DNA from: a virus
Lineage: Duplodnaviria > Caudoviricetes
Length of the DNA: 35,412 nt
Direction: 5' to 3' (one strand)
Virus record (IMG/VR): IMGVR_UViG_3300038520_000506
Coordinates: 1 to 35,412 of that record
Position numbers and translations under genes: made by a program. The notes beneath the pieces were generated by a model. That model had not been told where the DNA came from. It did not search any database and worked only from the letters and a program-made list of their open reading frames with translations. Each line of letters begins with the position of its first letter. Within the stretch, counting starts at the first letter, position 1. Positions 1 to 35,412 of this stretch are shown here, in pieces.

Positions 1-11
1 TGGTTGGGAAC

Positions 12-73
12 GCTGAGGGGCCACGACATACTTTCACCGGCAGCCTCGCGCTACCGTCAACCTTCCCCTCAGC
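12..73 (-). ncRNA. Candidate structured RNA element at the 3' end of the 69..278 gene
   Basis: 9-bp outer stem (12-20 with 65-73) enclosing a 7-bp hairpin (38-44 with 50-56) that pairs fully only on the minus strand (G-U); family unknown. Confidence 0.4.
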
Positions 74-278
74 TTTGCGGTTTGTTCCAGTGCATGTTTC
101 TGACAAAGCCGTTTGGTTGCAGGTCTGCTATATCACCATCTCTGGTATTGCCGATAGTGTATAGTTCGCTGTACTTGTCGAAAGTCATGTAAGTCACCAT
201 GCGCGGCATGGCCCCAACCTTATGACATTCCTTGATGTATGCCTCTCTGGCATCTTGGATGTTGAGATTGTCAGTCAT
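69..278 (-). CDS. Hypothetical phage protein (69 aa)
   Basis: GGAG-type SD upstream; overlaps the stop of the upstream gene; same strand as the operon. Confidence 0.65.
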   Translation of the reverse strand: MTDNLNIQDAREAYIKECHKVGAMPRMVTYMTFDKYSELYTIGNTRDGDIADLQPNGFVRNMHWNKPQS

Positions 279-462
279 CTCTATCTCTCCGAACTATTTG
301 CACGACGCCATAAAACAGCATGCCCATGCCAGTATACAGGATGCCAATGCCGACCCAAAGATTGTTGCTTGGGTTCTCAGCATACCCTGCACCGGCAGTA
401 GCTATCATCAGTCCTAGGAATACAACGAAGGACCAGAAGAACAGTTGCTTAATTGTCGCCAT
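271..462 (-). CDS. Small membrane protein with two predicted TM helices
   Basis: Two hydrophobic stretches (LFFWSFVVFLGLMIATAGA; LWVGIGILYTGMGMLFYGVV); start taken at MATIKQ. Confidence 0.65.
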   Translation of the reverse strand: MATIKQLFFWSFVVFLGLMIATAGAGYAENPSNNLWVGIGILYTGMGMLFYGVVQIVRRDRDD

Positions 463-1012
463 CATTACCCCCATAAGTTAGGACAAACTTGCGAAACTCT
501 GCTGGGTCCAAGTCACCATTGGCAAGTTCAGTGATGACAGTCACAAGGGTTGATGCCTTGAGGCCGTCAGCCAGATACTGATCCTGCACCTCGTCCTCGG
601 TCACAAGAGGCACGCCACCACAGCGCAAATCAACCTCACGCTGGAACTCACTAAGACTGAGCCAGTCATACGGTGAAGCGTCGATGATGAAGTCGTGCTT
701 CTTCTGACCATTACGATGAACGTAGTGGGTTGCCTTGCGGATACCCTCGTCATCTTCATAGTTGATGCAGGGCTTGTAGGTGAAACCGAGATAGGCGAAC
801 TCTGGCGCGTTATCGTGATTGATCATAATTTCCCTTTCTTTCAGCCAGCCGTTTTCACGGTCATAGATCGAATAGGTGCCGTCAGGTTTCCAGACGCCAC
901 CGTCCAAAGTGTCGGCAAGCATCAAGGCGTATTGCAGATGCTTGAATTGACCAAGGATGAAGCCGTCTTTCAGAACCTCAAACCTTGGTCCGTCGAGTGA
1001 TATGCTAGGCAT
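449..1012 (-). CDS. Hypothetical phage protein (187 aa)
   Basis: Long ORF overlapping both neighbours; GAGG SD. Confidence 0.7.
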   Translation of the reverse strand: MPSISLDGPRFEVLKDGFILGQFKHLQYALMLADTLDGGVWKPDGTYSIYDRENGWLKEREIMINHDNAPEFAYLGFTYKPCINYEDDEGIRKATHYVHRNGQKKHDFIIDASPYDWLSLSEFQREVDLRCGGVPLVTEDEVQDQYLADGLKASTLVTVITELANGDLDPAEFRKFVLTYGGNDGDN

Positions 1013-1193
1013 CGCTTACCCTCTCATAGTTGCGGAAGTCATTGGGGCGATCTTCATCAATCATTTGATAGCCCTTGCTCTCCATCTCCTCTCGGATGTG
1101 GATGTCCAAGTCAGACATAGACTTGCAACAGTCTACGGCATCACGATAGGCATCAGCAAATGCCTGACAGGTTTTGGCTTGTTCTTCAGTCAT
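1005..1193 (-). CDS. Hypothetical protein (62 aa, MTEEQAK...)
   Basis: GGGAG SD at 1201-1205, 7 nt from ATG 1193; the track's 1466 start overlaps the upstream gene. Confidence 0.65.
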   Translation of the reverse strand: MTEEQAKTCQAFADAYRDAVDCCKSMSDLDIHIREEMESKGYQMIDEDRPNDFRNYERVSDA

Positions 1194-1205
1194 TCTCATT
1201 CTCCC

Positions 1206-1225
1206 AAAAGTTACATAGAACTTTT
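1206..1225. promoter_or_regulatory. Palindromic operator-like site AAAAGTT-N6-AACTTTT
   Basis: aaaagttacatagaactttt abutting the SD; motif recurs at 3209, 6462, 7381 and 16077. Confidence 0.6.
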
Positions 1226-1254
1226 GAGGGCGGCATGGCCGCCCCCAATCTTGT

Positions 1255-2049
1255 TTAGATGTCGAACTGATCCAGAACATACTTCTTGACCCTGCGATCA
1301 AACAGAGCCTTGCAGTCGCCCAGATACTTGTGGAAGGCATGCACGTTGTTTTGTGCATACTTCTTCTCGCTCTCGGTGAAGTCCCAGACAGGCTGCATCT
1401 GTGTGCTGTTGCCGTGAACCATGAGCCAGCCATCATCGCGGAAGGCCTTCTTCTGGTGAATACCAAACGCCTTCACCTCAAACACCCTAGTGGTCTCGGT
1501 GACGCCGCGAACATCTTTGGGCTTGGCAGACAGAACAAAGCGCAAGCCCTTTGATGAATTGATGATAGGGATACCCCGCTCATACACAGTCTTTGACCAA
1601 GCCTGAGACACGGTGACATGGTTGCGCGTCCAGTAGTCGCTGCCGTCAGTGTCTACGCCAACCTCTCTGTCCCCCGCATGCCGCTCACCCTTGATCCACA
1701 GATCGAACTTAGACCGTGGGAAGGCGCTGTCGAGGGTAGTACCGGCAGCGCGGCGGGTGTCCTTCTCATGCCGCGCCATTGGGCGATAAGGCTCCACCTC
1801 ACGACGTTCCAGCCGGATCTTGCGAATGGCTTGAAAAAGGCTGCTAGTGTACTCCCAGAAGGCGTCAGCAGCATCACGGTGAATTTTCCTGAGGTCATCA
1901 TCGAAGTCATAAGCATCACCAGACATGCGATATCTAGAGCCGCCCTTTAGATGCCGGATGTAGGAATGGGGCGCACCCCATTCCTTCCTTGCCTGTTCGA
2001 TCTGTTCTGCCGCAAAGGACAGAAACTTGTGTTGTTCTGATGTATACAT
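1255..2049 (-). CDS. Hypothetical phage protein (264 aa)
   Basis: Start MYTSEQ with GGGAGA SD; directly follows the VWA gene stop. Confidence 0.75.
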   Translation of the reverse strand: MYTSEQHKFLSFAAEQIEQARKEWGAPHSYIRHLKGGSRYRMSGDAYDFDDDLRKIHRDAADAFWEYTSSLFQAIRKIRLERREVEPYRPMARHEKDTRRAAGTTLDSAFPRSKFDLWIKGERHAGDREVGVDTDGSDYWTRNHVTVSQAWSKTVYERGIPIINSSKGLRFVLSAKPKDVRGVTETTRVFEVKAFGIHQKKAFRDDGWLMVHGNSTQMQPVWDFTESEKKYAQNNVHAFHKYLGDCKALFDRRVKKYVLDQFDI

Positions 2050-2050
2050 A

Positions 2051-3196
2051 TCAGTCTCCCATTTTGAGAATGGCCACCTCGCCCCAAGGGGCTTTGTCGG
2101 AGCCAATGTCGGTTGATACCCAAAGCACCGGATAGTCCGGCTTGTCGGGGAAGTCGGTGATCCCCAAGTCAGTCAGGACCACCATGTTGTCACAAGGCAG
2201 TTGATGCTCATCGACATACTTGAAAGCCGGTGAGATGCGGGTGCCGCCCCTGCCAGCCAGCCCAACCTTTTCGATGACCTCGCCTTGCTCATACCGCTTC
2301 ACAGTCTGCACCTTAGTGTCGAAGGTGATCACCGTGACAGAGTTGGGCTTGTGTTCATCACTGATGGCGTTGATCTCACCAAGGAAGTGGGACCATTCAG
2401 CATCAGTCACAGAGGCTGAACTGTCGCCAAGGATGATGATGTCACCGGCACCCATGCGGTCAACGCTGGGCAGATAGATGCCCTGATTGAACCATGCGTT
2501 CTTCTGGGGCCGACGCCATGTGTAGTCGTCAGGCTGGTCACCACCGATGAAACGATGCAGAACATCACGCCAGTCAACCTGTGAGCGGCGCATGACCTGC
2601 ACAAGCTGATCGATGGCAGCCGGAAGGTTGCCGCGAGACTTGGCAGCATCAGCGGCCATGATGACCTTGATGTCCATCTCAGCCTCGACCTGTTGGGTCT
2701 CAGCCTCGGACATCTCGCTGCCGTCCTCGCCCTGCATAGGTATGACCTCACCCCATGCCGGACCATCTTCTGGCACATCATCGTCAGGCATCTCGGCGTA
2801 AATCTTCTCAGCCATCCAGCCCTTGAACTTGTTCCATGCGTCCTTGGTGGTGCTGAACAAGCCTTCCTTGGGGATAGAGAAGCCGCTGTCGATCAGGATA
2901 TCGTTGATGGCGATATCGGTGCAGATGTTCCACTTTTTGTGCTTGCGCTTGCCCATACGCAGCATGTGCTTGAAGACAACGTGCAGCACCTCATGCGCGA
3001 TCACGCCCATGACATGGTCCTTGTCCAAGCTGTCAACAAAGGCACGGTTCCAGAGAATGGACCGGCCATCTGTCGCCATAGTCGGCACCTTGTCAGTCTC
3101 GACAAAGTTGAGACCGGCAGCACATGAGCCAAAGAATGGATGGTGCAGCATCAGTTGCGTCTTGGCCTGTGCAACTTTGAGATTTGCATCAGTCAT
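2051..3196 (-). CDS. Metallopeptidase-like + VWA-like domain protein (DUF2201-type)
   Basis: TMATDG, HEVLH zincin motif, WNICTDIAIN, MIDAS-like GDSSAS, GRGGT. Confidence 0.88.
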   Translation of the reverse strand: MTDANLKVAQAKTQLMLHHPFFGSCAAGLNFVETDKVPTMATDGRSILWNRAFVDSLDKDHVMGVIAHEVLHVVFKHMLRMGKRKHKKWNICTDIAINDILIDSGFSIPKEGLFSTTKDAWNKFKGWMAEKIYAEMPDDDVPEDGPAWGEVIPMQGEDGSEMSEAETQQVEAEMDIKVIMAADAAKSRGNLPAAIDQLVQVMRRSQVDWRDVLHRFIGGDQPDDYTWRRPQKNAWFNQGIYLPSVDRMGAGDIIILGDSSASVTDAEWSHFLGEINAISDEHKPNSVTVITFDTKVQTVKRYEQGEVIEKVGLAGRGGTRISPAFKYVDEHQLPCDNMVVLTDLGITDFPDKPDYPVLWVSTDIGSDKAPWGEVAILKMGD

Positions 3197-3208
3197 ATCA
3201 TACTCCCA

Positions 3209-3228
3209 AAAAGTTAGATGGAACTTTT
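3209..3228. promoter_or_regulatory. Palindromic operator-like site
   Basis: aaaagttagatggaactttt between a GC hairpin (3229-3250) and the SD. Confidence 0.6.
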
Positions 3229-3256
3229 GAGGGGCGGCGAACCGCCCCTCGAATGG

Positions 3257-4294
3257 TTACTTGGCGAACAGATCGTGGCCACCGTTGATGATCCACTGCC
3301 GGACAGCCTCGGACTTCTTGATCTCAGGGTCACGGTTGCAAGCGTCCTTGAGACAGAAGCCAGCGAACTCTTGCTGATCCAGCCGCTTGAGATAGCGGAC
3401 GATGTTGCCAGCGTTGCCCTGCGTCATGCGATAGGCCAGACCAGACGCCAGCGCGTACAAGATCATGGCATCCTGCGGCACCTCGGCACCGTCAGGGTTG
3501 CTGATGATGCCGTCTAGGTCAGGCATGTTGGCCTTCATCCTGCGGAAGCCAGCGAAATCAGCCGCCGTAGGACGGCCAACCGTGCCAGCAATAGCCTCGG
3601 CCTCTGCCACAGGCGGCAGGTTCCATGACAGGATGGTGCTGACGCGATCCCATGATCGGAAGGATGGGTTGGCGTTGGCATCACGGTCAAACTTGACAGC
3701 GTTCTCAGGCCGTGCGCGGAGATATGCGGTAACGTCCTCATGCACACCGTTGGCCACCATGAAAGCAATGGCGTCCTCAACATCAGGGTCAATCTCCAAG
3801 AACATCAGGCAGTCCTTGAGATGCGACGGCATGTTGTTTGTGCCAGCCCGATCCGACATGCGGTTGCCAGCGGCGCAGATCACGACATTGTGCGGCAACT
3901 CAAACTCACCGACGCGCCATTCGTTGATAAGCTGACGCCCGACATTCATGTTGGCGACAGGTGCCTGTGGCAATTCATCCAAGAACAGGACGATCACCTC
4001 ATAGCTGGCGGCCATCTCGTGTATGCGGCGAAGCCAGAATGGCATCACACGGTGAGCCTCACCGTCGATCAGCGCGATAATTCCGTTCACCTCGGCGGCA
4101 TCCATCGATGCCAGCGAAAGGATGTACAGGCCCCAGTCACGCTCTGTCGCGATCTGTTGCACCATAGATGTCTTGCCGATACCCATGGTGGCCTCGGCAT
4201 AAGGTATGGTCCGGTCAGCATCACGGCTTTCGCGGTTGGCGATCTGGCTGTCGAATGAAGCCTCGAAAATAGTCTTAGCAAGTGAAAGTTTCAT
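3257..4294 (-). CDS. AAA+ ATPase (MoxR/dynein-related type)
   Basis: Walker A-like ATMGIGKT, Walker B LFLDE, sensor AAGN, PSFRSW; adjacent to the VWA gene. Confidence 0.9.
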   Translation of the reverse strand: MKLSLAKTIFEASFDSQIANRESRDADRTIPYAEATMGIGKTSMVQQIATERDWGLYILSLASMDAAEVNGIIALIDGEAHRVMPFWLRRIHEMAASYEVIVLFLDELPQAPVANMNVGRQLINEWRVGEFELPHNVVICAAGNRMSDRAGTNNMPSHLKDCLMFLEIDPDVEDAIAFMVANGVHEDVTAYLRARPENAVKFDRDANANPSFRSWDRVSTILSWNLPPVAEAEAIAGTVGRPTAADFAGFRRMKANMPDLDGIISNPDGAEVPQDAMILYALASGLAYRMTQGNAGNIVRYLKRLDQQEFAGFCLKDACNRDPEIKKSEAVRQWIINGGHDLFAK

Positions 4295-4325
4295 AACGAA
4301 ACATCTCCCAAAGGTTGAGGGTTGG

Positions 4326-4616
4326 TTACACGTCTTGGTTTACGCACTGGGCGTAGTAGGCATCGTAATATTCATCGATCTCTTTCGATGGAACGGCAAT
4401 AAAGGCCTTGCCTGATTTGATGGTGAAAGGCAGATCGATGTTGAAGCGGCGATACTGCTTCTTTTCCAGATCGAACACGACGATCAGGTGGTCTGGCACA
4501 TTTTGATCATTCTTGATCACGCCCCAGACAGGACGATGTGAGCCGTCCTGCTTGGTGAAATGACCAGAGAAAAATCTGCCATACCAGCCCGACAGAAGGC
4601 GCTCTTTTCTATTCAT
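4326..4616 (-). CDS. WYL_2/SH3-like beta-barrel protein
   Basis: FTKQDGSHR...VFDLEKKQYRRFNID pattern typical of phage WYL_2 (DUF2693-like) proteins; GGGAGA SD. Confidence 0.6.
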   Translation of the reverse strand: MNRKERLLSGWYGRFFSGHFTKQDGSHRPVWGVIKNDQNVPDHLIVVFDLEKKQYRRFNIDLPFTIKSGKAFIAVPSKEIDEYYDAYYAQCVNQDV

Positions 4617-4657
4617 GCTTTGTCTCCCAAAAGAAGAGGGGGCCAAGGCCCCCATGA

Positions 4658-5347
4658 TTAGAATTGATCGACAACGTCGTTGACGATCTCGTTTTCCTCA
4701 GCGACCTTGTCTTTGGCCTTGGCTGAGGCCTCAGCAGCAGCGGCGCGCTGTTCCTTCAACTCGCGCACCTTGTCGTCAAACAGACGCCATTGCTCTTCAT
4801 CAAAGTCTGAATTGTCGAAGCCGCCGTCTGCCCTCGGCTTGCCGATCAGCTTCTGTGCCAGCTTGGTCACCTCGCAGACACCCTTGTCCTGCTTGACATA
4901 GGCGGCCAGCTTGGCCTCGCTGGTGATGCCTTCAGAGGCAAAGGCTGCCCTGATGGCGTCCGGCGTCAGGTTGGATGACTTTTCCCACTCAAACTTGACG
5001 ACAGCCTTCATGCTGTTTTCATAACGCTTCTTGCCGACAGACTGGCTGTAGGTTGGGCCGTCGTTATCGTTCATCAGAGCGTCTTTGATGTGATTGCCAT
5101 TGTCGGACAGCTTGCCTTTCCTGATGTTGGTGTCAGGGTCTGTTTTGACGTTGGGCTTCTGGGCAATGACCAGCGGGATGATCTCGGCGTACTGATCAAT
5201 CACAAGGCCATTCTGAGCCTCACCCAGAACCTTCTTGTTTTCCTTGGCGGCCTTCTCTTGGCCGTGCAGAGATACCAGCTTGGTCAGGGTATCGTTTGCG
5301 TTGATGGCGTTATCGACGAGGGTTTGTGCGTTGGTTTTTTTAGGCAT
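4658..5347 (-). CDS. Hypothetical phage protein (229 aa, C-terminal coiled coil)
   Basis: Start MPKKTN at 5347 with GGGAGA SD; the track's extension to 5440 runs through the ribozyme. Confidence 0.75.
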   Translation of the reverse strand: MPKKTNAQTLVDNAINANDTLTKLVSLHGQEKAAKENKKVLGEAQNGLVIDQYAEIIPLVIAQKPNVKTDPDTNIRKGKLSDNGNHIKDALMNDNDGPTYSQSVGKKRYENSMKAVVKFEWEKSSNLTPDAIRAAFASEGITSEAKLAAYVKQDKGVCEVTKLAQKLIGKPRADGGFDNSDFDEEQWRLFDDKVRELKEQRAAAAEASAKAKDKVAEENEIVNDVVDQF

Positions 5348-5369
5348 GTCAGTCTCCCGAAAAAGGTGT

Positions 5370-5440
5370 GTGTTTCGCCCATGCTTGGGCCAAGGCCGCA
5401 CCATGCGGCTCATCAGTACGCCAGCGTCAGGCGTAGACAC
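5370..5440 (-). ncRNA. Type III hammerhead ribozyme with extended stem II
   Basis: GUGUC^UACGCC-UGACGCU-GGCGUA-CUGAUGA-G...C-GAAACAC: intact core, GUC triplet, stems I and III perfect; predicted cut between 5436 and 5435. Confidence 0.85.
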
Positions 5441-5459
5441 GGGGCCGAGGCCCCAGTGG

Positions 5460-5693
5460 TTAGATTGCGTGATATTCGGTCAGGCGCAGGGTGCCTTGCT
5501 TGACCAGCTTGTCACCTTCTAGCGTGTAGTACGCATGGAATTTGCGGCCCTTGTAGATGGCATACATGACGTTGTCATAGCCAAACGTGGCGTCATGCTT
5601 GGCGATATATTCGCCCAGCGCCTTCAGTGTAGGCTTGAGCGGATAAAGCGTGATCTTGTCTGAACCAGCCTTGAGGCCGTTTGCTGAATACAT
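5460..5693 (-). CDS. Small hypothetical protein (77 aa)
   Basis: AGGAG SD; lies between the two hammerheads. Confidence 0.7.
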   Translation of the reverse strand: MYSANGLKAGSDKITLYPLKPTLKALGEYIAKHDATFGYDNVMYAIYKGRKFHAYYTLEGDKLVKQGTLRLTEYHAI

Positions 5694-5704
5694 GTGGCAG
5701 TCTC

Positions 5705-5908
5705 CTACTGGCTGAACTCAAAGCGTTGATTGAAATAGGCAGGGTTGTCAGACTTGGCGATGGCCGCCTTGACATCATCGACATAGACACGCCCGACAAG
5801 GCACATCTCCAAGCCGAGGTATGTCGGGATCAGGCCCATGTTGGTCAGGGTCTGGATCGCGTCCTGTCTGTCAGGCGTCATCTTGTCGTCTGCAATTTTT
5901 CTAGCCAT
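5705..5908 (-). CDS. Small hypothetical protein (67 aa), first ORF of the leftward operon
   Basis: AGGAGG SD at 5914-5919. Confidence 0.7.
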   Translation of the reverse strand: MARKIADDKMTPDRQDAIQTLTNMGLIPTYLGLEMCLVGRVYVDDVKAAIAKSDNPAYFNQRFEFSQ

Positions 5909-5916
5909 GCAGGCCT

Positions 5917-5966
5917 CCTGTTTCGCGGTGTCTCTTCAGGCATGGGTACCAATCCCATGCGACAGG
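5917..5966 (-). ncRNA. Type III hammerhead ribozyme with minimal stem II
   Basis: CCUGUC^GCAUGGG-AUUGGUA-CCCAUGC-CUGAAGA-G-ACACCG-C-GAAACAGG; loop I GGU complementary to loop II ACC; predicted cut between 5961 and 5960. Confidence 0.88.
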
Positions 5967-6243
5967 TGCGCGGCCATCACCACCGCGCATTAGTCTCTGC
6001 CAGCCCAGCCCCAACCCCGCAACGCGACGCCGAAAGATGTAACTGACATATTGTTGAGTGCCGTACAGAAACTGACCAGAATGGAAAGGCCAGAAACTTG
6101 ACACTCGTTATCGGCGTATCTGATCTGCAAAAGCTGATCGCGTGTCGCACAAGGGCTGGGGTGATTACCAACCTACCGTAGGCTTTGCCAATCAGGGGCT
6201 GACAGGGGTGATCCCCAGTCAATCTGCATTAGCAGATGACTTA
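5967..6243 (-). ncRNA. Large multi-stem structured RNA, family unknown
   Basis: Nested helices 5997-6006/6196-6205, 6009-6018/6152-6161, 6022-6027/6138-6143, 6028-6033/6111-6116, 6056-6062/6100-6106; mismatches resolve as G-U on the minus strand. Confidence 0.65.
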
Positions 6244-6251
6244 CAAAGGTG

Positions 6252-6279
6252 GTTATACAGGAGTAAACGATTGGGACAA
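6252..6279 (-). promoter_or_regulatory. Putative sigma70-type leftward promoter
   Basis: TTGTCC-N16-TATAAC with upstream A-tracts (6301-6324), immediately 5' of the structured RNA. Confidence 0.45.
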
Positions 6280-6461
6280 CCCTTTTATTGCCATCTATGA
6301 TCATTTTTTTTCATTTATTTTCATATCTGGTCTGTAACCTAGGCTGGAAGCTAAAAACGCCGTTAGCATCTTTTTGGTAGTAAACCACCGGAAAACACCT
6401 AAAGCCGCTGTGCGGGCTTCCTAGGGCGATCTAGGGCATGTTGAGGTTTTGGGGTGCGGGG

Positions 6462-6479
6462 AAAGTTATCGGTAACTTT
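6462..6479. promoter_or_regulatory. Palindromic operator-like site upstream of terS
   Basis: aaagttatcggtaacttt. Confidence 0.6.
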
Positions 6480-6570
6480 TCATGGGGTGCCGGATCGGAT
6501 AGGGTGACCGACAGGCAAAACCGCGAAAGGCCCACCGCCAAGGTGCTGGCATGATCATGGGGATAGGATA

Positions 6571-7050
6571 ATGGGAAAGAATACAGGCAAGGGTAAGGGT
6601 AACCATCTCAGGGTGGTAGGGAAGGCAGACAAGCTGACAGCCAAGCAAGAGGCATTTGCCATGCAGGTGGCGAAGGGTGCCATGCTCAGTGAGGCCTACA
6701 GGGACTGCTATGCAGCCGACAGCATGCGAGACAGCACCATATGGTCCGAGGCATGCAAGCTGGCACAGAACCCCAAGGTTGCCACAAGGATTAAGGCCAT
6801 ACAGGCTGATATGGAACAGGATCGCCGCACGATAGAGCGCAGGCGAGAAGAGTGGGTTTTGAAAAGGCTGACACAGGAAGCGGATCAGGCAGAGACTGAC
6901 GGCGCTCGGATCAGGGCCATCGAATTGGTGGGCCGGACCATCGGCATGTTTACTGACAGGATCGAACAGGCTGACGATGCAGAGCGGTCAGCGTCTGACA
7001 TCGAAGCGGACCTGCGCAAGCGGCTGGACCGTCTGCTGGGTGATGGGTGA
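6571..7050 (+). CDS. terS: Terminase small subunit
   Basis: LTAKQEAFA..VAKG...SEAYRDCY HTH-like N-terminus; RIRAIELVGRTIGMF; first gene of the packaging arm. Confidence 0.8.
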   Translation: MGKNTGKGKGNHLRVVGKADKLTAKQEAFAMQVAKGAMLSEAYRDCYAADSMRDSTIWSEACKLAQNPKVATRIKAIQADMEQDRRTIERRREEWVLKRLTQEADQAETDGARIRAIELVGRTIGMFTDRIEQADDAERSASDIEADLRKRLDRLLGDG

Positions 7051-7092
7051 TTGTTGGTATGCTAACGATCAGATCGTTGGTGTACTAACGAT
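7050..7092. repeat. Two tandem 20-bp imperfect palindromes
   Basis: attgttggtatgctaacgat (7050-7069) and atcgttggtgtactaacgat (7073-7092). Confidence 0.65.
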
Positions 7093-7380
7093 GGGTGTTA
7101 CCGCCCCCTTTGCCTAGTCACGACACCTTGGACTCCCACCCACCCCCATCCCCCTGTGGCCGACATGCGCCTGCACACGCGCACTACATGAACATCTACT
7201 CATCCAATCCCCCTCTCTGGTGAATAGCTATAAAGCCCCTGTAGCGTCCTTAGAGTGTTTTTGGGTATACCCCACCCCTTTGATGCTTTGAGGGTGCCAC
7301 ACGGTCCTTAAAACGCGGTTAAACGGCATTCTATGTGGCTAGGAATCCTAGGGGGGTGGGTATTTCAAAAAAAATTTTTA

Positions 7381-7398
7381 AAAAGTTCCATGTAACTT
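7381..7398. promoter_or_regulatory. Palindromic operator-like site
   Basis: aaaagttccatgtaactt; reverse complement resembles the 1206 and 3209 copies. Confidence 0.5.
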
Positions 7399-8074
7399 AC
7401 TCATCCTCTGCATAGAGGTTATTGAAGATCTGAGTTGTGTCTAAGGTGTAGTCCAGATCTGACTTTGAGTAGTGGATATGCTGCGATGGCAGGAAGTCTG
7501 GTGCGCCTTCGCCTGTTTCAAACCACGCTGGATGTGTCACTCTCACGCGGTTGTTGGGCAATGCGATGATGTTGCCTGTCCACTTTCCTGCATCCAGAAG
7601 CTCCATGACATGGCTTTGCTTGTGCTGTGCGGGGTCATCTGCCACTTCGCTGTCAGTGTAGTCTACCGTGAAGAGATACTTGGCGGGGTAGAAGTCGCTG
7701 TCCACTTTTGCCAACCAAGGACAAGGTGTGGCCCGATTGAGTGTGTAGACGGAGTGGGTGTGTGACATGCAATCCCATGGCTGGGCGTAGTGGACTGGCA
7801 TCGGCTCTGGCCAATCTTCAAAGGGGGTGTCCCCCACTAAAGCGGTGATGGGCATTCTGGCCCACATGGCCCCACCATGCACATTCGGCTCATCTTCGTC
7901 GTCCGATTCACAGCCTGTGAATATCACCTGAAAACTCAAACACCGATTAGGCATCGTGGTCACTGCAATACACATCGCATGCAGAAACTCACCGTGATAC
8001 CTCATGTGATTACATGTGTACTCACGCCTGACCCAACATTTGAAGTGATTTATGTTGCTCTGTAAAAAAGGCAT
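7397..8074 (-). CDS. Hypothetical phage protein (225 aa), opposite strand within the packaging region
   Basis: GGGAGA SD; globular composition rich in Trp, His and Cys. Confidence 0.8.
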   Translation of the reverse strand: MPFLQSNINHFKCWVRREYTCNHMRYHGEFLHAMCIAVTTMPNRCLSFQVIFTGCESDDEDEPNVHGGAMWARMPITALVGDTPFEDWPEPMPVHYAQPWDCMSHTHSVYTLNRATPCPWLAKVDSDFYPAKYLFTVDYTDSEVADDPAQHKQSHVMELLDAGKWTGNIIALPNNRVRVTHPAWFETGEGAPDFLPSQHIHYSKSDLDYTLDTTQIFNNLYAEDE

Positions 8075-8179
8075 CTTTGTCTCCCAAGCCCTTTAATTAA
8101 TACATTATAATACATTAGTCATATCTATTAAAATATATATATATTATAATATAAGGGCTTTAACTGTCAGAAAGGAAAA

Positions 8180-8428
8180 ATGATGTTAAAAGCGTTTATG
8201 AAGACCTTCTTTCCTAGCTTGGTTCAAGGAGAACCCGAAAGGGCTAGGGATGAAAAAGGGAGACTTGTGGGAGACGATAAGAAAACACCTACCTTCAATG
8301 AAGCATGGGTTGGTGGCAAGGCTCCCCCAAAAAAGCGGGGACGACCCAAGAAGGTGGTTGAGGCAAGTGCAAACCTTACCCCACCCAAGAGAAAGAGAGG
8401 CCGACCCAGAAAGGTGGACGCCGCATAA
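8180..8428 (+). CDS. Small basic protein with two AT-hook-like motifs
   Basis: KKRGRPKK and RKRGRPRK; AAGGA SD. Confidence 0.7.
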   Translation: MMLKAFMKTFFPSLVQGEPERARDEKGRLVGDDKKTPTFNEAWVGGKAPPKKRGRPKKVVEASANLTPPKRKRGRPRKVDAA

Positions 8429-8546
8429 GGGGATGGTTAAATAGGGAGACTGGGTTTATAGTTTTGGGGGATGTCAGTCTCCCTGCATCCCCGGCGGGTG
8501 TAGCGTTCCTTTCCGCTCCCCGCCGTCATTACTTTGGAGGTTGTGA

Positions 8547-10055
8547 ATGAACGATCTTGCTTTGATCAAAGCAAAGATAAACACCCTTCCTGTAGAAGAT
8601 CAGAAAGAGATGCTCGACCTGATTGTCGAGTTAGAAGAAGCAAAAGAGCGCGAAGAGTCGCGTGTTGATTTCCTGACATTTGTGAAAAAGATGTGGCCTG
8701 CCTTTATTGGTGGCAAACATCACGAGATCATGGCAGACGCCTTTGAGCGTGTGGCAAACGGTGAACTGAAGCGTTTGATTATCAACATGCCGCCCCGACA
8801 CACCAAGTCAGAGTTCGCCTCATACCTGTTTCCGGCATGGTTCCTTGGTAGATACCCAGAGAAGAAGATCATCCAGACGGCACATACTGCCGAACTGGCA
8901 GTCGGTTTTGGCCGTAAGGTGAGGAACCTGATAGGTCAGGACGACTTTCAAAGCGTTTTCCCCGGCATCGAATTGTCCTCTGACTCCAAGGCAGCAGGTA
9001 GATGGAACACAAACAAGCGCGGTGACTACTTCGCTATCGGTGTTGGTGGTGCCGTGACGGGTAAAGGCGCGGATGTTCTGATTATCGATGACCCACACTC
9101 GGAGCAAGAGGCTGCACTCGGCGCTTACAACGGGGAAGTCTACGAGAAAACCTACGAATGGTACACATCCGGTCCCCGACAGCGACTACAACCGGGGGGA
9201 GCCATCATCATTGTGATGACAAGGTGGTCCACAAGAGACCTGACAGGCAAAATCATCAAGTCTGTCACCCAAAAAGAGGGTGTTGACGAGTGGGAAGTCA
9301 TAGAATTACCCGCAATCATGCCGTCTGGCAGGCCTTTGTGGCCAGAATTTTGGCCGATTGAGCAGCTTGAGTCCCTGAAAGCCGAACTTCCCGTCTCAAA
9401 ATGGTCCGCTCAGTACCAACAGAACCCGACATCGGAAGAAGGTGCGCTGATAAAGCGAGAATGGTGGCAGGATTGGGATAGACCAAACCCACCGCCGTGC
9501 GAAGCCATCATACAAAGCTGGGATACAGCGTTTTTGAAGACACAAAGGGCTGATTACAGCGCCTGCACAACATGGGGAGTCTTCTATCACCCAGATGAGA
9601 ACGGGGATTCGCAGCCAAACCTGATCTTGCTGGACGCATACAAGGAAAAGCTGGAGTTTCCTGATCTCAAAAGAGCGGCGTATGAAAAATACTGGGAATA
9701 TGAGCCTGACCAGATGATTGTCGAAGCGAAGGCTGCCGGATCTCCGCTGATATTCGAGCTTCGTGCCATGGGCATTCCGGTCACAGAGTTTACACCCTCG
9801 CGAGGTCAAGATAAGATAGCTCGCGTGAACGCGGTCAGTGATTTATTTGCGAGTGGCGTTATATGGTGTCCTGCAACTCGGTGGGCTGATGAGGTTATCG
9901 AAGAGTGCGCCTCTTTCCCATCTGGAGACCACGATGATTTGGTTGACTCGACTACTCAGGCTCTGTTGAGATTCCGTCAAGGGGGCTGGATCAGAACGAC
10001 CATGGATGAGTGGGATGATGAACCGACCTACAGAAGGCCGGTTGATTACTATTAA
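8547..10055 (+). CDS. terL: Terminase large subunit
   Basis: Walker A-like MPPRHTKS, Walker B LIIDDPH, coupling motif MTRW, nuclease SWDTA ... HDDLVD. Confidence 0.97.
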   Translation: MNDLALIKAKINTLPVEDQKEMLDLIVELEEAKEREESRVDFLTFVKKMWPAFIGGKHHEIMADAFERVANGELKRLIINMPPRHTKSEFASYLFPAWFLGRYPEKKIIQTAHTAELAVGFGRKVRNLIGQDDFQSVFPGIELSSDSKAAGRWNTNKRGDYFAIGVGGAVTGKGADVLIIDDPHSEQEAALGAYNGEVYEKTYEWYTSGPRQRLQPGGAIIIVMTRWSTRDLTGKIIKSVTQKEGVDEWEVIELPAIMPSGRPLWPEFWPIEQLESLKAELPVSKWSAQYQQNPTSEEGALIKREWWQDWDRPNPPPCEAIIQSWDTAFLKTQRADYSACTTWGVFYHPDENGDSQPNLILLDAYKEKLEFPDLKRAAYEKYWEYEPDQMIVEAKAAGSPLIFELRAMGIPVTEFTPSRGQDKIARVNAVSDLFASGVIWCPATRWADEVIEECASFPSGDHDDLVDSTTQALLRFRQGGWIRTTMDEWDDEPTYRRPVDYY

Positions 10056-10066
10056 GGGGATTTGAA

Positions 10067-12505
10067 ATGGCAGTCGAAAAGCAAATGACACCATCCGAAG
10101 TGGAAGCTGAAGGCACAGAGGCTGTCGAGGTAGAGATTGTCAACCCTGAAGCGGTCTCCATATCCGACAGCGATGGCGCGATGGTGATTGATTTCTCCGG
10201 CGACATAGCCGACGAGATCATCGGCCCAGAGCATGACGCCAATCTCGCTGAATACATGGAAGATGCCGATCTGGAAACCTTGGCGTCTGAACTGGTCACA
10301 GATTTTGAGAGCGATAAGCAGTCCCGCCGTGATTGGGCCAGAAGCTACACCCGTGGTCTTGATCTCCTTGGAATGAAGATTGAAGAGCGCACTCAGCCTT
10401 GGCAGGGTGCTGCTGGCGTGTTCCACCCGCTTCTCACAGAGGCAGTCGTCCGCTTCCAAGCGCAGGCCATGGGGGAGTTGTTCCCGGCATCAGGCCCCGT
10501 CCGCACTAAGATTGTCGGACGCAAGGATGTGGAAAAGCAGGAACAGGCCCAGCGCGTCGAAGAGGAAATGAACTATCTCCTGACAGAGAAGATGACTGAA
10601 TACAGGGACGAGACAGAGCAAATGCTCTTCCGTCTGCCTTTGGCAGGGTCTGCTTTCAAGAAGGTCTACTATGATCCTCTGATGGAACGTCCCGCTGCCA
10701 TGTTTGTGCCTGCGGAAGACTTCGTTGTGTCATACGGCGCATCTGATCTCGCTACATGCCCACGCTACACGCATGTGATGAAGAAGAACGCAAATGAGAT
10801 TGTTGAGCTTCAGGTCAACGGTTTCTATCGCGATATCGAACTGCCAGATCCTGAGCCGGACTACTCTGACATTCAGGAGAAGTATGACGAGATAGAGGGT
10901 GAAAGCGCAGTCATTGAAGATGATGATCGCCACACAATCCTAGAGGCGCATGTTGATCTGAACATGCCCGAGCCATTTGATGACCCAGATGGTATCGCCC
11001 GTCCATATGTTGTTACGCTAGACAAGTCGTCTAAGATCATCCTGTCAGTGAGAAGGAACTGGTATGAGGGAGATCCTAAGAAACGTAAGAGACAACACTT
11101 CGTACACTATCGCTACTTACCGGGCCTCGGGTTCTATGGAACGGGCCTTATTCATCTTATTGGCGGTCTTGCTAAGAGCGCCACTTCTATTCTTCGCCAG
11201 CTTATTGATGCTGGTACGCTATCGAACCTCCCTGCTGGCCTCAAGGCTAGGGGTCTTCGCATTAAAGGCGATGATTCGCCTCTCATGCCGGGGGAGTTCC
11301 GCGATGTGGACGTACCGGGTGGTGCAATTCGGGATTCTATTGCATTCCTTCCTTACAAGGAGCCGTCCTCGGTACTCTATCAACTGCTTGGAAACATCGT
11401 TGAAGAGGGGAGACGGGTTGGCTCCGTTGCGGATGTACAGGTTGGAAACCTCAATCCACAGGCCCCAGTAGGCACAACGCTCGCTCTGATGGAGCGCAGC
11501 ATGAAGGTGATGTCTGGCGTTCAGGCCAGATTGCATGCAGCCCTCAAGCGCGAGCTTGGCTTGCTCGCTGTAGTCATCAAGGACTATATGCCTTCAGAGT
11601 ATGCCTACGAGATGGATGGTGATTTTGATCGCCGCAAAGACTTTGATGACCGCGTTGATGTTGTTCCGGTATCTGATCCAAACGCAGCAACCATGTCACA
11701 GCGTGTTGTCCAGTATCAGGCAGCCCTTCAGTTGGCGCAGCAGGCCCCGAACCTGTACGACATGGGCAAACTGCACAGGCAGATGCTGGAGGTGCTTGGC
11801 ATCAAGGATGCTGACGAAATCATCAAGCTGCCTGAAGACATCAAGCCGCACGATCCGGTTACAGAGAACATGGCGATGCTGAAGCAGGAGCCGGTCAAAG
11901 CGTTCAAGTATCAGGATCACGAGGCTCATATTCAGGTTCATTTGGCTGCGGCACAAGATCCAAAGTTGCAAGAGATTGTCGGGCAAAGCCCGTTTGCTGG
12001 CGCTATTCAGGCCGCCATGGCAGCCCATGTCACAGAGCATGTGGCGTTCCAGTATCGTAAAGAGATTGAGAAGAATCTCGGTGTGGGCATGCCGGATGAA
12101 GAGAAGCCTCTGCCAGAAGATGTCGAGATCGAAATCTCACGCCTTGCATCTGAAGCGGCTGCAAAGCTGTTGAAGAAGGATCAGGCGGAGATGGCTCAAG
12201 AAGAAGCCATGAAGAAGCAGCAAGACCCGCTCACACAAATCCAACAGCGTGAATTGGCGCTGAAGGAAGCGGAGTTTGAGCATAAGAAGCAACTTGATAT
12301 CGCCAAGTTGCAATCAGATGTTCAGGCGAAAGCTGCAAATGTTGAAGTGCAGAAAGATCGTATCGAGTCTGAAGAGAAGCGCGAAGGCGCTAGACTCGGT
12401 GTAAAAATCGCCCAAGACGCAGATGATGCCAGACGAGAGGACATAAGGGATGGCATCGAACTGGGGCGTGAAATAGCAAGGGAGATTGTAGGAAAAGATG
12501 AATGA
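10067..12505 (+). CDS. Portal protein (podovirus/P22-like, long helical C-terminus)
   Basis: 812 aa directly after terL; HPLLTEAVVRFQA, GFYGTGL, Q/E/K-rich tail. Confidence 0.88.
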   Translation: MAVEKQMTPSEVEAEGTEAVEVEIVNPEAVSISDSDGAMVIDFSGDIADEIIGPEHDANLAEYMEDADLETLASELVTDFESDKQSRRDWARSYTRGLDLLGMKIEERTQPWQGAAGVFHPLLTEAVVRFQAQAMGELFPASGPVRTKIVGRKDVEKQEQAQRVEEEMNYLLTEKMTEYRDETEQMLFRLPLAGSAFKKVYYDPLMERPAAMFVPAEDFVVSYGASDLATCPRYTHVMKKNANEIVELQVNGFYRDIELPDPEPDYSDIQEKYDEIEGESAVIEDDDRHTILEAHVDLNMPEPFDDPDGIARPYVVTLDKSSKIILSVRRNWYEGDPKKRKRQHFVHYRYLPGLGFYGTGLIHLIGGLAKSATSILRQLIDAGTLSNLPAGLKARGLRIKGDDSPLMPGEFRDVDVPGGAIRDSIAFLPYKEPSSVLYQLLGNIVEEGRRVGSVADVQVGNLNPQAPVGTTLALMERSMKVMSGVQARLHAALKRELGLLAVVIKDYMPSEYAYEMDGDFDRRKDFDDRVDVVPVSDPNAATMSQRVVQYQAALQLAQQAPNLYDMGKLHRQMLEVLGIKDADEIIKLPEDIKPHDPVTENMAMLKQEPVKAFKYQDHEAHIQVHLAAAQDPKLQEIVGQSPFAGAIQAAMAAHVTEHVAFQYRKEIEKNLGVGMPDEEKPLPEDVEIEISRLASEAAAKLLKKDQAEMAQEEAMKKQQDPLTQIQQRELALKEAEFEHKKQLDIAKLQSDVQAKAANVEVQKDRIESEEKREGARLGVKIAQDADDARREDIRDGIELGREIAREIVGKDE

Positions 12506-12680
12506 ACTTGAAGCAGTAAGACAGAAGATCAGGGAGTATATGAATCACATCGCAGACCACATGGCTGGCGGGGGTTGCGAGGACTACGAGTCCTACATGC
12601 GGCTTGTTGGCAAGGTAGAGGCTCTTGCATTAGTGGAAAGAGATGTACTAGATTTGGAAAAACTTCTACAAGAGGACTAA
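12498..12680 (+). CDS. Small head-module protein (60 aa)
   Basis: Overlaps the portal stop; helical; position between portal and groES. Confidence 0.7.
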   Translation: MNELEAVRQKIREYMNHIADHMAGGGCEDYESYMRLVGKVEALALVERDVLDLEKLLQED

Positions 12681-12731
12681 TACGGCAACGCCGCAAGGTA
12701 CTGTGAACCTCAATCACTGCAAGGAAGACAG

Positions 12732-13100
12732 ATGTATTCTGCAACAAAAGAAGTCGATCAGAAGGTCGCAACCAAAATACCAGAGCCTACGGGCTACAAA
12801 CTCTTGATAAAGCCTTTAGAGGTAAAAGAGAAAACGGACAGCGGCGTTTTTATGCCGGATTCCCTGAAATCAGCAGAGCAGACAGCATCAGTCATTGGCT
12901 TCGTCGTCAAGGCTGGTCCTGACGCCTATATGGACAAAGACAAGTTTCCGAATGGCCCGTATTGCCAAGAGGGGGATTTTGTCATCTTCAGATCCTATTC
13001 AGGCACCCGCTTCAAGATTGATAAGCAGGAGTTTCGTTTGATCAATGACGATACCGTGGAAGCAGTTGTCGATGACCCAAGAGGATACACAAGAGCATGA
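12732..13100 (+). CDS. groES: Co-chaperonin GroES-like protein
   Basis: PTGYKLLIKP, EKTDSGVFMP mobile loop, GFVVKAGPDAY, GDFVIF..YSGT, LINDD. Confidence 0.9.
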   Translation: MYSATKEVDQKVATKIPEPTGYKLLIKPLEVKEKTDSGVFMPDSLKSAEQTASVIGFVVKAGPDAYMDKDKFPNGPYCQEGDFVIFRSYSGTRFKIDKQEFRLINDDTVEAVVDDPRGYTRA

Positions 13101-14056
13101 GTACAAACCCAGCAGAAAAGTTTGATGATGAGCCTCAAGAGAATGAGGTTGAGATTGTAGATTCCAGTGAACTGGAAATCGACATTGTCGATGATACCCC
13201 GCCAGAGGATCGTGATCGTCCAAAACGCAAGGCTGAATCAGAAGAGAAAGCCGAAGATGAAGAGATCAGCAGCTATGGCGAGAATGTTCAGAAGCGCATC
13301 AAGCAGATCAAATATGAGTATCACGAGGAGCGCAGGGCCAAAGAGGAAGCCCAGCGTATCCGTGAAGAAGCTGTTTCTTACGCTCAGAAGCTGCAAGAAG
13401 AAAACAATAGGCTACGCAAAACTCTGGATGACGGCGAGAACACCCTTGTCGAACAGGCAAAGGGGCGTCTAGAGGCGCAGCTACAACAAGCCAAGGCTGA
13501 TTACAAACAGGCCTATGAGACCGGAGATCCAGATAAGCTCGTAGATGCTCAAGAGCAACTGACCGCTATCCAGACAGAAAAAATCAGGGTGGATTCCTAC
13601 AAGCCGAAGAAGAGGCAAGAAGAAGTTCCAACTCCTGAAGCCCCTCGGCAACAGCCAGCACAGCAGCAAAAATATGAAATTGATGACCGCACAAAACAGT
13701 GGGCATCAGAGAATCAGTGGTTTGGCCAAGACGAAGAAATGACTGGATTTGCCTTTGGTGTCCATGAAAGGCTAAAAAAGAATGGTATTGATCCAGCAAA
13801 CCCACAAAGGGTAGAAGAGTATTATAGCGCGGTCGATGAGGCCATGCGCAAAAGGTTTCCAGACAAGTTTGACGAGGTAGAAATTGAGGAAGCACCGCCC
13901 CGTCAGACTGGTAACGTGGTTGCCCCCGCTAACAGGAGTGCAAAAAAACCACGCAGAGTGCAACTGACCTCAACTCAAGTCTCACTCGCCAAGAGGCTTG
14001 GAGTAACTCCCGAACAATACGCGGCGCAACTTTTGAAGGAGGCATCTAATGGCTGA
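13097..14056 (+). CDS. Probable capsid scaffolding protein
   Basis: Acidic N-terminus, long coiled coil, basic C-terminal helix; upstream of the capsid gene. Confidence 0.7.
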   Translation: MSTNPAEKFDDEPQENEVEIVDSSELEIDIVDDTPPEDRDRPKRKAESEEKAEDEEISSYGENVQKRIKQIKYEYHEERRAKEEAQRIREEAVSYAQKLQEENNRLRKTLDDGENTLVEQAKGRLEAQLQQAKADYKQAYETGDPDKLVDAQEQLTAIQTEKIRVDSYKPKKRQEEVPTPEAPRQQPAQQQKYEIDDRTKQWASENQWFGQDEEMTGFAFGVHERLKKNGIDPANPQRVEEYYSAVDEAMRKRFPDKFDEVEIEEAPPRQTGNVVAPANRSAKKPRRVQLTSTQVSLAKRLGVTPEQYAAQLLKEASNG

Positions 14057-14492
14057 CCGGACACCTCGCTCAAACGAGTCAAGAGACAAGCAAGAGCGCA
14101 AGAAGACATGGCAAAGGCCGAGCATGTTGCCTGATCCAGAGCCTCGTGAGGGTGTTGAGTACCGTTGGGTACGCACATCAATCATGGGTGAGACAGACAA
14201 CAAGAATGTATCGTCCAAGTTCCGAAATGGGTGGACTCCGGTAAAGGCAGAAGATCATCCAGAGTTACAGGTCATACCCGATCACGATTCTCGTTTTCAG
14301 GGTAATGTTGAGGTTGGAGGATTGCTACTTTGCGAAAACTCCACAGAGTACGTTGATTCAAGAACTGACGCGCACCAACAGATGAACCAAGATCAACAGG
14401 ATGCTGTTGATAACAGTTATCTCCGTCAGTCTGATCCACGCATGCCCGTTCTGAATCCAGAGCGCACGACTAAAACATCGTTTGGTAAGTAA
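14049..14492 (+). CDS. Hypothetical head-module protein
   Basis: Coupled ORF with GGAGG SD. Confidence 0.75.
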   Translation: MADRTPRSNESRDKQERKKTWQRPSMLPDPEPREGVEYRWVRTSIMGETDNKNVSSKFRNGWTPVKAEDHPELQVIPDHDSRFQGNVEVGGLLLCENSTEYVDSRTDAHQQMNQDQQDAVDNSYLRQSDPRMPVLNPERTTKTSFGK

Positions 14493-14545
14493 CCCATACA
14501 GGGGCGCTTACCATTGTTAAATGGCTTGATTAGAAGGAGAGACAC

Positions 14546-15148
14546 ATGTCTTCAGTAGCCGCTCCCTTCGGTCTGCGCCCGATTGGTCGTCTTGACAGCG
14601 GTTCTCTTGAGGCTTTCCGCCAGTACCCGATTGCTTCGGGTTACGGCACTGCGATTGCAACAGGGGATATCGTTCATCTGGTTGACGGTGGCGCAGCCAC
14701 TACAATCGAAAAGCAGTCCGCCACTGGCGATGATTCGACTGAAATCGATATCGTCGGTATCTTCCTTGGTTGTTCGTACACAGATCCGAACACCAATCAA
14801 AAGACGTTCAGCCAGCTTTATCCGGCAAGCACAGCAGCCGATGATATCATGGCGTATGTTGTAGATGATCCGAATGTTCTGTTCACTATCCAAGCGGATG
14901 GTGCGCCAGCTAACACGGGCGACATCTATGGCAAGAACACTCTTCTCGTCCAAACTGCTCCTAACACCTCGCTGAAAGTCAGCCGCGTGGCGTTGGACAT
15001 CTCTGAACTCAGCACGGATGCTCAGAACCCGATTCGGGTTATTGACTATCTGGGCGGTGATCAGGGTGACGAGAAAGGTACGTCTTTCCCGGTTCTGGTG
15101 TGTAAGTTTAATTACCACCAGCATACCTCCACCACTGGCTCGGCGTAA
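14546..15148 (+). CDS. Putative capsid decoration/cement protein
   Basis: APFGLRP N-terminus, beta-rich, immediately before the major capsid gene. Confidence 0.65.
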   Translation: MSSVAAPFGLRPIGRLDSGSLEAFRQYPIASGYGTAIATGDIVHLVDGGAATTIEKQSATGDDSTEIDIVGIFLGCSYTDPNTNQKTFSQLYPASTAADDIMAYVVDDPNVLFTIQADGAPANTGDIYGKNTLLVQTAPNTSLKVSRVALDISELSTDAQNPIRVIDYLGGDQGDEKGTSFPVLVCKFNYHQHTSTTGSA

Positions 15149-15158
15149 GGAGTAGAAA

Positions 15159-16064
15159 ATGGCTATTACACGCGCACAACTCCTGAAAGAGCTACTCCCC
15201 GGTCTTAACGCACTGTTTGGTCTTGAGTACGAAAAGTACGAAAACGAGCATGCTGAGATCTACGAAACGGAGAACTCAGAGCGTAGCTTTGAAGAGGAAG
15301 TCAAATTATCGGGCTTTGGCGCAGCGCCAGTTAAGCCTGAAGGTTCGGCTATCAGCTTCGATTCCGCGCAAGAGTCGTACACTGCTCGTTACAACCACGA
15401 AACGGTTGCTATGGGTTTCTCGGTGACCGAGGAAGCTATGGAAGACAACTTGTACGATGCTCTTTCGGCTCGCTACACCAAGGCTCTTGCACGGGCCATG
15501 GCGTACACCAAGCAGGTCAAGGCAGCAGCACTGCTGAACAATGGCTTCACCACTTTCAACTCTGGAGATGGCGTAACCCTGTTCAGCACGGCTCACCCGA
15601 CTGTAGCTGGTGGCAACAATGCAAACCGTCCTACCACAGATGTTGACCTGAACGAGACATCGCTGGAAGACGCAGTGATCAAGATTGCAGCTTATGTAGA
15701 TGAGCGTGGTCTTCTGATTGCAGCGCGTCCTCGTAAGCTGATCGTCCCGCCTGCGTTGATGTTTGTGGCGACTCGTTTGCTGGAAACAGATCTGCGTGTC
15801 GGCACCGCTGACAACGATCTGAACGCCATCCGCTCTAACGGCTCTATCCCAGAGGGATATCGCGTCAACCACTACCTGACCGATACTGATGCCTTCTTCC
15901 TGACAACTGACGTTCCTAACGGAATGAAGCACTTTGTCAGGACGCCTATGGCAACCTCCATGGACGGCGATTTTGATACCGGCAATGTACGGTACAAGGC
16001 CCGTGAGCGTTACAGCTTCGGTGTATCCGATCCGCTTGGAATGTTCGGTTCTCGCGGAGGCTGA
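15159..16064 (+). CDS. Major capsid protein (HK97 fold, Mu gpT-like)
   Basis: MAITRAQLLKELLPGLNALFG, DGVTLFSTAHP, PRKLIVPPAL, RERYSFG; followed by a terminator. Confidence 0.92.
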   Translation: MAITRAQLLKELLPGLNALFGLEYEKYENEHAEIYETENSERSFEEEVKLSGFGAAPVKPEGSAISFDSAQESYTARYNHETVAMGFSVTEEAMEDNLYDALSARYTKALARAMAYTKQVKAAALLNNGFTTFNSGDGVTLFSTAHPTVAGGNNANRPTTDVDLNETSLEDAVIKIAAYVDERGLLIAARPRKLIVPPALMFVATRLLETDLRVGTADNDLNAIRSNGSIPEGYRVNHYLTDTDAFFLTTDVPNGMKHFVRTPMATSMDGDFDTGNVRYKARERYSFGVSDPLGMFGSRGG

Positions 16065-16076
16065 TTCAGTCTTCGG

Positions 16077-16094
16077 AAAGTTACCTGTAACTTT
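16077..16094. promoter_or_regulatory. Palindromic operator-like site after the capsid gene
   Basis: aaagttacctgtaacttt. Confidence 0.55.
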
Positions 16095-16112
16095 CTGTGC
16101 AAGAAAAATAAG

Positions 16113-16139
16113 AAGGGCGGTTTCACACCGCCCTTTTTT
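16113..16139 (+). terminator. Intrinsic terminator
   Basis: aagggcggt-ttcac-accgccctt followed by a T run. Confidence 0.85.
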
Positions 16140-16199
16140 GTGTATACTTTCCAAGTCCCTGACAGCGAAAGCTGACACTAGCCAAGACAGGAGTACGAA

Positions 16200-16682
16200 A
16201 TGGCTAATACCACGTTCAACGGACCAGTCCGTTCTGAGAATGGTTTCAAGACCATTATCAAAAACGCTACGACAGGCGCTCTCACGAATGAGATGACCCT
16301 GTCCACATACAGCACTTCCATCACCATCGCGGCTTCCGGCACTGATCATAAAGAGTCGTCAATCGGTATCCCGTCCAACTTTATCCCTATGGGTGTTGCC
16401 ATTACGGTAACCAGCGCAGCGGCTAACAATGTGAACTTGGTTGACATTGGAACAGACGCTGACACAGATGGCTTTGTTGACGGCATCTCTGTTGCTATCA
16501 ACGCCACTGGCTTCAAGGGCTTCTTCCCTTGCAATGGTGTGCTTGGCATGTCTGGTGGTGCGACTACTGCTGCCACAGAGACTGCTGATGAGGTCGAGGT
16601 TGTAATCTCAGGCGCAGCAGGTGCTGGCGGCGTTATTGCTCTCAAGTTCTTCGGTATCGCATCCGACTCTCCGACTGCTTAG
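16200..16682 (+). CDS. Putative virion structural protein
   Basis: MANTTFNGPVRSENGF; A/G/T-rich; AGGAG SD. Confidence 0.75.
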   Translation: MANTTFNGPVRSENGFKTIIKNATTGALTNEMTLSTYSTSITIAASGTDHKESSIGIPSNFIPMGVAITVTSAAANNVNLVDIGTDADTDGFVDGISVAINATGFKGFFPCNGVLGMSGGATTAATETADEVEVVISGAAGAGGVIALKFFGIASDSPTA

Positions 16683-16694
16683 TAGGAGGTCATC

Positions 16695-16973
16695 ATGGCA
16701 ATGTCTGATGTATTCGCGGTAACCAAGACAGCGGACGCTACGGTGTACGATGGCAGAGTTCGTGTGCGTCAGATCCAAGTCAAGACAGCCGGTTCAGGCA
16801 GCCCCCAAGTCGTTCTCAAGGACGGGGGTTCTGGCGGGACAACAAAGTTAGATGTTGCCTTTGGTACATCTAGCACCTTCTCGGTGAATATTCCTGACAA
16901 CGGAATATTGTTTGAATCTGATGTGTATCTGGATCTGACGGCCTGCTCTAGCGTGACGGTGTTTCTTTCGTAG
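16695..16973 (+). CDS. Small beta-rich structural protein
   Basis: AGGAGG SD; position in the late operon. Confidence 0.75.
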   Translation: MAMSDVFAVTKTADATVYDGRVRVRQIQVKTAGSGSPQVVLKDGGSGGTTKLDVAFGTSSTFSVNIPDNGILFESDVYLDLTACSSVTVFLS

Positions 16974-16981
16974 GGGCAATC

Positions 16982-17266
16982 ATGGCAGAGCGTAAGGCTA
17001 AGATGCCCCCCAGAAACAAGAAGAACTTCCGTCCCACAAAGTCCGGCGCTGGCATGACAAAGGCTGGCGTTGCGGCTTACAGGCGTAAAAACCCCGGTAG
17101 CAAGCTGAAGACAGCGGTTACAGGCAAGGTAAAACCCGGAAGTGCAGCAGCGAAGCGCAGGAAGTCTTTCTGCGCCCGTTCTGCTGGGCAAATGAAAAAG
17201 TTCCCGAAGGCTGCAAAGAATCCAAACAGCAGGCTTCGTCAGGCTAGGAAGAGATGGAAATGCTGA
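16982..17266 (+). CDS. Highly basic protein (RRKSFCARS...RKRWKC; DUF6321-like)
   Basis: K/R-rich; motif recalled from marine phage late regions. Confidence 0.7.
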   Translation: MAERKAKMPPRNKKNFRPTKSGAGMTKAGVAAYRRKNPGSKLKTAVTGKVKPGSAAAKRRKSFCARSAGQMKKFPKAAKNPNSRLRQARKRWKC

Positions 17267-17517
17267 GTTCTAAATTCATAGCCGGAACTTTGTTCGTGTC
17301 CGTTGTGGGCATGTGCGCCACTGGCGTCACATGGATATCCTCTACGCTGATAGGCGTGGACAAGAGCGTTGCTGTTATGTCTGTAAAGATCGATGACAAC
17401 AGTCAGAAGATCGATGAGCTACACAGCATGTTGAAACCAATGTGGGAAGAGTTCACAGGAAGGAGCTACGATGGCAATGTCGCGAGCTTCCATGCAACAG
17501 CAGTTAAAGGGGAATAG
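17254..17517 (+). CDS. Small protein with N-terminal TM helix and coiled coil
   Basis: Hydrophobic FIAGTLFVSVVGMCATGVTWI followed by heptads. Confidence 0.6.
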   Translation: MEMLSSKFIAGTLFVSVVGMCATGVTWISSTLIGVDKSVAVMSVKIDDNSQKIDELHSMLKPMWEEFTGRSYDGNVASFHATAVKGE

Positions 17518-18034
17518 GATGAAGAAGAAAAAGACAACTGTATTGCCAAAGTCAATAAGACAGTCTTTGGAGGATGCGTATCAGAGCAATCTAAAAGAAG
17601 AGAATTTTCTGGCACCTAAAAGGTTTGATCCTAAAGGTGGTATTCCAGTTAAGGACAGTAAAGTCCGCAAGAAAAGAGCCTACAACAGGACTATAAAAGA
17701 AAACCCAAAGGCCGTCGCAAGAATTAACAAGAAGGCGCAGCAAAACAAAAATGTTGGCGGTTTCCTAGAGACATTCTCCCCAGCCTACAGCATTGCCAAA
17801 GGCAAGGGTCCGATTGGTGAGGCTGTTCGTGGCGGCAAGGGCATGGGCATTCTTGGAATGTTGGCCAGCCAAGCTGACAAGGGAAAGAAAAAGGCTGGCT
17901 CAGACGCGATGAAGGCTGACGCCATGGTTGGAGCCGACAGGATGTCTGGTGGTGGCAAGGTGGTGAAGTCAAAGCGCACGCGCTCTATTGACGGCATTGC
18001 CACAAGAGGAAAGACCCGTGGCACCCAGCGGTAA
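17471..18034 (+). CDS. Basic protein with xxGG motifs
   Basis: MAMSRASM..Q start; KNVGG, MSGGG; C-terminal DGIATRGKTRG. Confidence 0.7.
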   Translation: MAMSRASMQQQLKGNRMKKKKTTVLPKSIRQSLEDAYQSNLKEENFLAPKRFDPKGGIPVKDSKVRKKRAYNRTIKENPKAVARINKKAQQNKNVGGFLETFSPAYSIAKGKGPIGEAVRGGKGMGILGMLASQADKGKKKAGSDAMKADAMVGADRMSGGGKVVKSKRTRSIDGIATRGKTRGTQR

Positions 18035-18287
18035 GCGCAACTACAGGTCTGAGTACAAGAACTACCAGTCCGCTACGAGCCAGAAGAAGGCTAGGGCTGG
18101 CAGGAATACGGCAAGGCGCAAGATGGCGGCTGTCGGGAAGGTGAGAAAGGGTGACGGTAAGGATGTCGCCCACAGGAATGGAAACCCTAGGGACAACAGA
18201 AAGTCTAATCTGAAGGTTGTCTCTGCTTCCAAGAACAGGTCTTTTAGGCGCACAAGAACCGCAGGGAAGGCAAACAGGAGAGCATAG
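18018..18287 (+). CDS. Basic HNH-like protein
   Basis: KDVAHRNGNPRDNRKSNLKVVSASKNRS (H-N-N); GTG start after GAGG. Confidence 0.65.
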   Translation: MAPSGKRNYRSEYKNYQSATSQKKARAGRNTARRKMAAVGKVRKGDGKDVAHRNGNPRDNRKSNLKVVSASKNRSFRRTRTAGKANRRA

Positions 18288-18296
18288 GAGGTTCTG

Positions 18297-18662
18297 ATGA
18301 GAGCGGCAAAGATGCTCTGCAAGAACAAGAAGAAGCCGGTTGCTTTATCTAAGGGCGGTAGGGTCAAGAATCCTATGGCCAAAGAGTTAGGGCAGGGCAA
18401 GTTTCGTCCTAGTGTAGTGAAGCCTAAGAAAGGAAAGGGTTCTTACACTAGAAAGGGCAAGGTTGCTGGGTATTCATCTGGGGGCAAGACAAAGTCCAAG
18501 GTGAATGAGGCTGGCAACTACACAAAACCGGGCATGCGTAAACGGCTCTTCAACAGGATCAAGGCTGGCGGAAAGGGTGGCGCTCCGGGTCAGTGGTCGG
18601 CCAGAAAAGCTCAAATGCTTGCGTCTGCCTATAAAAAGGCAGGAGGAGGTTACAAAGATTAG
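18297..18662 (+). CDS. Basic protein: ArfA-like segment plus a GQWSARKAQ domain
   Basis: NPMAKEL...FRPSVVKPKKGKGSYTRKGK resembles the ArfA core; C-terminal basic domain. Confidence 0.7.
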   Translation: MRAAKMLCKNKKKPVALSKGGRVKNPMAKELGQGKFRPSVVKPKKGKGSYTRKGKVAGYSSGGKTKSKVNEAGNYTKPGMRKRLFNRIKAGGKGGAPGQWSARKAQMLASAYKKAGGGYKD

Positions 18663-18664
18663 CG

Positions 18665-18853
18665 ATGAAGCATGCTTTTCTCCTCTTCGTTTTCTTGGGC
18701 GTTGGGGAGGACAAGAAGCTCGTTAGCAATGATATGTATTTCGCGGATTTAAACGAGTGTGTTTATTTTTCGCAAAAGCTACACAAACAGGGAGAAAACA
18801 TAACGTCATATTGTCTGCCTAAGATGGTGGATGAGAATGTAAGGATTTACTAA
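18665..18853 (+). CDS. Small hypothetical protein with two Cys
   Basis: Coupled ORF; hydrophobic N-terminus. Confidence 0.6.
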   Translation: MKHAFLLFVFLGVGEDKKLVSNDMYFADLNECVYFSQKLHKQGENITSYCLPKMVDENVRIY

Positions 18854-19551
18854 TGGACCCAATATCTGCAATGGCAACTGCCTCGGCGGCCTTTTCCGCC
18901 TTGAAAAAAGGCTTTGCTATTGGCCGTGATATCGAGTCTATGGCAAGCGATCTGTCAAGGTGGATGGGTGCGCTTTCCGATCTAGATCAGGCCGAAAAAG
19001 AGGCCAAAAACCCCCCTATATTTAAGAAGTTGTTTGGCGGCCAGTCGGTTGAGCAAGAGGCTATCACCGCTTTTACAAACAAGCAAAAGGCCCAGCAGCA
19101 GCGATATGAGTTACAGCAATGGATTAGTCTCACCATGGGCAAATCCAAGTGGGAAGAGCTTGTCCGAATGGAAGGGCAAATACGCAAGCGCAGGCAAGAA
19201 ACGCTTTACAGGCAAAGAGAGAGACGACGTAAGTTCGTGGAGATTGTCGCTTGGATTGTGATGATAGGTGCGGGAATTGCTGTTCTTACGTCATTTGTTT
19301 TGCTTCTCAAGTCACACAGTGCAAATGCAGAGACTTACCCAGAGTATGTGATGTGCCGCCTCAAGGGGTGTGACATCATAGACGACAAGCGTGTTTGTAT
19401 ATATGCTGGTCCGAACAACACTATTGACAGCGTATGGATGGACCCCTCTGAGTATTCGCCAAGAGAGATACAGTGCAAGTACAAGCCGAATGAGAAAAAG
19501 CCGCCAACTTTGAGGGAGACGTTGGAGGCGATTAGGAAATCGAGACAGTGA
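18853..19551 (+). CDS. Membrane-anchored protein with Cys-containing C-terminal domain
   Basis: MDPISA start, coiled coil, TM helix IVAWIVMIGAGIAVLTSFVLLL, four Cys after it. Confidence 0.7.
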   Translation: MDPISAMATASAAFSALKKGFAIGRDIESMASDLSRWMGALSDLDQAEKEAKNPPIFKKLFGGQSVEQEAITAFTNKQKAQQQRYELQQWISLTMGKSKWEELVRMEGQIRKRRQETLYRQRERRRKFVEIVAWIVMIGAGIAVLTSFVLLLKSHSANAETYPEYVMCRLKGCDIIDDKRVCIYAGPNNTIDSVWMDPSEYSPREIQCKYKPNEKKPPTLRETLEAIRKSRQ

Positions 19552-19552
19552 C

Positions 19553-19813
19553 ATGCCTTTGAAGAAATCACAGAGAAGTCTGAAGTCTTGGACGAAACAG
19601 AAGTGGAGGACAAAAAGTGGGAAGCCGTCCACTCAGGGTCCAAAAGCTACCGGGGAAAGATATCTACCGGCTAGTGCCATCAAGTCACTTTCGTCGAAAG
19701 AGTATGCGGCAACGACTAGGGCAAAGCGGAAAGCTAAAAAAGCGGGGAAGCAATTCTCAAGGCAGCCCAAAAAGATTGCCGCCAAGACCAGAGCGCACAG
19801 GAGAACTAGCTAA
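19553..19813 (+). CDS. Highly basic protein (DUF5872-like)
   Basis: SQRSLKSWTKQKWRTKSGKPS...GERYLP; K/R-rich. Confidence 0.7.
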   Translation: MPLKKSQRSLKSWTKQKWRTKSGKPSTQGPKATGERYLPASAIKSLSSKEYAATTRAKRKAKKAGKQFSRQPKKIAAKTRAHRRTS

Positions 19814-20490
19814 TGTCAGTAGTGACGCCTGATCTTCCAGAAATATTTGAAGAAGCCTTTGAGAGGGCTGGCCTTCAAATGACTACGGGATACGATCTCA
19901 AGACAGCCCGAAGAAGCCTCAACCTATTAACACTGGAGTGGCAGAACCGTGGACTTAATCTCTGGACTATTGAGTCTGGTACACAGGCTCTTACGGCGGG
20001 TACGGCATCTTACACGATGCCTACAGATACTATTGATCTCATTGAGCATCAGATTAGAACGGGGAGTGGCACATCTCAACTCGACACTAACGTCACTCGT
20101 ATTAGCGTTTCAACGTATGCTCAACAAGGCTCAAAGAACACTCAGGGCCGTCCTAACCAGATTTATGTAGACCGACAGGCGACACAGGTTGTGGTCACTC
20201 TGTGGCCCGTTCCTGATGTCAACACATACACTCTGGCCTACTACAGGCTGAAGGGTATATCAGGGGTGTCCTCTGGTATCGGGACTACGGCAGATATGCC
20301 GCCAAGGTTTGTGCCTTGTCTTGCGGCTGGATTGGCTTACTACATTGCGATGAAGAAGCCTGAAGTGGCGGGCCGTGTGGCACCGCTTAAACAAGAGTAT
20401 GAGTTCCAGTTTGAACTAGCGGCAAACGAGGATACAGACTCATCATCAATCAAGTTCGTGCCATACAACACATTCTACGCAGGAGGCTGA
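19813..20490 (+). CDS. Putative head-tail adaptor
   Basis: EEAFERAG, ARRSLNLL..EWQNRGLNLW, GRP..Y, LWPVPD. Confidence 0.7.
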   Translation: MSVVTPDLPEIFEEAFERAGLQMTTGYDLKTARRSLNLLTLEWQNRGLNLWTIESGTQALTAGTASYTMPTDTIDLIEHQIRTGSGTSQLDTNVTRISVSTYAQQGSKNTQGRPNQIYVDRQATQVVVTLWPVPDVNTYTLAYYRLKGISGVSSGIGTTADMPPRFVPCLAAGLAYYIAMKKPEVAGRVAPLKQEYEFQFELAANEDTDSSSIKFVPYNTFYAGG

Positions 20491-20491
20491 G

Positions 20492-21418
20492 ATGCCAACA
20501 TACAGAACTAAAACGGGCAGCAAGATCAAAGAAAAGAAGCCTATACCAAGGATCACACAAAAACTTCTCGGAATGAAAAATGTTCGTAAGACAGCTAAAA
20601 AGAAAGCTGGTGGCCCCATGAAAAAGAAGGGCTACGCCATGGGTGGTGCCATGAAGAAAAAAGGCATGAAGAAGGGCGGAAAGCTCAAGATGGTTACCAA
20701 TGATCAGGGTCAAAAGGTTCCGTTCTTCGCTGCTGACGGCAAAGGCAAGATGGCCAAAGGCGGTATGATGAAGAAGAAGGGCTACGCCATGGGCGGGGCT
20801 ATGAAGAAGAAGGGCATGAAAAAAGGCGGCATGATGAAGAAGAAAGGTTATGCCAAAGGCGGATCTGTAAAGGTCAAGTCTGGCGACACCCTGTCTCAGA
20901 TTGCAAAGTCTAGAGGCATGACCGTCAAAGCCCTGCTTGACGCAAACCCCGGCATTAAGAACGCAAACATGATCCGTGTAGGACAGAGCATCAAGATACC
21001 GGGCGCTGCTGCTGGCGCTGGCGCTAAGTCAAAGAATCCTTTCAAGGGCATGACGAGGACGCAGATGGCCATGCTTGGCTCTAAGGATAAGGGCAAGCAG
21101 AGGGCGGCTACGAGTGGAGCTAGGGCGCAGACAAGGACAACCCCCACCAGTGCAGCCAAGGTCAAGGCATCTAAGGACGGCACTGCTTCGGCAATGGCTA
21201 AAGCTCGCGCTCGTCGTGGGGCTGCTAAGAAGGTTCCGATGCCAACACCGAAGCCAGCAAAGCCCAAGGTCAGCCGCCGCACAGGCAGAAAGGCCATGGG
21301 CGGTATGATGAAGAAAAAAGGCATGTCCAAGGGCGGCGCTATGAAGAGGTCAAAGGGCGGCACTGTTCGTGGTGCAGGCGCGGCGACCAGAGGCAAGAGG
21401 TTTGGTAGAGCCGGATAA
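20492..21418 (+). CDS. LysM-domain protein within K/M/G-rich repeats
   Basis: VKVKSGDTLSQIAKSRGMTVKALLDANPGIKNANMIRVGQSIKIP is a LysM; repeated MKKKGxxxGG. Confidence 0.85.
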   Translation: MPTYRTKTGSKIKEKKPIPRITQKLLGMKNVRKTAKKKAGGPMKKKGYAMGGAMKKKGMKKGGKLKMVTNDQGQKVPFFAADGKGKMAKGGMMKKKGYAMGGAMKKKGMKKGGMMKKKGYAKGGSVKVKSGDTLSQIAKSRGMTVKALLDANPGIKNANMIRVGQSIKIPGAAAGAGAKSKNPFKGMTRTQMAMLGSKDKGKQRAATSGARAQTRTTPTSAAKVKASKDGTASAMAKARARRGAAKKVPMPTPKPAKPKVSRRTGRKAMGGMMKKKGMSKGGAMKRSKGGTVRGAGAATRGKRFGRAG

Positions 21419-21420
21419 TA

Positions 21421-22230
21421 ATGGCAAACGCTAGGGGTAAATACGCATTTGGTTTTTGCGACAGGACAGGGTTCAGATACTCTCTGGATCAGCTTGTTGA
21501 CGAGTACCAGAATGGCGTGAAGACCGGCCTCAAGGTTGGCTTTGATGTCGTCGATCCTGATCATCCTCAGAACTTTCTGGGGAGAGTCAGGGTCGATGAC
21601 CCTCAATCGTTGAGGGAGCCAAGGCCAGAAAACAAGATAGAGGGTGTGGATATAAGATTCCCCACCTTCAATCTTGAGACTATTGAGTCCATACCAATTC
21701 CAATAATGAACGCTTTTGCGGGCGTGGTTACCACCAGTGGCACAACCACTGTTCAGCCGATCAGCGTGACGTTGCCTAGTGTTTCAGCGACTGTATCTTT
21801 GGGAACCATATCAGCACAAGGCTCCATAGCCGTAAGCGTCTCTCTCACTGGCGTATCATCCACCGTTTCGCTTGGAACCATCTCTGTAAGCGCAGGCGTT
21901 ACAACGTATGCAGTCACTGTGGCGTCCTACTATGGGGCAAACAAGTATTACATCGATGGTGTCCGCCAAGCGACCGTCAACCTCAGTGAGGGAAGCACAT
22001 ATAGATTTGATCAGTCTGACAATACAAACTCTGGGCATCCTCTCAGATTTTCTACAACATCTAACGGCACACATGCCGGGGGTAGCGAGTACACTACGGG
22101 AGTGACAACCAATGGTGTGCCGGGTAACGCTGGGGCGTACACACAGATCACAGTGGCGGTTGGCGCTCCCACTTTGTATTATTACTGCACACAACATAGT
22201 GGCATGGGCGGAACTGCAAACACGCCGTAG
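21421..22230 (+). CDS. Virion protein with a cupredoxin-like C-terminal domain
   Basis: HPLRFST and LYYYCTQHSGMG; S/T/V-rich linker. Confidence 0.7.
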   Translation: MANARGKYAFGFCDRTGFRYSLDQLVDEYQNGVKTGLKVGFDVVDPDHPQNFLGRVRVDDPQSLREPRPENKIEGVDIRFPTFNLETIESIPIPIMNAFAGVVTTSGTTTVQPISVTLPSVSATVSLGTISAQGSIAVSVSLTGVSSTVSLGTISVSAGVTTYAVTVASYYGANKYYIDGVRQATVNLSEGSTYRFDQSDNTNSGHPLRFSTTSNGTHAGGSEYTTGVTTNGVPGNAGAYTQITVAVGAPTLYYYCTQHSGMGGTANTP

Positions 22231-22239
22231 GAGAAGAAA

Positions 22240-22665
22240 ATGGCTATCACAACAGCAGTCTGTACGAGTTTTAAGAAAGAGCTTCTTGAAGGCGTACACA
22301 ACTTTGCAGGCGGGGGCGATACATTCAAGGTGGCGCTCTACACCAGCAGCGCAACGCTTGGCGCATCTACCACTGCGTACAGCACAAACAACGAGGTAAG
22401 TGGGACTGGATATAGCGCAGGCGGAGCAACCCTGACTGCCGTAGCCCCAACCACCAGCGGCACAACAGCATACATTGATTTCAATGATGTGACGTTCTCA
22501 AGCTCTACAATCACGGCTCGTGGATGCCTGATATACAACAGCACTGACTCAAACAAAGCGGTTGCTGTGTTTGACTTTGGGTCTGATCAGGCGTCAAGTA
22601 GCTCTAACTTTACAATCACATTCCCAACTGGTGATGCGAACAATGCCATTGTAAGGATAGCCTGA
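22240..22665 (+). CDS. Virion structural protein
   Basis: SFKKELLEGVHNF...FKVALYT...NEVSGTGYSAGG. Confidence 0.75.
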   Translation: MAITTAVCTSFKKELLEGVHNFAGGGDTFKVALYTSSATLGASTTAYSTNNEVSGTGYSAGGATLTAVAPTTSGTTAYIDFNDVTFSSSTITARGCLIYNSTDSNKAVAVFDFGSDQASSSSNFTITFPTGDANNAIVRIA

Positions 22666-23339
22666 TGTCGTTCACTTACGCGCAACTCAAGACAGCCATT
22701 CAGGATTTCACTGAAAACACGGAAACGTCATTCGTGACGAATCTGCCTGTGTTCATCAGGTCGGCTGAGGAGCGCATACTCAAGTCCGTGGATTTGGACA
22801 ACTTTAGAAAGAACGCAACATCTGCGACGACTAATGGAGATGAGTACATATCCATGCCATCTGATTTTTTGGCACCGTTCTCATTCTTCATCAGCACCGT
22901 TGGTTCTGAGGGCTTTCTTTTAGAGAAGGATGTGAACTTCATCAGAGAGGCATACCCCAACAGAGCCACTACAGCCCTGCCAAAATACTACGGCATATTC
23001 GATGCAAAGGCTGATGCCAGCGGAAATGTTACCGGTAACTTTATTCTTGGCCCAACGCCCAACTCAAACTATGCAGTTGAGTTGCATTACTTTTATAGAC
23101 CGGCCAGTCTTACATCAGGGTCTGATTCAAGCTATAGTTGGCTGAGTGACAACGCGCCAAACGCTTTATTGTACGCCTCAATAATAGAGGCATATACATA
23201 CATGAAGGGCGAGACAGATCTGATCCAGTTGTACGAGGGACGATATGCGGAGAGTCTGGGCAGACTAAAAGACCTAGCTGAGGCTCGTGAAAATGACGAC
23301 GCTTACAGGCAGGGATTGCCTAGAATGCCACGGACATAA
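22665..23339 (+). CDS. Putative head-tail adaptor / tail tubular protein
   Basis: TYAQLKTAIQDF, GPTP...Y.VELHY, WLSDNAPNALLY. Confidence 0.7.
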   Translation: MSFTYAQLKTAIQDFTENTETSFVTNLPVFIRSAEERILKSVDLDNFRKNATSATTNGDEYISMPSDFLAPFSFFISTVGSEGFLLEKDVNFIREAYPNRATTALPKYYGIFDAKADASGNVTGNFILGPTPNSNYAVELHYFYRPASLTSGSDSSYSWLSDNAPNALLYASIIEAYTYMKGETDLIQLYEGRYAESLGRLKDLAEARENDDAYRQGLPRMPRT

Positions 23340-23349
23340 GGAGTAGATC

Positions 23350-23793
23350 ATGGCAACCTCAAATGCAGCAACCACATATCTTGAGCATCGGTTGCTAAAC
23401 TTTTTGTTCAAGAACAACGCAATCAGTTTTGCCTCACCCGGCAACAGTATCTATGTCGGCCTTGCAACCGCTGTATCTAACGCAGAAGCAGGCACCCTGA
23501 CAGAGGTAAACACCTCGACGCAGGATTCTAACTATGCGCGACAGCAGGTCAACGCAGCGGGCTGGACACTGGCTTCTTCTTCTACAGATCAGCAGACTGT
23601 AGTGAACGCTGCAAACATAGAGTTCGCTGCTTCAAGCGGCGGGGCCACCTATACCGTAACACATGCTTTCATCGCAGACGCAGCAACCAGTGGTAACATC
23701 CTGTTTGTCGGTGCGCTGGACGCATCTAAGGCGATTGCATCGGGTGATATCTTCCGTATCAATGCGGGGAATCTAACTATCGAGTTGAAGTAA
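23350..23793 (+). CDS. Virion structural / tail protein
   Basis: YVGLAT, YARQ, DAATSGNILF; distantly similar to 22240..22665. Confidence 0.7.
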   Translation: MATSNAATTYLEHRLLNFLFKNNAISFASPGNSIYVGLATAVSNAEAGTLTEVNTSTQDSNYARQQVNAAGWTLASSSTDQQTVVNAANIEFAASSGGATYTVTHAFIADAATSGNILFVGALDASKAIASGDIFRINAGNLTIELK

Positions 23794-24174
23794 ATGGCAC
23801 TTGTTCTCAAAGATCGTCTGAAGGAGACCACTACAACCACCGGCACTGGCACTTATACACTAGCTGGTGCCGTTACTGGTTTTGAGGCTTTCTCTCAGAT
23901 TGGCAACGGGAACACGACCTATTACTGCTGCACGGATGGTACAGACTTTGAGATCGGAATCGGAACATATGCGTCGTCAGGCACGACGTTGGCTCGCACC
24001 ACGATCCTACAAAGCTCTAACAGTGACAATGCTGTTAGCTGGTCCTCTGGTACGCGCACTGTCTTCTGTACGCTGCCTGCTGAAAAGATGATCTTCAATG
24101 ATGCTAGTAATGTGGCGCAAAACTTTACAGAGCAAGATCCGAATGCGTTAGCGTTCGCGATAGCGTTAGGATAG
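23794..24174 (+). CDS. Tail-associated protein
   Basis: MALVLKDRLKETTTTTGTG; ends AFAIALG. Confidence 0.75.
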   Translation: MALVLKDRLKETTTTTGTGTYTLAGAVTGFEAFSQIGNGNTTYYCCTDGTDFEIGIGTYASSGTTLARTTILQSSNSDNAVSWSSGTRTVFCTLPAEKMIFNDASNVAQNFTEQDPNALAFAIALG

Positions 24175-24178
24175 TGAC

Positions 24179-24508
24179 ATGGCAAATGCGTTTAAGACTT
24201 TCACAGACACGGCGGTAGGCACCGGAAACGCAGATGTCTACACCTGCCCATCTGCCACCGAGACAACCATCATTGGCTTGAACATAGCCAACATCCTGAC
24301 CGTTTCTATCACAGTCAATGTCCAGCTTATCAACAACGACGGCGACAATGTCCATATCGTCAAGTCGGCTATCGTGCCTGTAGGCTCGTCGCTGGTTGCG
24401 GCGGGTGGCGACCAGAAGATTGTGATGAACGCGAGTGATATCCTACGGATTACCGCAAGTCAGGCGTCAGCCGCTGATGTAACCCTGTCGGTACTGGAGA
24501 TAACCTGA
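24179..24508 (+). CDS. Tail-associated protein
   Basis: MANAFK...SVLEIT, beta-rich. Confidence 0.75.
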   Translation: MANAFKTFTDTAVGTGNADVYTCPSATETTIIGLNIANILTVSITVNVQLINNDGDNVHIVKSAIVPVGSSLVAAGGDQKIVMNASDILRITASQASAADVTLSVLEIT

Positions 24509-24720
24509 TGGCGCTATCTACTGTATCAACAAATCAGCTTACAGACGCGACGGTCAAGAACGAGGACATGCAGGCCAGCACGGCGGCAAACCCGTTCCGC
24601 ACTAACGCCACCAGCATCACTAGCGACCTAACGATTGCATCGACAGAGAACGCCGGATGCTTTGGCCCGATTACCGTGTCCGCGACGATTACGATTAACG
24701 GAGTGCTGACCATTGTCTAG
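24508..24720 (+). CDS. Small tail protein, paralog of the 28976 C-terminus
   Basis: FRTN..SI..D.TI....NA...GPIT shared with 28976..29710. Confidence 0.7.
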   Translation: MALSTVSTNQLTDATVKNEDMQASTAANPFRTNATSITSDLTIASTENAGCFGPITVSATITINGVLTIV

Positions 24721-25231
24721 TCGTATTTTGGTTGATGAGATTTTTGGCAAGACCGCGAACACAACCGCGTTGACGATTGATAGCACGGGTCGTGTACAGA
24801 TGCCCGTTGTTCCGGCTTGGAGAGTGGGGAAAACGAGTAACCAAGATGTTTCGGCAACCGGTGATACACTTATCACATTTAATGAAACTGACACCGATAA
24901 CTGTTTTTTACAGGGGGGCGTAACGCTTTCTTCTAATGTAGTAACAGTACCTGTTGCTGGTGTTTATCAAGTCAATTTTGTATGTAGGGTTGATGGTATA
25001 GGGTCTGGGTATGTTGTTGCCAGACTGCAAAAAAACGCAGTGGCTTCTGGGAACTCTGACACTTACTGCATTGTGGGCGATGGAGCAAGCGGCAACTATG
25101 AAAATCTAACCATGTCAGATGTTTTCAAGGCTGATGCAGGTGACAACTTTAGGGTCCTCTTTTACGCAAGCAATGATAACGCATACACCATAAATAACAA
25201 CACTACTTTCAGTGGGCATTTGGTGGGTTAG
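24713..25231 (+). CDS. C1q/TNF-like tail adhesin
   Basis: ILVDEI...LTIDSTG anchor; TVPVAGVYQVNF...FSGHLVG. Confidence 0.75.
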   Translation: MSSRILVDEIFGKTANTTALTIDSTGRVQMPVVPAWRVGKTSNQDVSATGDTLITFNETDTDNCFLQGGVTLSSNVVTVPVAGVYQVNFVCRVDGIGSGYVVARLQKNAVASGNSDTYCIVGDGASGNYENLTMSDVFKADAGDNFRVLFYASNDNAYTINNNTTFSGHLVG

Positions 25232-25233
25232 AC

Positions 25234-25749
25234 ATGGCATCTGAAATCGGCGTACAGACAATACAGCATACGAATGGGACCGACGCGATGACCATCGACT
25301 CGTCTGGTCGTATTAACCAGCCAGCAAAGCCCATAATGTCCTGCAAGTCAGATAATGGAGCCACTAACCTCACAAGCACAGGCATGTGGTGGAGAGACAG
25401 CGTAAACGGCGGCACCACTTTTCTCGTTAACCAAGGCGGCATCACTCACAATGGTTCTGATGGCAAATTTACATTACCTGTGACCGGCATTTACAGGCTC
25501 GAATATCACTCAATGCTTCTTGGCAATGGCAGTCAAGTGCAATGGAGATGGCTCAAAAATGGCAGTAATACGCTGCTAAGATTTATAGGTCGGGGAGTAG
25601 ATAACTCTAATTGGACTCCATTTGATGGCACGTTTGTCGGTTCGTTTAGTGCGGGAGATTACATCCAACAAGAATTTACTCAAGTTGGTCTAACGTATGA
25701 TGTGCATGGTCAGACTTATGAAAACTTTAGTATTGAGATGATTGGATAA
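25234..25749 (+). CDS. C1q/TNF-like tail adhesin
   Basis: MTIDSSG anchor; GKFTLPVTGIY, AGDYI. Confidence 0.75.
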   Translation: MASEIGVQTIQHTNGTDAMTIDSSGRINQPAKPIMSCKSDNGATNLTSTGMWWRDSVNGGTTFLVNQGGITHNGSDGKFTLPVTGIYRLEYHSMLLGNGSQVQWRWLKNGSNTLLRFIGRGVDNSNWTPFDGTFVGSFSAGDYIQQEFTQVGLTYDVHGQTYENFSIEMIG

Positions 25750-25752
25750 GCC

Positions 25753-26334
25753 ATGACCGGAATCATCAAGGTAGACACCATACAGAACAACGCCGGGACC
25801 ACGGGCCTGACGATTGACTCGTCAGGTAATGTCACGCTGAACAAGGGCATAAACTCTACACTGCAAATTGCCGTGTTTAATCGTCACTCGTTAGATACTC
25901 ATACGGCTCGTGAATTTAGAGACCGACCCTTTGACAGAATAGCAAGCGGCAGTATTACCGGAGCGAGTGTGAATAGCTCAGGTCATGCTGTATTACCAGC
26001 GGGGACATACTTCATACAATATACGGCTAGTTGTGTGACAAGCTCCGGCGCACAGGGAGAAACACTGAGTAGGCTTTATGATAAAGCTGCAAGCGCGATA
26101 GTTGCAGAGTCATATTCAGTAAGACAGACTCAGGCGCAACAATCGACTGTTTCAACTCTTAATCATGGGTCTGTCCATGTTACTTTTTCTTCTGAGGCAA
26201 GGATAGTTGTTCAAACAATCGCTGAAAATGGTGCTTGGCAAGATGTGAATTATTTTGACCAAACTCCGGGCAGTTCTCTTGACGCAGAGGATTCTCGGAT
26301 AAGCGTACAAATGACAGTGATGAAGTTAGCATAA
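25753..26334 (+). CDS. Tail adhesin paralog
   Basis: IIKVDTI...LTIDSSG anchor; LPAGTYFI. Confidence 0.7.
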   Translation: MTGIIKVDTIQNNAGTTGLTIDSSGNVTLNKGINSTLQIAVFNRHSLDTHTAREFRDRPFDRIASGSITGASVNSSGHAVLPAGTYFIQYTASCVTSSGAQGETLSRLYDKAASAIVAESYSVRQTQAQQSTVSTLNHGSVHVTFSSEARIVVQTIAENGAWQDVNYFDQTPGSSLDAEDSRISVQMTVMKLA

Positions 26335-27353
26335 TGGCATACATCGGCAAGGCACCAAACACAGCTATAGTAAATCAAGCGACGAGCCAGAGCTTCAGCG
26401 GCAACGGTTCGACCACTGCGTTTACGCTGACTAGGTCTGTCAATGTAGGCGAAGACCTTGAGGTGTTTGTCAACAACGTCCAGCAGGAACCGGGGTCCGG
26501 CAAGTCCTACACCGCATCCGGTACAACATTGACGTTTGACGAGGCACCGCCGTCCGGCACCAACAACGTGTACGTCATCTACCGTGGTGAAGCGACCATC
26601 AACCCGCGCCTAGAGCATGATGCCAATAACCCATTGGCGGCGACGACGGGTACATTTAACCGCACAGGCACTGAAGGTTCTGCTCTTACATTACAAAAAG
26701 ACGGAACGACATTCGGCACACTTGGTGTTGACGGCTCTGACTTAGTGATTGATGGCCCATCTGGGCATACAGGTTTGCGTATGACAACCAGCGGCCTGCT
26801 GCCTCGTCAGAATGGTGCAATTATTGACAACACCATTGACTTGGGAAGCGGGGCTTACCGCTACAACGACCTGTATCTTGGCGGTGGGTTGTATGTCGGC
26901 GGAACCGGCACTGCCAACCATTTCGACGATTACGAAGAAGGCGAATTTGACATAACCACGGCAAGGAGTGGAGTTACCGGCACTGATGTCCGTCCCACTA
27001 TAACCGGACAGTACGTTAAAATCGGGCGAATGGTGTTTATTGATTTCACTCAGAAGAACAGCACCGCTCCATACACCCGAAATGGAGACACCGGATACGC
27101 CTCTGGTCAATCTTTGACAATCACCAGTAATCTTCCATTTACTCCAGCCTCAAGCAACTCAGAACGCTTGGGGTGGTCACGCTCATTATCCGATTACGAC
27201 AGCCTAGCTGTTGGATTTAGAAATGGCTCAACGACCATTTACCTTGGAACTGGCGATGACAACAACTATGTCGCACACAATAACGCAACGACATCTAACA
27301 ATCAGTCAAACGTCACCATTCAGTGTCAGTTCTGCTATTTTACCACATCGTAA
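26334..27353 (+). CDS. Tail fibre protein
   Basis: MAYIG..FSGNGSTTAFTL domain; DLGSGAYRYNDLYL; DDYEEG; YVKIGRMV. Confidence 0.8.
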   Translation: MAYIGKAPNTAIVNQATSQSFSGNGSTTAFTLTRSVNVGEDLEVFVNNVQQEPGSGKSYTASGTTLTFDEAPPSGTNNVYVIYRGEATINPRLEHDANNPLAATTGTFNRTGTEGSALTLQKDGTTFGTLGVDGSDLVIDGPSGHTGLRMTTSGLLPRQNGAIIDNTIDLGSGAYRYNDLYLGGGLYVGGTGTANHFDDYEEGEFDITTARSGVTGTDVRPTITGQYVKIGRMVFIDFTQKNSTAPYTRNGDTGYASGQSLTITSNLPFTPASSNSERLGWSRSLSDYDSLAVGFRNGSTTIYLGTGDDNNYVAHNNATTSNNQSNVTIQCQFCYFTTS

Positions 27354-27362
27354 GAGAAAGCC

Positions 27363-27638
27363 ATGACCCTTAGCAAAAATGTAATCACTGACAAGATTGA
27401 GATGGTCGATACCGGCCTCGGGTGGCATATAGTTCAGGTCAGAGAAGCACACGTTATCACTGAAGACGGTGTTGAGGTGTCCAGAACGAACCGCCGCTAC
27501 TCAATTAACCCTACTGATTCGTGGACAAGTTACCCCGCTGATGTTCAGTCGATTTGCGCGGTAGCTCACACTGATGCGCGGAAAGCGGCGTACACTGCGT
27601 ATCTCAACGACGATGGTGAAGGCGATGCCACTGAGTAA
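27363..27638 (+). CDS. Small tail-fibre-associated protein (putative chaperone)
   Basis: DKIE...VQVR....EDGVEVSR; follows a fibre gene. Confidence 0.65.
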   Translation: MTLSKNVITDKIEMVDTGLGWHIVQVREAHVITEDGVEVSRTNRRYSINPTDSWTSYPADVQSICAVAHTDARKAAYTAYLNDDGEGDATE

Positions 27639-28773
27639 AATTGTAGCAAACTCCATCACAGACAACACGATTACCACGGACCAGATTGCTGTTAACTCTG
27701 TGCATGGTCGGCGTAATCTTGTCGATAACTCTATGTTTAGTATTGCCCAGAGGGGAACGTCGATAACAAGTGTGGGCGTTGATACATACTCGTTAGACCG
27801 CTGGAAGCAGTGGGCGTCTAGCGGTGGAGAAGGCGGTCGATCTACCGTTACTCAAGAGGCGATTACTGACCTCGCAAACATACCCACTGCTATGAAAATT
27901 CAAGTGACGACAGCAGATACATCCGTAGGAGCAACTGACGCTCTTGCAATGATGCAAAGGCTTGAGGCTCAAGACATCCTGCATTTAGGCATCGGCACAT
28001 CAAACTCTAAGCCACTCACCCTGTCTTTTTATGCAAAAGCACCCACTGGTGGTGGGACTTACTGTGCAGGCATCGCTATGAGTGGCGGCGGTAAATACTT
28101 GGAAGAAGTCACTATCGGCACATCTTGGCAACGCCATGAGATAAACATTCCGGCAACGACTACATCTTCTCATGCAACTACCTCTACCGGCACAGCCACT
28201 GGTCTGCAACTATTCCTTACTTTAGTAGCAGGAACTTCAAGGGATGGCGCAACTAGCGGGGCATGGGACACTGTGCCAAATGATGTGGGAACAACAAATC
28301 AAACTAATTTCTACGCATCCACCTCTAATAATTTGTTTATTACTGGATTTCAATTAGAGGCTGGCTCTCAAGCTACACCTCTAGAGCAGCGTTCGTTTCC
28401 AGACGAACTGCACCGCTGCAAACGCTATTTCCAAAAAACATTTAACTATGCCACTGCACCAGAGAATGGTGGCGCATCCGGCGTTAGCTATAACGGTGGT
28501 TTGCTTGGATATTCTGGAACCAATAACAACGGTGCGTTGACAGGTTTTTGGCAGTTTAGCCCAGAGATGAGGGCAACCCCAACCATAACGAGATATGGCA
28601 ACAGTAGCGGCCATTGGGGCTATATGACCGCTCCAAACTCATCAACCAGTTTTTCGGCTGGGTCTGGCTACATATCAAACGCCAAAGCCAGCGGCATCAA
28701 CTTCGGACAAAACATATCCGGTGACACACACATTTTTGGTTTTGGTCATGCAACCGCGAGGGCCGAGCCATGA
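27625..28773 (+). CDS. Tail fibre / carbohydrate-binding-like protein
   Basis: RNLVDN..F.IAQRG, DRW, TLSFYAK, QLEAGSQATPLE, ELHRCKRYFQK, MRATPT; start MPLSKI. Confidence 0.78.
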   Translation: MPLSKIVANSITDNTITTDQIAVNSVHGRRNLVDNSMFSIAQRGTSITSVGVDTYSLDRWKQWASSGGEGGRSTVTQEAITDLANIPTAMKIQVTTADTSVGATDALAMMQRLEAQDILHLGIGTSNSKPLTLSFYAKAPTGGGTYCAGIAMSGGGKYLEEVTIGTSWQRHEINIPATTTSSHATTSTGTATGLQLFLTLVAGTSRDGATSGAWDTVPNDVGTTNQTNFYASTSNNLFITGFQLEAGSQATPLEQRSFPDELHRCKRYFQKTFNYATAPENGGASGVSYNGGLLGYSGTNNNGALTGFWQFSPEMRATPTITRYGNSSGHWGYMTAPNSSTSFSAGSGYISNAKASGINFGQNISGDTHIFGFGHATARAEP

Positions 28774-28961
28774 GTGAGTTTACAAACGTGAAAAAGCATC
28801 TCGGCATGAGTGGTGATGTGATTGGCTACGCCTGTACCCTTGATGGCGAAGATAATGTGTTTGTGCCTATCGATGAGGACAACACAGAGTATGTTTACTT
28901 GAAAAGTAAAATTGACGCTGGTGACATCACGCCAGCAGACGCTGACCCGTTGGTCACATAG
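28770..28961 (+). CDS. Small tail-fibre-associated protein
   Basis: VPIDEDNTEY; ATGA overlap with the fibre gene. Confidence 0.65.
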   Translation: MSEFTNVKKHLGMSGDVIGYACTLDGEDNVFVPIDEDNTEYVYLKSKIDAGDITPADADPLVT

Positions 28962-28975
28962 GAGAGGGCTGACTA

Positions 28976-29710
28976 ATGGCCTATATCGGCGTAGATCCAA
29001 ATCTAGGTGACATCACCTTTCAGAGATTTACTGGCACCGGCAGCGCGACGGCGTTTACGCTGGCGCAGAGCGTCGTGTCCGGCGAGGCAATGCTTGTAAC
29101 GATTGGTAACATTGTGCAAGAGCCGGGGGTTGGCAAGGCGTATACGGCGCAGGGCAATACCCTGACATTCTCTTCTCCTCCTGCTAATGGCGACGTAATC
29201 ACTGTGCGTTTCTTTGGCCGCGCTGTGGATCAGCCGACCAGCTACGCTATGCAGCTATTTAAATATGTGGCAACCAGTAACCAGACGGCATTTACGGGGG
29301 CAGATGCAAATGGTGCGATTCTGGCTTTTAGTGGTGACGATGTTGATGTTTACCTTAACGGGGTGCATCTGGACAGTTCAGACTTCACGGCCAGCAACGG
29401 AGATACAATCACACTCGGTTCAGGTGCCGCGACTAATGATGAGTTGGTGATCCGAGCGTTTCGTGCGTTCACGGTTACTGACACAGTATCAAAGTCGTCC
29501 GGCGGCACGTTTGCTGGTGAGATTACTGCAACGTCCTTTCAGACCACGAACACGACAGTGGACACGGCAGGATTCCGCACCAGCGACCAGACCATCAGCG
29601 AGAACACCACCATCGCTGCCACGAAGAATGCCCTTGGCATCGGACCACTTACGATTGCTGATGGCGTAACAGTAACGATTGCCAGCGGTGGCAATCTGAC
29701 AATCCTGTGA
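28976..29710 (+). CDS. Tail fibre / adaptor protein
   Basis: N-terminus paralogous to 26334; VDVYLNGV repeat; C-terminus paralogous to 24508. Confidence 0.78.
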   Translation: MAYIGVDPNLGDITFQRFTGTGSATAFTLAQSVVSGEAMLVTIGNIVQEPGVGKAYTAQGNTLTFSSPPANGDVITVRFFGRAVDQPTSYAMQLFKYVATSNQTAFTGADANGAILAFSGDDVDVYLNGVHLDSSDFTASNGDTITLGSGAATNDELVIRAFRAFTVTDTVSKSSGGTFAGEITATSFQTTNTTVDTAGFRTSDQTISENTTIAATKNALGIGPLTIADGVTVTIASGGNLTIL

Positions 29711-29717
29711 GGCGCGT

Positions 29718-30263
29718 ATGGCTTCGATTCTAAATGTAGACAAGATTAGGGCGACGGGCAGCACGACGGATGGTTTGGTTATTGACTCGTCTGGCAACGT
29801 AAAAATTAAAAACATTTACGTTGCCGCCGGTTTAAGTAGCCTTCAAAACCTGACAGATGACACCTTTACGGTTGTTCAATTTAACACGGAAATAGCGTCT
29901 AACGGCCTGTCTTGGGACACCTCTAATTATAAATGCACATTCAGTGCAGCAAATGCCGGTACATACGCAATTACGGTTGGCATAGCTTTTTTCAGTTCAA
30001 CGAATACTTATCAAGAGGCTCAAATTAAGCCTATGAAAAATTCAAGTGCAATTTGTAATACCCTTTGTTTAGTCAACGGGCAGAGTGGGGGAACCACGTT
30101 GGGCGCAGTTCGCCACTTTGCAGGGTATTCCCATTCAGTAGCTACTTTCGCTTCTGGGGATGAGTTCAGTGTTCAAGCCTTGCTTGAGGTTGGTTCTGGT
30201 AACGCTGATGTTCACGAGAGGCAGTATGGAACTGAACTTCTCTTGACGAGGCTGGGTGATTAA
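29718..30263 (+). CDS. C1q-like tail adhesin paralog
   Basis: SILNVDKI...LVIDSSG anchor; VVQFNTE, AGTY. Confidence 0.72.
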   Translation: MASILNVDKIRATGSTTDGLVIDSSGNVKIKNIYVAAGLSSLQNLTDDTFTVVQFNTEIASNGLSWDTSNYKCTFSAANAGTYAITVGIAFFSSTNTYQEAQIKPMKNSSAICNTLCLVNGQSGGTTLGAVRHFAGYSHSVATFASGDEFSVQALLEVGSGNADVHERQYGTELLLTRLGD

Positions 30264-30264
30264 T

Positions 30265-30753
30265 ATGAGTACACTATTCGTAGACACCATCAACGAGAAG
30301 ACCAGCGGCAACGGGGTGGCTATTCCGGGGCATGTACTTCAGGTTGTAAATGTAACAAATACGACTCAATACAGTGGAAGCAATCAAGATGTTCTCACTT
30401 ATTTATTCCAAGTAGCACTGACGCCAAAACAAAATAATTCTAAATACCTTGTTCATTTAGGTGTTTCAGGAATAAGTAATGGCGGCAGTGGCCGTCTCCA
30501 CACTAGGGTATACCACAATGAAACCAGTGGAGACGCATCCGGCACAAACATTATTTCTTTGCAACTTGCGGAACCGGGGGCTGGAACATCTCATTTGGAC
30601 GGGGCTGGGGGTGCGACATTGGTAAATTCCTCTGGGAATACTAACACGCAGTATTTTAAGGTGTGTGCGGTAAAGGGAGATAGCTCTACCACATGGTATG
30701 TTAGTCAGTACAACTCCACCTGCACTGTTACGGTCATGGAGATTGCCCAATGA
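30265..30753 (+). CDS. Tail adhesin paralog
   Basis: STLFVDTI anchor; GHVLQVV, TPKQNNSK, TVMEIAQ. Confidence 0.72.
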   Translation: MSTLFVDTINEKTSGNGVAIPGHVLQVVNVTNTTQYSGSNQDVLTYLFQVALTPKQNNSKYLVHLGVSGISNGGSGRLHTRVYHNETSGDASGTNIISLQLAEPGAGTSHLDGAGGATLVNSSGNTNTQYFKVCAVKGDSSTTWYVSQYNSTCTVTVMEIAQ

Positions 30754-31256
30754 GCAGCATACTGAAGGTCTCCGAAATCCAAGATCCGACCAACGGGAAC
30801 AGTGCGCTGACGGTTGATTCGTCTGGTCAAGTAGTATTGCCGCAAAATAAAGTTGCCTTTCAGGCCCAGAGGTCGGGAAGTTTAACAGGTTACGACGGGC
30901 AAGCCGTAGCTAATGCGATTGTTTTTAACAATGAAATTTATGACATAGGCGGAAACTACAATCCGACGACGGGTTTATTCACGGCCCCGGTCGATGGCAT
31001 GTACACCTTTTATGGAACTGTGTATGCGGATGCGGTGGTATTACAGCTATGGCCTCTTTTGAACAATGCTAGGATAGCAAGTATAGGTATTAACACTGCC
31101 GCAGCCGGTGGAGGGGTAACCTTGGGTTCGGCTGTAATAAAAATGGACGCAAATGATACCCTCGGATTAAAGGCTTATACAGCAAGCTCTAGTAGGACTA
31201 TTTATGAAAACGCTCTGCATACCGTGTTCACAGGGTGCCTGACATTACCGTTATAG
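30750..31256 (+). CDS. C1q-domain tail adhesin
   Basis: VAFQA, IVFNNEIYDIGGNYNPTTGLFTAPVDGMYTF, FTGCL: classic C1q pattern. Confidence 0.82.
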   Translation: MSSILKVSEIQDPTNGNSALTVDSSGQVVLPQNKVAFQAQRSGSLTGYDGQAVANAIVFNNEIYDIGGNYNPTTGLFTAPVDGMYTFYGTVYADAVVLQLWPLLNNARIASIGINTAAAGGGVTLGSAVIKMDANDTLGLKAYTASSSRTIYENALHTVFTGCLTLPL

Positions 31257-31265
31257 GAGGCTGAC

Positions 31266-31655
31266 ATGGCAACAGTAGCAGACGCAATTGTAGCTCTCAT
31301 CCCTGACGAACAGTGGGTGCTTCGTGGTGAGCCGACCACAGAGGGCGAGTTTAATGCCATGTTCCGCCGCGTCATCGGCGTGGACGGGAACGGCAGCGCA
31401 GTCGAGTCCGACAACCCTGACAACTGGGGTGTATCGTGGACCACGGTCTCTGCGAAGAAGGCCGAGCTTGATGCTGCCGAGCCGCTGAAGCTGCTTCGTG
31501 AAGAGCGGAACCGCCGCCTTGCAGAAACAGATTGGTGGGCCTTGGCGGATCTGACCATGTCACAAGCGCAGTGGGACTACCGTCAGGCGCTGCGTGACAT
31601 TACCAAAAGCTACAGCAGTCTTGATGACGTAGTGTGGCCGACGAAGCCGGAGTAA
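31266..31655 (+). CDS. Tail fibre assembly chaperone-like protein
   Basis: LREERNRRLAETDW...YRQALRDIT...WPTKP. Confidence 0.8.
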   Translation: MATVADAIVALIPDEQWVLRGEPTTEGEFNAMFRRVIGVDGNGSAVESDNPDNWGVSWTTVSAKKAELDAAEPLKLLREERNRRLAETDWWALADLTMSQAQWDYRQALRDITKSYSSLDDVVWPTKPE

Positions 31656-31658
31656 GCG

Positions 31659-32207
31659 ATGAGTAACGCTCGTAAACTTGCAAATCTGCTGGGAACAAGC
31701 ACTACCGTTCCATCTTCTAAGCTGTCTCTTGTAACTAGCGATTTACCTGCTGGCTCCATTTTGCAGGTTCAGAATGTTGAGTTTACGCAACGTCATCACA
31801 TAAATACGAATAGCAGGACGGGTCTTAGTGGGCAGTATGCCGTGTCGATTACCCCTACTTCTTCGTCTAACAAAATTTTAGTTCAGACAAATATTAACTG
31901 TATTGTCTATAACACAAACGGAGTCAGAGCCGTTTTGGTACGCAATCCGTCTGGTGGAAGTGCTGTCGATGCATCCCAGCTTGGTTGGTATAATAATGGC
32001 GCTACATGGAAGCCCCTTAATACAAATTTCTGTCACCTTGACTCACCAGCTACGACTTCAGCAGTGACTTACTATGTCGAGTGGAGGATCGAAACAGGAG
32101 GAGGGAGTCCGGGTGGTATTTATGTAAATTACGCAAATACCAATGCAGGTTTCACCACTATGAACGATAGCCGTGCCACCATCACTGTGATGGAGGTTGC
32201 TGTTTAA
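31659..32207 (+). CDS. Tail adhesin paralog
   Basis: GSILQV, SITPTSSSNKILV, LDSPATTSAVTY, ITVMEV; similar to 30265..30753. Confidence 0.75.
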   Translation: MSNARKLANLLGTSTTVPSSKLSLVTSDLPAGSILQVQNVEFTQRHHINTNSRTGLSGQYAVSITPTSSSNKILVQTNINCIVYNTNGVRAVLVRNPSGGSAVDASQLGWYNNGATWKPLNTNFCHLDSPATTSAVTYYVEWRIETGGGSPGGIYVNYANTNAGFTTMNDSRATITVMEVAV

Positions 32208-32923
32208 TGTTCGGCGTTCACGGCATATCAGAAAGAGCGATAGCTGATCAGGGTATCCTGTTGTTCGGCACTGAATCTGTGAGCGCAAACTTCACGCAGA
32301 CCACCTCGCAGAACTTTATATCGCCAGCGTCGTTGGACATGATTGGCGACTCGGTGTTTTCTGCATTTGCCGCTGGCACAGCGGCTGGCGTTCTAACACT
32401 TGATGCTAACTTCTCGCAGTCGTCTGCTGCAAACCGCATACGTCAGACTGACGCCGACATGATCGCGCAGTTCGATCAGACTTCGACGGCGCTGTTGGTA
32501 GCGTCTGGTATATCGGAGCAGTCCGCTAACTTTACGCAAACCACGACACAGAACTTTACGGCATCTGGTGTGTCAGAGCAGTCTGGAAATTTTACGCAAA
32601 CCAGCACAGGCAACTTGATCGCCAAGGGGCTGTCTACGCAGATAGCAGACACCATACAAACCACGCTGGCTACTCGGATACGCGAAACAGCCCTGTCTAT
32701 GGACAGCACGTTCCTGCAAACCACAGCGCCTAGTGTTGTGTTTAGCGGCAATGCTGATATCGTCTTTATCTTCGATCAAACCACTCTTGGTGCTTTGCTA
32801 TGGGAAAATTTAGACGCGGGTACAAATCAGGAGTCGTGGTCAGAAATCACGCATACGGGAGATACATGGTCAGAAGTGTCAACAAGTGGTACAGTTGAGA
32901 CATGGACAGAAATGGTGAAGTAA
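32207..32923 (+). CDS. Virion protein with ~20-aa repeats
   Basis: Recurrent S(A/G)NFTQT units. Confidence 0.7.
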   Translation: MFGVHGISERAIADQGILLFGTESVSANFTQTTSQNFISPASLDMIGDSVFSAFAAGTAAGVLTLDANFSQSSAANRIRQTDADMIAQFDQTSTALLVASGISEQSANFTQTTTQNFTASGVSEQSGNFTQTSTGNLIAKGLSTQIADTIQTTLATRIRETALSMDSTFLQTTAPSVVFSGNADIVFIFDQTTLGALLWENLDAGTNQESWSEITHTGDTWSEVSTSGTVETWTEMVK

Positions 32924-33910
32924 ATGGCATCTGAGTACACAGTAAATAGTGGGATAGAAAAGCCCGGTTCAGGCGAGCAGTCAGGCACTTGGGGCGCTAC
33001 CACCAACACAAACTTCGATATCATTGACCGTGTTTTGAGTGGCGTCGGCACAATTACTCTATCTGGCACGACCCACACCCTGACCACATCGGACGGTGCC
33101 GCATCAGAGGGTCATTACAGGGTTTTGCTGTTGGCAGGCTCTCCCAGCGGTCAAAACACCATAACAATCAGCCCCGCTGATCAAGAAAAGCTGTATTTTG
33201 TGTACAACAATTCTGGTCAAAGCGTCATATTCACACAAGGCAGCGGCGGGAATGTAACCATCTCGCAAAGTGATTACGCAATTATTTACGCGGACGGAGA
33301 GGGCAGTACGGCGAAAGTCACATTGATGACTTGGGGCGCTGCTCAGATAAAAAATAATGCGATCACCACGGACAAAATAGAAGATGACGCCGTTACTGCC
33401 GCAAAAATTGCCGATGCTGAAAGGTTCGCATCCGGCACCAAGATGCTGTTTCAGCAAACTGCGGCTCCTACCGGCTGGACCAAAGATACCTCGCATAACA
33501 ATAAGGCGCTCCGTGTTGTCTCAGGTACAGTCGGGACAGGCGGTACTCGCAGCTTCACAGGATCATTCCAGAGCCATACCCCGGCAGGTACGATCAGCAA
33601 CAGCGTCTCAGGCTCCACGGCCTCACACACACTGACCACAAGCCAAATTCCGGCCCACGGCCACTCAATCACAGGAACCTACACCATCGACAATGGTAGT
33701 GGTGGCGGCGGTTCGTTCCCGCACGGCTCCGCTCGAAGCACACCCGGCGTCAGCATCTCTAACTTCCTAAATATCTCCGCGTCGAACACAGGCGGTGGTG
33801 GAAGTCACTCTCACGGCGCGGGGTCACTGTCAGTTTCATCGTCCTTCTCAGGCACGGCAATCAACCTCGACGTTCAGCACGTTGATGTCATCATCTGCAC
33901 GAAAGATTAA
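32924..33910 (+). CDS. Tail fibre protein with His-rich tip
   Basis: GEQSGTWGATTNTN, APTGWTK, HTLTTSQIPAHGH, SHSHG. Confidence 0.8.
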   Translation: MASEYTVNSGIEKPGSGEQSGTWGATTNTNFDIIDRVLSGVGTITLSGTTHTLTTSDGAASEGHYRVLLLAGSPSGQNTITISPADQEKLYFVYNNSGQSVIFTQGSGGNVTISQSDYAIIYADGEGSTAKVTLMTWGAAQIKNNAITTDKIEDDAVTAAKIADAERFASGTKMLFQQTAAPTGWTKDTSHNNKALRVVSGTVGTGGTRSFTGSFQSHTPAGTISNSVSGSTASHTLTTSQIPAHGHSITGTYTIDNGSGGGGSFPHGSARSTPGVSISNFLNISASNTGGGGSHSHGAGSLSVSSSFSGTAINLDVQHVDVIICTKD

Positions 33911-33912
33911 GA

Positions 33913-34209
33913 ATGAAGCTGGAAGTTAAACAGAACTGTCCGCTAAATGATTTTAACCCGTGCAAGCAGTTTGATTGTGCGTGGTTTATGAAGATAGCTG
34001 GGACAAATCCAAATGATGGACAGCCTACAGAAGAGTGGGGATGCGCCATGGCTTGGCTTCCTATTCTGTTGATAGAGAACGCACAGCAATCAAGGCAGAC
34101 AGGGGCAGCGGTCGAATCATTCCGAAACGAGATGGTTGAGTCTAACAAGGTGTCTCAAGCAATAGCCGCATTGAGCGCAAAGAATAATAATAAATTGTTG
34201 GAGATGTGA
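33913..34209 (+). CDS. Small Cys-rich protein
   Basis: CPL..C....CAWF...WGCA followed by a helix. Confidence 0.72.
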   Translation: MKLEVKQNCPLNDFNPCKQFDCAWFMKIAGTNPNDGQPTEEWGCAMAWLPILLIENAQQSRQTGAAVESFRNEMVESNKVSQAIAALSAKNNNKLLEM

Positions 34210-34210
34210 T

Positions 34211-35412
34211 GTGCCTCTTCAAAAACTACAGTTCCGCCCCGGCGTAAATCAGGAAATCACCTCGTATTCCAATGAAGGTGGATGGAGAGATTGCGACAAA
34301 ATCAGATTTCGCTTTGGATACCCAGAAAAAATAGGCGGCTGGGAAAAGTATAGTAGCAACACATACGTTGGCTCTGCCCGTGCGCTCCATAACTGGATCG
34401 CCCTTGATGGATCAAACTATCTGGGCATTGGGACGCATCTGAAATACTACATCGAAGAGGGCGGCGCGTTTAATGATATCACGCCCATAAGACTCATCAC
34501 TGGTGCAGGTGATGTGACATTCTCTGCCTCAAATAATAGCGCCACCCTAACTGTTACTGATGCGTCTCATGGCGCGGTTGAGAGTGACTTTGTGACATTC
34601 TCCGGTGCCGCATCTCTTGGCGGAAATGTAACTGCCGCAGTTTTAAATGCAGAGCATCAGATAGATAGAATCGTAAATGCAAACTCTTACGAGATCACCC
34701 TTAGCGTTACTGCCAACTCATCTGATAGCGGAAATGGCGGCGGTAGCACAGTTGGGACATATCAGATCAATGTTGGACTCGACACTGTTGTTGGCGGCAC
34801 GGGCTGGGGCGCGGGTGCTTGGAGCCGTGGTGCTTGGGGATCTGCGGAGCCAAACGGCCTGACAACGGTTACCCAAATAAGACTGTGGTCGCATGACAAC
34901 TTCGGGGAAGATCTGATTATCAATCCCAGAGATGACAACATTTATTATTGGGATAGAACCAACAACACCTCTACTAGGGCTATTGAGCTTTCTACAAAGA
35001 GCGGAACAAAGACCAGTGTTCCACAAATAGCCAAGCAGGTTCTTGTGTCTGATCAAGACAGGCATGTGATTGCATTTGGGTGTGATGCCCTCGGTGCAAA
35101 TTCAAGCGCAACCCAAGGTGACGGGATACAAGACCCGCTCCTGATACGCTTTTCATCTCAAGAGAATCCCATAGACTGGTTCCCGACAAGCACAAACACA
35201 GCCGGTGATTTAAGGCTAGGCTCTGGCTCTAGGTTTATTCAGGCTGTGGAGACAAAGCGTGAGATACTGGTTTGGACTGACACATCTCTAAACTCTATGC
35301 GCTTTATTGGTCCACCGTTTACTTTTGGCCTGCAACAGCTTGCCTCAAACATCACGATCATGGGTCCAAATGCTGCGGTTGCCACAGAAGATGTTGTCTA
35401 CTGGATGGGGAT
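34211..35412 (+). CDS. Tail stabilisation / nozzle-like protein, truncated at the window end
   Basis: GTG start after GGAG; MPLQKLQFRPGVNQEITSYSNEGGWRDCDKIRFRFGYPEKIGGW...; absent from the ORF track because it has no stop in the window. Confidence 0.75.
   Translation, partial: MPLQKLQFRPGVNQEITSYSNEGGWRDCDKIRFRFGYPEKIGGWEKYSSNTYVGSARALHNWIALDGSNYLGIGTHLKYYIEEGGAFNDITPIRLITGAGDVTFSASNNSATLTVTDASHGAVESDFVTFSGAASLGGNVTAAVLNAEHQIDRIVNANSYEITLSVTANSSDSGNGGGSTVGTYQINVGLDTVVGGTGWGAGAWSRGAWGSAEPNGLTTVTQIRLWSHDNFGEDLIINPRDDNIYYWDRTNNTSTRAIELSTKSGTKTSVPQIAKQVLVSDQDRHVIAFGCDALGANSSATQGDGIQDPLLIRFSSQENPIDWFPTSTNTAGDLRLGSGSRFIQAVETKREILVWTDTSLNSMRFIGPPFTFGLQQLASNITIMGPNAAVATEDVVYWMG

Follow-up and report, generated by a model that had tools for sequence, protein, structure and literature searches.

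Two hammerhead ribozyme motifs, HH1 and HH2, are found on the minus strand of the window (the whole 35,412-base virus record that was analysed), behind a predicted early promoter and a folded non-coding leader. A hammerhead of either type III or type I lies upstream of one gene family, that of a 229-aa protein, in all 36 distinct upstream regions compared. Taking the explanation as a whole, we think it likely that the ribozymes divide the early transcript into insulated units with hairpin caps and set the leader free.

The minus-strand operon diverges from about position 6245, and packaging and head genes are found on the plus strand from 6571. In a packaging-gene comparison, made without a tree, the terminase showed 57% identity with that of Pelagibacter phage HTVC027P and 52% with that of HTVC023P, suggesting an HTVC023P-like marine phage. 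Its host may be an alphaproteobacterium. The sequencing runs holding the stretch are marine (at least 20 among the matches listed, two of them RNA runs with a share of 0.06); the four that were examined consisted of contigs. The region was not returned from cultured phages by a sequence search, which gave only two 34-base matches (E 0.6). The features of the locus are collected in Table 1; the coordinates of its small parts were read off the sequence ruler and the folding output.

Table 1 Features of the ribozyme locus and of the genes behind it, in the order of the predicted transcript
Feature	Position	Strand	Remarks
Predicted sigma-70-type early promoter	6252..6326	minus	AT-rich upstream stretch; -35 at 6279-6274, -10 at 6257-6252
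Leader non-coding RNA, family A long form	5961..6245	minus	About 285 nt; z -4.96; no Rfam family
Family A core	6052..6240	minus	5' hairpins 6240-6218 and 6216-6205; helix 6173-6168/6159-6154 with 8-nt loop; stem 6106-6100/6062-6056
Extra strand, about 54 nt	5993..6046	minus	Pairs back on three core segments to give a rod; in 5/16 family A members
GC-rich hairpin	5967..5989	minus	Just 5' of the predicted HH1 cut; two-sided changes in 2/8 pairs, 96.8% paired
HH1, type III hammerhead	5917..5966	minus	Predicted cut 5961/5960; stems I/II/III of 7/1/4 bp
Shine-Dalgarno-like AGGAGG of the 67-aa ORF	5914..5919	minus	Overlaps the 3' strand of HH1 stem III
67-aa ORF	5705..5908	minus	No Pfam or PHROG family; accessory
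77-aa ORF	5460..5693	minus	No Pfam or PHROG family; accessory
GC hairpin	5441..5454	minus	Between the 77-aa ORF stop codon and HH2; from sequence and fold; like hairpins in relatives
HH2, type III hammerhead	5370..5440	minus	Predicted cut 5436/5435; stems I/II/III of 6/3/3 bp
229-aa protein gene	4658..5347	minus	Mostly helical; first gene after HH2
Terminator-like hairpin with U-rich tail	4630..4653	minus	Follows the 229-aa gene; hairpin 4653-4638
WYL_2 Sm-like gene	4616-4326	minus	Accessory
MoxR-like AAA ATPase gene	4294-3257	minus	
DUF2201 peptidase/VWA gene	3196-2051	minus	PHROG label 'HNH endonuclease'

The promoter-like site that the original prediction had placed ahead of the leader is present in the sequence: TTGTCC and TATAAC are separated by a 16-nt spacer, the second hexamer lacking the last T, and transcription is predicted to start near 6245. 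It was missed, however, by a strict consensus scan, which returned one site, on the other strand, against 2.6 expected, and for this reason the site taken alone is no more than chance would give. A similar site stands upstream of the leaders of relatives, a comparison made without a control. The final T of the -10 hexamer is absent from the best candidate in 32 of 38 leader regions, an uncontrolled count in that a best score is always returned, and some of the candidates lie at implausible distances. The missing T agrees with the available text of a study of alphaproteobacterial promoters, in which the T at -7 is commonly missing (PMC7703639).

Two further observations concern possible regulatory sites elsewhere in the window. 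An 18-bp palindrome occurs at six places (1207-1224, 3210-3227, 6462-6479, 7382-7399, 16077-16094 and 23025-23042), one of them preceding the small terminase gene and another following the capsid gene, and gives 12 strand matches against 0.2 expected for a pattern that was itself drawn from two of the six sites; these are likely to be operator or late-activator sites. The stretch 8051-8200, between the divergent gene 8074-7397 and the gene at 8180, is very AT-rich (21-23% G+C) and is possibly a promoter or origin region.

A hammerhead descriptor was run on both strands of the whole window and gave exactly two matches, both of type III and both on the minus strand, at the same places where two complete hammerheads and their cuts had been predicted from reading the sequence. 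Among 60 dinucleotide shuffles there was no match in 56, one in four and two in none. The piece between the predicted cuts is 525 nt long and holds both the 67-aa and the 77-aa open reading frames (ORFs), again as had been claimed. Folding restricted to nested pairs, which can score neither a pseudoknot nor a hammerhead core, gave stem III a low probability in context (0.007 for HH1 and 0.03 for HH2). Contigs of relatives from two RNA libraries of one study span both cut positions; as these contigs extend over the region behind the promoter as well, they may come from DNA.

In a comparison with Rfam, one ribozyme was matched below threshold and the other was missed. HH2 matched RF00008 at E 0.0012 with 28.7 bits, where the gathering score is 48.5, and in relatives it reached up to 42.8 bits, again short of gathering. 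HH1 of the window matched no hammerhead model at E values up to 10, and two of its relatives scored 32.2 and 27.1 bits against RF00008. Scores below gathering lower the case for membership of RF00008 but not that for a hammerhead.

In the window the core of HH1 is canonical (C3 U4 G5 A6 N7 G8 A9, G12 A13 A14 A15, U16 H17) with stem III open, stem II is a single, invariant G-C pair, and loop I (5953-5947) forms a pseudoknot with loop II (5931-5926). Pattern searches brought in 20 stretches from viruses and 92 from metagenomes. Of the latter, 48 were scored as complete and 44 were dropped as not being full hammerheads, three with a longer core insert being recovered later. Across 31 distinct sequences 96.9% of the cells are paired and two-sided changes are seen in 6 of the 17 pairs, located in stems I and III, the shuffles of this pairing being ones that do not control for relatedness. 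The fourth pair of the pseudoknot is kept in 33 of 33 sequences (C-G in 12, G-C in 18, G-U in two and A-U in one), against a mean of 17.2 in shuffles, none of 5000 being as high; the first pair is broken in 15 of the 33, the window among them.

One or two extra bases at the start of the core, in some cases with C3 changed, are found in nine of the 33 and may slow cleavage. In the variants of this kind from L004, L005, L059, L065, L100 and L115, the stems and pseudoknot are kept and some have U for C3. Because the parser missed some of these core-insertion variants (e.g. L004, L006, L062 and L092), its counts are subsets. On this comparative evidence HH1 behaves as a compact, conserved ribozyme family that Rfam misses. 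Distant viral contigs hold arrays of type II hammerheads (one match in L027 and three each in L035 and L038), accompanied in L027 and L038 by an HH1-type ribozyme.

In 28 of 33 distinct HH1 a Shine-Dalgarno-like motif overlaps stem III on its 3' side and is suitably spaced from a start codon, a share that is inflated because the metagenome search pattern fixed the 5' strand of stem III; four of the five exceptions carry other stem III sequences. The distance from HH1 to HH2 ranges from 302 to 994 nt across six contexts, with differing ORFs in between.

That related loci should conserve the ribozymes held true in part: the stems covary, and HH2, complete in its core and three stems, is present in all nine loci fetched by protein, but HH1 is absent from three of the six locus types so fetched. 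Stem I of HH2 is 100% paired in 11 sequences, with two-sided changes in five of its six pairs. Loop-loop pairing of 3-4 bp is possible in HH2, without covariation because the bases are invariant. The stem II loop has 27 nt in the window against 8-11 nt in other members. When the HH2 pattern was run on the genome collection, 11 of the 12 matches were not full HH2. In a Rhizobiales bacterium genome (L152:4001-6340) a near-identical, short-loop HH2 starts a cluster of four hammerheads (III, II, I, I), which sits among small ORFs beside a gene resembling a phage terminase. In the record of L010 a hammerhead-like core, and the core only, lies about 0.9 kb downstream of HH2 (G003:C1:22736-22767).

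The original prediction had the second cut release a WYL-like/AAA/VWA message. Instead, the 229-aa gene comes first in that message and has a terminator-like hairpin behind it; a like hairpin and tail come after the gene in L001, L002, L004, L005, L007 and L008. The WYL-like gene, which had been taken for the first gene after HH2, is accessory, with homologues in only five distinct contexts. The 229-aa protein has 17 near and 35 profile homologues. It matched no Pfam family at cut-off and no PHROG, and the 15 of the 35 profile homologues that were scanned matched no Pfam family. Its structure model (pLDDT 64) gave no PDB match with Foldseek and one uncharacterised viral protein, and only unnamed viral clusters in the ESM Atlas.

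Homologues of the 229-aa protein occur in 66 fetched loci, which have 36 distinct upstream regions (two being shorter re-fetches of the same contigs). A relaxed detector found a hammerhead in 34 of the 36, 20 of type III and 14 of type I, and scored in none of 1000 shuffled controls. The remaining two regions (L037 and L077) have an HH1-type ribozyme directly before the homologue and no two-gene middle piece. Hammerhead patterns had been used to fetch some of the loci, but the HH2 pattern brought in none of the 14 with type I. The position is conserved and the topology is not, and no other observation speaks more strongly for selection acting on the cut. One type I family lies less than 130 nt upstream of the homologue in L031, L032, L043, L048, L051, L059 and eight further contexts; its members carry an additional base behind the core, and their loop II apparently forms a pseudoknot with the 3' tail. 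The ORF after the hammerhead of L023 showed no similarity to the 229-aa profile.

Between the two ribozymes, the two-gene middle piece is, from comparison of the loci, a variable cassette that is missing from some relatives. Homologues of the 67-aa ORF, at about 41% identity, were found in two distinct loci. The 77-aa ORF has 16 homologues, and comparison with three relatives gave 19:5, 6:2 and 14:6 synonymous to other codon changes, a coding-type divergence with which it behaves as a real gene; its protein had no match in the ESM Atlas. Twelve cassette and neighbouring ORFs and three distant homologues gave PHROGs of unknown function or no match. The GC hairpin that follows the 77-aa ORF would cap the 3' end of the 525-nt piece.

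The leader had been described as a highly paired RNA. The region 6240-5961 does fold at -122.3 kcal/mol, far below shuffles (none of 200 was as low), but the rod so obtained is not the conserved fold of the family. What the original prediction missed is that the leader is a swappable module, and that the rod is an alternative to a conserved core fold. Motif tagging divided 49 distinct leaders into families, whose names were coined in the present analysis: A (13), B (8), C (7), D (4), E alone (1) and F (13), with three unassigned. The slot between promoter and ribozyme holds at least six dissimilar families of about 130-400 nt, none of them in Rfam, and a non-coding stretch is retained in it in every leader examined. 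The modules recombine, family E being found inside or behind family A cores.

A search of the window's leader against Rfam (RAGATH, riboswitches, group I intron, RNase P, tRNA, 6S and GOLLD/ROOL) gave no family match, the sole match being one of 35 nt to GlsR9 (E 2.1), and the leaders of relatives gave none in six loci at E up to 1 and none in 17 loci at E up to 2. Likenesses to a group I intron, RNase P, c-di-GMP and cobalamin riboswitches, HDV, twister and tRNA that had been noticed by eye were rejected, as they had no Rfam support. A model of family A found no new members of the family in 48 sources. It matched family D leaders weakly and within the slot (E 0.002, 0.54 and 4.4), which is a hint, from sequence, of shared ancestry and nothing more. 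Exact matches to the family A motif numbered none in the bacterial and archaeal genome collection and six in viral contigs, and the best other match of the leader inside the window covers 15 of 16 bases (E 0.48). Neither a partner nor a target for the leader came to light in these comparisons; antisense silencing of a host gene was rejected for lack of support, an exact pattern being a weak test of it.

Three observations on the families are added here. Bearing on antisense silencing, an insert of L005 and L008 reads as an open frame on the other strand, but its four differences are C/U transitions compatible with G-U pairing, and by eye its motifs recur in family E. In family B leaders (e.g. 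L034) a segment about 230 nt before the HH1 cut resembles stem I and loop II of HH1 by eye, with the core absent; it may be what is left of a ribozyme, put to new use as a structural module. The Rfam Mu-gpT-DE RNA is matched above gathering (49.9 bits) at 16157-16202 on the plus strand, downstream of the major capsid gene; like stem III of HH1, the stem that closes it overlaps a ribosome-binding site, that of the next gene, and by eye it has an 8-base stretch in common with the family F leaders.

Family A has 16 distinct complete members: five long, eight short and three with an E-type 3' half. In 12 sequences of the core, 98.7% of the cells are paired with two-sided changes in 8 of 46 pairs, the structure having been drawn from the same alignment as was tested and one of five measures not being above shuffles. 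Compensatory changes are seen at two pairs of the helix 6173-6154, in one case in a long form. The predicted probability of this helix is 0.98 in the 5' part of the leader and 0.0 in the full leader. The loss is also seen in three of the four other long forms, L005 showing only the rod, and the short form L065 likewise loses the helix at full length. The minimum-energy rod was rejected as the fold of family A, the extra strand being confined to a minority of members and the rod excluding the covarying helix. By this modelling the rod is thermodynamically real but is the minority fold, and possibly a later one.

Two mutually exclusive folds, predicted in the window and in three of the four other long forms, could mean that the leader works in cis and is not a trans product: as a switch or timer based on its fold, it would gate HH1 cleavage and hence translation of the first ORF. 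The compensatory pairs of the core helix fit this, as do the predicted pairing of three bases at 5994-5992 with the GUC site in the rod state and the covering of the ribosome-binding site by HH1 stem III. Such a switch is nevertheless unlikely: the extra strand is absent from 11 of the 16 family A members, the same HH1 follows unrelated leaders, some leaders have no hammerhead after them, and no ligand-binding family was matched.

Strong folding is not general among the leaders. Of 18 that were folded, only four gave z below -2.5, all family A long forms, and the other 14 ranged from -1.4 to +1.6. The way in which the leader ends also varies. Among the six locus types fetched by protein it ends in HH1 in three and in a GC hairpin with a U-rich tail in the other three (L001, the L002 type and L008); the family A leader of L142 is closed by a type I hammerhead. 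On release, the window's leader would have its 3' end capped by the GC-rich hairpin that stands just before the HH1 cut.

It is distinctly unlikely that only the cut before the 229-aa gene matters, with HH1 and the leader dispensable and the leader a folded 5' spacer arising from recombination. The constancy of a hammerhead before that gene, the absence of HH1 from half of the locus types and its tolerance of core insertions would fit such an account, as would the many leaders that fold no better than shuffles and the family B segment that looks like a core-less HH1. On the other side, the stems and pseudoknot of HH1 covary, as does the family A core, the slot always retains a non-coding stretch, and in L142 a second ribozyme type replaces HH1.

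The put RNA of phage HK022 is a nascent RNA behind an early promoter that confers read-through of terminators. The leader, which lies directly behind the predicted early promoter, might work in the same manner, modifying host RNA polymerase and so letting it read through the hairpins of the operon before the hammerhead discards the leader. Terminator-like hairpins are indeed present in the operon, one of them right at the leader end in three locus types. At least six dissimilar leader families are, however, hard to square with one polymerase binding site, an early cut would sever the tether, and a literature search gave nothing bearing on this phage, and we regard antitermination as very unlikely.

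In the mechanism that we favour, segmentation by the ribozymes, host RNA polymerase would start near 6245, and the two cuts would give the leader, the 525-nt two-gene piece and a message starting with the 229-aa gene. The self-segmentation proposed in the original prediction draws good comparative support from the covarying stems, the HH1 pseudoknot and the hammerhead in all 36 distinct regions upstream of the 229-aa family, cleavage itself remaining predicted from sequence. Hammerhead cleavage leaves a 5'-OH and a 2',3'-cyclic phosphate. After each cut the upstream piece would end in a GC hairpin, a few bases and the cyclic phosphate, a terminator-like end, and the downstream message would begin with the 5'-OH and the stem I hairpin. 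Whether a 5'-OH stabilises or destabilises a message is a matter of RNase E against RNase J. Cutting by HH1 would in addition free the ribosome-binding site of the first ORF from the strand that covers it. The ribozymes would act as natural insulators, the 5' end of the 229-aa message being fixed regardless of the upstream sequence, and leaders and small genes could be exchanged without cross-folding. Most copies of the 229-aa message would probably end at 4630, and read-through would give access to the AAA and VWA genes.

A different fate for the 525-nt piece, circularisation by reverse hammerhead ligation or by a host RtcB-type ligase, is highly improbable. The piece would carry 5'-OH and cyclic-phosphate ends, and UGUC stands before both cuts, so that its ends could form a hybrid hammerhead with a 3-bp stem III. 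By eye, relatives with a type I hammerhead in second place could not form that hybrid, and in the available text of Perreault 2011 circular and spliced products were sought and none was found (PMC3088659).

Once segmentation had released it as a free RNA, the leader may act in trans on a host factor. This is the weakest step of the mechanism and a tentative one, to which we give somewhat less than an even chance; it is favoured because the leader diversifies like the adjoining accessory genes and has its 3' end defined in two ways. A further step, and a rather unlikely one, would make the slot a locus for swappable RNA effector genes, the first product of these phages being a ribozyme-matured, rapidly diversifying folded RNA directed against a host defence or expression factor, with the built-in antisense strand of the window's leader refolding it once made and timing its activity.

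According to the available text of a review, the purpose of phage self-cleaving ribozymes is still undefined (PMC6765202), and ribozymes are described as enriched near phage genes in what is available of two other papers (PMC5737381, PMC10085705). The present locus makes testable the question of why phages carry them, since its natural variants, with two ribozymes, with one, or with a hairpin replacing the first, are ready-made comparisons. It also yields an uncatalogued leader RNA family and several others in the same place. Should the leaders prove to act in trans, they would form a new class of RNA effectors in phages. No description of the leader families, of the topology swap before one gene or of the HH1 family was found in the literature, although Weinberg 2015 and Dataset S1 of Perreault may list them.

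Several known systems resemble parts of the locus. With RF00008 (Hammerhead_3) the ribozymes share type III topology, the canonical core and the GUC site; unlike members of that family, HH2 falls below the 48.5-bit gathering score and HH1 of the window is unscored. RAGATH RNAs are, in the available text, structured RNAs near ribozyme-associated genes, 33 of them of no known function, and are, as here, folded RNAs found near hammerheads (PMC11061315). Unlike them, no leader scanned matched a RAGATH model of Rfam. No TnpB or other nuclease annotation was found among 15 window proteins scanned, apart from the 'HNH endonuclease' label on the DUF2201/VWA protein. The RiboJ insulator, so far as the source at hand describes it, is alike in principle, a hammerhead before the ribosome-binding site normalising the 5' end of the message (PMC7536230). 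RiboJ is engineered and discards its leader, whereas the leader here is conserved and folded, and the analogy is offered with that reserve.

In the HHphage ribozyme of haloviruses HF1 and HF2, the 5' end of the early transcript was mapped in vivo to within 3 nt of the cleavage site, and the hammerhead lies, as here, a few bases before a start codon, in that case of the first ORF of the early transcript (PMC3088659, in the part available). Its function was still called open in 2020 (PMC7230728, likewise in part). HHphage differs from the present case in belonging to an archaeal virus and in being one ribozyme before a helicase, with no leader family described in the available text of these two papers (PMC3088659, PMC7230728).

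The closest likeness is to the prophage clusters of Perreault 2011, and the concept is less new than the original prediction implied: in the available text of that paper, prophage hammerheads flank variable gene blocks and three arrays are cleaved during transcription (PMC3088659). As here, several hammerheads share one strand and surround short gene blocks of inconstant content, they are proposed to process transcripts to mRNAs the length of an operon or a gene, and a short stem II with a pseudoknot and core variants are found; a type II hammerhead with a 1-bp stem II and a pseudoknot makes more than 1.2 cuts per minute (PMC3088659). With cleavage of such arrays in print, the present locus would appear to work like a known kind, whose one defining feature it shares. 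Unlike those clusters, so far as they are described in the part of the paper available, the array here starts behind a predicted promoter and a 130-400 nt leader drawn from at least six families, one gene family is always preceded by a ribozyme of either topology, and stem III of HH1 overlaps a ribosome-binding site.
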